From contig JBJHCF010000037.1 in NCBI GenBank assembly GCA_050506795.1, positions 1 to 55,388 of the forward strand: a stretch of DNA of 55,388 nt, read 5' to 3'. Made by a program: the position numbers and the translations under genes. Position 1 is the first letter of the stretch, and every line of letters starts with the position of its first letter. The notes beneath the pieces are model-generated. The model was not told where the DNA came from, did not search any database, and saw nothing but the letters and a program-made list of their open reading frames with translations. This document shows, piece by piece, positions 1 to 55,388 of the stretch. The DNA comes from Opitutia bacterium (lineage in GTDB: Bacteria > Verrucomicrobiota > Verrucomicrobiia > Opitutales > T3Sed10-336).

Positions 1-153
1 GGTAAAGGATAAAGCAATGAAATCCGCGCCAAGGGAGGTCAACATAGAAAATAAATTTCCTGCGAATTCCGTCGGGGGGTTCTCCCGAACCTCACCGATT
101 TTTCAGGAAAACCGCGTTGCCAAACCGGGGTGGGAGTGGTTGCAATGAGGCAC

Positions 154-1989
154 ATGTCAATGACTCCACTCCAGGAACTGCGGCACTCCGCCGCCCACGT
201 CATGGCCACCGCCGTCCTCCGGATCTTCCCGGAGGCCAAGCTGGACATCGGGCCACCGACGGACACCGGATTCTACTACGATTTCGACCTGGAACACCCG
301 CTCTCCGCCGAAGACCTCGAAAAGATCGAGGCCGAGATGCGCAAGGTCATCAAGGAGAACCAGCCCTTCGAGCGCATCGAAACCACCCGCGAGGAGGCTA
401 GAAAGTTTTTCGAAGAGCGCAACCAGCCCTACAAGATCGGCCGCCTGGCGGACATTCCCGAGGACGAGGCGGTCACCTTTTACCGCAACGGCGAGTTCAC
501 CGATCTCTGCGCGGGCACCCACGTTCGCTACACCAAACAGATCAAGGCGTTCAAACTGCTCAACGTCGCGGGCGCCTACCACCGGGGCGACGAACGCAAT
601 AAGCAGCTCCAGCGCATCTACGGCACCGCTTTTCCCAGCAAGGAGGAACTGGCGGAGTACCTGGAGCGCCTGGAGGAGGCCAAAAAACGCGACCACCGCA
701 AGCTGGGCCGGGAACTGGAACTGTTCCACATCGACGACGCCGTCGGCCAGGGACTCATCCTCTGGAAACCCCACGGCGCGGTCATTCGCCAGCAACTGCA
801 GGATTTCATCTCCGGAGAACTTCGCAAGCAGGGCTACCACCAGGTCTTCACCCCGCACGTGGGAAAACTCGACCTGTTCAAGACCTCCGGGCACTTCCCC
901 TACTACCAGGACTCCCAGTTCCCCCCGGTGATTCATCACGAGTTTCTGGACGCCCGTGCCTCCGAGGGATGCACCTGCGGCGAGCTGGCCAATCTCATGC
1001 GCTCCGGGGAAATCGAGGGCTACCTGCTCAAGCCGATGAACTGCCCCATGCACATCAAGATCTTCGACTCCTCCCCCCATTCCTACCGGGATCTCCCGGT
1101 GCGCTTGGCGGAGTTCGGCACCGTCTACCGCTGGGAGCAGTCCGGCGAACTGAACGGCATGACCCGGGTGCGCGGTTTCACCCAGGACGACGCCCATATT
1201 TTCTGCACCGAGGATCAGCTCGCCGCCGAGATCGGCGGTTGCCTCGACCTGGTGAAAACCGTTTTCCAGACCCTCGGCATGACCGACTACCGGGTGCGCA
1301 TCGGGTTGCGCGATCCGGATTCAGACAAATACACCGGCGACCCGGCCAACTGGAACAAGGCCGAAGCCGCCCTGCGCGAAGCCGCCCGTAGCCTCGGTGT
1401 GGCCTTCACCGAAGAGCCCGGCGAGGCCGCCTTCTACGGTCCGAAGATCGACTTCGTGGTCAAGGACGTCATCGGCCGCGAGTGGCAGCTCGGCACCGTG
1501 CAGGTCGACTACAACCTGCCGGAGCGCTTCGACCTCTCCTACATCGGGGCCGACAACCAGCATCACCGTCCGGTCATGATCCACCGCGCCCCGTTTGGCT
1601 CCATGGAGCGGTTCTGCGGGGTGCTGATCGAACACTTCGCCGGCAACTTCCCGCTCTGGCTCGCCCCCGAACAGGTGCGGGTTCTGCCCATCAGCGACAA
1701 ACTCCTCGACTACGGAAACCGGGTCCTGGACAAGCTCAAAGCCGCCGGCCTGCGCGCCTCACTCGACGAGCGCAACGAGAAACTCGGCGCCAAAATCCGT
1801 CGCGGCCGCCTCGAACGCATCCCCTACCTCCTGGTGGTCGGCGAAAAAGAAGCCGCCGAAGACCTGGTCTCCGTCCGCTCCCAAACCGCCGGCGACCTCG
1901 GCAGCCAGGAAGTCGAACGTTTTGTGGAAAACGCTTCCGACGAAGCCCGCGAACGGCGCCTGCCGCCGGCCGCACCGGAGAATGCCTAG
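154..1989 (+). CDS. thrS: Threonine--tRNA ligase (no N-terminal TGS domain)
   Basis: Motifs RHSAAHVMA, DLCAGTH, KPMNCP, RVRGFTQDDAH, GEAAFYGPK, HRAPFGSMERF; start could be 145, 154 or 160. Confidence 0.98.
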   Translation: MSMTPLQELRHSAAHVMATAVLRIFPEAKLDIGPPTDTGFYYDFDLEHPLSAEDLEKIEAEMRKVIKENQPFERIETTREEARKFFEERNQPYKIGRLADIPEDEAVTFYRNGEFTDLCAGTHVRYTKQIKAFKLLNVAGAYHRGDERNKQLQRIYGTAFPSKEELAEYLERLEEAKKRDHRKLGRELELFHIDDAVGQGLILWKPHGAVIRQQLQDFISGELRKQGYHQVFTPHVGKLDLFKTSGHFPYYQDSQFPPVIHHEFLDARASEGCTCGELANLMRSGEIEGYLLKPMNCPMHIKIFDSSPHSYRDLPVRLAEFGTVYRWEQSGELNGMTRVRGFTQDDAHIFCTEDQLAAEIGGCLDLVKTVFQTLGMTDYRVRIGLRDPDSDKYTGDPANWNKAEAALREAARSLGVAFTEEPGEAAFYGPKIDFVVKDVIGREWQLGTVQVDYNLPERFDLSYIGADNQHHRPVMIHRAPFGSMERFCGVLIEHFAGNFPLWLAPEQVRVLPISDKLLDYGNRVLDKLKAAGLRASLDERNEKLGAKIRRGRLERIPYLLVVGEKEAAEDLVSVRSQTAGDLGSQEVERFVENASDEARERRLPPAAPENA

Positions 1990-2021
1990 GAGTCCGTCGG
2001 GCTTCGCCGACAGGCTGCTAG
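1986..2021. repeat. 36-bp palindromic element bounded by CTAG (copy 1)
   Basis: ctagGAGTCCGTCGGGCTTCGCCGACAGGCTGctag; reverse-complement copy at 7553-7588. Confidence 0.8.
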
Positions 2022-2030
2022 GCCGAAATC

Positions 2031-2399
2031 CACTCGGTTAAGGCGAATGGCTCGGTTAAGCTGGTTCATCGCTTGAGAAACCGAATCGGGATCGCGCTTT
2101 CGCTTCGTGGAGGGCGGCGCTCCCGCGCCGCCGCGGCCATGCGGGAGCATGGCCCTCCAGGGGAAGAGCCGATGCGATTCGGTTAAGCCTAAGCTGCTTT
2201 GGCAGGTTTTCCAAAAACCACGCCCGGGTTTTAAGCATTGCTGAACTGCGATGGTTCTCACACGGAGTCACGCCCTCGACGAGCTCAGGCCGGTGAGAGC
2301 TCACGGAGGCCAATCCGGTTGAACTCTTCGTGTCTTTGTGCCTCCGTGTGAGCTCAATTCCCCTGTACTTCTTGCTTCATTAAACGATGACGTGCCATT
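2031..2399. mobile_element. MITE-like element A (REP-containing) with element B nested at ~2189-2385
   Basis: Left end aatggctcggttaag, internal ggagggcggcgctcccgcgccgcc, right end ttaaac..gtgccatt; similar to 14664, 24363 and 50584 copies. Confidence 0.7.
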
Positions 2400-2486
2400 C
2401 GTCCCATCCTGCCCGGAACGGCGGCACGGGAGCGCCACCCGACAACCCCGCATGGGAAAAAAATTCAAAAAAATTAAATCAACCTC

Positions 2487-2516
2487 TTGACTTTCTCTCA
2501 GAGACCCAACTAGTTT
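2487..2516 (+). promoter_or_regulatory. Sigma70-like promoter of the PEP-CTERM gene
   Basis: TTGACT-18 nt-TAGTTT with an A-tract (UP-like) upstream. Confidence 0.5.
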
Positions 2517-2670
2517 GCCTCCCGTTCTTTAGGCAGCTTGGTTACCCCAAGCCAGTTCAACCCTCAATTCTCCGGCGAAAATTCGTCCTATCGAACCTGT
2601 GCCGCCAACCGGCCCACGTTCCCGCGGATTTCGGCCGAAACCTCAAACCCATGCAATAAACCCAAGAAGT

Positions 2671-3354
2671 ATGATGACCCTAAAACACACCCCTCTTCCG
2701 CTGCTGGCGGGAGTTCTGCTCTCGATCCCTACCCTGCACGGGGACAGCCTTGTCACCTACACCGAGTTCCACGATGAGTTCGAGGAACTGGTAACCGCCC
2801 CCACCACTCTCGCCACCGGACTGACCGCCGGCGATATCGCCTTGAGCGACGGGGGCAACATCACCACCGGCAGCGTCAACGCCGGCGACTGGTCTTCGCC
2901 CCTGCCCTACATTCAAGGCAACAGCGGCTGGGGCGAGGCCGATCCGGGAGAAGCCAAAGCCTTCACCTTTACCCTGGAAGCCGAACCGGGTTTCGCTTTC
3001 AGCCTCACCGAATTTCGGTTCGAGGACCGCGCCACCGGCGCCGGACCCTCCGCCATGGGGGTCTGGATCAACGACACCCCGGTTTTCTCCCGCGATGTCG
3101 CCAACAGTGAAAACGAAGTCAACATCATCGATTTGACCGGACTTGGCCTGGACGATCTCACCTCCGCCGCCTTCACCATCGCTGGATGGGACAACGGTTC
3201 CCGCTCCACTTCCGGTGGCGGTCAGTGGCGCACCGCCGGCTACGAGGTCGGAGGCGCCGTCTCCCCCATCCCCGAGCCCTCCACCTGGACACTTTTGGGC
3301 GGTATGGTCGCCTTCGCGGCGGTCACGCTCAAAAAACGGCTTCGCCGTAAATAA
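2671..3354 (+). CDS. PEP-CTERM sorting domain protein
   Basis: N-terminal signal peptide; C-terminus IPEPSTWTLLGGMVAFAAVTLKKRLRRK (PEP, TM helix, basic tail). Confidence 0.93.
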   Translation: MMTLKHTPLPLLAGVLLSIPTLHGDSLVTYTEFHDEFEELVTAPTTLATGLTAGDIALSDGGNITTGSVNAGDWSSPLPYIQGNSGWGEADPGEAKAFTFTLEAEPGFAFSLTEFRFEDRATGAGPSAMGVWINDTPVFSRDVANSENEVNIIDLTGLGLDDLTSAAFTIAGWDNGSRSTSGGGQWRTAGYEVGGAVSPIPEPSTWTLLGGMVAFAAVTLKKRLRRK

Positions 3355-3361
3355 CTACCCC

Positions 3362-3407
3362 TCGCGGAGACGGGAAGGGAGCCCGTCTCCGCGACACCCC
3401 TTTTTTT
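3362..3407 (+). terminator. Putative intrinsic terminator
   Basis: tcgcggagacggg/cccgtctccgcga stem with a T run 6 nt downstream. Confidence 0.6.
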
Positions 3408-3436
3408 GAAAACGGCCAAACCTGGCCCAAAAGAAA

Positions 3437-3533
3437 TGGAGGGCGCCGCTCCGCCGGCGCCGCGGTTCCGGAATGCCTACCCCTGTCTATTCGACGCGCC
3501 GTACCTGCGGCGCCGACGAAGCGGCGCCCTCCA
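3437..3533. repeat. Inverted REP doublet
   Basis: tggagggcgccgctccgccggcgccg ... cggcgccgacgaagcggcgccctcca. Confidence 0.7.
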
Positions 3534-3563
3534 TTTCTCATACCCCAAACAACGTCCCTCGGA

Positions 3564-3938
3564 TCAATCCGACGAAACCCGCGGCATTCCTTCCCCGCAA
3601 TCGCAGAGCCGGTTTTCCGCCGCCACCCACTCGCGAACCGGTTCTCCTCCGATCACATGCTCGCGAAGAATACGATCCAAACGATCCGGCGTCACGTCCC
3701 CATACCAGCTTCCTTCCGGATAAACGACCAGCCAGGGGCCTCCCTTGCAGATCCGAAAACAACCGGCCCTCGTTCGCATCACCGGGATCCCCAGTTCCTT
3801 GATCCGGCTTTTGGCATAGGTCCACAACACCTCGCCCTCCCGCTCGGAACAGCAGTCGGGTCCGAGGCAAAAAAACAGGTGCCGCCGCGCCTGCGGCACT
3901 CCCGCTTTCGCGATCTTTCGCTCCAATGGTTTTCCCAT
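3564..3938 (-). CDS. Thioredoxin-like (2Fe-2S) ferredoxin
   Basis: HLFFCLGPDCC ... RAGCFRICKGGPWLVVYPEGSWY ... ILREHVIGG. Confidence 0.9.
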   Translation of the reverse strand: MGKPLERKIAKAGVPQARRHLFFCLGPDCCSEREGEVLWTYAKSRIKELGIPVMRTRAGCFRICKGGPWLVVYPEGSWYGDVTPDRLDRILREHVIGGEPVREWVAAENRLCDCGEGMPRVSSD

Positions 3939-4016
3939 ACCTTCAAGCCTTTAGCCAAACCGCGCCCACCGCAAATTCGATTTGCCCTCCGCGAATTCAT
4001 TTGCTACCCTAAACCC

Positions 4017-4499
4017 ATGAGTATGACCAAATCATCTTCCGCTTCGGCAAGAGCCAAATCCGCGTCGAAAATCACGCAGGGGCTCAACCAGGTTCTGGCC
4101 GACACCTACGCCTTGATGGCACTGAGCCACCACGCTCACTGGAACGTCGAAGGTCCCGGCTTCTTCGCGCTGCATGCCGCTTTTGAGGAGCATTACAACG
4201 ACCTCTTCCAGGCCGCCGACGAAATCGCCGAGCGCGTCCGGGCCCTCGACGCCTACGCCGTCGGCGGGCTCAAGGCCCTGGCCAAACTCGCCAACCTGGA
4301 CGAACTGGAGGCTCCCGCACCGCAAAACGACTACGTCGCCGCGCTGGTGGACGCCCATGAAAAGACCGCCCGCGACATCCGCAAGGTAAAGGATACCGCC
4401 GCGGACGAGGGCGACACCGAAACGGAGGACATGCTCATCGCCCGCCTCCAGGTCCATGAGAAAACCCTCTGGATGCTGAAAAGCTTCCTGAAGAGTTGA
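4017..4499 (+). CDS. dps: Dps family ferritin-like DNA protection protein
   Basis: HWNVEGPGFFALHAAFEEHY, DEIAERVRAL, HEKTLWML. Confidence 0.95.
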   Translation: MSMTKSSSASARAKSASKITQGLNQVLADTYALMALSHHAHWNVEGPGFFALHAAFEEHYNDLFQAADEIAERVRALDAYAVGGLKALAKLANLDELEAPAPQNDYVAALVDAHEKTARDIRKVKDTAADEGDTETEDMLIARLQVHEKTLWMLKSFLKS

Positions 4500-4540
4500 T
4501 TTTGTATTGCTGAAATCTTGCGCAAATCACGCAAGATTTT

Positions 4541-4784
4541 CTGGAGGGCCATACTCCGCCATGGACGGGGTCGCCCCAAGAGCGGACGTGGCGGTCACTT
4601 CCCTTTGCAACAGCCACCTCGTCGGGCACACCTTCCGGCGGCGGCGCGGGAGCGCCGCCCTCCACGTAACTCCTGATTGGTACCGGCTGCGCCGGATTGG
4701 AGGCGTCGGCAAATCGGAGTATTCGCGGTTTGGTCGGATTTCGATTTTGAACTAAATCGAAATCGTGCTTAACTCGGTGCCATT
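4541..4784. mobile_element. Degenerate MITE-like element A
   Basis: REP ggcggcgcgggagcgccgccctcca (~4640-4664) and end cttaactcggtgccatt. Confidence 0.55.
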
Positions 4785-4862
4785 CAAGTGCCGTCAGGCA
4801 GGGTGTCGCGGTCCGGGCCGATGCCCGCCCGCCAATCAAATCATCGATCAGGCCAAATCCAA

Positions 4863-7556
4863 ATGACAGACACCACTCAGCAGAAGTTCGTCATGCTCCG
4901 TCCCCATTCCCTCACCGACTACCAGGTCGTCGAGCGGTTGGAGAGTCGGCCCCAGGGATTGACCGATGAGGAGGTTGGGAAACGCCTGGAGATCGTCGGC
5001 CCCAACCGTCTGCCCGAGCCCGGTAAGGACGGTCTGATCAAGCGGTTCTTCAAACATTTTCATGATACCCTGATCTACCTCCTGATCGCCGCCGCGGCAA
5101 TCACCGCGGCCCTCGGACATTGGATCGACACCGCCGTCATTATGGCGGTGGTGCTCATCAACGCGATTATCGGCCTGATTCAGGAGGGCAAGGCCAACCA
5201 GGCCCTGGAGGGCATCCGCAAGATGCTCTCCGCCCACGCCCAGGTTCGCCGCGACCGCGAATGGCGGGAAATCGAGGCCGAGAATCTCGTCCCCGGCGAC
5301 ATCGTCCGGATACGTTCGGGCGACCGCGTTCCGGCCGACATTCGTCTTCTCGAAGCGGTCAACCTCCGCATCGAGGAATCGGCCCTGACCGGTGAGTCCG
5401 TTCCCTCGTCGAAACGTCCCGAACCGGTGGAACCTCACTCCGGGGTCGGCGACCGCACCTGCATGGCCTTTTCCGGTTCCATCGTGACTTCCGGCCGCGG
5501 CACGGGGATCGTGACCGGTACGGGAGTGAACACGGAAATGGGCAAGATCAACCGCATGCTCGCGGAGGTGCAAACCCTGGCCACACCCCTCACCCGCCAG
5601 ATGGCGTCCTTTTCGAAAATTCTCTCCTTCGTCATCATCGCCATGGCGGCCGCCATGTTCGGTGTCGGCTGGTTTTTCCACGATTACGAACTGGCCGAAC
5701 TCTTTTTCGCCGCCATCGGCTTCGCGGTCGCGGCCATTCCCGAGGGCCTGCCGGCCATCCTCACCATCACCCTGGCCATTGGGGTCCAAAGCATGGCCCG
5801 GCGCAAAGCCATCACCCGCCAGCTCAACGCCGTCGAAACCCTGGGATCGGTGACCGTCATTTGCTCGGACAAAACGGGCACCCTCACCCGCAATGAAATG
5901 ACCGCGCGACAGGTAATCACGCCGCATCGCGACTACCAGGTCAGCGGCATCGGCTACGCCCCGGAAGGCAAGATCACCTTGGACGGAGAACCGGGCGACC
6001 TGAAAAAACATCCGGATTTGAACGCCCTCCTGGAAGTCATGGCGGTGTGCAACGATGCCGAGGTCGTGGAGAAGGATGGACACTGGACCCTGGTCGGCGA
6101 GCCGACCGAGGGCGCCTTGCGCACTCTCTCCCGCAAAGCCGATTTTCCCCGCCAAGCCTACTCGCGGGTGGCGGTGATTCCGTTCGAGTCCGAGAACAAG
6201 TTCATGGCCACCCTCAGCCGGATTCCCGGCGGAGACTCGCGCATCCTTATGAAGGGCGCCCCGGACCGGCTGCTCGACCGTTGCGCACGGCAACAAACCC
6301 CCACCGGAGAGGCCGAACCCCTCGATCGGGCGTACTGGGAACGCTGGATCGACATCCTGGGCGGACAGGGCCTCCGGGTGCTCGCGGCCGCGACGCGTGA
6401 ATCTTCCGAGAAGAAAAAGGACCTCACCTTGAACGATCTCGCCGGGGACATGGTGTTCCTCGGTCTCGTTGGCATCGTCGACCCGCCCCGCGAGGAAGCC
6501 ATCCAGGCCATCAAAATCTGTCGTGAGGCCGGCATCCGGATAAAAATGATCACCGGCGATCACCCCGGAACCGCCAGCGCCATCGCCCGGGAAATGGGGA
6601 TCTCCGAAACCGGTGAAGCGGTCACGGGCGACGAGCTGGAGAAGGCCGACGACCAGGAACTGCAACGCCTGGTGCGCGACCACGACATCTTCGCCCGCAC
6701 CAGTCCGGAACACAAGCTGCGCCTGGTGACGGCCCTGCAGGCCAACGGCGAGGTGGTCGCCATGACCGGCGACGGGGTGAACGACGCCCCCGCCCTGAAG
6801 CGGGCCGACGTCGGCGTGGCCATGGGTATCAAAGGCACCGAAGCCACCAAGGAAGCCGCCGACATCGTGCTGGCCGACGACAACTTCGCCTCCATCGAAC
6901 GAGCGGTCGAGGAGGGCCGCACCATTTACGACAACCTGCGCAAGGCCATCCTGTTTATTCTCCCCACCAACGGCGCCGAGGCCCTGGTCATCCTGGTCGC
7001 CGTCGCTCTTGGCTGGGTTCTGCCGCTGACCCCGGTGCAGATTCTCTGGGTCAACATGGTCACCGCGGTCACCCTGGCCCTCGCCCTGGCCTTCGAACCC
7101 TCCGAACCCGACATCATGCGACGTCCGCCACGCGATCCCAAAGCGCGCATTCTGGGTCTTCGATATCTCTGGCGGATCAGTTTCGTGTCGCTCTTGATCG
7201 GCGGCGCAACGATCGCGGTATTCGTCATCGAACGCCACCTCGAAATGCCCATCGATCTGGCCCGCACCATGGCGGTCAACACCCTCGTTTGCGCCCAGGT
7301 GTTCTATTTGTTCAACAGCCGCTTCATGCGCGAATCGAGTTGCCGGGTGGACCGCCTGTTCACCAACCGGGTGGTCTGGTTCGCCGTCACCGCCCTGGCC
7401 CTGTTGCAACTGGCTTTCGTTTACCTGCCATTCATGCACACCGCCTTCGGCTCGACGCCCCTCGAACTCCGCCACTGGCTGGTGCCTATCGGTGTCGGCC
7501 TGGCCGTGTTCTTCATCGTGGAAGCCGAAAAAGCCCTGACCCGCAAGGAGTCCTAG
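4863..7556 (+). CDS. Cation-transporting P-type ATPase (type II, Ca2+-like)
   Basis: TGES, IPEGLP, DKTGTLT, KGAP, TGDGVND motifs; multiple TM helices. Confidence 0.96.
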   Translation: MTDTTQQKFVMLRPHSLTDYQVVERLESRPQGLTDEEVGKRLEIVGPNRLPEPGKDGLIKRFFKHFHDTLIYLLIAAAAITAALGHWIDTAVIMAVVLINAIIGLIQEGKANQALEGIRKMLSAHAQVRRDREWREIEAENLVPGDIVRIRSGDRVPADIRLLEAVNLRIEESALTGESVPSSKRPEPVEPHSGVGDRTCMAFSGSIVTSGRGTGIVTGTGVNTEMGKINRMLAEVQTLATPLTRQMASFSKILSFVIIAMAAAMFGVGWFFHDYELAELFFAAIGFAVAAIPEGLPAILTITLAIGVQSMARRKAITRQLNAVETLGSVTVICSDKTGTLTRNEMTARQVITPHRDYQVSGIGYAPEGKITLDGEPGDLKKHPDLNALLEVMAVCNDAEVVEKDGHWTLVGEPTEGALRTLSRKADFPRQAYSRVAVIPFESENKFMATLSRIPGGDSRILMKGAPDRLLDRCARQQTPTGEAEPLDRAYWERWIDILGGQGLRVLAAATRESSEKKKDLTLNDLAGDMVFLGLVGIVDPPREEAIQAIKICREAGIRIKMITGDHPGTASAIAREMGISETGEAVTGDELEKADDQELQRLVRDHDIFARTSPEHKLRLVTALQANGEVVAMTGDGVNDAPALKRADVGVAMGIKGTEATKEAADIVLADDNFASIERAVEEGRTIYDNLRKAILFILPTNGAEALVILVAVALGWVLPLTPVQILWVNMVTAVTLALALAFEPSEPDIMRRPPRDPKARILGLRYLWRISFVSLLIGGATIAVFVIERHLEMPIDLARTMAVNTLVCAQVFYLFNSRFMRESSCRVDRLFTNRVVWFAVTALALLQLAFVYLPFMHTAFGSTPLELRHWLVPIGVGLAVFFIVEAEKALTRKES

Positions 7557-7588
7557 GAGCCTGTCGGCGAAGCCCGACAGACTCCCAG
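7553..7588. repeat. 36-bp palindromic CTAG-bounded element (copy 2)
   Basis: ctagGAGCCTGTCGGCGAAGCCCGACAGACTCccag overlapping the ATPase stop. Confidence 0.8.
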
Positions 7589-7592
7589 AGGG

Positions 7593-7780
7593 AATGGCAC
7601 TCGGGTAAGGCCGTTGACCGAAGGAGCGTGGTCCAACTGTGGTAAGTTTACCAAAAATCAATCCCGGTTTTGAGCGTTGCTGAACTGTAAAGGTTCTCAC
7701 ACAGAGCCACGGAGCTCACGGAGGTGGGTCCTGTATAAATCTCCGTGACTTTGTGCCTCCGTGTGAGCCCGATCTCCGCA
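7593..7780. mobile_element. Element A left end followed by truncated element B
   Basis: aatggcactcgggtaagg, then sequence matching the 45400 and 53002 copies (cacagagccacggagctcacggag...ctccgtgtgag). Confidence 0.65.
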
Positions 7781-7930
7781 TTTGCGGTTCCCGTCGCCCA
7801 GAGGGCACCCGCCGGAAACCGTCCCTTCGGGACTCGCGTTCGCTCACCATCTACGCGCTGCCGCGCTTCGTCCGCGGTATTTTTTGCTTCATCAAGCGAT
7901 ACGCCGCCTTAACGAGCGCCATTCGGGCTA

Positions 7931-7950
7931 TTGTTACAGATCTGTGACAA
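7931..7950. promoter_or_regulatory. Pho-box-like palindromic operator
   Basis: ttgttacagatctgtgacaa; minus strand reads TTGTCACAGATCTGTAAC, two half-sites 11 bp apart. Confidence 0.55.
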
Positions 7951-8069
7951 TTCCTCCGCATCCGGCGGGATAATTCCAAAAGGGTTTGATTCCGGGACGC
8001 TTCCGTTCAATCTCAACCGTATGGCATTTCCACTGGTCTACCGTGTCCGGAAAGAAGGCGAGGCGATCC

Positions 8070-8558
8070 ATGGGTGTTGAGATCGAACGCAAGTTTTTGG
8101 TCGACGCGGAAAAACTCCCCGTTCCCGATTCCAGTTTCGCCGTCGAGCAGGCCTACCTCGATCATGAAAAGATCAAAGCCCGGGTGCGCATCACCGGCGA
8201 CCGCGCCTTTCTCACACTCAAAGCCGTCGGCAACGGCCTGACTCGGGCGGAATTCGAGTATCCGATTCCGGTGGAGGACGCGCACGAACTGCTGCGCTTG
8301 TTCGCACCGGCCGCACGAATCGAGAAAACCCGCCGTCACTACCATTACGGCGGCCGGCTTTGGGAGGTCGACGTTTTTGCCGGGGCCAACGCCGGACTGG
8401 TCATGGCGGAAGTGGAGCTCTCCGCCGAGGACGAATCGTTCGAGACGCCTCCCTGGGTGGGACGGGAGGTCAGCGGCGACCCGCGTTTTTTCAACGCCAA
8501 CCTGGCCAATCATCCGTATCCGGAATGGAAGGACGCCGCAACCGGGGGCCGGCAATGA
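8070..8558 (+). CDS. CYTH domain protein (triphosphate tunnel metalloenzyme)
   Basis: EIERKF, QAYL, RVRI, LTLK, EFEY, IEKTR, WEVDVF, AEVEL. Confidence 0.94.
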   Translation: MGVEIERKFLVDAEKLPVPDSSFAVEQAYLDHEKIKARVRITGDRAFLTLKAVGNGLTRAEFEYPIPVEDAHELLRLFAPAARIEKTRRHYHYGGRLWEVDVFAGANAGLVMAEVELSAEDESFETPPWVGREVSGDPRFFNANLANHPYPEWKDAATGGRQ

Positions 8559-8579
8559 CCCCGCAACCGCACCCGGGAA

Positions 8580-10148
8580 ATGGCTAAGCTGTCACGCTGG
8601 TGGTCGACCGAAGAATCGCGCGCCGAACGGGTTCTCGCCGATCTGCGGAAATCTTTCACCGTTGTTTCGCGCGGGAATGAAACCTTGTCGGCGCGCTGCC
8701 TGGAAACCTTCGATTGGCGCCTGCTGCACGAGGGGATCGTGATGCTCGAATTCGGTCGCCCCCGGCGTTTGGCTCTTTGCCGGGTACACGACCGCTCCAT
8801 TCTGACCCAGGTCCGCTTCACCGCCCCGAAAGAAAAATGCTTCTGGCAGGATCTGCCTCCGGGAGAACTGCGCGATCAGGCACGCCGGATCTGCGGGGTG
8901 CGCGCGCTGCTTTCCTGCGGTCGTTTCAAGGAATCACGGGAAACTTTCGATCTGCGGAACAACGATGACAAAACCATCTGCCGCCTCAGTCTCGAAAAGG
9001 CCTCCGCCAATGGCAGGGGGAGTGAAAACAGCTTGACCGGCTTCCGGGTCATTCCGCTCAAAGGATACGAAACCGAAGCCGGCGAAGTCATCGCCCGTCT
9101 GACCGACACCGGATGCCGCCCGCGCGAGTCCTGGACGCATCCCGCCATGGTGGCGTTCGCTTCGGCCGGACGCGAAGCGTTCGACTATTCCTCCAAGACC
9201 GATCTGACTCTCCCGCCGGGGGTCACCGCGGCCGACGCCTGCCGACGCATTCACCTGAGCTCCCTCGACGTCGCGGAGCGCAACCTCCCGGGTTTGCTCG
9301 CCGACCTGGATACGGAGTTCCTGCATGACTTTCGCGTGGCCCTTCGCCGCAGCCGCTCCGCCCTCCAACTGGTTAAAGGCGTTTTCCCTTCGCCGGTGGA
9401 AAAACGTTATCTTAAAAAACTCGCTTCCCTGCAAAAGGCCACCAACCGCCTGCGCGATCTCGACGTCCATCTGATCGAACGCGAATCGCTCGAAACCCTG
9501 CTGCCGCCGGAACTCCATGAGGGATTGTCCGGGCTGTTCGAACAGATTGCCCGCGAACGCCAACGGGCGTTCACTCAATGTCGCAAACACCTGGAACGCC
9601 CCAAAACCCGGGCCATTCTGAAAGAATGGCGTGAGTTCCTGGAAAAGCAGCCCTACGGCAAAGCCCCCCTGGCGGGCAAACCGGCCGTCAAGGTGGGCCG
9701 CCGCCTGCTGCGCAAACGCTTTATGCGCATCCTGCGCGACGGACGGGCCATCATACCGGATTCACCCGACCAGGCCCTGCACCGGTTGCGCCTTCAGTGC
9801 AAAAAACTGCGCTACCTGCTCGAGTTTTTCGGCAGCCTGTTTCCTCCCGAGGACACCGCTTTTCTGGTTCGTCGGTTTCGCAAACTTCAGAATATTCTCG
9901 GCCGCTTCAACGACCTCTGCAACCAGGAAGCCTGGGCGCGGCGACGCCTGGAAGCGGCCAACGGCAATCAAGGCGCCTCCACCGGGTTGGCCGCCTCGCT
10001 GGGCGGACTGCTGTCCGAACTCGCCCGAGCCCGACGAACCGAACGGGCTCGATTCGGTCGCGCCTTCGCCCGCCTGGACACTCCAGAGATGCGACACAAG
10101 GCGGATCAGTTGTTCGGGGCAAAAAAGCCGAAGAAAGGTCGCCTATGA
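8580..10148 (+). CDS. CHAD domain protein (polyphosphate-binding) with N-terminal extension
   Basis: EFLHDFRVALRRSRS, RDLDV, LHRLRLQCKKLRYLLE, LQNILGRFND; very basic. Confidence 0.92.
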   Translation: MAKLSRWWSTEESRAERVLADLRKSFTVVSRGNETLSARCLETFDWRLLHEGIVMLEFGRPRRLALCRVHDRSILTQVRFTAPKEKCFWQDLPPGELRDQARRICGVRALLSCGRFKESRETFDLRNNDDKTICRLSLEKASANGRGSENSLTGFRVIPLKGYETEAGEVIARLTDTGCRPRESWTHPAMVAFASAGREAFDYSSKTDLTLPPGVTAADACRRIHLSSLDVAERNLPGLLADLDTEFLHDFRVALRRSRSALQLVKGVFPSPVEKRYLKKLASLQKATNRLRDLDVHLIERESLETLLPPELHEGLSGLFEQIARERQRAFTQCRKHLERPKTRAILKEWREFLEKQPYGKAPLAGKPAVKVGRRLLRKRFMRILRDGRAIIPDSPDQALHRLRLQCKKLRYLLEFFGSLFPPEDTAFLVRRFRKLQNILGRFNDLCNQEAWARRRLEAANGNQGASTGLAASLGGLLSELARARRTERARFGRAFARLDTPEMRHKADQLFGAKKPKKGRL

Positions 10149-10894
10149 AAACGATCGCCCTGTACAGCATTAAAGGTGGGGTCGGCAAAACCGCTGCCGC
10201 CGTCAATCTGGCCCACTTCGCCGCCGGCGAGGGCCGGCGCACACTCCTGTGCGATCTCGATCCCCAGGCTGCCGCCACATTCTACCTGCGGGTGCGAGCG
10301 GGAAAGGAACACGGCGCCAAGCAGCTGATAAAAGGCGGACGTCGCCTCGACCGGCAAATCCGGGAGTCCGATTATCCCGGATTAGATGTCCTGCCCGCCA
10401 AGCTGAGTTTTCGCAACCTCGACCTTAAACTCGACGCAAGCAAACGTTCGCGTCGCCGCCTGGCGGAGTCCCTGAAGGAGTTCTCCGGCGAATACGATCT
10501 GGTGATCATCGACGCGCCGCCCAACATCACTCTGCTCTCGGAAAACATCATCGCCGCCAGCGATCTCATTCTCTCTCCGGTCATCCCCACCACCCTTTCT
10601 CTGCGCACATGGACCCAGCTCCGCGATTTCCTCGCTCGGGAGAACCAACCCGATCCCCCAATGTACGCATTCTTTTCCATGGCCGAAAGGCGGAAGAAAC
10701 TGCAGTCTCGCATTATGGCCGATACCCGTGACACCGATCCCCGCTTTCTCAACACCCCCATACCCATGGCGGCCGCCGTCGAACGCATGGGACAGGAACG
10801 CGCTCCCTTGCCGGCCTATGATCGACGCTCCCCCGCCACCCGCGCCTTCCGCGACCTGTGGACCGAAGTCAACGGCCTGCTTGCTGATCATTGA
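10145..10894 (+). CDS. ParA/Soj/MinD-family ATPase (orphan)
   Basis: Deviant Walker A KGGVGKT, DLDPQ, IIDAPP; ATGA overlap with the CHAD stop. Confidence 0.93.
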   Translation: MKTIALYSIKGGVGKTAAAVNLAHFAAGEGRRTLLCDLDPQAAATFYLRVRAGKEHGAKQLIKGGRRLDRQIRESDYPGLDVLPAKLSFRNLDLKLDASKRSRRRLAESLKEFSGEYDLVIIDAPPNITLLSENIIAASDLILSPVIPTTLSLRTWTQLRDFLARENQPDPPMYAFFSMAERRKKLQSRIMADTRDTDPRFLNTPIPMAAAVERMGQERAPLPAYDRRSPATRAFRDLWTEVNGLLADH

Positions 10895-10904
10895 GCCATT
10901 CAGG

Positions 10905-11207
10905 CTAGAGTTTTCCTTCAACGGATTCGACGCTTTTCTCAATTCCTCCGCCGTTACCGGATCGAATGTCAACCCGTATCGCCGCACTCACGCGAGGCGA
11001 ATCTTTGCGGACTTCGTCAAGGCACTTTTTGATCAGCTCAAAGCACTCGTCGAGATCGCCCTCAAGGATCGTTCCCATCGCGTGCAATTCGTTCTTGATG
11101 CCTGATTCGCGCACCAAGCGTGTACACTTGGCAACATGGTCGCTGAGGTGCTCTCCGCTTCCTACCGGAACTATGCTGAATTCGATTAACGATTTTTGTC
11201 CCTTCAT
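10905..11207 (-). CDS. MTH1187/YkoF-like thiamine-binding family protein
   Basis: EFSIVPVG..LSDHVA..LHAMGTILEG..RVS..DIR..KSVESV. Confidence 0.88.
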   Translation of the reverse strand: MKGQKSLIEFSIVPVGSGEHLSDHVAKCTRLVRESGIKNELHAMGTILEGDLDECFELIKKCLDEVRKDSPRVSAAIRVDIRSGNGGGIEKSVESVEGKL

Positions 11208-11323
11208 GACTCCGAGCATACTTCCGTCCCCCCGTGGCAGTCAATACCGGCGGCCAATCAGAAGGACGGGACCTTCGACCCGCTCAGGGCAGGTCGGGGG
11301 ACTATGGGTGTGGGGCGCACTTA

Positions 11324-11935
11324 TCAGGGTACCAGCGTTTCCGCCGGTGCGAAGTGTACACCTTTTGCTTGGAGTTCGTTCTTGGTTTTCTCGAAAGCGT
11401 CCTGGGACAACGCACGGGTGCAGTCCTCCATCACCGCCACGCGGAATCCCTGTTCGGCGGCGTCTCGGGCGGTGTAGGCGACACAGACTTCGGCCGCCAA
11501 CCCGGCAATGTGCACAGTGTCAACCCCCATGGCCCGGAGCCATTCCGCCAGACCGGTTTTATGACGACGTCCGTTGTCGAAAAAGGCCGAGTAACTGTCG
11601 ACTTTGGGATCGGAGCCTTTACGAAAAATCGCCGAGACGGGGTTGAGATTCAACTCCTCCGGAAATTCCGCTCCGTCGGTGCCCTGGATACAGTGATCCG
11701 GCCAAAGGGTCTGCTCGAGGCCATCGAGTTCGATGACCTCCATCGGTTCGCGACCCCGGTGACTTGAGGCGAAACTGAGGTGCCCGGGCGGATGCCAGTC
11801 CTGGGTCAGCGTCACCAAAGGGTAATGTTCGATGCAACGATTGATCACCGGAAGGATACGGTCCCCCTCGGCTACCGGAAGGCTGCCTCCAGGCATGAAG
11901 TCTCGTTGCACATCCACGAGTATCAGTGCATTCAT
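11324..11935 (-). CDS. pncA: Nicotinamidase/pyrazinamidase
   Basis: VDVQRDF, QDWHP, WPDHC, DSYSAF, GLAAEVCV. Confidence 0.95.
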   Translation of the reverse strand: MNALILVDVQRDFMPGGSLPVAEGDRILPVINRCIEHYPLVTLTQDWHPPGHLSFASSHRGREPMEVIELDGLEQTLWPDHCIQGTDGAEFPEELNLNPVSAIFRKGSDPKVDSYSAFFDNGRRHKTGLAEWLRAMGVDTVHIAGLAAEVCVAYTARDAAEQGFRVAVMEDCTRALSQDAFEKTKNELQAKGVHFAPAETLVP

Positions 11936-13350
11936 GATTCCATCGTCTTTCTGTTTTGATTCATCCAGTCATCACGCATATCCCGCAACCGCAGGCTGAG
12001 ACCGACTTTGTAGAGATGAGGATTCTCCAGTCGCTGGTGTTCGGCGGGCAAGGTGGCCAGCGCCTCCCGCGCGTATTTCGCGGACTCCGCGACCGGGACC
12101 GGGTCGGCTACCGGAGCCCCCTCCCGCCACACCTCGCCCAACAGTGGACGGTGCTCGAACCCGGCCAGATTCAGAGAGCTGTGGGTTTCGTGAGGGTGCC
12201 ACATGCAATCGGGAGGCTCCTCGTCAGCCAGATGGATCGCATCGGCCACCATCATGCGGTCGGCATCGTAGTACCGGCTCACCGCCTTCCGTCCGGGAAA
12301 GGTCGCCTTGACAACGGTCTCCGACGTTTTCATGCGCGGCTTTCCGCCCGCCTCCGCCAGCTTGTAAACCCCGTCGAGGGCGGCGTCCGGTTGGCCGGTG
12401 GCCAGGCTTGTGCCCACCCCGAAAGCATCGATCGGCGCCTCCTGCCGAAGGAGCGATTGAATAACGTATTCGTCGAGCTGATTCGACGCGAAGATCGCCA
12501 CCGTCTCCAGTTCGGCCTCGTCCAACGCCCGGCGCACCCGCCGCGACAGATATGCCAGATCGCCGCTGTCCAGGCGAACCCCCATCAGCGCCTCGCCGCG
12601 CTCGCGCATCTCCCCGGCCACCCGTATGGCATTGGGAAGACCGGAACGCAGGGTGTCGTATGTATCCAGCAGAAGAACGGTGGCATTGCCGTGCGCCTCG
12701 GCGAAGCGCCGAAACGCGGTCAGTTCATCGTCGTACGACTGCACGAAGGAGTGCGCCATAGTTCCGGCCGCCCGCAGGTTCCAAGCCCTGGCGGCCGACA
12801 TGTTGGAAGTGGTATCGAAACCTCCGATACAAGCCGCCCGGCTGGCCCAGAGCCCGCCCAATCCCTGGGCGCGACGCAAGCCGAACTCGCTCAGACTCCG
12901 CTCTCCCGCGCTGCGCCGGCAACGCGCGGCTTTGGTGGCAATCAGCGAGTGGAAGTTCAAAACGTTCAGGATCAGAGTCTCGATGATCTGGGTCTCCAGC
13001 AATCCGCCCTCAACCCGCACCACGGTTTCAAGCGGGAACACCACCTCGCCCTCGGGCGGCGCAAACACCGCGCCGCGAAATCGAAACGACGCCAGGAATT
13101 CCAGAAAATCCCCGGGAAACCCATCCTTCTCAAGAAACGCCACCTCGTCCTCTGAGAACCGATACCACCGCAGCGCGTCAAACAAGGGATCCAGGCCCGC
13201 AAATACGGCATACCCTCCGGCAAAAGGCGCCTTGCGGAAAAAAGTGTCAAACACCGCCGGTTCCCCGGCCCGCCCCGCGCGCCAGTACGCCAGGGCCATC
13301 GTCAGTTCATACCGGTCGGTGTACAGGCCGCTCAACAACCGCTCGTCCAT
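11932..13350 (-). CDS. pncB: Nicotinate phosphoribosyltransferase
   Basis: TDRYELTM, EFGLRRAQG, GTMAHS, LDTYD, RLDSGD, GVYKL; ATGA overlap with pncA. Confidence 0.96.
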   Translation of the reverse strand: MDERLLSGLYTDRYELTMALAYWRAGRAGEPAVFDTFFRKAPFAGGYAVFAGLDPLFDALRWYRFSEDEVAFLEKDGFPGDFLEFLASFRFRGAVFAPPEGEVVFPLETVVRVEGGLLETQIIETLILNVLNFHSLIATKAARCRRSAGERSLSEFGLRRAQGLGGLWASRAACIGGFDTTSNMSAARAWNLRAAGTMAHSFVQSYDDELTAFRRFAEAHGNATVLLLDTYDTLRSGLPNAIRVAGEMRERGEALMGVRLDSGDLAYLSRRVRRALDEAELETVAIFASNQLDEYVIQSLLRQEAPIDAFGVGTSLATGQPDAALDGVYKLAEAGGKPRMKTSETVVKATFPGRKAVSRYYDADRMMVADAIHLADEEPPDCMWHPHETHSSLNLAGFEHRPLLGEVWREGAPVADPVPVAESAKYAREALATLPAEHQRLENPHLYKVGLSLRLRDMRDDWMNQNRKTMES

Positions 13351-13491
13351 GGTTTTATAATAACGCCCCAGACCCGAGACACAAGCCTGTATCCCGATCG
13401 GTCTGGAGGTTCCCTCGACACCGGAGTTCGACAACAGGCAGGTAAAGGATAACGTGGTAGGAGAAACGCACGCAACGGTTCCGCAACCGCC

Positions 13492-13941
13492 ATGGAGAGA
13501 TCACAGTCACAAAATCGACCGGCAACCCACAACCCGACCGCCCTGTTCGTCTACGGAACGCTAAGGCGCGGATTCGACAACCCCTTCGCCCGGCGTCTGC
13601 GACGCGAAGCCGAATTTCTTTCCCCCGCCACCCTGCCCGGCGCCTTCCTGGTCGACCTGGGCGCCTATCCTGGGATGCTGCGCGGAAACAACAGCGCGCG
13701 CGCGGTGGCCGGCGACCTCTTTCGACTTCCGGCCAACCCCGCGCCGCTTCTGGCTGCCCTCGACGCCTACGAAGGGTGTTCCGACGATCCTTCGCGACCC
13801 GGTGAATACGTCCGGGAGACCGCCCGCGTCATCCCGGACCAGGGTCCCGCGCTCACCGCCTGGATCTACTTGTTCAATCGCGATACTACCGGCCTGCCCG
13901 TTGTGCCCAACGGCGACTACCTCGCCTACGCCACGGAGTGA
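13492..13941 (+). CDS. Gamma-glutamylcyclotransferase family protein
   Basis: LFVYGTLRRG, YPG, LDAYEG, AWIY. Confidence 0.9.
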   Translation: MERSQSQNRPATHNPTALFVYGTLRRGFDNPFARRLRREAEFLSPATLPGAFLVDLGAYPGMLRGNNSARAVAGDLFRLPANPAPLLAALDAYEGCSDDPSRPGEYVRETARVIPDQGPALTAWIYLFNRDTTGLPVVPNGDYLAYATE

Positions 13942-14052
13942 GCCCCCCCGCTTGCGCACTGTCGTGACACCGCAGTCCAGGCCTGGAGTCTCGACCGGCC
14001 GCCGCGGGACGATGCTCTTGACTATATCTGATATCGGCATATGATAACAACA

Positions 14053-14277
14053 ATGAGAACGATCGTCGATATTCCCCCGGAAATACTGACAGAGTTGGAT
14101 CGACTCCGTAATGAAACCCACCGCTCGCGCGCGGCGTTGATCCGCGAGGCGCTGGCCGAATACACCGCCAGCAGACAGGCGGCGCCAATGGAGCAGGCGT
14201 TCGGACTATGGAAAACACGCGGAGAGTCGGGCATGGCTTACCAAAAGAAAATGCGGGGTGAGTGGGAGGGTCGATGA
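14053..14277 (+). CDS. vapB: Ribbon-helix-helix (CopG-like) antitoxin
   Basis: MRTIVDIP..LDRL..SRAALIREAL..AFGLWK; directly upstream of a PIN gene. Confidence 0.85.
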   Translation: MRTIVDIPPEILTELDRLRNETHRSRAALIREALAEYTASRQAAPMEQAFGLWKTRGESGMAYQKKMRGEWEGR

Positions 14278-14639
14278 AAGCGGTGATCGATACCTGCATC
14301 CTGGTCGACTACCTCAATGGAATCGCCGAGGGCGCCCGAGAGTTGGGATTGTACCAGGAGAAGATCATCAGTATCATCACCTACATAGAGATTCTGGTCG
14401 GCGCCCGGAATGAGAAGGACGAGCATCTCTTACGGGCGTTTCTCGCCTCCTTCCATATACGCACCCTTTCTCCGGATATAGCCGACCTCGCAGTCAGATT
14501 GCGCAGGCAACACCGTTTGAAGGTTCCTGATGCCGTAGTTTACGCCACCGCGCGCCGGGAAGGCTGCAATCTGGTTTCAAGAAACACCAAAGATTTCAGC
14601 TCCGATTGGCCTGACGTTCGCGTCCCGTACCACGCTTAA
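14274..14639 (+). CDS. vapC: PIN-domain VapC toxin
   Basis: IDTCILVDY, EILVG, PDAVVYATA, SRNTKDF; ATGA overlap. Confidence 0.92.
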   Translation: MKAVIDTCILVDYLNGIAEGARELGLYQEKIISIITYIEILVGARNEKDEHLLRAFLASFHIRTLSPDIADLAVRLRRQHRLKVPDAVVYATARREGCNLVSRNTKDFSSDWPDVRVPYHA

Positions 14640-14663
14640 ACCGAGAATCAGGCACCTAACCCG

Positions 14664-14843
14664 AATGGCACTCGGTTAAGGTGGTGGATCGAAGGAGCAT
14701 AGCTTAATAGGATCGTCCGGGCACACGAGCGCGGGCAACCTGCCCGCACCGGCGGCGCGGGAGCGCCGCCCTCCAGGAAGCAAAGGAGCGATTCCGATTT
14801 CGATTCGGTTTCTCAAACGATGAACCGCCTTAACCGTGCCATT
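14664..14843. mobile_element. MITE-like element A, complete copy
   Basis: Terminal inverted repeats aatggcactcggttaagg / ccttaaccgtgccatt with internal REP. Confidence 0.75.
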
Positions 14844-14861
14844 GCTGCGAGTTGGTCGCCG

Positions 14862-15182
14862 TCAGCGCTGGAACAGCCGCTGCAGCCAATTGGGCTCCGG
14901 ACGGGACTGATCTTCGATGACGTCCCAGCGCTCCACGGTCGATGAGCGCAGGCGATGGTTCACTCGTACGATGGCAAAATCCTCGTAGGGCAGGCGGAAA
15001 CGGATTTCCTCCTGCGAGCGGTTACCCTGGCAAACAATCACAAACGGCCCTGTTTCGGAATTCGGAGGTTCGAGCTTCTGCAACACGACGTACTCCGTAT
15101 CCGGTTGATTCAGGTAGAAATACGACCCGATACCCGCGATGGCCAACACCACCCACAGGCCATTCTTCAGATAATCAATCAC
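14862..15182 (-). CDS. Small membrane-anchored hypothetical protein
   Basis: One N-terminal TM helix (LWVVLAIAGIGSYFYL); GTG start inferred. Confidence 0.6.
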   Translation of the reverse strand: MIDYLKNGLWVVLAIAGIGSYFYLNQPDTEYVVLQKLEPPNSETGPFVIVCQGNRSQEEIRFRLPYEDFAIVRVNHRLRSSTVERWDVIEDQSRPEPNWLQRLFQR

Positions 15183-15328
15183 AACGTTTTTCGCGGCCGT
15201 TTGTCCCCCAGTTAAACTATAGAATATCACTTTCCCGGAAATGGCGAACCGTTCTCGCGGCAATCCGTCAGATCGTCCGGCCGGAGTGCCCCTATACGTT
15301 GAAAGAATGTCGCTCCCGCCGGTCGATT

Positions 15329-18031
15329 TTATCGCTCTTCGATGGCCAGCACGCCCCGGCCTTCCACCGTGACATTGACGCCCCGATCATCGGGATCAAA
15401 TTCCGCCCGCGCCGGTTCCCCGTTCCAGGTAATCGTTTTCGGCTTCCCGGACAGTCGAACCAGGCGCACCGTGTAGGACTCCCCTGGCCAGCCCTCGATC
15501 TCAAAACGCAGCACACCGCTCTCATGCTCCACCAAGGAGATACCGCCGGGCACAAAGGCGAGCACGCCGTCATCCGTCACCCGGACACTCCGGAACCAGG
15601 GGGTGAGTCCGTACAATTCCGCCAGGTGGGTCTGCACCGTGCCGGGCGAAATGGCCGGGCCGTCGAGGACTTGGTGCTCCAACAGGGTGAAGTCCGCCAG
15701 CAGGCCACGGCGTGCGGGGTCGTCCAGAGGAAACGTCTGCTGCAAACCGCTCGCCGTGATTCCCCGAGCCAAGTGGTCCCAAAACGCCCCGTCACGCTCA
15801 TCAACCAGGGCCAGTTCCTGAAGGGCCGAACGGTACACCAGACCGCACCATTGGACCGGTTGACCGATCCAGTTGGGTGCCGTCCAGTTGGTGGCGCCCA
15901 GGACTGCGATCGTCGCGTAGGGACCGATGGCGCCAACGGTGGGGGCATCCAGGTAAACCAAAGGCACGCCGGTCCAGGCCCAATATCGCGCCTCATCCAG
16001 GTATCCCTCCCTCCCGGACAGTTGAAACCCGAGCACGTAACTTCGCACCATACGGGCCGAAGCCAGGATGTCCGGGGTGTGCAACGGCATCTCCCAGGTT
16101 TGAGCGCCCCGCGGCACGGTGCCGGCATAATGTCCGGCCTGTTTGTCCAGCAAGGCCAGAGCCTCGCCGATCAACGCTTCATCACCGGAAAAGGCCGCCG
16201 CCTCAAGAATCGATTCAATTGCCAGGAAACCATGCCCGTTCGCATGATCCTCCCAATGGGTGCGGCCGTAATCGGTCCCGCCCGGGGGTGGCGCATAGCG
16301 ACGCAACCCCGTTTCGTCGAACTCTCGCAAACCGGCCCGGGCGCCGGCCACGCGCGCCTCGATGTAACGATCGACCCGACCGAATAGAAGCGGCGCCACC
16401 GGCCGGTTCACGTGGGCGATGGCTTCACCGTAATGGGTTTCCGGAGACAAGCGTTCCAGGCCGCGCCGGGCGCCGGCGCGCAGGCGGTCGGCCAAAGCCG
16501 CATCGTCGGTGTGTTCGGCCAGCCAGAGCATTTGCGCCGGGGCTTCGGCGCTGGTTTGGAACCCAAACCCCGGCCAGACCGCATGACGCCAGAGACCGTT
16601 ATTGTGTCCGTCCGAATCCAGCCAACCCGCCGCCAGCAACCGGATCGCTTCCCGTGTGCCTCCGGCGATTTCCGGAATCTCAGGCAACCCTCCGGAGAGA
16701 GCCACATAGTGCCGGGCCGCCTCGGCCACCGTCGCCCCGTGGCCTCCAAACAGACGGACCGTCAGGGACTCGGAAACATCCGCCTGCAAACGGAGCGGAG
16801 CGATTGGCGTCACCTGGTTCTCCAGGCGATCCTCACCGACCCCGGGATACCAGAGCGCCATCAAGTGCGCCTCACTCCGGTGCAAGCGATCCGGCGAATC
16901 GAACACCGCGGCCGGACCATCCCGGCGGTTCCACGCCAGTCCGAGGTAACGCTCCCGGTGGGCCAGCGCCATGAACGGGGACGTCAGCTTGTAGTCGGCC
17001 ACGATGCGGCGCTCGGCCTGGCTCCGATCGAAGCTTTTCTCACTGCTGCCGGGCTCATTCTCTCCCAGGTACTCCACGCCCGGCAGCAGGGCCTGTGTTT
17101 TGTTTTCCCCGAAGGTGCCAAGCCCGGGAAACAGGGTGATCCAGGGCAGATGAAACACCTCCCGGTCCCGGTCCACCGTCAAGGTGGTTTCCACCTCAAT
17201 TCCGAGGTCCTCGGAATGCGGACTAAAAGACCGCCGGAGATTCCACCGCGCTCCGTGCCGATCGCGAAGTTGGGCCTCCACGGTCAACGCCGCGCCGGTG
17301 CGGTGCAGGGACACCTCGGCCTCGCTCAGCTCCAGAAATGCCGCCTCACCGTCGCTCACGTAGCCAATACGTTCGTTGATCAGACCCTTCGCCATGGGTT
17401 CGTGATGAACGTCAACCGCAAACCCGTTCCAATGCCGGCCATCGTGCCGGACCCGAACCCCCGCCGCCTCGACCGCCTCGGCGTCGGCGGGGACCATGAA
17501 CGGCTCCGGCACCGGCAGAACGTTTTCCGCCAGTGGGGTCAGCGGTTCCGCTTTGATCCACTGGAGGGCGAAACGCCCTTCCCCGGCGGCGGGATCGATC
17601 CGCAAGCGGCTCCCTTCCTCCTGCGGCGGAAGCAACACACGGTATTCATGCCATTCACCATCGGGCTTAACGGAGAAGTCGACTCTTCGGCTGGCATGAA
17701 ACCCCGAGCCGTAAAACACTTCCCCTCCCGGGTCCCCTGTGGACCGCATACGGATTGTCAGGCGCAACATTTTCCCCAATGGCAAATGCTCCGGCGACGG
17801 CCCCTCCACCCAGGGATCGTGGCCCACGCTCTCGAAGACGAGCCCATGCTTCGGGTGCTGATGGAAATTCTCGATGCGGGGATTGCCATGCCATCCGTGG
17901 GCGCCGTCGCGAAAATCGAACAACACGACCTGCCCCGCATGCGCGGAAGCGGCCGTGATTCCCGTCAGGAAAAACACCCAGTGGACGCGCTGAGGACACA
18001 ATCGGTGTAACAGGGATTTCAGGAAGATCAC
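15329..18031 (-). CDS. Large secreted hypothetical protein, possible carbohydrate-active enzyme
   Basis: 900-aa ORF with signal peptide (..ASAHA), CBM-like N-terminal beta region and aromatic-rich helical C-terminal half. Confidence 0.75.
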   Translation of the reverse strand: MIFLKSLLHRLCPQRVHWVFFLTGITAASAHAGQVVLFDFRDGAHGWHGNPRIENFHQHPKHGLVFESVGHDPWVEGPSPEHLPLGKMLRLTIRMRSTGDPGGEVFYGSGFHASRRVDFSVKPDGEWHEYRVLLPPQEEGSRLRIDPAAGEGRFALQWIKAEPLTPLAENVLPVPEPFMVPADAEAVEAAGVRVRHDGRHWNGFAVDVHHEPMAKGLINERIGYVSDGEAAFLELSEAEVSLHRTGAALTVEAQLRDRHGARWNLRRSFSPHSEDLGIEVETTLTVDRDREVFHLPWITLFPGLGTFGENKTQALLPGVEYLGENEPGSSEKSFDRSQAERRIVADYKLTSPFMALAHRERYLGLAWNRRDGPAAVFDSPDRLHRSEAHLMALWYPGVGEDRLENQVTPIAPLRLQADVSESLTVRLFGGHGATVAEAARHYVALSGGLPEIPEIAGGTREAIRLLAAGWLDSDGHNNGLWRHAVWPGFGFQTSAEAPAQMLWLAEHTDDAALADRLRAGARRGLERLSPETHYGEAIAHVNRPVAPLLFGRVDRYIEARVAGARAGLREFDETGLRRYAPPPGGTDYGRTHWEDHANGHGFLAIESILEAAAFSGDEALIGEALALLDKQAGHYAGTVPRGAQTWEMPLHTPDILASARMVRSYVLGFQLSGREGYLDEARYWAWTGVPLVYLDAPTVGAIGPYATIAVLGATNWTAPNWIGQPVQWCGLVYRSALQELALVDERDGAFWDHLARGITASGLQQTFPLDDPARRGLLADFTLLEHQVLDGPAISPGTVQTHLAELYGLTPWFRSVRVTDDGVLAFVPGGISLVEHESGVLRFEIEGWPGESYTVRLVRLSGKPKTITWNGEPARAEFDPDDRGVNVTVEGRGVLAIEER

Positions 18032-18097
18032 TCCTGTTTTTTACGGGCTTCGCCGGCTTCGGCTTCTCAAACGAGCATTTCTCCTGCTCTGCTCCCT

Positions 18098-18520
18098 TTA
18101 CCCGTAAAGCGAACGCGAATAATCGGGAGCGGTGAATGCGCCGTGCTGAACTTTTTCCACTTTCAAATCGCGGACGCCTCCGGGGGTTTCCCACTCGATC
18201 TCGTCGCCTTCCGAGAATCCCAGGATCCCGGTACCGATCGGGGCCAGAATGGAAATCCGCTTCTGGTCGGGATCCGCGTGCTCGGGCATGGTCAGGATCC
18301 ATTCTTCGATTTCACCCGTGTCCATATCGCGCAATTGCACCAATGAGTTCAAGGTTACGGTGCCGGCGGGAATCGCGGCGGCATCGAGTACTTCCGCCCG
18401 ATCGAGCTCCTGTTTGAGCTTCTGAATACCGGGGTACACCTTGCCTCCGCTCTGAATAAGATCGTTCACGATCTTCGACAAAGCGCGGTAGTCTTCTGAG
18501 GAAATATAAATTGTCTTCAT
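18098..18520 (-). CDS. rnk: Rnk-type GreA/GreB family factor
   Basis: LKQELDRAEV, VTLNSLV, ISILAPIGTGILG, WETPGG; short N-terminal coiled coil. Confidence 0.9.
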   Translation of the reverse strand: MKTIYISSEDYRALSKIVNDLIQSGGKVYPGIQKLKQELDRAEVLDAAAIPAGTVTLNSLVQLRDMDTGEIEEWILTMPEHADPDQKRISILAPIGTGILGFSEGDEIEWETPGGVRDLKVEKVQHGAFTAPDYSRSLYG

Positions 18521-18575
18521 TATCTAATCCTTTCTTTGATTATCATCCGGATGCACCTCGAGGTCGGCGAATCCA

Positions 18576-18626
18576 CTACTCCAACACCGGGGGAACAAAA
18601 AACATTAACAGTTCGAGTAAGGTCAT
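18576..18626 (-). CDS. Putative uORF2 (MTLLELLMFFVPPVLE)
   Basis: ATG preceded by GAGGTGGGT (SD-like), in the rnk leader. Confidence 0.35.
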   Translation of the reverse strand: MTLLELLMFFVPPVLE

Positions 18627-18721
18627 ACCCACCTCGCTTACGGGCAATAGCACAACGGGCAGGCGCGAAAACTCACCCCGGAGTCGTTCGACCGCCGGGA
18701 ACCGAAATCCTTACGAGCAGA

Positions 18722-18802
18722 TCAAGAACGACACCGGGGGCCGCCAGGCACGATGACTAGCGGCATTCGACAACCGGTAAACTTGATGAAAGCTCGTTTC
18801 AT
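18722..18802 (-). CDS. Putative leader peptide uORF1 (MKRAFIKFTGCRMPLVIVPGGPRCRS)
   Basis: First ATG after the promoter; 3' end lies in a 14-bp stem. Confidence 0.45.
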   Translation of the reverse strand: MKRAFIKFTGCRMPLVIVPGGPRCRS

Positions 18803-18847
18803 TGGAACAAATGCGCGCGGGCCGAAACCCGCCTTGCACTAACAGGT

Positions 18848-18876
18848 AGTTAACGCATGACATCCGTCTCTGTCAA
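18848..18876 (-). promoter_or_regulatory. Sigma70-like promoter for the rnk leader
   Basis: TTGACA-17 nt-TTAACT on the minus strand. Confidence 0.65.
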
Positions 18877-18959
18877 GTCGCTATTCGTAGCCGTCTTGGG
18901 GTTCCGACAAAAATAACAATTTTTTTTCGTGGGGTCGGTGTTGAATAACGGGATAACAG

Positions 18960-19030
18960 TTTGTCTCCATACCGGATGAGATCGTTCACGATCTTTGGCC
19001 AAGCGCGACAGTCGGAAGTTTGGATTTTGG
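18960..19030 (-). pseudogene. Degenerate remnant of an rnk 5' end
   Basis: Translates as SDCRAWPKIVNDLIRYGDK versus rnk EDYRALSKIVNDLIQSGGK; shared agatcgttcacgatctt. Confidence 0.65.
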
Positions 19031-19208
19031 ATTTAAGCCCTGCTCTTGGCGCAAAATAAGTGGAGCCTCGGTGACAATTGTTCCGATCGGGCCAGTGCGC
19101 CCGCCGCCAATTCCGGAATTCGGCTGGATTCGCGGGAGGCAATGGGATTAATGTTTCGCATCCACGGATTACTTTGTGGGTCTCCCGCCGAGTCAAATAG
19201 GGGTTTGA

Positions 19209-19829
19209 ATGGAAATCAACACGATCAACGCTTTGTTTGCCCTCGTCCTTTTATGGCCTCCGACCTACCTGTTCATTTCCTCCAGAACACGGCGCCGGAT
19301 CCGGAGGGCTCAAGGAAAAGGCGGGGATACCTTTCCGCTGGTACGCCTGGCACTGACGTGGCAGAATTGGTTCGATTTGGCGCGTGGCCTCGCCGGATCG
19401 TGGCTACTCTACAATCAAAGTTTTTCGGTGGATCCCGAAATGGAAAACGCCGAATACCTTACCCCCGCCATTCTGGCCGCAGTCCTACTGGTGGGTGCCG
19501 TTTTCCAAGTGCTATATTACAGGAGAAAATGGTATTGTTTTTCTCCGCTTTTCTACCTGGTCGGGGTGACTTTCGGAATTCTCGTCTGGTGGATTGCTCT
19601 CTACGGCCTTCTTGCGGGGCTGTTCTTCGTAGGATTGCTTCGCCATGCAATCGTCTTCCTGGCCGCTATGGCCGCAACCATCGGGATCTCCGGTTTCCTG
19701 ATCATGGGGTTTGAACCGGAATGGGCCACTGCCTGTGCCCTACTGCTTCTTCCGATAATCCTCTCGCTAATACTCCGTCGAGACCTGATGCCGGTCGTCA
19801 GGAAGCAGGCCGCCGCGGAAGACCAATAG
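19209..19829 (+). CDS. Integral membrane hypothetical protein (possibly PlsY-like)
   Basis: About 6-7 hydrophobic helices; FDLARG resembles the PlsY DxxKG motif. Confidence 0.65.
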   Translation: MEINTINALFALVLLWPPTYLFISSRTRRRIRRAQGKGGDTFPLVRLALTWQNWFDLARGLAGSWLLYNQSFSVDPEMENAEYLTPAILAAVLLVGAVFQVLYYRRKWYCFSPLFYLVGVTFGILVWWIALYGLLAGLFFVGLLRHAIVFLAAMAATIGISGFLIMGFEPEWATACALLLLPIILSLILRRDLMPVVRKQAAAEDQ

Positions 19830-19964
19830 ATTCGATCTTTATTGCCGAACCCATCCGGTCGCCTGCCGTCATTCTTCCGCCCCCGTTCGCACGCTCGCCT
19901 TCCCTCCGATTCCGAAGCCTTACCCAGGGTTTGCAAATCGCGGACCCCTTGTTACTGTCAACGG

Positions 19965-21149
19965 ATGAAACCAACTGTTTTCACCCTTTCGCATCCGGCG
20001 TTACGCCGCGTTTTTAATCCCGGAATTGTCGTTCTCACCCTGATCGCGTCGCTTGGAGCCGCCTGCAATGCCCGCAGTGCGGGATCCCAGGAGGAGGTCG
20101 CTTCCGAAGAGGTCAACTTTCAGGTGGTGGAAGTGGCGCGTGGCCTGGAGAACCCCTGGGGAATCGCTTTCCTCCCGGATGGCGGCATTCTGGTCACCGA
20201 GCGCCCCGGACGCATGCAAATTCTCCGCAACGGGGAGCGCACCGAGGTTTCCGGCCTGCCGGAGGTAAGGGCAACCGGCCAGGGCGGCCTCATGGATGTG
20301 ATCCTGCATCCTCATTTCGAGGACAATCAGTGGGTGTATTTCTCCTATTCGGCCAATTATGACGGCGGAATCGGGACCAAGGTGACACGTGCCCGGCTGG
20401 ACGACGCGTCGCTGACCGACCTGGAGGATATCTTTCGCATGAATCCCCCGGGGAGCGGCGGGCTGCATTTTGGTTCGCGTCTGGCCTTCGACAACGACGG
20501 TTACCTCTTTATCACCATTGGCGAACGAAACGACCGCCACCGGGCGCAGGAACTGGATTCCCACCACGGCACTCTCCTGCGGGTCCATGACGACGGCTCC
20601 GCGCCGGAAGACAATCCCTTTGTCGGACAGGAAAACGCCCATCCGGAAATCTATTCCTACGGTCACCGCAACGCCCAGGGGATGCACTACGACGCGGAAA
20701 CCGGCGTCCTCTGGCTGCACGAACACGGGCCGCGCGGCGGCGATGCCCTCAACTACGCCCAGGCCGGCGCCAATTACGGGTGGCCGAGAGCCACCTATGG
20801 CGAAGAGTACCGCGGCGGTACCATCGGAACCACCCCGGACCAACTGGATGACGTGGTGAATCCGGTGCTGCACTGGACCCCTTCCATCGCGGCCTCGGGA
20901 CTGACCCTTTACCGGGGCGACAAGTTCCCCGAATGGGAAGGGAACCTGTTCGCCGGCGCCCTCGCCCAGCAGCACATCCGCAGGGTGGTGCTCGACGGCA
21001 AAGAAGTCGTCCATCAGGAGGAACTCATCCGCAATGAATTCGGCCGTATCCGTACCGTGGTGACATGCCCCGACGGTTACCTTTGGTTCGCCACCGACGA
21101 ACGCAACGGCGGACTCTACCGCATCCAGCCGATTGGCAACGAAGAGTGA
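19965..21149 (+). CDS. PQQ-dependent sugar dehydrogenase (YliI/GSDH family)
   Basis: PWGIAFLPDG, GQGGLMDV, HFGSRL, YGHRNAQG, EHGPRGGD, NYGWP; possible lipobox LGAAC. Confidence 0.93.
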   Translation: MKPTVFTLSHPALRRVFNPGIVVLTLIASLGAACNARSAGSQEEVASEEVNFQVVEVARGLENPWGIAFLPDGGILVTERPGRMQILRNGERTEVSGLPEVRATGQGGLMDVILHPHFEDNQWVYFSYSANYDGGIGTKVTRARLDDASLTDLEDIFRMNPPGSGGLHFGSRLAFDNDGYLFITIGERNDRHRAQELDSHHGTLLRVHDDGSAPEDNPFVGQENAHPEIYSYGHRNAQGMHYDAETGVLWLHEHGPRGGDALNYAQAGANYGWPRATYGEEYRGGTIGTTPDQLDDVVNPVLHWTPSIAASGLTLYRGDKFPEWEGNLFAGALAQQHIRRVVLDGKEVVHQEELIRNEFGRIRTVVTCPDGYLWFATDERNGGLYRIQPIGNEE

Positions 21150-21193
21150 GCGGCGCGGGAGCGGCGCTCTGGAAATAGTATTTCGGATTCGAT

Positions 21194-21649
21194 CTACGGG
21201 GAAGGAAAAGACGAGCCGCCTCGTTCCCGGAGTTGCAAGCGTTCTCCCTGCGGTTCCCGAACGGGCTCCTCCACGCGGACTCCCGCCATCGCCACCCAGG
21301 CAAAGAGAGCGCAAAGGAGGATCAGTCCCAGCAGAGCGGCGATTCCCGATCGTCGCTGCACCGCAGGATCGGCGGCCACCACGGGTTTTTTGCGGCCGAA
21401 GCGGGAGCGCAGCAGGATATGGATCCATGACCAGTGCAGCGCGAGGTGGATCAGTAACACCGCAATCAGCGCGAAGCTGATCCAGGTGTGAACCGTTCCC
21501 CACTCGTGGCGGCTCAGTCCCCAAAGCATATGGCTGCGCTGAGTGCCAGGCGGCAACGGAAACCGCAGGATAAATCCCGTGGCCAGCATGCCGAGGAAAA
21601 GAATCCCTCCGGCCGCATCGACCGCAAAATTCCAATACGCACGTTTCAT
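21194..21649 (-). CDS. DUF4405 (cytochrome b-like) membrane protein
   Basis: GLSRHEWGTVHTW..IHLALHWSWI with TM histidines. Confidence 0.85.
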   Translation of the reverse strand: MKRAYWNFAVDAAGGILFLGMLATGFILRFPLPPGTQRSHMLWGLSRHEWGTVHTWISFALIAVLLIHLALHWSWIHILLRSRFGRKKPVVAADPAVQRRSGIAALLGLILLCALFAWVAMAGVRVEEPVREPQGERLQLRERGGSSFPSP

Positions 21650-21809
21650 ACCCGAATGCCGTCGTCAGAATAACACGGAGCGACGGGCCGACGCCCGCCA
21701 ACCCTTGTCGATGCATCGGCATCGTTTGTTCAGAGCTCGGCGGCGCGGGAGCGCCGCCCTCCAGGGAGGAAGCCGTTACGGCCGGCCCCCAGGGATCCTG
21801 GCGGCGCCT

Positions 21810-24230
21810 TCAGCGGGAGTCGACGCCGTCGAGGACTTCCCGCACTGCGGTGAGGACTTCGATCTGGGTGTAGGGCTTCGGGAGAAAACGATTCACGGTG
21901 CCGCGGTTTTCGCCGGCGGGAGGATGACCGCTGGTCGCGATGATGCGCACGGAGGGATTCACTTCCCGCATGGATTCGGTCGCGGAAATACCATCCATAC
22001 GCGGCATGGCCAGATCGATGAGCACCGCGGCAAAGTCATTCGAACGCTGATTGAAGATCGCCAGGGCTTCCACTCCGTTATGCGCCTCGGTCACCCGGTA
22101 GCCCGACGACGTCAACAAGCTGCAAAGCGTTGAAAGGACCAGCTCATCGTCGTCGACCACCAATAGCTCTTCGTCCCTGCCGCCGGCCGGCATCATCCGG
22201 AACTGCGACTGCGAGCCATTGACCTGGTCTTCCCGATGCCTCGGGAGGTAGACTTCGAACACCGCGCCTTTGCCCGGAGCGCTTTCCACCTGAATAAAGC
22301 CCCCGTGCCCCTTGATGATGGAGTGCACGGTCGACAATCCCAGACCCGTGCCCCGGTCCACGTCCTTGGTGGTGTAAAACGGGTCGAATATTCGTTCCTG
22401 GACCTCGGCGCTCATGCCAATCCCGGTGTCGGCCACCACCAGCTTCAGGAAATCCCCCTTGTATGCCGGCAAGGGCTCCCCGTTGTCTTCTTCGGTCAAC
22501 GCGGACTGATTGCACAGCGTGATGGATAAGGAGCCGCCGTCCGGCATGGCGTCACGGGCGTTGAGACAGAGATTGAGAAGCACCTGATGCAGTTGGGTGA
22601 CATCACCCAGCACCGGCCAGGAGTCCTTGGGCGTATCGATGTTGAGTTTTATGTTCTTGGGAAAGGTGTCGGCAACCAGATTGGAAATATCGCGCACCAG
22701 GTGCCTGACATTGAGCACCGCCCGCTCCCCGTCCACCCCCTGGGCAAAATTAAGGACCTGCTTAACCATGCCTGCGCTGCGAGTAGCGGACGTCTCGATG
22801 TTGTCGAGGAAACGCTTGTTGTCCGGGTCTTCGATTCCGGCACGCAGGAGGTCCACCGATATCAGGATCGGCGTCAAGGCGTTGTTGAGATCATGGGCGA
22901 TGCCGCCGGCCAGAGTGCCGATACTTTCCAAACGCTGATTGCGAAACGCCTGTCGCTCCCGGGCCTTCTCTTCGGTAAGATCACGTTTGATGGCCACGAA
23001 GTGATGGATCTCTCCGGCTTCGTTTTTGACCGGTGTAATGGTTAGCGCTTCCGGATATAACGAGCCGTCTTTCCTCCGGTTGACCACCTCTCCCGACCAC
23101 ACCCGACCGGCCAGGATAGTGGTCCACATTCTGCGGTAAAAGGCATCATCGTGTACTCCCGATTTCAGGAGTTCACCGGGGGTTCTTCCCAAAGCCTCGT
23201 CTAACGTATAACCCGAAACCTCGCAGAAGGCCCGATTGGCCCACTCTATTGTTCCGTCCCCATCGGTAATGACCAACGTGTTGGCCGCCGCGTCCAGAGC
23301 GGTCACCAACAATTGCCGGTGCTCCTCCGCCTGTTTGCGGGAGGTAATATCGGTATCGGCGCCCCGAAACCCGACGATTTCGCCCTCGTCGTCAAACATC
23401 GACCGGCCCGAACTCATGATCCAAAGCACACGCCCGCCTCGATCCACCACCCGGTTTTCAAAGCCGCTCAACGAGCCGCCTCTAAGAATCGTTTTCAAAC
23501 CGAAGGCCTTGATGGCCTCCCTTTCTTCGGACGGACACAGATCGTAAAAATACTTCTTCCCCACCAGTTCCTCCGGACGGTAACCCAGCACTGAAAATAT
23601 CACCGGACTGACAAACGTATACAAGCCCTCGCGATCCACCTCCCAGGCAAAAGTCCGGCTTTGCTCGGCCAATTGATCGTAACGCCGCTGGCTCTCGCGG
23701 AGGTCTTCCTCGGCCCGTTTGCGGTCACTGATATCGGCCATGGAGCCAAAAACCGTGATCGGATTGCCTTCACTCGACCAGGAAAGGGCTTTGCCCCGCA
23801 CTTTAACCCAGAGCCACTGCCCGCCGCTGCGACGCAGGCGCAATTCAGCCTCGATGGACGAAGCCTCGTGCGAAAAATGCGCCCGCAGCGCCCCCTTGGC
23901 CACCCCCCGATCGCGGGGATGAATCAACCGCCACCAGGTGCGAACGCCACAATCGGTTATCCGGGAATCCAATCCCGCGATCTCCCACCAGCGATCGTTG
24001 AAAACCATCATGCCACCGGGAACATCCCACTCCCAGGTGCCAACATTCATGGCCTCCAAAACGCCGGCCAGGCGACGATACTCCTTGCAGCCGTGACCCC
24101 CGTCACCCGGGCCGCAGTCATGATACCTTCCCGGATTTCCCGAAAAACGCTCCCGGCCGTTTCCGGGCGTACGCGATGGAGCCTGTGCTGACTGATTGGA
24201 AGACTGATTCGTCATAACTGTACCGACCAT
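21810..24230 (-). CDS. Hybrid sensor histidine kinase (3 PAS, HisKA, HATPase, REC)
   Basis: IAHDLNN, NARDAM, DTGIGM, GTGLGL, receiver LIDLAMP..FLPKP; start uncertain. Confidence 0.94.
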   Translation of the reverse strand: MVGTVMTNQSSNQSAQAPSRTPGNGRERFSGNPGRYHDCGPGDGGHGCKEYRRLAGVLEAMNVGTWEWDVPGGMMVFNDRWWEIAGLDSRITDCGVRTWWRLIHPRDRGVAKGALRAHFSHEASSIEAELRLRRSGGQWLWVKVRGKALSWSSEGNPITVFGSMADISDRKRAEEDLRESQRRYDQLAEQSRTFAWEVDREGLYTFVSPVIFSVLGYRPEELVGKKYFYDLCPSEEREAIKAFGLKTILRGGSLSGFENRVVDRGGRVLWIMSSGRSMFDDEGEIVGFRGADTDITSRKQAEEHRQLLVTALDAAANTLVITDGDGTIEWANRAFCEVSGYTLDEALGRTPGELLKSGVHDDAFYRRMWTTILAGRVWSGEVVNRRKDGSLYPEALTITPVKNEAGEIHHFVAIKRDLTEEKARERQAFRNQRLESIGTLAGGIAHDLNNALTPILISVDLLRAGIEDPDNKRFLDNIETSATRSAGMVKQVLNFAQGVDGERAVLNVRHLVRDISNLVADTFPKNIKLNIDTPKDSWPVLGDVTQLHQVLLNLCLNARDAMPDGGSLSITLCNQSALTEEDNGEPLPAYKGDFLKLVVADTGIGMSAEVQERIFDPFYTTKDVDRGTGLGLSTVHSIIKGHGGFIQVESAPGKGAVFEVYLPRHREDQVNGSQSQFRMMPAGGRDEELLVVDDDELVLSTLCSLLTSSGYRVTEAHNGVEALAIFNQRSNDFAAVLIDLAMPRMDGISATESMREVNPSVRIIATSGHPPAGENRGTVNRFLPKPYTQIEVLTAVREVLDGVDSR

Positions 24231-24362
24231 GTGGTCGGGATCAGTCTAACTCCGTCATAAAGCACCGTCAAGATTGCCCTGACACCCCCAAACAGGAATG
24301 CGTCTTTTGCAAATATTTGACGAATACGAGCCCAAGAGTTGTTTCCGGAGTAGCAGGAACAG

Positions 24363-24567
24363 CTCGGTTAGGGCTATGAATCGAAGGCGCATAGCTAAAT
24401 CGCATCGGCCTTTCCCCCTGGAGGGCCATGCTCCCGCATGGTCGGCCGGCTTGGGAGCGGGAGCATCCTGCCCGCACCGGCGGCGCGGGAGCGCCGCCCT
24501 CCAGGAAGCAGAGGCGCGATTCCGATTCGGTTTCTCTAACGATGAACCGGCTTAAACGAGTGCCAAT
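24363..24567. mobile_element. MITE-like element A
   Basis: ctcggttagg...REP...cttaaacgagtgccaat. Confidence 0.7.
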
Positions 24568-24639
24568 CGATCAGGAAGCGGAAACAAAAAAGGCGCGATT
24601 CCGCAAGGGAATCGCGCCGTAGTACAAAAGAATCAGGCC

Positions 24640-25062
24640 TCACTGACCGGGACGCTGGCGACGCTCGCCGCCCTGGCCACGTTCCTGAGCACCGCGCCGC
24701 ATCTGTTCCCGACGCTCTTCCAAGTGGGCGGCCCACTGTGCCTGCTGTCCTTCGTTGAGGATTTTGGCGAGCCCTTCAGCGATTTCTTCCCGCATCGCCA
24801 CCATGACCTCACGGCGGGCTTCACGGGTTTCGGCGGCTTCGAGCTTCTCCTGCAAGTCGGCATAGAGTTTCGTCAAGGCCTCCTCCTGGAGCACGGACAG
24901 ATCGAGAACTTCGGACATCGCTTCGACTTGCTGGCCTCCGCCGAAGCCACCGACGCCGCGCTGTACGCGCTCGCCGCGTTCACCGGGACCGGCTTGCGCC
25001 AAAAGGACGGGAGAAACGCCGGCGATTCCAAAGGTAAGGAGCAATACGAGTAATTTTTTCAT
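24640..25062 (-). CDS. Secreted helical protein (Spy/CpxP-like)
   Basis: Signal peptide; LDLSVLQ and ILNEGQQ resemble LTxxQ motifs; R/E/G-rich tails. Confidence 0.75.
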   Translation of the reverse strand: MKKLLVLLLTFGIAGVSPVLLAQAGPGERGERVQRGVGGFGGGQQVEAMSEVLDLSVLQEEALTKLYADLQEKLEAAETREARREVMVAMREEIAEGLAKILNEGQQAQWAAHLEERREQMRRGAQERGQGGERRQRPGQ

Positions 25063-25263
25063 AGTGATTAATCGATTTTCGTTGGTTGGTTAAAAAAAGG
25101 GTAAGCGAAAAGGCTTTCCCCCTACTCAATAAATAAACCCCGGGAAGGAGAAATGGTTGCATTGACCGCCCGCATCTCCTTTCGGCTTGCGATTCCGTTC
25201 GGCCGGGAGGATAGAATGGAGTCTCACCCAGGAAAACGATCCTTGTCCCGAACGGAGTCCGTC

Positions 25264-26388
25264 ATGATCGAACCACAAGACACTTCCCTCACCTCCGCGC
25301 CCTCTGCCCGTCTCCTGTCCGGGTTGGCGCTTCTAACCGCGGTTTTTGCCGCGTCGCTTTCGGCCCAGCACATCGACATCGTGGTGCACGATCCGTCGAT
25401 GATCAAGCAGGACGATACCTATTACCTCTTCAACACCGGACGCGGCATCGCCGTGTGGTCGTCGGAGGACCGCGTGAACTGGGAACGGCTGGACTCGGTC
25501 TTTTCCGCCCCGCCGGTCTGGACTCACGACGTGGTGCCCGACTTTCGCAACCACATCTGGGCCCCCAGCATCTGGCACCACGACGGCACCTACTACCTTT
25601 ATTACTCGGTCTCCTCCTTCGGCCGCAACAACTCCGCCATCGGCCTGGCCACCAACCAAACCCTCCACCCCGACGACCCGGAGTTCGAATGGGTGGATCA
25701 GGGCATCGTGGTGGAATCGGTGCCGGGGCGCGACATGTGGAACGCCATTGACGCCACCCTGGCCTTCGACGACAACGGCGCGCCCTGGCTCACCTTCGGT
25801 TCCCACTGGCTGGGCATCAAACTGGTGCGCCTGGAGGACGACCTGAAAACCATCGCCATGACCCCGGAGGGCAACGAATGGCACACCATCGCCCGGCGCC
25901 ACCGCTACTGGAAGCTGCACGAACGGGACGCCGGCGATTCCGAGAATCCCGAACTCGACTACGACGAACTTTATCCGACCCAGATTTTCAACATGAACCG
26001 GCGGTCCGAAAACAGCGCCATCGAAGCCCCGTTTATTTTCAAGAAAGGCGACTACTATTACCTTTTTGTTTCCTGGGACCGCTGTTGCCGGGGAGAAAAC
26101 AGCACCTACAAAGTGGTGGTCGGCCGGTCGCCCACCATCACCGGCCCCTACCTGGACCGCACCGACCAGAACCTCAACCACGGCGGCGGCACGCTGGTGG
26201 TCAAGGGCAACGAAAACTACGCCGGCATCGGCCACAACTCCGTTTACACCTTTGACGACACCGACTACCTGGTCGCCCACGGCTACGACCTGTCCGACAA
26301 CGGACGCTCCAAGCTGATTATCGCCGAACTGGAATGGGACCACGACGGCTGGCCGTTTGTGCGTCTGGCCCGAGAAACCGAAGAGTAA
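25264..26388 (+). CDS. GH43 arabinan endo-1,5-alpha-L-arabinosidase (copy 1)
   Basis: VHDPS, WAP, NAID, IEAPF, WDRCCRG, GHNS; signal peptide. Confidence 0.92.
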   Translation: MIEPQDTSLTSAPSARLLSGLALLTAVFAASLSAQHIDIVVHDPSMIKQDDTYYLFNTGRGIAVWSSEDRVNWERLDSVFSAPPVWTHDVVPDFRNHIWAPSIWHHDGTYYLYYSVSSFGRNNSAIGLATNQTLHPDDPEFEWVDQGIVVESVPGRDMWNAIDATLAFDDNGAPWLTFGSHWLGIKLVRLEDDLKTIAMTPEGNEWHTIARRHRYWKLHERDAGDSENPELDYDELYPTQIFNMNRRSENSAIEAPFIFKKGDYYYLFVSWDRCCRGENSTYKVVVGRSPTITGPYLDRTDQNLNHGGGTLVVKGNENYAGIGHNSVYTFDDTDYLVAHGYDLSDNGRSKLIIAELEWDHDGWPFVRLARETEE

Positions 26389-26415
26389 ACCCACCCTCGA
26401 AAATCAGGTTCCATC

Positions 26416-27441
26416 ATGAAAATTCTCCGCCACCTCGCCGCACCCAAACTTTCGTTTCTGGCCGCCGTCTCGATCGGCTTGTTTCTCGCTCCCGACGCCC
26501 AATCGCAGCACCTGGAGGTCGGGGTGCACGATCCGGTGATGGCCAAACAGGACGACACCTTCTACCTGTTCGCCACCGGACGCGGCATCTCCGTCTGGTC
26601 TTCGTCCGATATGGAAAACTGGGAGCGCCTGGCGCCGGTTTTCTCCGAGGCTCCCGCCTGGACCGACACCGTGGTCCCGGGAGGCCGTTACCACCTCTGG
26701 GCGCCGGACATCACCTATCACAACGGGCGATACTTCGTTTACTACTCGGTCTCCCAGTTCGGCCGCAACACCTCGGCTATCGGCGTGGCCTCGAACGCCA
26801 CCCTTCACCCCGACGATCCGGATTTCGAGTGGGTGGACCACGGCGAAGTGGTCCGCTCGGTGCCGGGCCGTGATCTCTGGAACGCGATCGATCCCAATAT
26901 CGTGTTCGACGACGAAGGCACTCCCTGGATGACCTTCGGCTCGTTCTGGTTGGGGATGAAACTCGTGCGGCTAAACGACAACATGATCGAAATCGACCGT
27001 TCCCCCCAGGAATGGCACACCATCGCCGCGCGTCACCGTTACTGGAAACTCGACGACCGCAGCGCGGGCGATCCGATGAACAGCACCATCGAGGCTCCCT
27101 TCATCTTCAAGAAGAACGGTTATTACTACAACTTCGTTTCCTGGGACGTCTGCTGCCGCGGCGAGGACAGCACCTACAAGATTGTGGTGGGACGTTCGAA
27201 GGACGTCCGCGGGCCCTATTTCGACAAAGAGGGCCAGCAAATGGTCCACGGCGGGGGCTCTCTGGTGCTGCAGGGTGACGAGCGTTACGCCGGAATCGGG
27301 CACAACGCCGCCTACACCTTCGACGGAACCGACTACCTGATCGCCCACGCCTACGACCTCTCCGACGGAGGCCGCTCGAAATTGATTATCCTGGAAATGA
27401 CCTGGGACGCCGACGGATGGCCGGTCGTTTCGCTGGATTGA
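26416..27441 (+). CDS. GH43 arabinan endo-1,5-alpha-L-arabinosidase (copy 2)
   Basis: VHDPV, WAPD, NAIDP, IEAPF, WDVCCRG, GHNA; signal peptide. Confidence 0.93.
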   Translation: MKILRHLAAPKLSFLAAVSIGLFLAPDAQSQHLEVGVHDPVMAKQDDTFYLFATGRGISVWSSSDMENWERLAPVFSEAPAWTDTVVPGGRYHLWAPDITYHNGRYFVYYSVSQFGRNTSAIGVASNATLHPDDPDFEWVDHGEVVRSVPGRDLWNAIDPNIVFDDEGTPWMTFGSFWLGMKLVRLNDNMIEIDRSPQEWHTIAARHRYWKLDDRSAGDPMNSTIEAPFIFKKNGYYYNFVSWDVCCRGEDSTYKIVVGRSKDVRGPYFDKEGQQMVHGGGSLVLQGDERYAGIGHNAAYTFDGTDYLIAHAYDLSDGGRSKLIILEMTWDADGWPVVSLD

Positions 27442-27447
27442 TCGCGG

Positions 27448-28368
27448 CTAAACCTTCCGCAGCAACCGGCGGGCGGCATCCAGATAACGCTGCTGGGTAC
27501 CGCGCACCACGTCGTCGGGAAGCACCGGAGCCGGCGGTTTCTTGTTCCAGGCGCTGCCGCTGAGAAAATCCCGCACATACTGCTTGTCGAAACTCGGTTG
27601 CGACCGGCCCGGCGCATACTGATCCGCGGGCCAGTAACGCGAGGAGTCGGGGGTCAGAACCTCGTCGATCAGGAAGATCCGCCCATCCTCGTCCTCGCCA
27701 AACTCGAATTTGGTATCCGCAAGGATCATACCGGCCGTCGCCGCAAGTTCGTGGCCGCGCTGGTAAAGCCGCAGGCTGGCGTCCCGAACCGCCCGGAAGC
27801 GCTCCGGCCCAAGGATCTCCGCGCACTCCTTTTCCGTGATCGGCAAATCGTGCCCCTGGTGGGCCTTGGTAGTCGGCGTGAAAAGCGGTTCGGCCAACCG
27901 GTCCGACTCGCGCAAACCCCCGGGCAACGAATGACCGCAAACCCGGCCGTCCCGGCGGTAGGATTCCCAGCCGCTGCCCGCCAGGTAGCCCCGGACCACA
28001 CATTCCACCGGCAGCGGACGCAGCTTGCGCACCACCATGGCGCGAAGTTGCCAACCCGGATCGTCGGGGAAGAGTTCCGCAAGACGCGCTTCCTGGTCCG
28101 GCAGCAGGTGATGCGGCATCAGGTCCGCCGTTTCCCGGAACCAGAACAGGCTCATCTGCGTCAAGATGGCGCCTTTCCCCGGAATGCCCGGCTCGAGGAC
28201 CACGTCGAAGGCTGAAATTCGGTCGGTCGCCATCAGCAGCAGCGCCTCCCCCAGGTCGAAGATCTCGCGTACCTTGCCGCGGCCCACCCGGCGAAAGCCG
28301 ATGTCGTCAAAATGGGTCACCGCCGGCGGCTGCAAGACCGCTTTAAACTTCACGCTATCCGGATTCAT
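27448..28368 (-). CDS. purC: SAICAR synthase
   Basis: GKVREIF, TDRISAFD, FTPTTKA, ADTKFEFG, DEVLTPDSSR, DKQYVR. Confidence 0.97.
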   Translation of the reverse strand: MNPDSVKFKAVLQPPAVTHFDDIGFRRVGRGKVREIFDLGEALLLMATDRISAFDVVLEPGIPGKGAILTQMSLFWFRETADLMPHHLLPDQEARLAELFPDDPGWQLRAMVVRKLRPLPVECVVRGYLAGSGWESYRRDGRVCGHSLPGGLRESDRLAEPLFTPTTKAHQGHDLPITEKECAEILGPERFRAVRDASLRLYQRGHELAATAGMILADTKFEFGEDEDGRIFLIDEVLTPDSSRYWPADQYAPGRSQPSFDKQYVRDFLSGSAWNKKPPAPVLPDDVVRGTQQRYLDAARRLLRKV

Positions 28369-28479
28369 GCCCTTCCACCATGACGGCGGGCCGGGCGGTT
28401 GGGAACATTTTTTCGGATTAAATTCAAAAAAGACTTGCGGGGGGAAACGAGAACTCTACCGTGGAACTTTCCCGGCCGT

Positions 28480-28557
28480 GTCCCCTTCGTCTAGCCCGGC
28501 CCAGGACACCAGGTTTTCATCCTGGCGACAGGGGTTCGAATCCCCTAGGGGACGCCA
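28480..28557 (+). tRNA. tRNA-Glu (TTC)
   Basis: GTCCCCT/AGGGGAC acceptor stem, ccagg-ttTTCat-cctgg anticodon arm, GTTCGAAT T-loop, encoded CCA. Confidence 0.97.
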
Positions 28558-28558
28558 C

Positions 28559-28591
28559 AAAAAAGCCAATCCTTCGGGGTTGGCTTTTTTT
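28559..28591. terminator. Intrinsic terminator (bidirectional form)
   Basis: aaaaaagccaatccttcggggttggctttttt. Confidence 0.85.
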
Positions 28592-28627
28592 GCGGTTGTT
28601 ATAGAAAACCTTCTGTAGCCTGCCACC

Positions 28628-29962
28628 ATGAATAAAGAGACCTCCTCGCAAAGCACTTCCCGGTCGGGTCCCGCGGACCGGGAAACGAACGCCGCCCCGG
28701 TGGAAATCGTCGAAAACGGCGCCTGGTGCTGGTACCAGGACGAAAGGGCGATCGTGGACCGGACGAACGGCAACCTCGTGATCGCCTCGACGGCCAACCG
28801 TGACGGTCACCGTGGGGCGGAGCGGGACGGCGATATCGACGTCACTTTCTTCCACCCGGAGTCCGGCCGCCGCGAAACCTTCACCGTCCACCGCGGCCTG
28901 ACCTCCTACGGCGCCGGCGACGACCACAACGTTCCCGCCCTCTGGCAGCGGCCCGACGGCGGGATCGTGGCCATGTACGCCGGCCACAACAACGAACCGG
29001 TCAGCCGCTACCGCATCCGGCGCGAGGGACGGTGGGGGCCCGAGCAGGAATTCGACTGGACCGCCATTCCCGGCGGCTGCAACTTCCCGGCGACCTATTC
29101 GAACCTCTTTTACCTTTCGGCCGAAGACACCCTGTACAACTTCGCCCGGGTCAACGATCGCAGTCCCAATCTCATGCTTTCGTCCGATCACGGGTCCACC
29201 TGGCGCTACGGCGGCCAACTGACCCGTCCGGAAGGAGACGTCGGTTACGTCAACGGGTACTTCATCTACGCCGGCAACGGCGTCGATCGCATCGACTTCA
29301 TCGCCACGGAACATCACCCGCGGGATTTCAACACCAGCCTGTACCACGGGTTCGTGCGCGGCGGGAAGCGTCACGACGCGCAGGGAACGGTTCTGGGAGG
29401 AACCTTGCTCGACCGCGAAACCGCCCCGCATGTGCACGAGTTCACTCCGGTCTTCCGCGCCGGGACCGAAGTCGAAGGCGCGGTCATGACCCGGGCCTGG
29501 AACCTGGCGTTTCGCCACTACCCAGACGGACGGCTCGCGCTGCTGTTTCAGACCCGGGCCGACGATTCGGATCAGGATCACCGCTTTTTCCACGCCCTCT
29601 TTGAAAACGGCGAATGGACCTGGCAGTACCTGGCCAAAGCGGGCCCCAAAATCATCCCACACGAGGAGGATTACACCGGCGGCGGCGCGCTGCACCCGGA
29701 GGATCCCTTCCGCCTCTGCATCTCCACCCCGATCGACCCCCGAGGCGGCGAAGACCTGGGGCGGCACGAACTTTTCAGCGGACGCCGAACCGCCTCCGGC
29801 TGGGAGTGGACCCCGGTCACGGCGAACTCGCCCCGCGGAAACTTCCGTCCGATCCTGGTCCCTCGACCCGACCATCCCCCCGCCCTGCTCTGGTGGCGCG
29901 GCATCTACCACGCCTCCCAGAATTACGACGCCTCCGTGGTCGGTCTGTTCGAAGGCATCTGA
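28628..29962 (+). CDS. BNR-4 repeat beta-propeller protein (no signal peptide)
   Basis: GAWCWYQD, DDHNVP, TYSN, SSDHGSTW Asp-box, YTGG, NFRP. Confidence 0.82.
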   Translation: MNKETSSQSTSRSGPADRETNAAPVEIVENGAWCWYQDERAIVDRTNGNLVIASTANRDGHRGAERDGDIDVTFFHPESGRRETFTVHRGLTSYGAGDDHNVPALWQRPDGGIVAMYAGHNNEPVSRYRIRREGRWGPEQEFDWTAIPGGCNFPATYSNLFYLSAEDTLYNFARVNDRSPNLMLSSDHGSTWRYGGQLTRPEGDVGYVNGYFIYAGNGVDRIDFIATEHHPRDFNTSLYHGFVRGGKRHDAQGTVLGGTLLDRETAPHVHEFTPVFRAGTEVEGAVMTRAWNLAFRHYPDGRLALLFQTRADDSDQDHRFFHALFENGEWTWQYLAKAGPKIIPHEEDYTGGGALHPEDPFRLCISTPIDPRGGEDLGRHELFSGRRTASGWEWTPVTANSPRGNFRPILVPRPDHPPALLWWRGIYHASQNYDASVVGLFEGI

Positions 29963-29968
29963 CCGCAT

Positions 29969-30220
29969 AAGCACGGAGCTGCAAAAAACGTAGCGCCCTG
30001 CTTCAGCGGGCGTTCTTTGCGGCGTGCGGACGGCGGTTCCGGAAAAGGGAACTCCGGCTGAAGCACGGAGCTACAATAAACGTAGCGCCCTGCTTTAGCG
30101 GGCGTTCTTTGCGGCGTGCGGACGGCTGGTCCGAAAAAGGGAACTCCGGCTAAAAGCACGGAGCTACAATAAACGTAGCGCCCTGCTTCAGCGGGCGTTT
30201 GTGCCGCGTGCGGACGGCGG
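29969..30220. repeat. BIME-like tandem array of GTAG REPs (92-93 bp period, ~2.7 units)
   Basis: Alternating GTAGCGCCCTGCTTCAGCGGGCG and inverted ACTCCGGCTGAAGCACGGAGCTAC. Confidence 0.9.
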
Positions 30221-30301
30221 GCGGAGACCCGGGAGCACCGATCCTCCTTGATGGGGGAACTTCGGAGGGTATAGGCTGACCTACCTTTAAAGAAAACACC
30301 T

Positions 30302-31711
30302 ATGGCCAACCTCTCCAAAGCCACCCGATCCCTCATTTTATTATTGCCCTTCCTTGCCGCCGGAAGCCTGTTAACTGACATGAACGGCGACATCCCAGCC
30401 GATGCCGACGTGCAATACAACGGCACGGAGCTTTTCGAACGCGGCGCCTGGTGCTGGTTCGCCGATCCCAGGGCCATTCGTCATGTGAACCCGGATACCG
30501 GAGCCGATATGACCTGGATCGGCTGCATCGATACCGACGGCACGGTCAAGGCGTTGCAGTACAACGCCGTCACCGGCGAGGAAAAGGAGATCGTGCTCGA
30601 CACGGACTTCCAGCCCGACGACCACAACAACCCGACTTTCCTGGTGCTGCCGGACAACCGGGTCATGGTTTTCTGGTCCATGCACACCGCCGAGCCGCGC
30701 TTTTATTACCGCGTTTCCAAGAATCCGGAAGATCTCACGGAAATGAGCGAACGCCAGGTGATGTCGGTGGAGGGTTTTGGCAATTACACCTACCCGTCGC
30801 CGTTCTACCTGGAAGATGCCCCGGATTCCTTCTTCCTGCTCTGGCGCGGGGTTCGATGGCATCCGACCATCGCCCGCTATTCCCTTCCCGACGAAAACGG
30901 CGCTATCGAAGAGGAACTCGCACCGACCCAGATCGTTCAATCGACCGCCGCCCGCCCCTACGCCAAGTACGATTCCAACGGAAAAGACAGGATCTATTTC
31001 GCCTTTACCACCGGGCATCCCGACAACGAAATGCCCAACTGGCTCTTTTACGCCGAACTGGATGTCAATACGCTCGACCTTTACGACGTGACCGGCGAGC
31101 ACCTGGGCAACGTGGCGGAATCGCCGTTCGCCTTCAGTCAGGATACCGCGAGCGGCCCGCTGGTGGTGGACAACCCCAGCGATTACAAAAACTGGGGCTG
31201 GGATCTCGCCCGCGACGAGCACGATCGTCCGGTAATCGCGCAAGTGCGCATCACCCCGGACGCCCGTTCGCACAACTACTTCCATTCCGCCTGGACCGGT
31301 TCGGAGTGGCGCAACACCTTCCTCAGCCACGCCGGCGGCTGGTTCCACCAGCACCCGCGCAACGCCGAGCGCTGTTATTCCGGGGGCCTCGGGCTCGACC
31401 ACGGCAATCCCGGGACCGTCTATATTTCCATTCCCACCGAAGGGGCTTTCGGCGAAGTTTATGAAATCTGGAAAGCGGAAGTGGATTCCGAAGGAAACGT
31501 CGCCCGCACCCAGATCACCTGGAACTCCGAGAAAAACAACGTGCGCCCCTACGTGGTCCAGAACACCAGTCCGGAAAACCGGTACCACCTCACATGGATG
31601 CACGGCGACTACTACTACTGGATCGTCAACCAGGACAACCCCCTCGGCTTCCCCACCAGCCTCATGGCCCATGACCCCGAAGCCTGGGAACGAGCGCATC
31701 GGCGCCAGTGA
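30302..31711 (+). CDS. BNR-4 repeat beta-propeller protein (secreted)
   Basis: Hydrophobic N-terminus; GAWCWFADP, DDHNNP, YTYPSP, RPYAKY, YSGG, NVRP. Confidence 0.85.
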   Translation: MANLSKATRSLILLLPFLAAGSLLTDMNGDIPADADVQYNGTELFERGAWCWFADPRAIRHVNPDTGADMTWIGCIDTDGTVKALQYNAVTGEEKEIVLDTDFQPDDHNNPTFLVLPDNRVMVFWSMHTAEPRFYYRVSKNPEDLTEMSERQVMSVEGFGNYTYPSPFYLEDAPDSFFLLWRGVRWHPTIARYSLPDENGAIEEELAPTQIVQSTAARPYAKYDSNGKDRIYFAFTTGHPDNEMPNWLFYAELDVNTLDLYDVTGEHLGNVAESPFAFSQDTASGPLVVDNPSDYKNWGWDLARDEHDRPVIAQVRITPDARSHNYFHSAWTGSEWRNTFLSHAGGWFHQHPRNAERCYSGGLGLDHGNPGTVYISIPTEGAFGEVYEIWKAEVDSEGNVARTQITWNSEKNNVRPYVVQNTSPENRYHLTWMHGDYYYWIVNQDNPLGFPTSLMAHDPEAWERAHRRQ

Positions 31712-31738
31712 GCGAATTCAAATTCTGCGGTTCCTCCC

Positions 31739-31905
31739 CTGGAGGGCAACGCTCCGCCGTTGCCGCAATCGCCCCGGACGAACGTGGTGACCCGTTCCTT
31801 CGCAAGCCCCGCCACCGGGACCACACCCTTGCGGCTGCGCGGGAGCGCCGCCCTCCAGGAAGACGAAGCGCGATCTTGATTTCGAATCGGTTTCTACAAC
31901 CGTAA
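31739..31905. repeat. REP doublet / partial element A
   Basis: ctggagggcaacgctccgccgttgcc ... gcgcgggagcgccgccctccagg ... gaatcggtttc. Confidence 0.65.
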
Positions 31906-31914
31906 GCATTCGGT

Positions 31915-32835
31915 TTAGCGATGCACAAGGCAACCCGCCGCCAGCCACAATTTGCGCGGGAAGGAAACAAAAACACGCCGGTCGAAGACCCGGTAGTCGG
32001 CAGCTTCGATCCGGTCGAGGATGCCGGCGTAGATCCGCGACATCATGCGCGCCGTCGGCCGGGCCGCTCGCTCCAGATAAACAATTCCCGGCTCCGCCCG
32101 TCGGTAAGTGTCTCGCGCCCGTTCGATCTGTTCCCGCAAAAAGTTCCGCCAGCGATCGTCAACCTGTCCCCCCTCCAGGAAGCTCCGGTCCAGCCCGTGG
32201 GCGGCCAACTCCTCGCGCGGCAGGTAAATCCGGTCGCGGGCCAAATCCTCCCCGACGTCGCGCAGGATATTGGTCAGTTGCATGGCGATCCCCATTTCCA
32301 CCGCCCGCGGCACGGCTTCCGCCTCTCGCAGCCCGAAGATTCGGCTCATGATCAAGCCTACCACCGAGGCGACGTGATAACAGTACAATTCCAATTGCGG
32401 CCAGGTTTCGATTTCCACCTTTTCCCGGTCCAGGCAACAGCCTTCAATCAGGTCCAGGTAGAAGGATCGGTCGATACCGTACTGCCGATTGACCACCGCC
32501 AGGGCGGGTGCAAAGGGGCGCGCGCTGTCCCCGGCATCCACCGCCGCCAGCTCTCGGGTCAACGCTTCCCGCAGGGCCGCGCGGTTCAGACTCGGATCCG
32601 GGTTTTCGTCGACCAGGTCGTCGACGTACCGGCAAAAGGCGTACACCGCGAAAGCCGCCTGCTTGGAATCGCCGGACAAGGGAAACGACGAGAAATAAAA
32701 ACTCCGGGCGTGACGCCGGGTCACCTCCCGGCAGTGCCGCAGCGCCTCGGCCAAACCCGGATCCCGGCTCCAGCCCGGCTCCGGCGCCGGAGGGACCCAG
32801 ACACGCGGGAGCTTGGCCTGGACCTCCGGCGTCAT
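31915..32835 (-). CDS. crtB: Phytoene/squalene synthase family protein
   Basis: SFYF, YAFCRYVDDLVD, YCYHVASVVG, MQLTNILRDVGED. Confidence 0.9.
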   Translation of the reverse strand: MTPEVQAKLPRVWVPPAPEPGWSRDPGLAEALRHCREVTRRHARSFYFSSFPLSGDSKQAAFAVYAFCRYVDDLVDENPDPSLNRAALREALTRELAAVDAGDSARPFAPALAVVNRQYGIDRSFYLDLIEGCCLDREKVEIETWPQLELYCYHVASVVGLIMSRIFGLREAEAVPRAVEMGIAMQLTNILRDVGEDLARDRIYLPREELAAHGLDRSFLEGGQVDDRWRNFLREQIERARDTYRRAEPGIVYLERAARPTARMMSRIYAGILDRIEAADYRVFDRRVFVSFPRKLWLAAGCLVHR

Positions 32836-32839
32836 GGCC

Positions 32840-33655
32840 TCACAACTCGATCACCCCGGTGAAAACCGTCCGGGCGGGACCGGTCATGCGCACGTTGTCG
32901 GCCTCACCGTTTCCATCCACCTCGAAATCGACGCTCAAACGGTCTCCCCCGCGCACCTGCACCGTCACCGGCTTCTCCAATCCATGGACCAGGTGGGCGA
33001 GAATGGCGGTCGCGGTGACGCCGGTGCCGCAGGCCAGCGTTTCATCCTCCACCCCGCGCTCATAGGTGCGCAGACGAATGACCCCGTCCTCGCCGATGCG
33101 GGCGAAATTGGCGTTGGCCCCCCTGGGCGCGAACTCCTGATGAAAGCGCAATTCGGCCCCTTGCGGCCGAATATCCACCGCTTCGATGTCCTCCACGAAA
33201 CGCACCACGTGCGGCACACCGGTGTCGGTGTGGTGGACGGTGGCCGGACCGCTTTTCAGATCCACCTTCAGGTTGAGGCGGGTGTCGACCGGCCTGGTCA
33301 TTTGAATGGTGTAACGGTCACCGTCGGACGTGGCGGAAATCACTCCGGCGTCGGTCATGAACCGGACCCGTTCGGGCGTTCCCACACCGTTGGCCAGGGC
33401 GAACGCGGTGAAACAGCGGGCGCCGTTGCCGCACATTTCGCCGCGGGAGCCGTCGGAGTTGTAGTACACCATCCGCGCGTCCAATCCGTCGCCGTCCGGC
33501 TTTTCCAGCAGCAACAAACCGTCGGCGCCGATGCCGAAATGGCGGTCGCAGAGCCGGGCGACACGGTCCGGGGTGATGTTGTGCCGGCCGTCGCGGTTGT
33601 CGATGGTGACGAAGTCGTTGCCGGCTCCGTGCATTTTGGTGAACTCAATGGTCAT
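32840..33655 (-). CDS. dapF: Diaminopimelate epimerase
   Basis: FTKMHGAGNDF, GIGADG, EMCGNGARC, ERGVEDETLACGTG. Confidence 0.97.
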   Translation of the reverse strand: MTIEFTKMHGAGNDFVTIDNRDGRHNITPDRVARLCDRHFGIGADGLLLLEKPDGDGLDARMVYYNSDGSRGEMCGNGARCFTAFALANGVGTPERVRFMTDAGVISATSDGDRYTIQMTRPVDTRLNLKVDLKSGPATVHHTDTGVPHVVRFVEDIEAVDIRPQGAELRFHQEFAPRGANANFARIGEDGVIRLRTYERGVEDETLACGTGVTATAILAHLVHGLEKPVTVQVRGGDRLSVDFEVDGNGEADNVRMTGPARTVFTGVIEL

Positions 33656-33663
33656 GGTGTAAA

Positions 33664-34557
33664 TCAGCCTTCGGCTTTTTCCTGATCCTTGCGCGAGCGG
33701 ATCATCAGGTTCTCGCCTTTGTAATAGGCAATACTGTGCGGGGGAATCGATTCCATCAACCAGACATTGGCCCCGATGATTGAGTCCTGGCCGATGCGGG
33801 TGTCCCCGCCGAGAATGGAGGCGCCGGAATAGATGGTCACCCGGTCTTCGATATCCGGATGACGCTTGATGCCCTTCACGATCTTGCCGTCCGGATCGAC
33901 CTTGAAGGACTTCGCGCCGAGGGTGACGCCCTGGTATAGTTTGACCTGTGATCCGATTGTCGTCGTCTCCCCGATCACCACGCCGGTGCCGTGATCGATG
34001 AAAAAATGGGAACCGATGCGGGCGCCCGGATGAATGTCGATACCCGTCTGACGGTGGGCGTATTCGGTCAGCATCCGCGGCAGCAAAGGAATCTTCCGCT
34101 CGTAGGCGACGTGGGCGATCCGGTGCAGGGAGATCGCAAAAATGCACGGGTAGGCCAGGATGATTTCATCATAGCTCCGGGCGGCGGGATCGCCGACGTA
34201 GGCGGCCTCCACATCGGTTTGCAGAAGACGCCGTATCGCCGGGAAGGCGGCGAGAATGTGCTCGGCCTCCGTCTCGGCCGCCGCCGGCTCCGCCGTCTTT
34301 TCCGCAACCAGGCACTTGGCGATTTCCCGGGTCAGGTTGCGGTGCAGCAGCGTCAGACGCTCCTCCAGGAGATCCGCCAGGCGATCGCGGGGAAACTCGT
34401 TGTGACGAAAGAACCCCGGAAACATGAGATGCAACATGTCCCGCGCAAGACTGTCGATGGCCTCCTGCGACGGCAAATTGGGACCGTCCAGGTGATTGAT
34501 CCCGCCGTCGCTGACGTAGGATTCCAAAAGTTGCTGTTTGATTTTTTCGAGTGACAT
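33664..34557 (-). CDS. cysE: Serine O-acetyltransferase (EpsC-type)
   Basis: GDPAA, IDIHPGA, FIDHGTGVVIGET, KRHP. Confidence 0.95.
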   Translation of the reverse strand: MSLEKIKQQLLESYVSDGGINHLDGPNLPSQEAIDSLARDMLHLMFPGFFRHNEFPRDRLADLLEERLTLLHRNLTREIAKCLVAEKTAEPAAAETEAEHILAAFPAIRRLLQTDVEAAYVGDPAARSYDEIILAYPCIFAISLHRIAHVAYERKIPLLPRMLTEYAHRQTGIDIHPGARIGSHFFIDHGTGVVIGETTTIGSQVKLYQGVTLGAKSFKVDPDGKIVKGIKRHPDIEDRVTIYSGASILGGDTRIGQDSIIGANVWLMESIPPHSIAYYKGENLMIRSRKDQEKAEG

Positions 34558-34656
34558 GGATGGCTGTTCCCGCGGAAAGCCGGCGAGGGCGACCGGCGGA
34601 AAGCGGCACCATGTCACCGACTTGCGTTCAGGGCAAGGGGACAGTACAAATTGGGG

Positions 34657-34738
34657 TGCTCAGGAGGGGACTCGAACCCCTACACCTTTCGGCATACGCC
34701 CCTCAAGCGTACGTGTCTACCAATTCCACCACCTGAGC
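34657..34738 (-). tRNA. tRNA-Leu (GAG)
   Basis: GCTCAGG/CCTGAGC acceptor stem, tacgc-ttGAGgg-gcgta anticodon arm, long variable arm, GTTCGAGT; CCA not encoded. Confidence 0.96.
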
Positions 34739-34919
34739 GTGCTGAAAAGGTGAATTTAGGTGGACGCTTCACCTCTAGGCAACCCCAAAATCCGTGAGTC
34801 CGGCAATCCGTATGATTTCTTCCTTTCCAAGCAGCCTTCAGCACGTACAATGGGGCCTTCTTTTAAAGCACGACCCGTATGGAACCGCCGTTCCAAGGCG
34901 AGCGAAGCAGAGGGTTGCC

Positions 34920-36524
34920 ATGGAGAATAACGAAAACAAGCCCCAGGAGCAAGAGAAAGCCGCGTCCGACAAGGTCGATCTGACCGAGTTGCAGGGCTTT
35001 AGTTTTGGTCCCGACTGGTCTGACGCTTCCTCGCGCCCCGGCCCAAGCCGAGACGATTACACCCGGGAACGCCGTCCGCGGCGCGACGACCGCGCGGGTT
35101 CGCGTCCCGGCCCGCCGCGCAAAGACCGGCGCCGGGGAGCGCCACGGGAGCGCGGCCGGCCGATTCCCCCCGACGCGGCGTTGTTCGAACCCACGGTTTC
35201 CGTCCAGTTCCTTCCCGAGGAAAACGGATTTCACGCGGTCTGCCAGGCGATGCGACACTCCTGCCGGACCTACGAACTCTTTGAAATCGCCCGGCTCATC
35301 CTGGCCAAACCCGAACGTTACCTGGTTGAAGTGAAGCCCAAACCGGCCGGCGACTCCAAAGAACCGCCCATCCTCTACGTTTCGGTCCCGGATGAGCTTC
35401 CCTTCGAACGCGAAGAGGATGCCATCAACCATGTCATGCAGCACCACCTGGGAACCTTTTTCGATATTGAAGAAGTGGAAACGGACGCCCCCAAAGGCAG
35501 TTTCCAATACGTGAGTCGCTGCGCCTTTACCGGCACGCTGCTGGCGCCGCCCAACTACCACCGCTACACGCAGATCCTGCAGGAACACCACGCGGCGCAC
35601 ATCCCGGACGTTCCCTTCGACCGCTTCAAAGCCAAGCTGGAAACCCTCCGCGATGAAGAAAGCATCAACGCCTGGCTCGACACCATGAAAAAGGGTGTTC
35701 GTTACACCTACAAGGAGCAGGTCGAAGGTGAAATACACCGTTTCGAATCCGCCGGCGGCGCGCGGGCATTCCTGCTGCGCACCTGCCGAAACCGGGTGGT
35801 AAACGCCTCCCATTCGGCGCGTTTCCCCGGCTCCCGGGTGAGCGAACTGCCTCCCGGCAATATCCGCCGCTCCATCGAAACGGTCCTGCACAAACAAAAC
35901 CGGTTCCCTCTCGACACGGCCAACGGCCTGCGCGGACGGCTGCGCCGGCACAAATTCCATATCTACAAGAAGGGCTCGCACGGCGTTTCCTACGTCTGCG
36001 CCGTGCGGCGCAATTTTCGCCGTCCGGATCAGGTCTTTGCCGAGTCGGTGGGCAATCTGCTCGCTTTCCTGGAGGAGAACCCGATGATTCCGGCGGCTCA
36101 ACTGCCGGAGAAATTCCTCGGACTGACGACTCCCGTCGAAGCGGAACCGCGGTCGAAAGACGAGGGCGAAGCGGCCGAGGTCAACGGCGAAAACCAGCCC
36201 ACGGCCGCGGAAAAAGACCCCGGGGAAAAGAAACTCCTGCTGGATCTTCGCTGGCTGGTGACCGAGGGTTATGTGGCCGAGTATTCCGACGGCAGGCTCT
36301 ACGTCCACCCGGCGCAGAATCCGGAGAAGGTCAACAAAGTTGAGGAGGGATCCGCCGTCGCCGGCACGGAAACCGTTCCGCCCGCCGAACCACAGAAGGA
36401 AACGGAAACGGCTGAAGACAAGGACCTGGAACCGACAGAGGACAAGGTCCCGGCGGAGGAAAATCAACAACCGGACGAAACCGAACCGGCGACCGAGAAT
36501 TCCTCTCGTGATAACCCCGTCTGA
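34920..36524 (+). CDS. Hypothetical protein with low-complexity termini
   Basis: 534-aa ORF with normal codon pattern; Arg-rich N-terminal part, acidic tail, core with PPNYHRY. Confidence 0.85.
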   Translation: MENNENKPQEQEKAASDKVDLTELQGFSFGPDWSDASSRPGPSRDDYTRERRPRRDDRAGSRPGPPRKDRRRGAPRERGRPIPPDAALFEPTVSVQFLPEENGFHAVCQAMRHSCRTYELFEIARLILAKPERYLVEVKPKPAGDSKEPPILYVSVPDELPFEREEDAINHVMQHHLGTFFDIEEVETDAPKGSFQYVSRCAFTGTLLAPPNYHRYTQILQEHHAAHIPDVPFDRFKAKLETLRDEESINAWLDTMKKGVRYTYKEQVEGEIHRFESAGGARAFLLRTCRNRVVNASHSARFPGSRVSELPPGNIRRSIETVLHKQNRFPLDTANGLRGRLRRHKFHIYKKGSHGVSYVCAVRRNFRRPDQVFAESVGNLLAFLEENPMIPAAQLPEKFLGLTTPVEAEPRSKDEGEAAEVNGENQPTAAEKDPGEKKLLLDLRWLVTEGYVAEYSDGRLYVHPAQNPEKVNKVEEGSAVAGTETVPPAEPQKETETAEDKDLEPTEDKVPAEENQQPDETEPATENSSRDNPV

Positions 36525-36624
36525 CGCGGAGAGCGTGGTAGGGTTTGGAACGGAAGGGCAAGGGAGAGGGAACTGAGATTGGCGCGAATCCGCGCGAATC
36601 CTTTTGCAGACAGGAATTTCCGTG

Positions 36625-37059
36625 TCACTCTCTCAATTGGATGGCGTGCTCGCATTCGCCGACAATGGCGAAAAACAGGTTCAGGCGGGGGGACGGCAGC
36701 CAGTCGGCCACCTTTTCCGGCCATTCCACCGCCAGGCAATAAGGAGAGTGCAGGAAATCCTCGATCAGCAGGTCGTCGGCCTGCTCGGAAGTATTCAGCC
36801 GGTAGGCATCAAAATGGATGAGCCGGCGGGAGCCCTCGTAGATGGTGTAGAGATTGAAGGTGGGGCTCGTGACCGGCTTGCGAATCCCCCACCCGCGCGC
36901 CAACCCGCGCACGAAGGTGGTTTTTCCCGTGCCCAGTTGACCGCTCAAGGCGAGCGTCACATCCGGCGCCAGCTCCCTGGCCAACGCCTCTCCCAAGGCT
37001 TCCGTGTCCTCGGCACGCCGGGAAACAAAACCTGCTTTCAGTTCCTTGATTGTATCCAT
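36625..37059 (-). CDS. tsaE: tRNA t6A biosynthesis ATPase
   Basis: GQLGTGKT, VTSPTF, HFDAYRL, VEWP. Confidence 0.95.
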   Translation of the reverse strand: MDTIKELKAGFVSRRAEDTEALGEALARELAPDVTLALSGQLGTGKTTFVRGLARGWGIRKPVTSPTFNLYTIYEGSRRLIHFDAYRLNTSEQADDLLIEDFLHSPYCLAVEWPEKVADWLPSPRLNLFFAIVGECEHAIQLRE

Positions 37060-37180
37060 CGTGAATGCCGCGCCGGATTCCGCGCGGACCGTTTCCCATA
37101 CACCAGGAAAAAGGGTTCTGATGCGAGATAATCCTTAATTCCGGATGGCATCCCGCGCCGCGCCGCGTAAAGTGGGGGGC

Positions 37181-37798
37181 ATGACTGTAACGGAAGCGCT
37201 CCAGAAGCGACGGGCCATCAAACACTACGATCCGGACTTTGTCATTCCGACGGCCGACATCAAGGACTTGTTCGCCAAAACCCTTTTGACGCCGTCGTCG
37301 TTCAACCTGCAACACTGGCGATTTGCCGCCGTGGTGGATCCCGCGGTTAAGATTCGGCTCTGCCAGGCCGCCTGGGGACAACGGCACATCCGGGAGGCCT
37401 CGATGGTGGTGGTGCTCGCCGGCAACCTGGAGGCGCCCGCCGACGCCGCCGATATCTGGGAGCATACGCCGGACCAGGTCCGCGAAAAACTGGTGCCTCA
37501 AATTGAGGGTTTCTACAGCGAAAACGCACAGCTCAAACGCGACGAGGCCGTGCGCAGCGTTTCGCTGGCCGCCATGTCACTGATGCTGGCCGCGACTGAG
37601 ATGGGCTACGCCACCTGCCCCATGATCGGCTTCGACCCAAAAGCTGCGGCCGAGATCGTGCGCATGCCCCAAAACTGGATCCCGGTCATGATGATCACGG
37701 TGGGACGAGGCATTCGGGAGCCCCACCCCAAACTGGGTCAGTTGCGGGTGGAGGATGTGGTTTTCTGGAATTTTTTCGACGGCGAGCCGATTCGATAA
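37181..37798 (+). CDS. Nitroreductase family protein
   Basis: RRAIKHY, PSSFNLQHW, TCPMIGFD. Confidence 0.93.
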   Translation: MTVTEALQKRRAIKHYDPDFVIPTADIKDLFAKTLLTPSSFNLQHWRFAAVVDPAVKIRLCQAAWGQRHIREASMVVVLAGNLEAPADAADIWEHTPDQVREKLVPQIEGFYSENAQLKRDEAVRSVSLAAMSLMLAATEMGYATCPMIGFDPKAAAEIVRMPQNWIPVMMITVGRGIREPHPKLGQLRVEDVVFWNFFDGEPIR

Positions 37799-37812
37799 GA
37801 CCGCTTCCGGCT

Positions 37813-38496
37813 TCAGGGGACGCTGAAGCCGCCGTGATTGGCGTTGCGGTAATAGGATTCAATCTCCTCGGGCACGGTGGCCACGTCGTCGACGACCTTG
37901 AATAAGTTCAGATCGTCTTTATCGATGGTCCCATCACCGACCAAACGATCACGCATCCAGTCGACCAGCCCGGCCCAGAATTCGGATCCGACCAAATAGA
38001 CCGGAAACGGTTTGATTTTTTCGGTCTGAATCAGGGTCAGGGATTCAAAAAGCTCGTCAACGGTTCCAAATCCCCCGGGGAACACCACAAAGGCGGTCGA
38101 GTATTTCACCAGCATGACCTTGCGCACAAAGAAATAGCGGAAACTGAGGCTGTCGGTCTGGTAGGGATTGGGATTCTGTTCGCGGGGCAAATCGATATTG
38201 AGCCCCACGCTCCGACCTTCCGCCTCGTACGCCCCCTTGTTGGCCGCCTGCATGATCCCGGGTCCGCCCCCGGTGAAAACCGCGTAACCGCTCCGCGCCA
38301 GTTGGCCGGCCAGTTTCTCCGCCAGCAAGGAGTAGGGGTGATCGGGCGCGAAACGGGCCGAGCCAAAAATCGTCACCGCTCGTCCGATGTCGCTCATCTC
38401 CTCGAAACCCTGCACAAACTCTCCCATGATTCGGAAGAGCCGCCAGGATTCTTCCGCCAGGACATCGATCACATACTGTTTTTCGGGTTTTTTCAT
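37813..38496 (-). CDS. LOG family (TIGR00730) nucleotide phosphoribohydrolase
   Basis: FGSAR, TGGGPGIM, RKVML, PGGFGTVDE. Confidence 0.93.
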   Translation of the reverse strand: MKKPEKQYVIDVLAEESWRLFRIMGEFVQGFEEMSDIGRAVTIFGSARFAPDHPYSLLAEKLAGQLARSGYAVFTGGGPGIMQAANKGAYEAEGRSVGLNIDLPREQNPNPYQTDSLSFRYFFVRKVMLVKYSTAFVVFPGGFGTVDELFESLTLIQTEKIKPFPVYLVGSEFWAGLVDWMRDRLVGDGTIDKDDLNLFKVVDDVATVPEEIESYYRNANHGGFSVP

Positions 38497-38749
38497 GGTC
38501 GTTTTCGGTGGCTACACCAGGAAGGCCCGCGCGGCAAAGCTTTTCCTGAACAACCCCCCGGCGGCTTGCCCGAAACGAGGGGAATTCGTCGAACGGTAAA
38601 TCATCCCCTTGATCAATCCGGCAGAGTTGGTATTTACAGAAGGATTCAGGTGGCTTAACCTGACTTGATGGCCGGTTGTGCCCGGATACCGAGCCGACCG
38701 GCGTCCGGTGCGCCGGACCAACCTTTTTTTCAACCAACAAGGACCAACA

Positions 38750-39736
38750 ATGACGCAAGCATCATCCGAAGCGACCAAAACAAATCGCCTCGAACAGCTC
38801 AAAAAGCTCACCAAAGTCGTCGCCGACACCGGCGATTTCGGCGCCATGAAGCAGTACGAGCCGCTCGACGCCACCACCAATCCCAGCCTCATCCTCAAAG
38901 CGGTGCAAAAGCCCGAGTACCAGGCCCTGCTGAAACAAGCCGTCGAGGCCCATCGCGGGACCGGCGAATCGGAGGAACAGAAAGTCGACCGCATCATGGG
39001 CGAGCTCCTGGTGCTGTTCGGGTCCGAGATTCTGAAAATAATCCCTGGCCGCGTATCGACGGAAACCGACGCCCGATTCTCTTTCGATACCGACAAGATC
39101 GTGGAGGACGGCCGCCGTTTCATCCGGCTCTACAAGGAAAAGGGCATTTCCTCCGACCGAATCCTGATCAAGATCGCCTCGACGTGGGAAGGTATTCGGG
39201 CCGCCGAAATCCTGGAGAAGGAAGGCATCCACTGCAACCTGACCCTTCTCTTTTCACTTCCCCAGGCCATCGCCTGCGCGGAAGCCAACGTTCAGTTGAT
39301 CTCTCCTTTCGTCGGCCGGATTTACGACTGGTACAAAAAGTCGACCGGCAAGGAGTATCAGGGCGCCGAGGATCCCGGCGTGCAGTCGGTGAAAACCATT
39401 TACAACTATTACAAAAAGTTCGGTTACGACACCGAGGTGATGGGCGCCAGCTTCCGCAACTCAAGTCAGATCGTGGAACTGGCGGGATGCGACCTGCTCA
39501 CGATCAGCCCGGAACTCCTGGAGGAACTGAAAAACAGCAACGACCCGGTCGAGCGCAAGCTGGATCCGGCCGCGGCCAGGGAAGCCGACCTGAAAAAGGT
39601 CTCCCTGGACGAAGCCACCTTCCGCTACCAGGTGAACGAAGACGCCATGGCCACCGAAAAAACCGCCGAAGGCATCCGCAATTTCGCCGCCGACGCGGCC
39701 AAACTGGAAAACCTGATTCGCAAAGAACTCGTCTGA
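38750..39736 (+). CDS. tal: Transaldolase
   Basis: [39 protein letters not shown]. Confidence 0.97.
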
Positions 39737-39739
39737 AGC

Positions 39740-39773
39740 AAAACGCCCGCCGGATTCGATCCGGCGGGCTTCT
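39740..39773. terminator. Hairpin after tal
   Basis: gcccgccggat/atccggcgggc stem; weak U tail. Confidence 0.5.
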
Positions 39774-39788
39774 GTACCCCGCCCCCCC

Positions 39789-40928
39789 ATGCCCCGACAC
39801 CCCGAACCGACCGAACGGCAGGCCCTGCTGATTCTCAACGCCCTGCCCGAACTGGGACCGGTGACGCTGCGTCGCCTGATGGATGCCTTCGATCACACGG
39901 CCGGCAAAATCCTGTCGGCTTCCCCGGCCGCGTTGAAAAAGGTGCGAGGGGTGGGCGCTGCCGTGGCCGGAGCCCTGCGCTCCTGGCCCGACCATGTGGA
40001 CCTGGCCGCCGAAGAGGCGCGCCTCGCCGACGCCGGGGCGCGCTTTGTCACCGCCCGGGATCCCGGTTACCCCACCCTGCTCAAGGAAATCTACGACCCG
40101 CCGATCGGCCTGTACTGGCAGGGGATCGAAAAACTTTCCGAGCCCTGTATCGCCATTGTGGGAACACGCCGGACAACCCTCTACGGTCAAGCCACCGCCC
40201 GTAAGTTCGCGGCGGGCCTTGCGCGCCGCGGCTGCTGCGTGGTGAGCGGTCTGGCGCGGGGTATTGACACCGCGGCCCACGAGGGCGCGCTGGAGGCGAA
40301 CGGCCAGACCGCCGCCGTGCTGGGCTGCGGCCTCGACATCATCTACCCCCCGGAAAACCTCGACCTCTACCGCAGGATCGCGCGGGACGGGGCGGTGTTG
40401 ACCGAGTTTCGCTTCGGCCGAAGGGCGGACCGGCAGAGTTTCCCCATGCGCAACCGGATCGTCGCCGGTATGTGCGCCGCCCTGATCGTGATCGAATCAG
40501 GCGTCAACGGCGGATCGATGATTACCGCCCGTTTCGCCGCCGACCAGGGAAGAACGGTGTGCGCGGTTCCGGGACGCATCGACCAGGTCGCCAGCCGGGG
40601 ATGTCACCAACTGATCCGCGACGGCGCCGTGCTAGTCCAGGAGGTCGACGACGTGTTGGACGAACTGCAATACCTGCCCGGATTTCGACCCCCCGCGACG
40701 GACGACGACCGCGGAAAGACCGACGGCGCCAAGCCTTCGTTCGCCGGCAATCTGAGCCCCGAGGAAGCCGCGGTGATGGCCCTTCTGGCCGACGGCTCCA
40801 TCCTGCACCCCGACGAGATCGGCTCGGGAGCCGATCTCGCCGGGGGCCGACTCAGCACCGCGCTCACGATGCTGGAGCTCAAGCGCCTGGTGGCCCGGCG
40901 GGTGGACGGGAGATTCGAAGCGCGGTGA
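39789..40928 (+). CDS. dprA: DNA-processing protein A
   Basis: IAIVGTR, VSGLARGID, FPMRNRIVAG, GSMITA, VPG; C-terminal wHTH. Confidence 0.96.
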   Translation: MPRHPEPTERQALLILNALPELGPVTLRRLMDAFDHTAGKILSASPAALKKVRGVGAAVAGALRSWPDHVDLAAEEARLADAGARFVTARDPGYPTLLKEIYDPPIGLYWQGIEKLSEPCIAIVGTRRTTLYGQATARKFAAGLARRGCCVVSGLARGIDTAAHEGALEANGQTAAVLGCGLDIIYPPENLDLYRRIARDGAVLTEFRFGRRADRQSFPMRNRIVAGMCAALIVIESGVNGGSMITARFAADQGRTVCAVPGRIDQVASRGCHQLIRDGAVLVQEVDDVLDELQYLPGFRPPATDDDRGKTDGAKPSFAGNLSPEEAAVMALLADGSILHPDEIGSGADLAGGRLSTALTMLELKRLVARRVDGRFEAR

Positions 40929-40932
40929 GCGA

Positions 40933-41709
40933 TCAGGCTTTCGCCGCCTGATATCGACGGGCCACGTCGTCCCAATTGATGACCTCCATGAAGGCATCGA
41001 CGTAGGCCCCCCGCCGGTTTTGATACCGCAGGTAGTAAGCGTGCTCCCAAACGTCGATCGCCAGCAGCGGGACCACGCCGTGAACGGTGATGTCGTGATG
41101 CTTCTCCGCCTGCAACACCACCAGCTTCCCGCTGATGGGCTCATAACCCAGGATCCCCCAGCCGCTGGCTTCCACCGCGCCGGATGCGGCCTTGAAAAGG
41201 CGGGCGAAATTCGCGAATCCGCCGAAACTCGCCTCGATCGCCTCGGCCAGTTCCCCGCCGGGCTCACCGCCCCCGTCCGGCTTCATATTGTTCCAGAAAA
41301 GCACGTGCAGGGAGTGCCCCGAGCCGTGAAAGGCCAATTCGCGGGTCCAGTGTTTCACCAGGCCCGCATCCCCGTCACCGGCCGCGATGGCATTGAGATT
41401 CCGCACCGCGTTGTTGGCGCCGTTCACATAACCCTGGTGATGAATACTGTGGTGCAGTTCCATGGTCCGGGCGTCGATATGGGGCTCCAGGGCGTCATAG
41501 GGATAATCAAGGGGCGGCAGCACAAATTCGCCGTCTTTGAAGCCGATCTCACTTTCTTTCGGCTCGTGCTCCCCGCCCTCGTGGTGGGAGGCCGAGGCGG
41601 TGGAGGCGATAATCGGAGCCGCGCTCAGAGCGGCGGCGCCGAGACCGAGGGTTTTTAGCATATCACGACGGGCGAGAGGGGCTTCGGATGCAGAACGTGG
41701 CAATTCCAT
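40933..41709 (-). CDS. sod: Fe/Mn superoxide dismutase with Tat signal
   Basis: LEPHID..HHSIHH, HGSGHSLH, DVWEHAYY; N-terminal ARRDMLK followed by a hydrophobic stretch. Confidence 0.95.
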   Translation of the reverse strand: MELPRSASEAPLARRDMLKTLGLGAAALSAAPIIASTASASHHEGGEHEPKESEIGFKDGEFVLPPLDYPYDALEPHIDARTMELHHSIHHQGYVNGANNAVRNLNAIAAGDGDAGLVKHWTRELAFHGSGHSLHVLFWNNMKPDGGGEPGGELAEAIEASFGGFANFARLFKAASGAVEASGWGILGYEPISGKLVVLQAEKHHDITVHGVVPLLAIDVWEHAYYLRYQNRRGAYVDAFMEVINWDDVARRYQAAKA

Positions 41710-41832
41710 AATTCAATCCTTTGGTTCAGGTTTTCGTTTTAGGATGGAACTGCACCGATAACCCCAAACCTCGCCCCGCGCAACCTTTCGGATTGCCCCG
41801 CGCGGAAATTGCCGGCTGAATAAACAGTCGAC

Positions 41833-43410
41833 ATGTCCTGGAACCGCTTTAAACAACGCTTCTTCCACGATCAGGAATCCGGGGTCTCCCTCGACTACAG
41901 CCGCATGGACTATGCCGAGGATTTCCTCGCCGCCATGGAGCCCCGGATACAGAACGCCTTTGAAGCGATGGACCAACTGGAGAAAGGGGCCGTCGCCAAT
42001 CCGGACGAAAACCGTCAGGTCGGCCACTACTGGCTGCGGGCTCCGGAACGGGCCCCGGACGCGGCCACCCGCGAAAGCATCGAAAAAACCATCGCGGCGG
42101 TGGAAGAACTGGCGCGCGAGGTCCACGACGGCAAGGTGACGGGAGAAAGCGGCGCCTTCGCCAATCTGCTGGTGATCGGTATCGGCGGTTCGGCGCTCGG
42201 ACCGCAGTTTGTGGCCCAAGCTCTGGGAGGGCCGGGGGTGGACCGCATGCGCCTGTTCTTTTTCGACAACACCGACCCGGACGGCATGGACCGCACCCTG
42301 GCCACGCTCAAAGGCGAGTTGGGGCGCACCCTCTGCGTGGTGATTTCCAAATCCGGCGGCACTCCGGAAACCCGGAACGGCATGGTGGAAGCGGCTCGCG
42401 CCTACGAGGAAGCGGGACTGAGCTTCGCCCGCCACGCGGTGGCCATTACCGGTGAAGGCAGCCGCCTCGACAAGATCGCCTCCAACGATGGTTGGCTCCG
42501 CCGATTTCCCATGTGGGACTGGGTGGGAGGCCGCACCAGCGAGCTGGGTCCGGTCGGTCTCTTGCCGGCGGCCCTGCAGGGGATCGATATTCGCGGCCTG
42601 CTGACCGGCGCCGCCTACATGGACACCCTGACCCGAACCCGGGAAACCGCCCGCAACCCGGCCGCGCTCCTCGCGCTCATGTGGTACCATGGGGCGGACG
42701 GCACGGGGAAAAAGGACATGGTCATTCTTCCCTACAAAGACCGCCTGGAACTGTTTTCCCGCTACCTGCAGCAGTTGGTGATGGAGTCCCTGGGCAAGGA
42801 ATTCGATCTCGACGGAAAGGTTGTCCATCAGGGCCTCAGCGTCTACGGCAACAAGGGTTCCACCGATCAGCATGCCTACATCCAGCAATTGCGCGAAGGG
42901 CCGATCAATTTCTTCGCCACCTTCATCGAAGTCCTCCGCGATCGCGAGGGAGATTCCGTCGAAGTGGAAACGGGCGCCACTTCGGGCGATTTTCTCCAGG
43001 GATTTTTCCTCGGAACCCGCCGGGCCCTCTACGAAAAAGGCCGCGAGTCCATCACCGTCACGGTGCCCGCGGTCACGCCGCGCACGGTCGGGATGCTGAT
43101 CGCGCTGTACGAACGCGCGGTGGGATTCTACGCCTCCCTGGTCAACATCAACGCCTACCACCAGCCCGGGGTGGAAGCCGGGAAACAAGCCGCTTCCACC
43201 GTGCTCGACCTAAAAAAGAAGCTCCTGGCCCGGCTGGACGAAGCCTCCGGGCCCCGCACCGCGGAGCAACTCGCCCATGAGCTGGACCAAGAAAAGGATT
43301 GCGAAACCGTTTTTAAGCTGCTGGAACATCTTTCCGCCAATCCGGCCCGCCGGGTGATCAAGCGGCTTGGCGGCGATCCGTTTTCCTCGCTTTATTCGCG
43401 GGAAAAGTGA
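41833..43410 (+). CDS. pgi: Glucose-6-phosphate isomerase
   Basis: [42 protein letters not shown]. Confidence 0.97.
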
Positions 43411-43484
43411 CCGGTTTTCCATTGAATATACCGCTTGCGGAGATATAGTTTAATTAATCCTCACACGTCACGTATCTGATTCCC

Positions 43485-44267
43485 ATGAATGCACTCTCAA
43501 TTGTCACCCGCGTAATCGCAATCCTCGGCGCCGCCGCCGCCGTCTATTTTTACTTCGACCTCGGCAACCAGGTGGAGGAAACCGAACAGCGGCTTCAGTC
43601 GGAGCAATCGCGCCACACCAGCACCCAAAACCGGCTCGCCACCGCCGAGGCCGAGCGTGAAGAGCTCGCGGAAACCGTCACCGCTATGGAGGCGAGCCTG
43701 CAGGAAGCACAGGGGCAGATCGCGCTGGAGCAGGCTCGGGTCGAGGAACTGGAAGGCGACCTCGAGGAAAGCCGGAGCTCCCTGGCCGCGGTGCAGAGCG
43801 AGCGCGACGAGTTTCGCGCCGACGCCGCCCGTTACCGCGATATGTACCTCGCTCTCCGCGAGGATACCGAGGGCCTGGTGGGAGGACCGGAAGAAGAGCT
43901 TATCCTGAGTCTCCAGCGTGACCTGCGCCGCGTCGAAGGTGAGCTGGAGACCGCCCGGAACCGTTTGCGGGAACTGGAGGGCGAGCCGGAAGCCAACGAG
44001 TATGTTTCCCGGACTCTCAACGTCGTGCGCGGCAAGATTTCCGACGCGGACGCCCGTCGCGGATTCGTGATTCTCGACGTCGGTTCCGATCACGATGTTC
44101 GTCTGGGCGACGAGTTGATGGTGCACCGCGACGGCGCCTACATCGCCCGGGTACGGGTGTCCCGCAGCGAACCCACGCAGAGTGTCGCCCAGGTGCTCTC
44201 CGGTACGGCCGATCTTGACATTCGCCGGGGTGACGATGTCCGTATCACCAAAGTTCAAATCAACTGA
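43485..44267 (+). CDS. Membrane-anchored coiled-coil protein with C-terminal beta domain
   Basis: N-terminal TM, long E/Q/A/L heptad region, GFVILDVG..GDELMV..IRRGDDV. Confidence 0.85.
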   Translation: MNALSIVTRVIAILGAAAAVYFYFDLGNQVEETEQRLQSEQSRHTSTQNRLATAEAEREELAETVTAMEASLQEAQGQIALEQARVEELEGDLEESRSSLAAVQSERDEFRADAARYRDMYLALREDTEGLVGGPEEELILSLQRDLRRVEGELETARNRLRELEGEPEANEYVSRTLNVVRGKISDADARRGFVILDVGSDHDVRLGDELMVHRDGAYIARVRVSRSEPTQSVAQVLSGTADLDIRRGDDVRITKVQIN

Positions 44268-44419
44268 TGAAGTTCGTCCGAATCATCTCCGCCATTCTGT
44301 TGGTGGCCGGGTCTTCAGCGATTTTCACCGGATGCGCCACTCATGACCCGGACGACTCCTCGATCCCCTGGAACCGTCCCGCCCAATGGGAAGACCGCCC
44401 GCCGGGCATGGGATTTTAA
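44267..44419 (+). CDS. Small lipoprotein (50 aa), absent from the ORF track
   Basis: MKFVRIISAILLVAGSSAIFTGC-ATHDPDDSSIPWNRPAQWEDRPPGMGF; lipobox; TGATG coupling; followed by a terminator. Confidence 0.8.
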   Translation: MKFVRIISAILLVAGSSAIFTGCATHDPDDSSIPWNRPAQWEDRPPGMGF

Positions 44420-44440
44420 GGTCTCAATCTTTTAACGGTC

Positions 44441-44476
44441 AAAAAGCCGATCCGCACGAGGGTCGGCTTTTTTCTT
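44441..44476. terminator. Intrinsic terminator
   Basis: aaaaagccgatcc..gggtcggctttttt. Confidence 0.85.
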
Positions 44477-44608
44477 GCCGGTTTCGCCTCTTTTTCAGCG
44501 GAGGGCGCCGCGATTGTCAGTGACGGACATAACCGCGTTCCCTTAGTCTTGGCGGAATCTCTTTGTGCTCTTTGTGCTCTTTGTGGTTTAACAAATCCGC
44601 AATTCAAA

Positions 44609-45343
44609 ATGACAACCGCACCGATAGATTCGCCCGCCCCCGGACACTCCCCGGCGCGCGGCGCCCTTTACCTCGTGGCCACGCCGATCGGCAACCTTTC
44701 GGATTTCAGCCCCCGGGCGCGGGAAACGCTCAGCACCGCCGATGCCATCCTGTGCGAGGACACCCGGACCACCGCCAAGCTGCTCAACCGCTGGGAAATC
44801 TCCGGCGTGACCCTCCTCGCCCACCACGAACACAACGAGCGGGCCCAGGCGCCCCGCCTGGCCGACCGAATCGCGGCGGGGGAAACCCTGGCCCTGGTCT
44901 CGGACGCCGGCACCCCGGGATTGAGCGATCCCGGCTTCCGCATCGTTCGCGAATGCCGGCGGCGTGGTCTCGAAGTCATACCCATTCCCGGACCCTTTGC
45001 CGCCGCCGCGGCGCTTTCCGCCAGCGGCCTCCCCACCGACGCCTTCTTTTTCGCCGGATTCCTGCCCCCGAAAAAAGCCGCGCGCCAAAGGTTCTTTCAG
45101 ACCCACAGCGAATTCCCCCACACCATCTGCCTCTACGAATCCTCACACCGCATCGAAAAATGCCTTCAGGACATCGTGACCGTTCTCGGCCCCGAGCGTA
45201 CAATCGCGGTGGCCAAGGAACTGACCAAGCTGCACGAACGTTTCCTTTGCGGGCAGGCCGACGAGGTCGTCAAACAGTTGAACGATATCAGCCGCAAAGG
45301 TGAATTTGTGGTCCTAATCGCCCCCCAGGGCTTCGAACTGTAG
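44609..45343 (+). CDS. rsmI: 16S rRNA C1402 2'-O-methyltransferase
   Basis: LYLVATPIGNL, CEDTR, VSDAGTPGLSDPG, YESSHR, ELTKLHE, KGEFV. Confidence 0.96.
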   Translation: MTTAPIDSPAPGHSPARGALYLVATPIGNLSDFSPRARETLSTADAILCEDTRTTAKLLNRWEISGVTLLAHHEHNERAQAPRLADRIAAGETLALVSDAGTPGLSDPGFRIVRECRRRGLEVIPIPGPFAAAAALSASGLPTDAFFFAGFLPPKKAARQRFFQTHSEFPHTICLYESSHRIEKCLQDIVTVLGPERTIAVAKELTKLHERFLCGQADEVVKQLNDISRKGEFVVLIAPQGFEL

Positions 45344-45399
45344 ACGCAGGGAACGTTTCATTTAAGAACTGCGAATCGCATTGAGAATCAGCGCTTCTT

Positions 45400-45614
45400 C
45401 CCACCCTGGCAAGTTTACCTAAAACCACGCCCGGTATTCAAGCATAGCTGAACGGTGAAGGTTGTCACACGGAGCCACGCCCTCGACGGGCTCAGGCCGG
45501 TGAGAGCTCACGGAGGTATGTCCGGTACAAATCTCCGTGTCTTTGTGGCTCCGTGTGAGCCCAATTTCCGCTGTATAAAAGGATTCGTTAACACCGTAAC
45601 AAAGCAGAATTAAG
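45400..45614. mobile_element. MITE-like element B
   Basis: Reverse-complement match to 53002-53193; internal cacggag/ctccgtg nested inverted repeats. Confidence 0.75.
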
Positions 45615-45752
45615 ATTGAGAATTAGAGATTTCAATTAGCCCCCATGCATTGGAATGGGACCTCTAATCCAACCAGACAGCCTGGACGGCCGCGGAAAAA
45701 TCCATCCGAACAGCTTGCGGGCGGGCGGAAAAGGATCATCATTGGCGTTACC

Positions 45753-46268
45753 ATGAAACGTATATTTTCGTTGCTCCTTGCGCCTCTAGCTTTTTTGCTT
45801 CCCCCCATGTCAGCCAAAGAGCCTTTGGACATCGGCCAGGACGCGCCGGCCGTTGAAGCCCTCAACCAGGACGGCGAACTCGTCTCCCTGGAAAAACTTT
45901 ACAAGGAAGGCGACGTCCTCGTTTATTTCTACCCGCGCGCCGACACTCCCGGTTGCACCGCCCAGGCCTGCAGTCTGCGCGACGACTTTGAAGCCCTTAC
46001 CGAACGCAAGGTCACGGTGGTCGGCGTCAGCACTGACGACGTGGCGGCCCAGAAAGCCTTTCAGGAAAAACACCAGCTTCCCTTCACCCTGCTGGCCGAC
46101 ACCGAAAGACAGGTGGTCGAAGGGTTTGGAGTGCCCACCCGCGGAGCCTTCGCCACCCGGCAGGCATTCCTGATTCGCCAAGGCAAAATCGTCTGGCGCG
46201 ACCTGGAAGCCTCCACCGCCGAGCAAGCCGCAGATGTTCTAAAGGCTCTGACTGAACTTGACGGATGA
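45753..46268 (+). CDS. bcp: BCP/PrxQ peroxiredoxin with signal peptide
   Basis: YFYPRADTPGCTAQACSLRD; N-terminal MKRIFSLLLAPLAFLL. Confidence 0.92.
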   Translation: MKRIFSLLLAPLAFLLPPMSAKEPLDIGQDAPAVEALNQDGELVSLEKLYKEGDVLVYFYPRADTPGCTAQACSLRDDFEALTERKVTVVGVSTDDVAAQKAFQEKHQLPFTLLADTERQVVEGFGVPTRGAFATRQAFLIRQGKIVWRDLEASTAEQAADVLKALTELDG

Positions 46269-47344
46269 TTTCACGCCGCGCCAAGCGGGTTACGCTCGGA
46301 TTGGCGTTTGGTTCTCTGGCGCTGATATTGTTTATCACGCTCCTTAATCGGCACTTCGCCGCCGTTGAGCTCAGACAGCGCCTGGAGGAGGAGCGCGCCG
46401 AAATTCGCGAACCCGAGCCCCTGCTGTACACGGTCGCCCGGGACACCGAGAGCAGAATCCGCAGTTTTTCCGCCCACCTGCTCCCCTGGCACGACGCCCG
46501 GGTGGCGGCGGAGGTGACCGGACGAGTCGAAGCGATTCCGGTCGAACCGGGCGAAACCGTGGAGCGAGGCGCCGTTCTGGTTCAACTGGACGACACCCAG
46601 GCCCGTCTGCGTCTGCGAGCGGCCGAAGCCGCCCTGGAAAGCGCTCACGCCCAATTGCGCGAATTCCAACGCCAGGTCGAGGAACTCACCCGCCTGGTTG
46701 AATCGAGAGCCGCCACCGAAAGTCGCCTGCTGGAGACGCGCTCACGGCTGGAAATCCAGGAAAGCGAACTCGCCCGGCTCGAAACGGAAAAGGCCCAGGC
46801 CGAGGAAACGCTCCGTCGGCACACCATCACCGCGCCGTTCTCCGGGGTGGCGGGAGATCGTCTGGTCGAAGTCGGCGATGCCGTCAACGCCTTCCAACCC
46901 GTCCACCGCCTCGCCGCACTGGATCCCCTGCGGGTGGTTTTCCACGTCGGCGAAAACGAGGCGGCCCTTCTGAGCCCGGGCACCCCGATCGAGCTCCATC
47001 TCAATGGTCCGGCCCGGACTCGATCGCTCAGAGTCGAAACCCTCTCGCCGGTCGTCGACTCCAGAACCGGAAGCCTGCGGGCCGAGGCCCGGCTGGCCAA
47101 CCCGGACCTGGCGTTGCGCGGGGGCATCTCCGCCGTGGTCACCGCCCCCATCGGTCTTTACGAAAACCAGGTTTTCATCCCCGGCACGGCGGTGCGCTTC
47201 GAAGGAGCGCGGGCTTTTGTGGACCGGGTCAACAGCGGTATCGACCAGATCGACCCGGTGGAGGTCGAACTCGGACCGGAGATCCGCGGCCGATACCCGG
47301 TGCTCTCCGGGCTGGACGCGGGAGACCTGATTCTGGTCAGGTGA
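46265..47344 (+). CDS. RND periplasmic adaptor (MFP)
   Basis: N-terminal TM, AEVTGRV..GETVERG lipoyl half, helical hairpin, ITAPFSG. Confidence 0.93.
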   Translation: MISRRAKRVTLGLAFGSLALILFITLLNRHFAAVELRQRLEEERAEIREPEPLLYTVARDTESRIRSFSAHLLPWHDARVAAEVTGRVEAIPVEPGETVERGAVLVQLDDTQARLRLRAAEAALESAHAQLREFQRQVEELTRLVESRAATESRLLETRSRLEIQESELARLETEKAQAEETLRRHTITAPFSGVAGDRLVEVGDAVNAFQPVHRLAALDPLRVVFHVGENEAALLSPGTPIELHLNGPARTRSLRVETLSPVVDSRTGSLRAEARLANPDLALRGGISAVVTAPIGLYENQVFIPGTAVRFEGARAFVDRVNSGIDQIDPVEVELGPEIRGRYPVLSGLDAGDLILVR

Positions 47345-47351
47345 AAGGCGC

Positions 47352-50300
47352 ATGAACCCGGCCCGCTGGAGCGTCAACAATCGAGTCGCGGTCAACATCC
47401 TGGCCATCGCCCTGCTGGTGACCGGATTCTACCTGGCCGTTTTCGAGCTGCGGCGCGACATATTCCCTGACGTATCCACCAATTTTATACGGATACAAAC
47501 CCTCGATCTCACCACCTCCGCCCCGGAGGACATCGAACAGTTGATCACCATTCCGATCGAGGAGGAAGTCGCCGGCGCCGAAGGTGTCCTCAATGTGATC
47601 TCCTTCTCACAGGACAATATCTCCGACATCTTCCTGGAGATCGATCCGGCCATCACCAACCTCGACCCCGTTCTCAACGACGTTCGCCAGGAGGTCTCCC
47701 GGGCCCGCGCCAAACTCCCGCCCTCCGCCGAGGAATCGGTGGTGCGGGAATTCGACATTCCCCTGCCCTTGGTCACCCTGGGCGTAGTGCTGCCTCCGGG
47801 ATACCGCGTGCAGGATATTCGCACCCAGCTCGACCGCCTTCAGCGCGAACTGCGCCTGGTGCCCGGTGTTTCCGAGGTGTTCGTCGATGGCCTTCGCGAT
47901 CGCGAGATCTGGGTGGAAACCGATCCGTGGCGCACCCAGGCCTACGGGGTGTCACTGGAGGAGATCTCCGGCGCCCTGGCCAGACGCAACCGCGACTGGG
48001 TCGGCGGCCGCCTGGAAACCCTGGGCGGCGAAAGGATTCTCCGCGTCCGCGGCGAAATCGAAGCGGCCGAAGCCCTGGAAACGCTGCCGGTTCGCGCCGA
48101 CGAAAACGGCGTGCTCCGCTTGCGCGACCTGGGCTGGGTGCGCGACACCATGGAAAAGGAACAGCGGCGCGGACGCATCAACCTGAACCCCGCCGTCAGC
48201 TACACCATCATCAAAAAACGCGGCACCGACGCCCTGGTAACCGCGACCGAAGTGCGGCGGGTCTTCCGCGAATCCGCCGCCTACCTCCCGGCGGAACTCG
48301 AACTGGTGGTCACCTCCGACGCCACCAAATACATCGACACCCGCATCCAGACCGTGGTGCAGAACGGCATCCAGGCGCTGGTGGTCGTTACCGTGCTCCT
48401 GGTGATGTTCCTCAATTGGCGCCTGGCCATCCTCATCGCCATCGGTGTGCCGATTTCCTTCGCCGGATCCTTCATCGTCCTCCACCTCATGGGTGAAACC
48501 ATGAACCTGCTCTCGCTTTTCGCCCTCATCATGGCCCTGGGTATGATCGTGGACGACGCCCTGGTGATCGCGGAAAACGTTTACCGTCACTACGAACGCG
48601 GCGAACGTCCGGTGGATGCCGCCGTTCTCGGGACCGGGGAAGTGATCTGGCCCGTTCTGGGCAGCGTGGCCACCACGGTGGCCGCGTTCCTGCCCCTGAT
48701 TCTGGGCGAAGGCATCATCGGAAAATTCCTCTTTGTCATCCCGGTGGTGGTCGTATCCGGCCTGGTGTTTTCCCTGGTGCAGGCGTTTGTCATCCTGCCG
48801 TCGCACCTCTGCGATTTCGTCCGGCTCCCGCGTCCGGTGCGAGACCTCGAACGGGAACGGACCGAAACCGTGTCACTGACCGGACGGCTTTACCTGAGCG
48901 CCGCCATCACCTATGCCGAGGTCCGCGGCGCGGTGGACGCCGGAATCCGGCAGGTGATCGAGATTTATACCTACATCCTGAAAATCTCCCTGCGGTGGCG
49001 CTACGCGGTCATCGGCGGGTTCATCGCCCTGCTGGCGGGCAGCGCCGGACTTTTCCTGGCCGGCATCCTGCGTTTCGAACTCTTCAGCGCCGACTACGCC
49101 GACCAGATGTTGGTGAAAATGGACTTTCCGGCCAATTATTCCCTCGACCAAACCGAAGCGGTGGTCCGACGCATGGAACGCGATATCTTTCACGCTCTCC
49201 CCGCCGGCGACCTTTTCGGCATTTCCACCCAGATCGGCTCGCGTCTGGACGACACCAACCAGTTCGTGCGCACCGGGGCGAACCTGGCCCTGATCACGGT
49301 GGACATTGACGAGCGCAATCCCCTCAGCCGGTCGCCCGGCGAAATCCAACGCGATATCCGCTCCGCGGTTGAAGCCTACGCCGAACCCGTGCGGGCCGCG
49401 GTGGAATCCCAGGAGGGCGGCCCCCCGGTGGGACGCGCGGTCAACGTGCAGATCATGGGCGACGATTTCGACGCCATGCGGGCCATCGCCCGCGACATCC
49501 AAACCCGCCTCGGAGAGATGGAGGGTATCATCAATATCGGTGACGATTTCGCCCCCGGAACCACCGAATACGTGATCGAACTGGACGAGGAAAAAGCGGT
49601 CCGCGCCGGCCTCGACACCGAGTCCGTCGGCCGCGCGCTGCAAGGCGCCTACCGGGGCCTGGAAGCGGCCCGCATGCGCTGGGGAAACGACGAGGTGATC
49701 CTGCGGGTCAAAATGGCCGAACGCTTCCAGCGCGACACCGAGCAATTGCTGAGCCTGCGCCTGATCAACAACCGGGGTGAGGCCGTTCCCCTGGAAGCGG
49801 TGGCCGAGGTTTCCCAACGTCGAGGCATGGCCGCCATCGTTCGCCGCAACCAGATGCGCCTGCTGACCGTGACCGCCGACGTGGACAGCCGGGTGATCAC
49901 CTCCCGCGAAGCCAATCGGGCCATAGAAAGTTGGATACCCGAACTGTCGGAGGCCCATCCGGGACACCGCTTCAACCTGGCGGGGGAAAACGAGGACACC
50001 CAACGCAGCCTGGAAGCGATGCGCCTGGCCGCCATGCTGGCGTTCCTGACCATCTACGTCATCCTCGCGGTGATCTTCAACGCCTTCCTCCAACCGCTCA
50101 TTGTAATGTCGGTCATTCCCTTCGGCATTATCGGAGTCCTGGGCGGACTGGTATTCATGAACCAGCCGCTGGGCCTGATGGCGATCATGGGGGCCATCGC
50201 CCTTTCCGGCATCGTGGTCAACAACTCGGTGGTTTTCGTCCATTTCATCAACACCCGCCGCAACCGCGCCCTGGCGGAAGGCGTGACCGACGTCCACCGG

Positions 50301-50579
50301 GGCCACACCCGCTGGCATTCCATCATTCACAGCGGCCGGGTGCGATTCCGTCCGATCCTGTTGACCACCGCCACCACCATCGGCGGCCTTTTCGGTCTGG
50401 CGTTTCTCACCCGCGGACAGGAGGAATTCCTCGCCCCCATGGCGCAGGCCATTATCTTCGGACTGATCTTCGCCACCATGATCACCATGGTGTTGATCCC
50501 CTGCCTCTACGCCGTGATCGACGACCTCCACCGGCCGCGCTCCGCCGATCCTGGAGCGGTCGACCGGGATCGGCCCTAA
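47352..50579 (+). CDS. RND efflux permease (AcrB/AcrD/AcrF family)
   Basis: 1075 aa; GMIVDDALVIAEN, GIVVNNS, RFRPILLT. Confidence 0.95.
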   Translation: MNPARWSVNNRVAVNILAIALLVTGFYLAVFELRRDIFPDVSTNFIRIQTLDLTTSAPEDIEQLITIPIEEEVAGAEGVLNVISFSQDNISDIFLEIDPAITNLDPVLNDVRQEVSRARAKLPPSAEESVVREFDIPLPLVTLGVVLPPGYRVQDIRTQLDRLQRELRLVPGVSEVFVDGLRDREIWVETDPWRTQAYGVSLEEISGALARRNRDWVGGRLETLGGERILRVRGEIEAAEALETLPVRADENGVLRLRDLGWVRDTMEKEQRRGRINLNPAVSYTIIKKRGTDALVTATEVRRVFRESAAYLPAELELVVTSDATKYIDTRIQTVVQNGIQALVVVTVLLVMFLNWRLAILIAIGVPISFAGSFIVLHLMGETMNLLSLFALIMALGMIVDDALVIAENVYRHYERGERPVDAAVLGTGEVIWPVLGSVATTVAAFLPLILGEGIIGKFLFVIPVVVVSGLVFSLVQAFVILPSHLCDFVRLPRPVRDLERERTETVSLTGRLYLSAAITYAEVRGAVDAGIRQVIEIYTYILKISLRWRYAVIGGFIALLAGSAGLFLAGILRFELFSADYADQMLVKMDFPANYSLDQTEAVVRRMERDIFHALPAGDLFGISTQIGSRLDDTNQFVRTGANLALITVDIDERNPLSRSPGEIQRDIRSAVEAYAEPVRAAVESQEGGPPVGRAVNVQIMGDDFDAMRAIARDIQTRLGEMEGIINIGDDFAPGTTEYVIELDEEKAVRAGLDTESVGRALQGAYRGLEAARMRWGNDEVILRVKMAERFQRDTEQLLSLRLINNRGEAVPLEAVAEVSQRRGMAAIVRRNQMRLLTVTADVDSRVITSREANRAIESWIPELSEAHPGHRFNLAGENEDTQRSLEAMRLAAMLAFLTIYVILAVIFNAFLQPLIVMSVIPFGIIGVLGGLVFMNQPLGLMAIMGAIALSGIVVNNSVVFVHFINTRRNRALAEGVTDVHRGHTRWHSIIHSGRVRFRPILLTTATTIGGLFGLAFLTRGQEEFLAPMAQAIIFGLIFATMITMVLIPCLYAVIDDLHRPRSADPGAVDRDRP

Positions 50580-50583
50580 AACA

Positions 50584-50787
50584 AATGGCACTCGGCTTAG
50601 CGCCTCGTCGTTTCCAAATCGGGATCGGGATCGATCTTCCCATTTCTGGAGGGCGGCGCTCCCGCGCAGCCGGTGTGCGGGCAAGATGCCCGCGCGGCCA
50701 TGCGGGAGCATGGCCCTCCAGGGGAAAAGCCGATGCGATTCGGTTAAGCCTAATGTGCTTCGATCATCTCCTTAACCGAACGCCATT
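50584..50787. mobile_element. MITE-like element A, complete copy
   Basis: aatggcactcgg...ccttaaccgaacgccatt with internal REP doublet. Confidence 0.75.
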
Positions 50788-50792
50788 CGGCC

Positions 50793-51542
50793 CTAAAACC
50801 GGTAATACATCCAGCCGCTGAGTCCGGTGGACGCGCCCAACTGCCCCTCGAAGGCGATACCGGCCCGATTGCCGACATCGAGTTGAATGCCCACCAGACC
50901 GCGAAAACCGGCGAAATCCTTCTGCTCGAAGTGATCCTCGCCCTCATAACGCAGCCTGAATTCACGACCTGAATACAAAACACCGATATAGGTGCGGGAC
51001 CCGGTGATTTCCTCCCCCAGCAAGGGCTGCGCGCCGCCCTCCCGGCCGAGCAGAAAACCGGTCTGCCAATCATTGCGAACCCGCATGTGGATGTCGTCGT
51101 CGGCGCGCAGCGACACCTCTTCGTGGACCAGAAACGAACCGACCCACTTCAGGTAGAGACTGGGGTCGGGCAGGAGCAACACCTGCGCGCCTCCCCCGTA
51201 GGCGCCTCCGTTCTCAAAACGCGAGCTCTCCAGGCGGTTCTGCACCATGCCGGCATCGGCGTATACCTGCAAGCGTCCGAATAATTGCTGCGATACCCGG
51301 GCGGAGGCAACATGTTGCTGGAAACGCAGGACATCGGAATTCGCCCCGCGGAAATCAGTCGAGCGGGTGCCTTCGAAATCCCCCTCCATGTAGGTGTACC
51401 CGAACAACACCACCGGACCGATCGCGTCGAACGGGTCGATCAGGCCGGCCTTCTGAGCCGGAAGCGATACCGTCGCCACCGCAAATACCGCGGCCGGAAA
51501 TAAAACGCATCGGAGGTTTCTGAGGCGGAACATGGATTTCAT
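50793..51542 (-). CDS. Putative outer-membrane beta-barrel protein
   Basis: Signal peptide, amphipathic strands, C-terminal WMYYRF beta-signal. Confidence 0.7.
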   Translation of the reverse strand: MKSMFRLRNLRCVLFPAAVFAVATVSLPAQKAGLIDPFDAIGPVVLFGYTYMEGDFEGTRSTDFRGANSDVLRFQQHVASARVSQQLFGRLQVYADAGMVQNRLESSRFENGGAYGGGAQVLLLPDPSLYLKWVGSFLVHEEVSLRADDDIHMRVRNDWQTGFLLGREGGAQPLLGEEITGSRTYIGVLYSGREFRLRYEGEDHFEQKDFAGFRGLVGIQLDVGNRAGIAFEGQLGASTGLSGWMYYRF

Positions 51543-51706
51543 TCCTCCCACCCTGCACGGGTTGGAGAAATCTAGCAATTTCGTTTTACCGGGGCCCCTT
51601 CCCCTCCGGGAACTCACGCAAATGCGGAAGTTAAAAACCTGTAATTCATCGCTTTTGCACAACATATTCTTGATCAGTCGCTTCCCATTCAGGATAAGCG
51701 TTGCTC

Positions 51707-53005
51707 ATGCACTCTAAAACGAACACCAATGCCTCCGGCCCGCGCTCCCGGCGTGGGGTATTTCACATCGCGACATCATTTTTCTGCGGCGCCGTCACAC
51801 TGCTCGCCCTCGCCGGCTGCAACACGCCGACGGCGAATCAGGAACCGGTCCTGGCGCCCTTGATGGAGACCCCGGAACCCCCGTCGACACGCTCGGCCGA
51901 ACTGACGCTGACTCTCAGTGCCGGCGCTTCCGAAGAGATCTTTTTCGCCCAATCGCAACGCCATACCATCCCCTCCGGAGCCAAGGTGGTCATCAACGTG
52001 CCGGAGCGCTATGACGCCTTCCGCTTCGCCGCCTTTCACAATCCGGAGATCGAAGCCGATCATCCCGGTCGCTTTGCCACCCGCGGTTATTTTCACGTCG
52101 CGGAACAACACCTCGAGCGTGAACTGATGCGTCACGGATTCCGCGTGCTGTCCCGGGAAAAATTTGAAGCCAAGCTGAGGGAAATCCGCGACAAACGCGC
52201 CCTTCGTCCGTTCGAGATGTGGGCCATCCTGGACGACGATTACAATCAAGCCCTCACTAACCTGCGCGATGCCCTGGCGGGCGGTTCCATCGACGAACGC
52301 GAGTTCGCCTCCCGGGCTCTCGAATTGCGACGCGAGTTCGGCGTCGACGAGGCCGGCGGCGCCAACCGTGCCGACGGGTCCTATGAGATGTCGGACATGA
52401 GCGAATTGATTCGCGCGGCACAGAGCGGATCGGAGGACGAACGCGCCGACTACATCCTCGAGATAGGAGAGTTCATCATCGATCCGTCGGCGCCGCTCCG
52501 CACCAACGTCAATCTTCTCGGCCACCCGGACATGCGCGAATTCCGGGACGCGAATCCCTGGGCGAGTGAAACAATCAGCCAAGGGTGGGTGCGCATGCCG
52601 TATGAGGAACTGGTGGCCCGGCTGAAGGCCCGACTGGTGGACGTGCGCAGCGGTGAAATCGTCTGGACGGGCAGCGCGGTGATTCCGGAAGGCGAACTCG
52701 GCGAAACTCCGGATTCACTTTCGGTTCGTTATCGCGCCCGCGAATCCGTGACCAACCGCGAGGAGATCGAACGTTTTATCAACGAACAGAACACCCGCGA
52801 AAACCGCATTCAGCGCGCGCGAAATGGCAACCCGGAAACGCCCTCCTACCAACTCAGGGTGGAGATCGACGGTCCGGATGTCGTGTCCGGCGCCCAGCAG
52901 ATCAACCAGCGTTCGGCCGACGAAAGAGACCGAATCCAGCGCCGCCTGGCAACCCATGCCGCGGAACGTGTCGTCGGCATGATCGAGACCGCCGGCAACG
53001 ACTAG
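51707..53005 (+). CDS. Lipoprotein, CsgG/HfaB-like fold suspected
   Basis: Lipobox LAGC; FRVLSREKFE and ARLVDVRSGEIVWTGS segments. Confidence 0.75.
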   Translation: MHSKTNTNASGPRSRRGVFHIATSFFCGAVTLLALAGCNTPTANQEPVLAPLMETPEPPSTRSAELTLTLSAGASEEIFFAQSQRHTIPSGAKVVINVPERYDAFRFAAFHNPEIEADHPGRFATRGYFHVAEQHLERELMRHGFRVLSREKFEAKLREIRDKRALRPFEMWAILDDDYNQALTNLRDALAGGSIDEREFASRALELRREFGVDEAGGANRADGSYEMSDMSELIRAAQSGSEDERADYILEIGEFIIDPSAPLRTNVNLLGHPDMREFRDANPWASETISQGWVRMPYEELVARLKARLVDVRSGEIVWTGSAVIPEGELGETPDSLSVRYRARESVTNREEIERFINEQNTRENRIQRARNGNPETPSYQLRVEIDGPDVVSGAQQINQRSADERDRIQRRLATHAAERVVGMIETAGND

Positions 53006-53193
53006 TTCTGCTTTGTCACGGTATTAACGAATCCTTTTATACAACGGAAATTGAGCACACACGGAGACACAGAGCAAGACACGGAGAGTTAGCCCGCCTC
53101 CGTGAGCTCCGTGGCTCCGTGTGACAACCTTTACCGTTTACCAATGCTTTAATACCGGGCTTGTTTTAGGTAAACCTGCCAAAGTAGGACCAG
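53002..53193. mobile_element. MITE-like element B, complete copy
   Basis: Imperfect 17-bp TIRs ctagttctgctttgtca / tgccaaagtaggaccag. Confidence 0.75.
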
Positions 53194-53288
53194 CGAGGCG
53201 AAGCCTCAGACCCGAAGTAGTGCACGCATCTTGCGTGCGGAACGAGAAGTCGGACCCTTTCGGCTCTTAATTCATAATGTGGCACTCA

Positions 53289-55145
53289 TTATTCTCCTCC
53301 TCCTCCGTACCCATCGCGCGTCGCGCGCAGGTATTGAAGGCTTTCCGGCAATCCGCCGGGGCGGGCGCGTTTCAGCCACAGGGTTTCGAAGAGGTCGATG
53401 ATCTCACCCAGGTCGGCGCGCAAGGTATTCGCCCGGCCCGCACCCGACCCGGCATAAAACAACCCGCGCCGCAAGCCATGTTGGGCCAGGCGCAGGTTGG
53501 CGGCCAGCTCATCGATCATAAGCTCGCCGTCGGGACACCGGGGGCGGGTCCGTCGCAACCGGTTTGCGAGACCGTCCAGCCGCTCGCCGGTCCGCTCCCA
53601 CGCCGCCGTATCGGCTTCTTTCGCCAGGGAATCGAGGCGTTCGCGGTCCCCAAAGAGCAGATGATGAAACACCGTGCTCTGGTCGGTGAGGGTGTGGGTC
53701 TCACGATAGACACACCCCAGGTCCAGCAACACTTCCCCGAGCCCGGCGTCCGGCAAAAGAAACAGGTGCCTATCCAGCGCCGCCGCCAGATCGAGCCCGC
53801 GGTTGCCTTCCAGGTTCCAGGAAAGCGCGGCGCCATAGGCGAGTCCGGGAAGACTGATCGGGAAAAACTGGTGATGCCCGGCGTCGCCCCAATCGGTCAC
53901 CAGAAACCCCGCCGCCCCGTGCCGCAGGCCGCTGGCCGCCGCCGATTCCAGGTTGGCTCGACAGTTGTCCACCCGCCCGAGCAGGGTCTTCCAGGCTGAG
54001 GTGCCGGGAACCACGTAAAACGGGACCCCGGCCGAGGCAAAAGCGCCGCAGTTGGCTTCGAAAGGATGATCCGCCTCGTACCCCCACAGCATGCCGGTCA
54101 CCGACGGCGGCAGTTCGGTCACGGACTCCGGACGTTTCAAAATGATGTCCCCCCAAAACTGAACCTTTCGCCCGTGCCGGTGCACCAGATTCTGGATACG
54201 CAGGAGAAAATCCAAATAAACCCGGGCGGCGCCCTTTTCCTCCACCTGCGAACGGCTCCATCCCTGTCCCAGCTCCCAGGTTTCGTCGCATCCGATGTTG
54301 AACCGCGGACTCGAGAAATGCGGTAAAAACTCGCGGTAGAGCCCGTCGAGAAAGACCAGGCTGTCCTCGTTTGGCTTCAGCACACTCCCGTAAGGACGCC
54401 GGGTGCCCCAGGGATCGACGAAACCTTCGGGCGATTCCGCCAGATAATGGTATTCCGGGTGACGCAGCCATCGCTCCATGTGCCCGAAGGAATTGAGGTT
54501 GGGCACCAGCTCGATGTATCGATCCCGGCAATACGCATCGATCGCTTCGATTTCCTCCCCGGTAAAGGGCGAGGCGTCCTTCCAAACGACCTCATGTCCG
54601 GGGAAGGCGAAGGTGTGCTCCATGTAAAGCTGCAGTTGATTGTACTTCAACTCCGCCAGCCGGTCGATGAGGGCATACAGACTGTCCATGCGCGGCACCT
54701 TGCACCGGCTGACATCCAGCATGTACCCGCGATTGCGGAAATCCGGATAATCCCGAATCTCCAACTCGGGAAGCGCCGCGCCAGGCTGCCGCAGGATCTG
54801 ACGCCAGGTCTGCAATCCATAAAAAACCCCCGCTTCGTCCCCGCCCGCCAGTTCCGCCCCGGATCGACCGAGGGTCAAAGTGTAACCCTGTTCCCCGATC
54901 TCCTCCGGCGCCAGACGCACCCGCAGGAATCGTTGCGTCTGCGAGCCGGCTCTGGGCTCCGCCTCCCCCGGCCGGGCAAACTCCTCCCGCACCTCGGTCA
55001 CCCACCGGTCAACCGCCCGCCGCAACCGCTCTCCCGCCCCCGCCGCCAGTTCCACCTCACCCCCCGGATCAACAGAGACAATCGCGTCCCCCAACCGCAC
55101 CTCACGCGGCACGGGCAAAAAGTTCAGTGAGTCTTCCTTCATCAC
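53289..55145 (-). CDS. GH20 family beta-N-acetylhexosaminidase-like protein
   Basis: IRDYPDF.NRGYMLDVSR, FGHM, NIGCDE catalytic pair, TDWGD; no signal peptide. Confidence 0.9.
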   Translation of the reverse strand: MMKEDSLNFLPVPREVRLGDAIVSVDPGGEVELAAGAGERLRRAVDRWVTEVREEFARPGEAEPRAGSQTQRFLRVRLAPEEIGEQGYTLTLGRSGAELAGGDEAGVFYGLQTWRQILRQPGAALPELEIRDYPDFRNRGYMLDVSRCKVPRMDSLYALIDRLAELKYNQLQLYMEHTFAFPGHEVVWKDASPFTGEEIEAIDAYCRDRYIELVPNLNSFGHMERWLRHPEYHYLAESPEGFVDPWGTRRPYGSVLKPNEDSLVFLDGLYREFLPHFSSPRFNIGCDETWELGQGWSRSQVEEKGAARVYLDFLLRIQNLVHRHGRKVQFWGDIILKRPESVTELPPSVTGMLWGYEADHPFEANCGAFASAGVPFYVVPGTSAWKTLLGRVDNCRANLESAAASGLRHGAAGFLVTDWGDAGHHQFFPISLPGLAYGAALSWNLEGNRGLDLAAALDRHLFLLPDAGLGEVLLDLGCVYRETHTLTDQSTVFHHLLFGDRERLDSLAKEADTAAWERTGERLDGLANRLRRTRPRCPDGELMIDELAANLRLAQHGLRRGLFYAGSGAGRANTLRADLGEIIDLFETLWLKRARPGGLPESLQYLRATRDGYGGGGE

Positions 55146-55220
55146 GCTCAGCCTTAAGCCACCCCCATCGAATCTTCAACCGAAGACTCTCCCCCGCGGA
55201 ATTCGCTCCGCACCAATACA

Positions 55221-55388
55221 AACCGCCCGCTGAAGCAGGGCGCTACGTTTCTTCCCGTAGCTCCGTGCTTCAGCCGGAGTCTTCTTCCCCGGTACCACCG
55301 TCCGCACACCACACAAACCGCCCGCTGAAGCAGGGCGCTACGTTTCTTCCCGTAGCTCCGTGCTTCAGCCGGAGTCTTCTTCCCCGGT
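55221..55388. repeat. BIME-like GTAG REP array (95-bp period), runs off the window end
   Basis: Same two REPs as 29969-30220 in opposite orientation. Confidence 0.9.

Follow-up and report, generated by a model that had tools for sequence, protein, structure and literature searches.

A TTM-CHAD protein and an orphan ParA-family ATPase as a candidate polyphosphate-granule positioning module in an Opitutia bacterium

Organization of the locus

The window analyzed here is a stretch of 55,388 nucleotides from an Opitutia bacterium, in which open reading frames were read over positions 1-22000. ORF calls and Pfam matches revealed a co-directional CYTH, CHAD and ParA gene trio on the + strand, as an earlier note on this DNA had claimed. 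The CYTH and CHAD genes are separated by a 21-nt spacer, and the translational coupling of CHAD to ParA proposed in the same note was found as an ATGA at 10145-10148 common to the CHAD stop and the ParA start. The features of the region are listed below.

7859-7889, + strand: terminator-like hairpin and T run (consensus match only; outside the module)
7931-7950, best on the - strand: Pho-box-like element, a direct repeat of two 7-mers at an 11-bp interval (pattern match)
8070-8558, + strand: standalone CYTH/TTM gene (ATG start, 162 aa; PF01928, E 2.5e-17)
8580-10148, + strand: TTM-CHAD gene (522 aa; PF05235 at aa 228-453, E 2.8e-51)
8580-9191, + strand: N-terminal pseudo-TTM domain of the TTM-CHAD protein, aa 1-204 (AF2 model, structure matches, conservation)
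9192-10148, + strand: CHAD domain, aa 205-522 (PF05235; CtCHAD structures; invariant residues)
10145-10894, + strand: orphan ParA/Soj-fold ATPase gene (249 aa; AAA_31, E 9.7e-34)

The stem of the hairpin (7859-7879) sets the module apart from the P-type ATPase gene located 5′ of it, terminator-like matches numbering 7 in the region versus 4.8 in shuffled sequences, and the gene 3′ of ParA is convergent. The absence of a nearby ParB or MinE gene that had been asserted is borne out at the scale of the genome (97.8% complete), in which the sole ParB_N match lies away from the module on contig C41 and MinE has no match.

The Pho-box-like site noticed earlier is real. It lies ~120 nt 5′ of the CYTH start, is also a near-palindrome, and combines an exact pattern match on the - strand (7933-7950) with a match containing one mismatch on the + strand (7931-7948); shuffled sequences yielded a mean of 0.20 matches and reached two in 2/100 cases. 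The site has the top score of the whole 4.9 Mb genome under a pattern based on the E. coli consensus and drawn up after the site was seen. Elsewhere in this genome, comparable sites are located 5′ of a Na+/Pi cotransporter gene and close to the pst operon, where the match of pstS itself, judged by eye, is weak; others precede CHAD in the loci L138, L141 and L151. The genome encodes four OmpR-type regulators, none identified as PhoB, and a sigma-70 scan gave no promoter match on the + strand. The pattern match suggests that the module may be induced through the Pho-box-like site.

A tripolyphosphatase-like enzyme and a probable polyP-binding CHAD protein

The product of the first gene is of the NeuTTM type (NE1496; 3typ/2fbl match at E 5e-19) and bears the ExExK, RxR and ExE motifs. 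It lacks the HF motif, which is found only in class IV cyclases according to the motif rules given in PMC8233210, and an adenylate cyclase reading was excluded on this ground. Its motifs indicate that it is likely an inorganic tripolyphosphatase. The standalone CYTH gene is an optional member of the module; in the nearest relative the gene order is ppk2-CYTH-CHAD-ParA, which speaks for a role in granule positioning.

The CHAD domain of the second gene product is orthologous to that of CtCHAD of Chlorobaculum tepidum (Q8KE09; PDB 3E0S, 6QV7 and 6QVA), which has been crystallized on polyphosphate (polyP) and binds neither DNA nor RNA (PMC6537752). Both full-length proteins count 522 aa, the family profile matches 3e0s/6qv7/6qva at E 1e-145, and the domain superimposes on the CtCHAD structure with Z 36.0 and rmsd 1.9 over 313 aligned residues. 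It displays the two four-helix bundles, basic pore and H/R/R/R/RY contacts that define CHAD (phosin, PF05235) domains. The polyP-binding capacity claimed for it agrees with the conservation of H249, R252, R256, R292, R411 and Y412, which correspond to tested polyP contacts and are invariant in 36/36 aligned sequences. The CtCHAD study covered residues 208-522 only, and its accessible text discusses neither the N-terminal domain nor the downstream ParA (PMC6537752).

Upstream of CHAD, the first ~205 aa match no Pfam family in a Pfam scan, and Pfam CYTH is reached by 0/27 N-terminal domain sequences. Nevertheless, the AF2 model of this region (pLDDT 91) matches TTM folds in Foldseek, CYTH clusters of the ESM Atlas at 0.95, and 6yp4 with Z 12.9 and rmsd 3.7 over 176 aligned residues. 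Conserved positions are D/E42, F44, R108, K131 and K/R161-G162-Y163, and no conserved acidic pair of the ExExK kind occurs on strand 1 in the 36 and 27 sequences aligned. According to these models and alignments, the domain is a CYTH/TTM barrel devoid of the catalytic metal-binding motif. Profile comparison with the TTM domains fused to ParA in other proteins (see below) gave a probability of 60% and E 8.5e-5 over 128 columns, a match that is weak alone.

The conservation of this domain follows the presence of ParA. K131, G162 and Y/F163 are kept in 107/107 ParA-flanked copies, while K131 and/or Y163 are lost in 3 of 4 TTM-CHAD copies from ParA-less genomes, a comparison based on four copies, with one exception and weaker alignments; all four retain H249, R252, R292, R411 and Y412. 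Together with the ParA-TTM fusions, these ParA-dependent residues suggest that the pseudo-TTM domain is likely the ParA contact. The earlier note had cast the ~200-aa extension as an adaptor, a view that holds insofar as it behaves as a ParA-dependent element but needs refinement as to its nature: it is a folded pseudo-TTM domain, and the aligned family lacks a conserved basic peptide at the N-terminus such as ParB and McdB possess, which counts against positioning. Complex prediction with two ParA copies and CHAD residues 3-512, both supplied as alignments, scored 0.62 against 0.54 for a control in which an unrelated protein replaced ParA, and hence points neither way.

A distinct and very basic ParA family

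The third gene product carries the expected ParA-type motif KGGVGKT at aa 10-16 and the basic patch ERRKKL at aa 181-186, and its signature residues (K10, G11-T16, Walker A′ D37/D39 and Walker B D123) are invariant in 120/120 family members. Its AF2 model best matches Soj/ParA (TM 0.87-0.89), ahead of FleN, BcsQ and MinD, and ends with the core helix 230-248, with no additional membrane-targeting-type helix. A MinD/FlhG reading was ruled out by this C-terminus, by scores far below cut-off on the minD models and by the lack of a MinE match. On the family profile, the module ParA reaches 381 bits versus at most 126 for the other ParAs of the genome; the family is split from a Soj-type outgroup with an SH-aLRT of 100, and the module ParA falls below the cut-off of every NCBIfam ParA model (93.6 versus 180 bits). 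The median net charge is +10.5 in the family versus -5 in 60 control ParAs. Judged from these sequence comparisons, the orphan ATPase represents a separate and strongly basic ParA family. A charge of this kind is as compatible with a polyP ligand as with DNA.

The conserved basic residues are R49, R73, R90, R183, K184 and R219, positions 183 and 184 being K/R in 120/120 members. R183 aligns with the first of the Soj-type DNA-binding arginines; M208 occupies the position of the second, which weighs against a nucleoid-based positioning mechanism. R49 is K/R in 29/29 CHAD-linked, 4/4 PPK2-linked and 10/10 TTM-fused ParAs, versus 11/26 of other solo ParAs and 0/37 of a large solo branch. This branch has lost both R49 and R183 yet remains basic, the median charge of the solo rows being +10.

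Several members of the family are fused to other domains. ParA-TTM fusions account for 56 of the 109 long family members and form one branch of the tree; Pfam CYTH is detected on 17 of 105 long members, and some fusions have an intact ExExK motif. Other partners include HAD/S6PP (10 proteins) and SBP_bac_3 (15 proteins), which is not what positioning would lead one to expect. Fusion of the ATPase to the domain that would activate it is difficult to reconcile with a diffusing ratchet. A metagenome scan with the ParA-TTM fusion alignment returned no full-length fusion locus. CHAD-ParA fusions (24 of the 109 long proteins) were left uncounted; they mostly combine a truncated CHAD with a non-matching linker and resemble assembly indels near the ATGA. 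In P0295, P0297 and the reverse-order P0300, both the CHAD and ParA domains are whole, which constitutes a weak lead.

Linkage of ParA and CHAD across genomes

In samples of four phyla, a family ParA was found in 73/77 genomes encoding TTM-CHAD versus 70/827 genomes without it, 51 of the 77 carriers being Chlorobia-like kin that are not independent; outside Chlorobia, the count is 22/26. Counts for any CHAD were 51/66 versus 43/235 (Fisher test), a result that was not taken as a probability, related genomes being non-independent observations. Among 80 genome loci, 73 of which are labelled Chlorobia, CHAD lies directly upstream of ParA in 70, two are at a contig edge and eight are solo; ppk1 is found at most 6 kb from ParA in 25. 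The ATGA overlap occurs at 52 of 132 counted CHAD-ParA junctions. The pair was detected in Verrucomicrobiota, Bacteroidota, Pseudomonadota (including Paracoccus plasmids, with CYTH and NUDIX), the phylum of genome G152, Fidelibacterota, Calditrichota and a Gemmatimonadota-labelled MAG. sixA, Nudix and CYTH genes are frequent neighbors of the family ParA, whereas hits to CHAD, ppk, sixA, Nudix or CYTH were obtained at 0/66 control loci of non-family ParAs, many of them on short contigs. The five genomes tested among those with a solo ParA (L007, L014, L016, L017 and L028) all encode a full TTM-CHAD elsewhere.

For ParA, in turn, a CHAD neighbor is optional. Of 83 non-Chlorobia ParA places drawn evenly at 250 bits or above, only 19 are immediately preceded by CHAD and 36 belong to one solo branch whose genomes mostly have single-domain CHAD only; 9 of 10 further solo genomes gave no CHAD match at E 1e-8. 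The module is also absent from both genus mates, which are 67% and 92% complete, as well as from 10 of 11 family members. All these observations go against positioning. A 340-bit band had been considered as a clean CHAD-linked group; trees show no single clade at this score, and the 250-bit counts were used instead. The linkage of this ParA clade with CHAD, ppk and sixA that the earlier note wished to see surveyed is supported across phyla, strongly so for ParA in TTM-CHAD genomes, but loose from the standpoint of ParA, about three quarters of the evenly sampled non-Chlorobia members not being beside CHAD. Additional arrangements include ppk2 directly before ParA in four loci and ppk1 before ParA in locus L268, with no CHAD between, and a ParA gene overlapping CYTH in genome G005, where no CHAD was found. 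An RHH-like gene of 62 aa was detected at L343, L344 and L139/L221 only, and has no match in the genome carrying the module; being limited to a few loci, it is not a required adaptor.

A candidate polyP-granule positioning module and its alternatives

We tentatively favor, at slightly less than an even chance, the interpretation that the locus encodes an McdAB-like module in which TTM-CHAD coats polyP granules and ParA spaces or shares them along the nucleoid. TTM-CHAD would likely coat granules through the CHAD pore, as its invariant residues suggest, and present its dead TTM barrel to the neighboring ParA. ATP-bound ParA dimers would sit on the nucleoid via a basic face including R183/K184. 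By analogy with known systems, granule-bound TTM-CHAD would trigger ATP hydrolysis and release of ParA, generating a gradient that separates granules, and the standalone CYTH enzyme would likely clear tripolyphosphate left from polyP turnover. More broadly, and with greater reserve, we propose that this widespread, uncharacterized ParA family could be the first ATP-driven positioner or partitioner of polyP granules, and that the dead TTM barrel may be a new ParA-activating adaptor, fused to CHAD or to the ATPase.

The ATPase could instead be a non-positioning ATP switch resembling FleN/FlhG or BcsQ that binds TTM-fold and PPK partners at the granule surface and thereby adjusts how polyP is made or degraded or how large the granules become, in which case granule position would shift little without ParA. 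We regard this reading, the main rival, as less likely. It accounts for the ParA-TTM fusions, some of which have an intact ExExK, the ParA genes directly following ppk2 or ppk1, the fused HAD phosphatase domain and the frequent sixA, Nudix and CYTH neighbors, and it is compatible with the missing second Soj arginine and with the lack of a Ppx-GppA match in the genome carrying the module. The closer structural match to Soj/ParA than to FleN, BcsQ or MinD and the constant basic residues at 183 and 184 argue against it, as does the lack of catalytic residues in the domain that partners ParA in the main form of the module, which leaves no enzyme activity there to regulate.

Less probable still is that polyP itself serves as the matrix, basic ParA-ATP dimers coating the granule and TTM-CHAD clearing them, which would pattern enzymes or control granule fusion. 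The family is far more basic than control ParAs, conserved basic sites extend beyond the Soj DNA face (R49, R73, R90, K100 and R219), and CtCHAD lacks nucleic acid binding; on the other hand, the solo branch is basic despite the loss of R49 and R183, so charge alone is no pointer to polyP. We consider it improbable that the genes merely travel together, under shared regulation, in a mobile cassette for phosphate stress, with a ParA whose cargo is unrelated and that does not contact CHAD. A patchy distribution, nine changes of adjacency state on an 86-row tree, and many solo copies with unrelated neighbors, including a Marinobacter plasmid copy near phbB, would fit such passengers, while translational coupling in several phyla, co-occurrence and retention in trans, the ParA-TTM fusions and a TTM domain whose conservation depends on ParA do not. 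Finally, a ParABS-type plasmid or chromosome partition ATPase lying here by chance, as the Soj-like fold, the chromosome segregation tags given to such genes in RefSeq and the RHH-like small gene preceding CHAD in Paracoccus might suggest, was rejected as very unlikely in view of the sub-cut-off NCBIfam score, the separate Soj-type ParA and unlinked ParB elsewhere in the genome, and the scarcity of matching plasmid records (11/72,556 at E 1e-25), four of which were opened and showed no annotated ParB or Rep within 5-6 kb, one being cut at the record end.

Relation to known systems

The positioning module that we favor resembles McdA/McdB (PMC11407121, PMC13052382) in that the gene for a protein that binds a cytoplasmic body adjoins that for an orphan ParA-type ATPase, neither ParB nor MinE being present, and its ParA has, like McdA, intact Walker motifs, a Soj-like fold and a basic surface. 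However, the two ATPases belong to different families, McdA structures matching the module profile only at E 3e-14; the neighbor is a 522-aa pseudo-TTM and CHAD protein and not a small coiled-coil protein with a conserved basic N-terminal peptide; and the cargo would be a polyP granule, the module being known here from sequence and predicted structure. YgiF shares the TTM-CHAD layout of the second gene (Z 17.8, with an rmsd of 19), but in the module ExExK is missing from the fused TTM, and an intact TTM is encoded by a gene of its own located 5′. A conserved Acidithiobacillus cluster has parA beside ppk and a CYTH-CHAD gene (PMC6416229, PMC10892726), a likeness seen at the level of the published gene cluster; in the accessible text of these papers, ParA is assigned to chromosome or plasmid partition and CYTH to adenylate cyclase, with no granule role. 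AlgP of P. aeruginosa and PhaM/PhaF/PhaH also join storage granules to the nucleoid and affect their spacing, but are single DNA-binding proteins with no known use of ATP according to the portions available (PMC9239181, PMC13052382).

For polyP granules, the available portion of a 2025 review gives AlgP as the only named factor and marks their dependence on ATP as unknown (PMC13052382). In S. elongatus, polyP is still spaced when the single ParA-family ATPase of this organism is missing, which counts against positioning by such ATPases; according to the available text of a 2026 paper, McdAB is not responsible there and the molecular basis is unclear (PMC13556221). A literature search covering open-access papers and few subscription ones returned no paper proposing or testing a ParA-TTM-CHAD system, no description of an ATP-driven machine for placing polyP granules and no experiment on granule mispositioning after deletion of such a ParA. 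If positioning is correct, an inorganic condensate would join the list of ParA/MinD cargoes and a pseudo-enzyme fold that of their activators; if the ATPase is a switch instead, it would be a new regulator of polyP metabolism. To our knowledge, phosins have no function assigned beyond polyP binding. Residues that lend themselves to mutation are K131 and Y163 of the TTM domain and D39, R49 and R183/K184 of ParA, and the two-gene candidate is present in culturable hosts, namely Paracoccus strains and Chlorobaculum tepidum, the organism whose CHAD domain was solved on polyP.

Organization of the module

The three-gene CYTH, CHAD and ParA arrangement reported in the earlier note, in which an ATGA overlap joins the end of the CHAD gene to the start of the ParA gene, is borne out; this module is real, conserved and uncharacterised.

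7933-7950, minus strand: Pho-box-like site, two 7-mers, 11 bp apart
8070-8558: CYTH (gene 1)
8580-10148: CHAD (gene 2)
10145-10894: ParA (gene 3)

CYTH, CHAD and family ParA genes each occur as a single copy in the genome (4.94 Mb, 97.8% complete), of which the window is contig C37 and whose nearest named matches belong to Opitutales. Of the three other ParA-like genes, none scores above 126 bits against the family profile, where gene 3 reaches 381. No match to MinE or Ppx-GppA was found in this 97.8% complete genome; contig C59 carries ppk1, C23 a ppk2 and C15 pstSCAB-phoU. Two further orphan ParA-like genes, closely related and without ParB, were noted at C7:113750-114301 and C39:2300-2839, the C7 copy being followed by a 335-aa gene without Pfam match. 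Ordinary neighbours in the window include a Dps/ferritin-like gene (4152-4499, plus strand), a cation P-type ATPase gene (4788-7556, plus strand) and nicotinamidase-like and NAPRTase genes (11324-13434, minus strand).

The Pho-box-like site, likewise proposed earlier, scores higher than any other site of the genome against an E. coli Pho-box pattern, one drawn up after the site was seen; it doubles as a near-palindrome. There are 134 weaker matches, mostly chance. High-scoring ones precede a Na+/Pi cotransporter gene and lie between GT4 glycosyltransferase and DAGK-like genes, about 2.7 kb before pstS. Comparable sites precede CHAD in three other loci (L138, L141, L151), and no PhoB was identified among the four OmpR-type genes of the genome. 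Judged from these sites, phosphate control of the module is likely. Elsewhere in the genome, four tandem Pho-box-like half-sites (L249, C32:1616-1655) stand ahead of a ~520-aa gene without Pfam match.

Properties of the three proteins

Gene 1 matches NeuTTM-type enzymes (E 5e-19) and has the ExExK, RxR and ExE motifs without the cyclase HF motif, which by the motif rules excerpted from PMC8233210 identifies it, at sequence level, as a TTM enzyme and not a cyclase. It is an optional member: most loci of the ParA-CHAD pair have no CYTH gene alongside, and those with one include the nearest relative, loci L004 and L209, and Paracoccus plasmids.

For gene 2, a profile of its family hits the CHAD structures of C. 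tepidum at E 1e-145, and the predicted gene 2 model (pLDDT 91) superimposes on 6qv7 with Z 36.0 and rmsd 1.9 over 313 residues. According to the parts of PMC6537752 available, the C. tepidum domain binds polyphosphate and no nucleic acids, with contacts at His253, Arg256, Arg260, Arg296, Arg418 and Tyr419; the gene 2 counterparts (H249, R252, R256, R292, R411, Y412) are invariant in 36/36 aligned sequences. The ~200-aa N-terminal extension noted earlier is present, and residues 1-204 are predicted to adopt the TTM barrel fold (176 residues aligned to 6yp4 at Z 12.9 and rmsd 3.7), with which ESM Atlas concurs. This barrel lacks ExExK, none of 27 sequences of the domain reaches Pfam CYTH, and its few conserved residues are D/E42, F44, R108, K131 and K/R161-G162-Y163.

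Gene 3 has a predicted Soj fold (TM 0.87-0.89) with intact Walker motifs and scores under every NCBIfam ParA cut-off. At E 1e-30 it is matched by at least 6221 of 8000 candidate proteins scored, general ParAs included; in the tree, family ParAs separate from Soj-type outgroups (SH-aLRT 100). The family is basic, its median net charge being +10.5 versus -5 for 60 control ParAs. R183 aligns with an arginine of the Soj-type ParA of the same genome, presumably at the R189 position, and the R218-type position is M208 in this alignment, made to that protein and not to B. subtilis Soj. Both labels, R189 and R218, are named in a legend of PMC3778016.

Genomic association of ParA with TTM-CHAD

In a genome scan of 80 family ParA loci, 73 of them labelled Chlorobia, CHAD lay directly upstream in 70; two loci were at contig edges and eight solo, that is, without a CHAD neighbour. 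The flank included ppk1 in 25/80. One edge case, the nearest relative, shows the order ppk2-CYTH-CHAD-ParA once a 112-nt contig overlap joins the pieces. Four evenly drawn phylum samples (cut-offs 1e-55, 1e-46, 1e-46 and 1e-50, centre genome included in each) contained family ParA in 6/151, 66/301, 10/201 and 61/251 genomes. Counting places of at least 250 bits, with sample centres and Chlorobia-like matches left out, CHAD was directly upstream in 7/61, 7/9, 3/4 and 2/9, and ppk2 took that position in four further places without CHAD. Adjacency is thus weaker than in the 80-locus scan: the linkage of this clade to CHAD and ppk that the earlier note proposed to survey recurs across samples, with polyphosphate neighbours at 0/66 non-family ParA loci, but CHAD is directly upstream at only 19/83 evenly sampled places. 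Among 11 metagenome loci of at least 250 bits, CHAD was upstream in eight and ppk1 in one.

An LRR gene is directly upstream of CHAD in 29/80 loci (L012:807-1910 and 28 more Chlorobiaceae loci), often between ppk1 and CHAD. An RHH-like small gene (PF01402, E 0.0035, under cut-off), absent from the genome of the window, overlaps the CHAD start on Paracoccus plasmids (L343:4299-4487, L344:4288-4476) and in G362 (L139, about 7592-7705).

Counted from CHAD, the association is close. Carriers of the TTM-CHAD type number 5, 8, 11 and 53 in the four samples, the 8 being seven with a full-length gene and G196 with a diverged one; family ParA is present in 4, 7, 9 and 53 of these carriers (73/77 in total; 22/26 without 51 Chlorobia-like genomes) versus 70/827 non-carriers. 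All five tested genomes in which ParA has moved away (Chlorobiaceae, L017) retain TTM-CHAD, and CHAD was not found in 9/10 other solo genomes searched; TTM-CHAD is therefore nearly always accompanied by ParA, while ParA often occurs without TTM-CHAD.

Three separate routes tie ParA to the TTM fold. K131, G162 and Y/F163 are retained in 107/107 distinct TTM-CHAD sequences from ParA loci; four TTM-CHAD genomes have only Soj-level ParA matches (119-141 bits), and there the five polyphosphate residues checked are all kept, while K131 and/or Y163 are lost in three (G473, G065 and G196, of three phyla; a small sample with weaker alignments) and still present in G619. Among 109 family proteins of at least 440 aa, a profile based on nine ParA-TTM fusions from this set classes 56 as such; at the protein level, these fusions share a common layout and a single branch, and ExExK is kept in some and not in others. 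Finally, in G005 the family ParA gene overlaps a CYTH gene, and CHAD has no match there.

The fusions include P0132, P0142, P0186, P0193, P0207, P0266, P0352 and about 50 more, one source name being Planctomycetota. The other long proteins carry CHAD (24), a sucrose-phosphatase-like HAD/S6PP domain (10), SBP_bac_3 (15) or other partners (4); the HAD and SBP_bac_3 fusions are P0123, P0273-P0281 and P0307-P0323.

Possible mechanisms

ParA and TTM-CHAD very probably cooperate in some way on polyphosphate. We tentatively put first, at slightly less than even chances, a McdAB-like positioning model in which CHAD would hold the protein on the granule, the catalytically dead TTM barrel would offer the contact point for ParA, and ATP-bound ParA dimers would use the nucleoid. 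The ATPase and neighbour features shared by McdAB-type systems, as far as the available part of PMC11407121 describes them, are found here; the DNA face is retained in part, with one of its two Soj-type arginines (R183) kept. This is likely a ParA/MinD-plus-partner system with a new cargo, and likely also with a new adaptor fold. A regulatory switch acting on granule enzymes is less probable than such positioning; it would account better for the ParA fusions and ppk-linked copies. Polyphosphate as the matrix for ParA is improbable, and mere co-regulation of the genes more so. A partition ATPase, in a genome whose sole ParB sits on C41 and not on the module contig, can practically be dismissed.

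The literature searched contained no proposal or test of a ParA-CHAD system. A conserved folD-ppk-parA-CHAD cluster is drawn for Acidithiobacillus in the portions seen of PMC6416229 and PMC10892726, where ParA is termed a partition protein; its likeness to the module is one of gene content. From similarly partial texts, AlgP, a granule-nucleoid tether, is the known polyphosphate spacing factor (PMC13052382, PMC9239181), S. elongatus spaces its granules without McdAB, and phosin deletion often leaves granule formation intact (PMC13556221).

Solo copies of the ParA family

One solo branch, adjoining truA and rnfH, makes up 36/83 evenly sampled places and occurs in nearly a quarter of the Pseudomonadota sample genomes.

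L154-L199, 37 places: solo branch, e.g. L162:8181-9230, L164, L166, L168, L161, L156

R49 and R183 are lost (0/37 keep them). Its genomes mostly have a single-domain CHAD, with a ppk2-like gene beside it in 4/12 opened loci, two of these confirmed by Pfam. The branch may serve another cargo, and its hosts are probably magnetotactic Magnetococcia. Six of its loci have a MreB/actin-family gene, which we take to be MamK-like, within about 4 kb upstream. On a Marinobacter plasmid (L345, NC_008739.1, 5001-5747), a solo family ParA has phbB and a gene for an acetyl-CoA transferase in its vicinity. This context makes PHB granules a possible alternative cargo of some solo copies.
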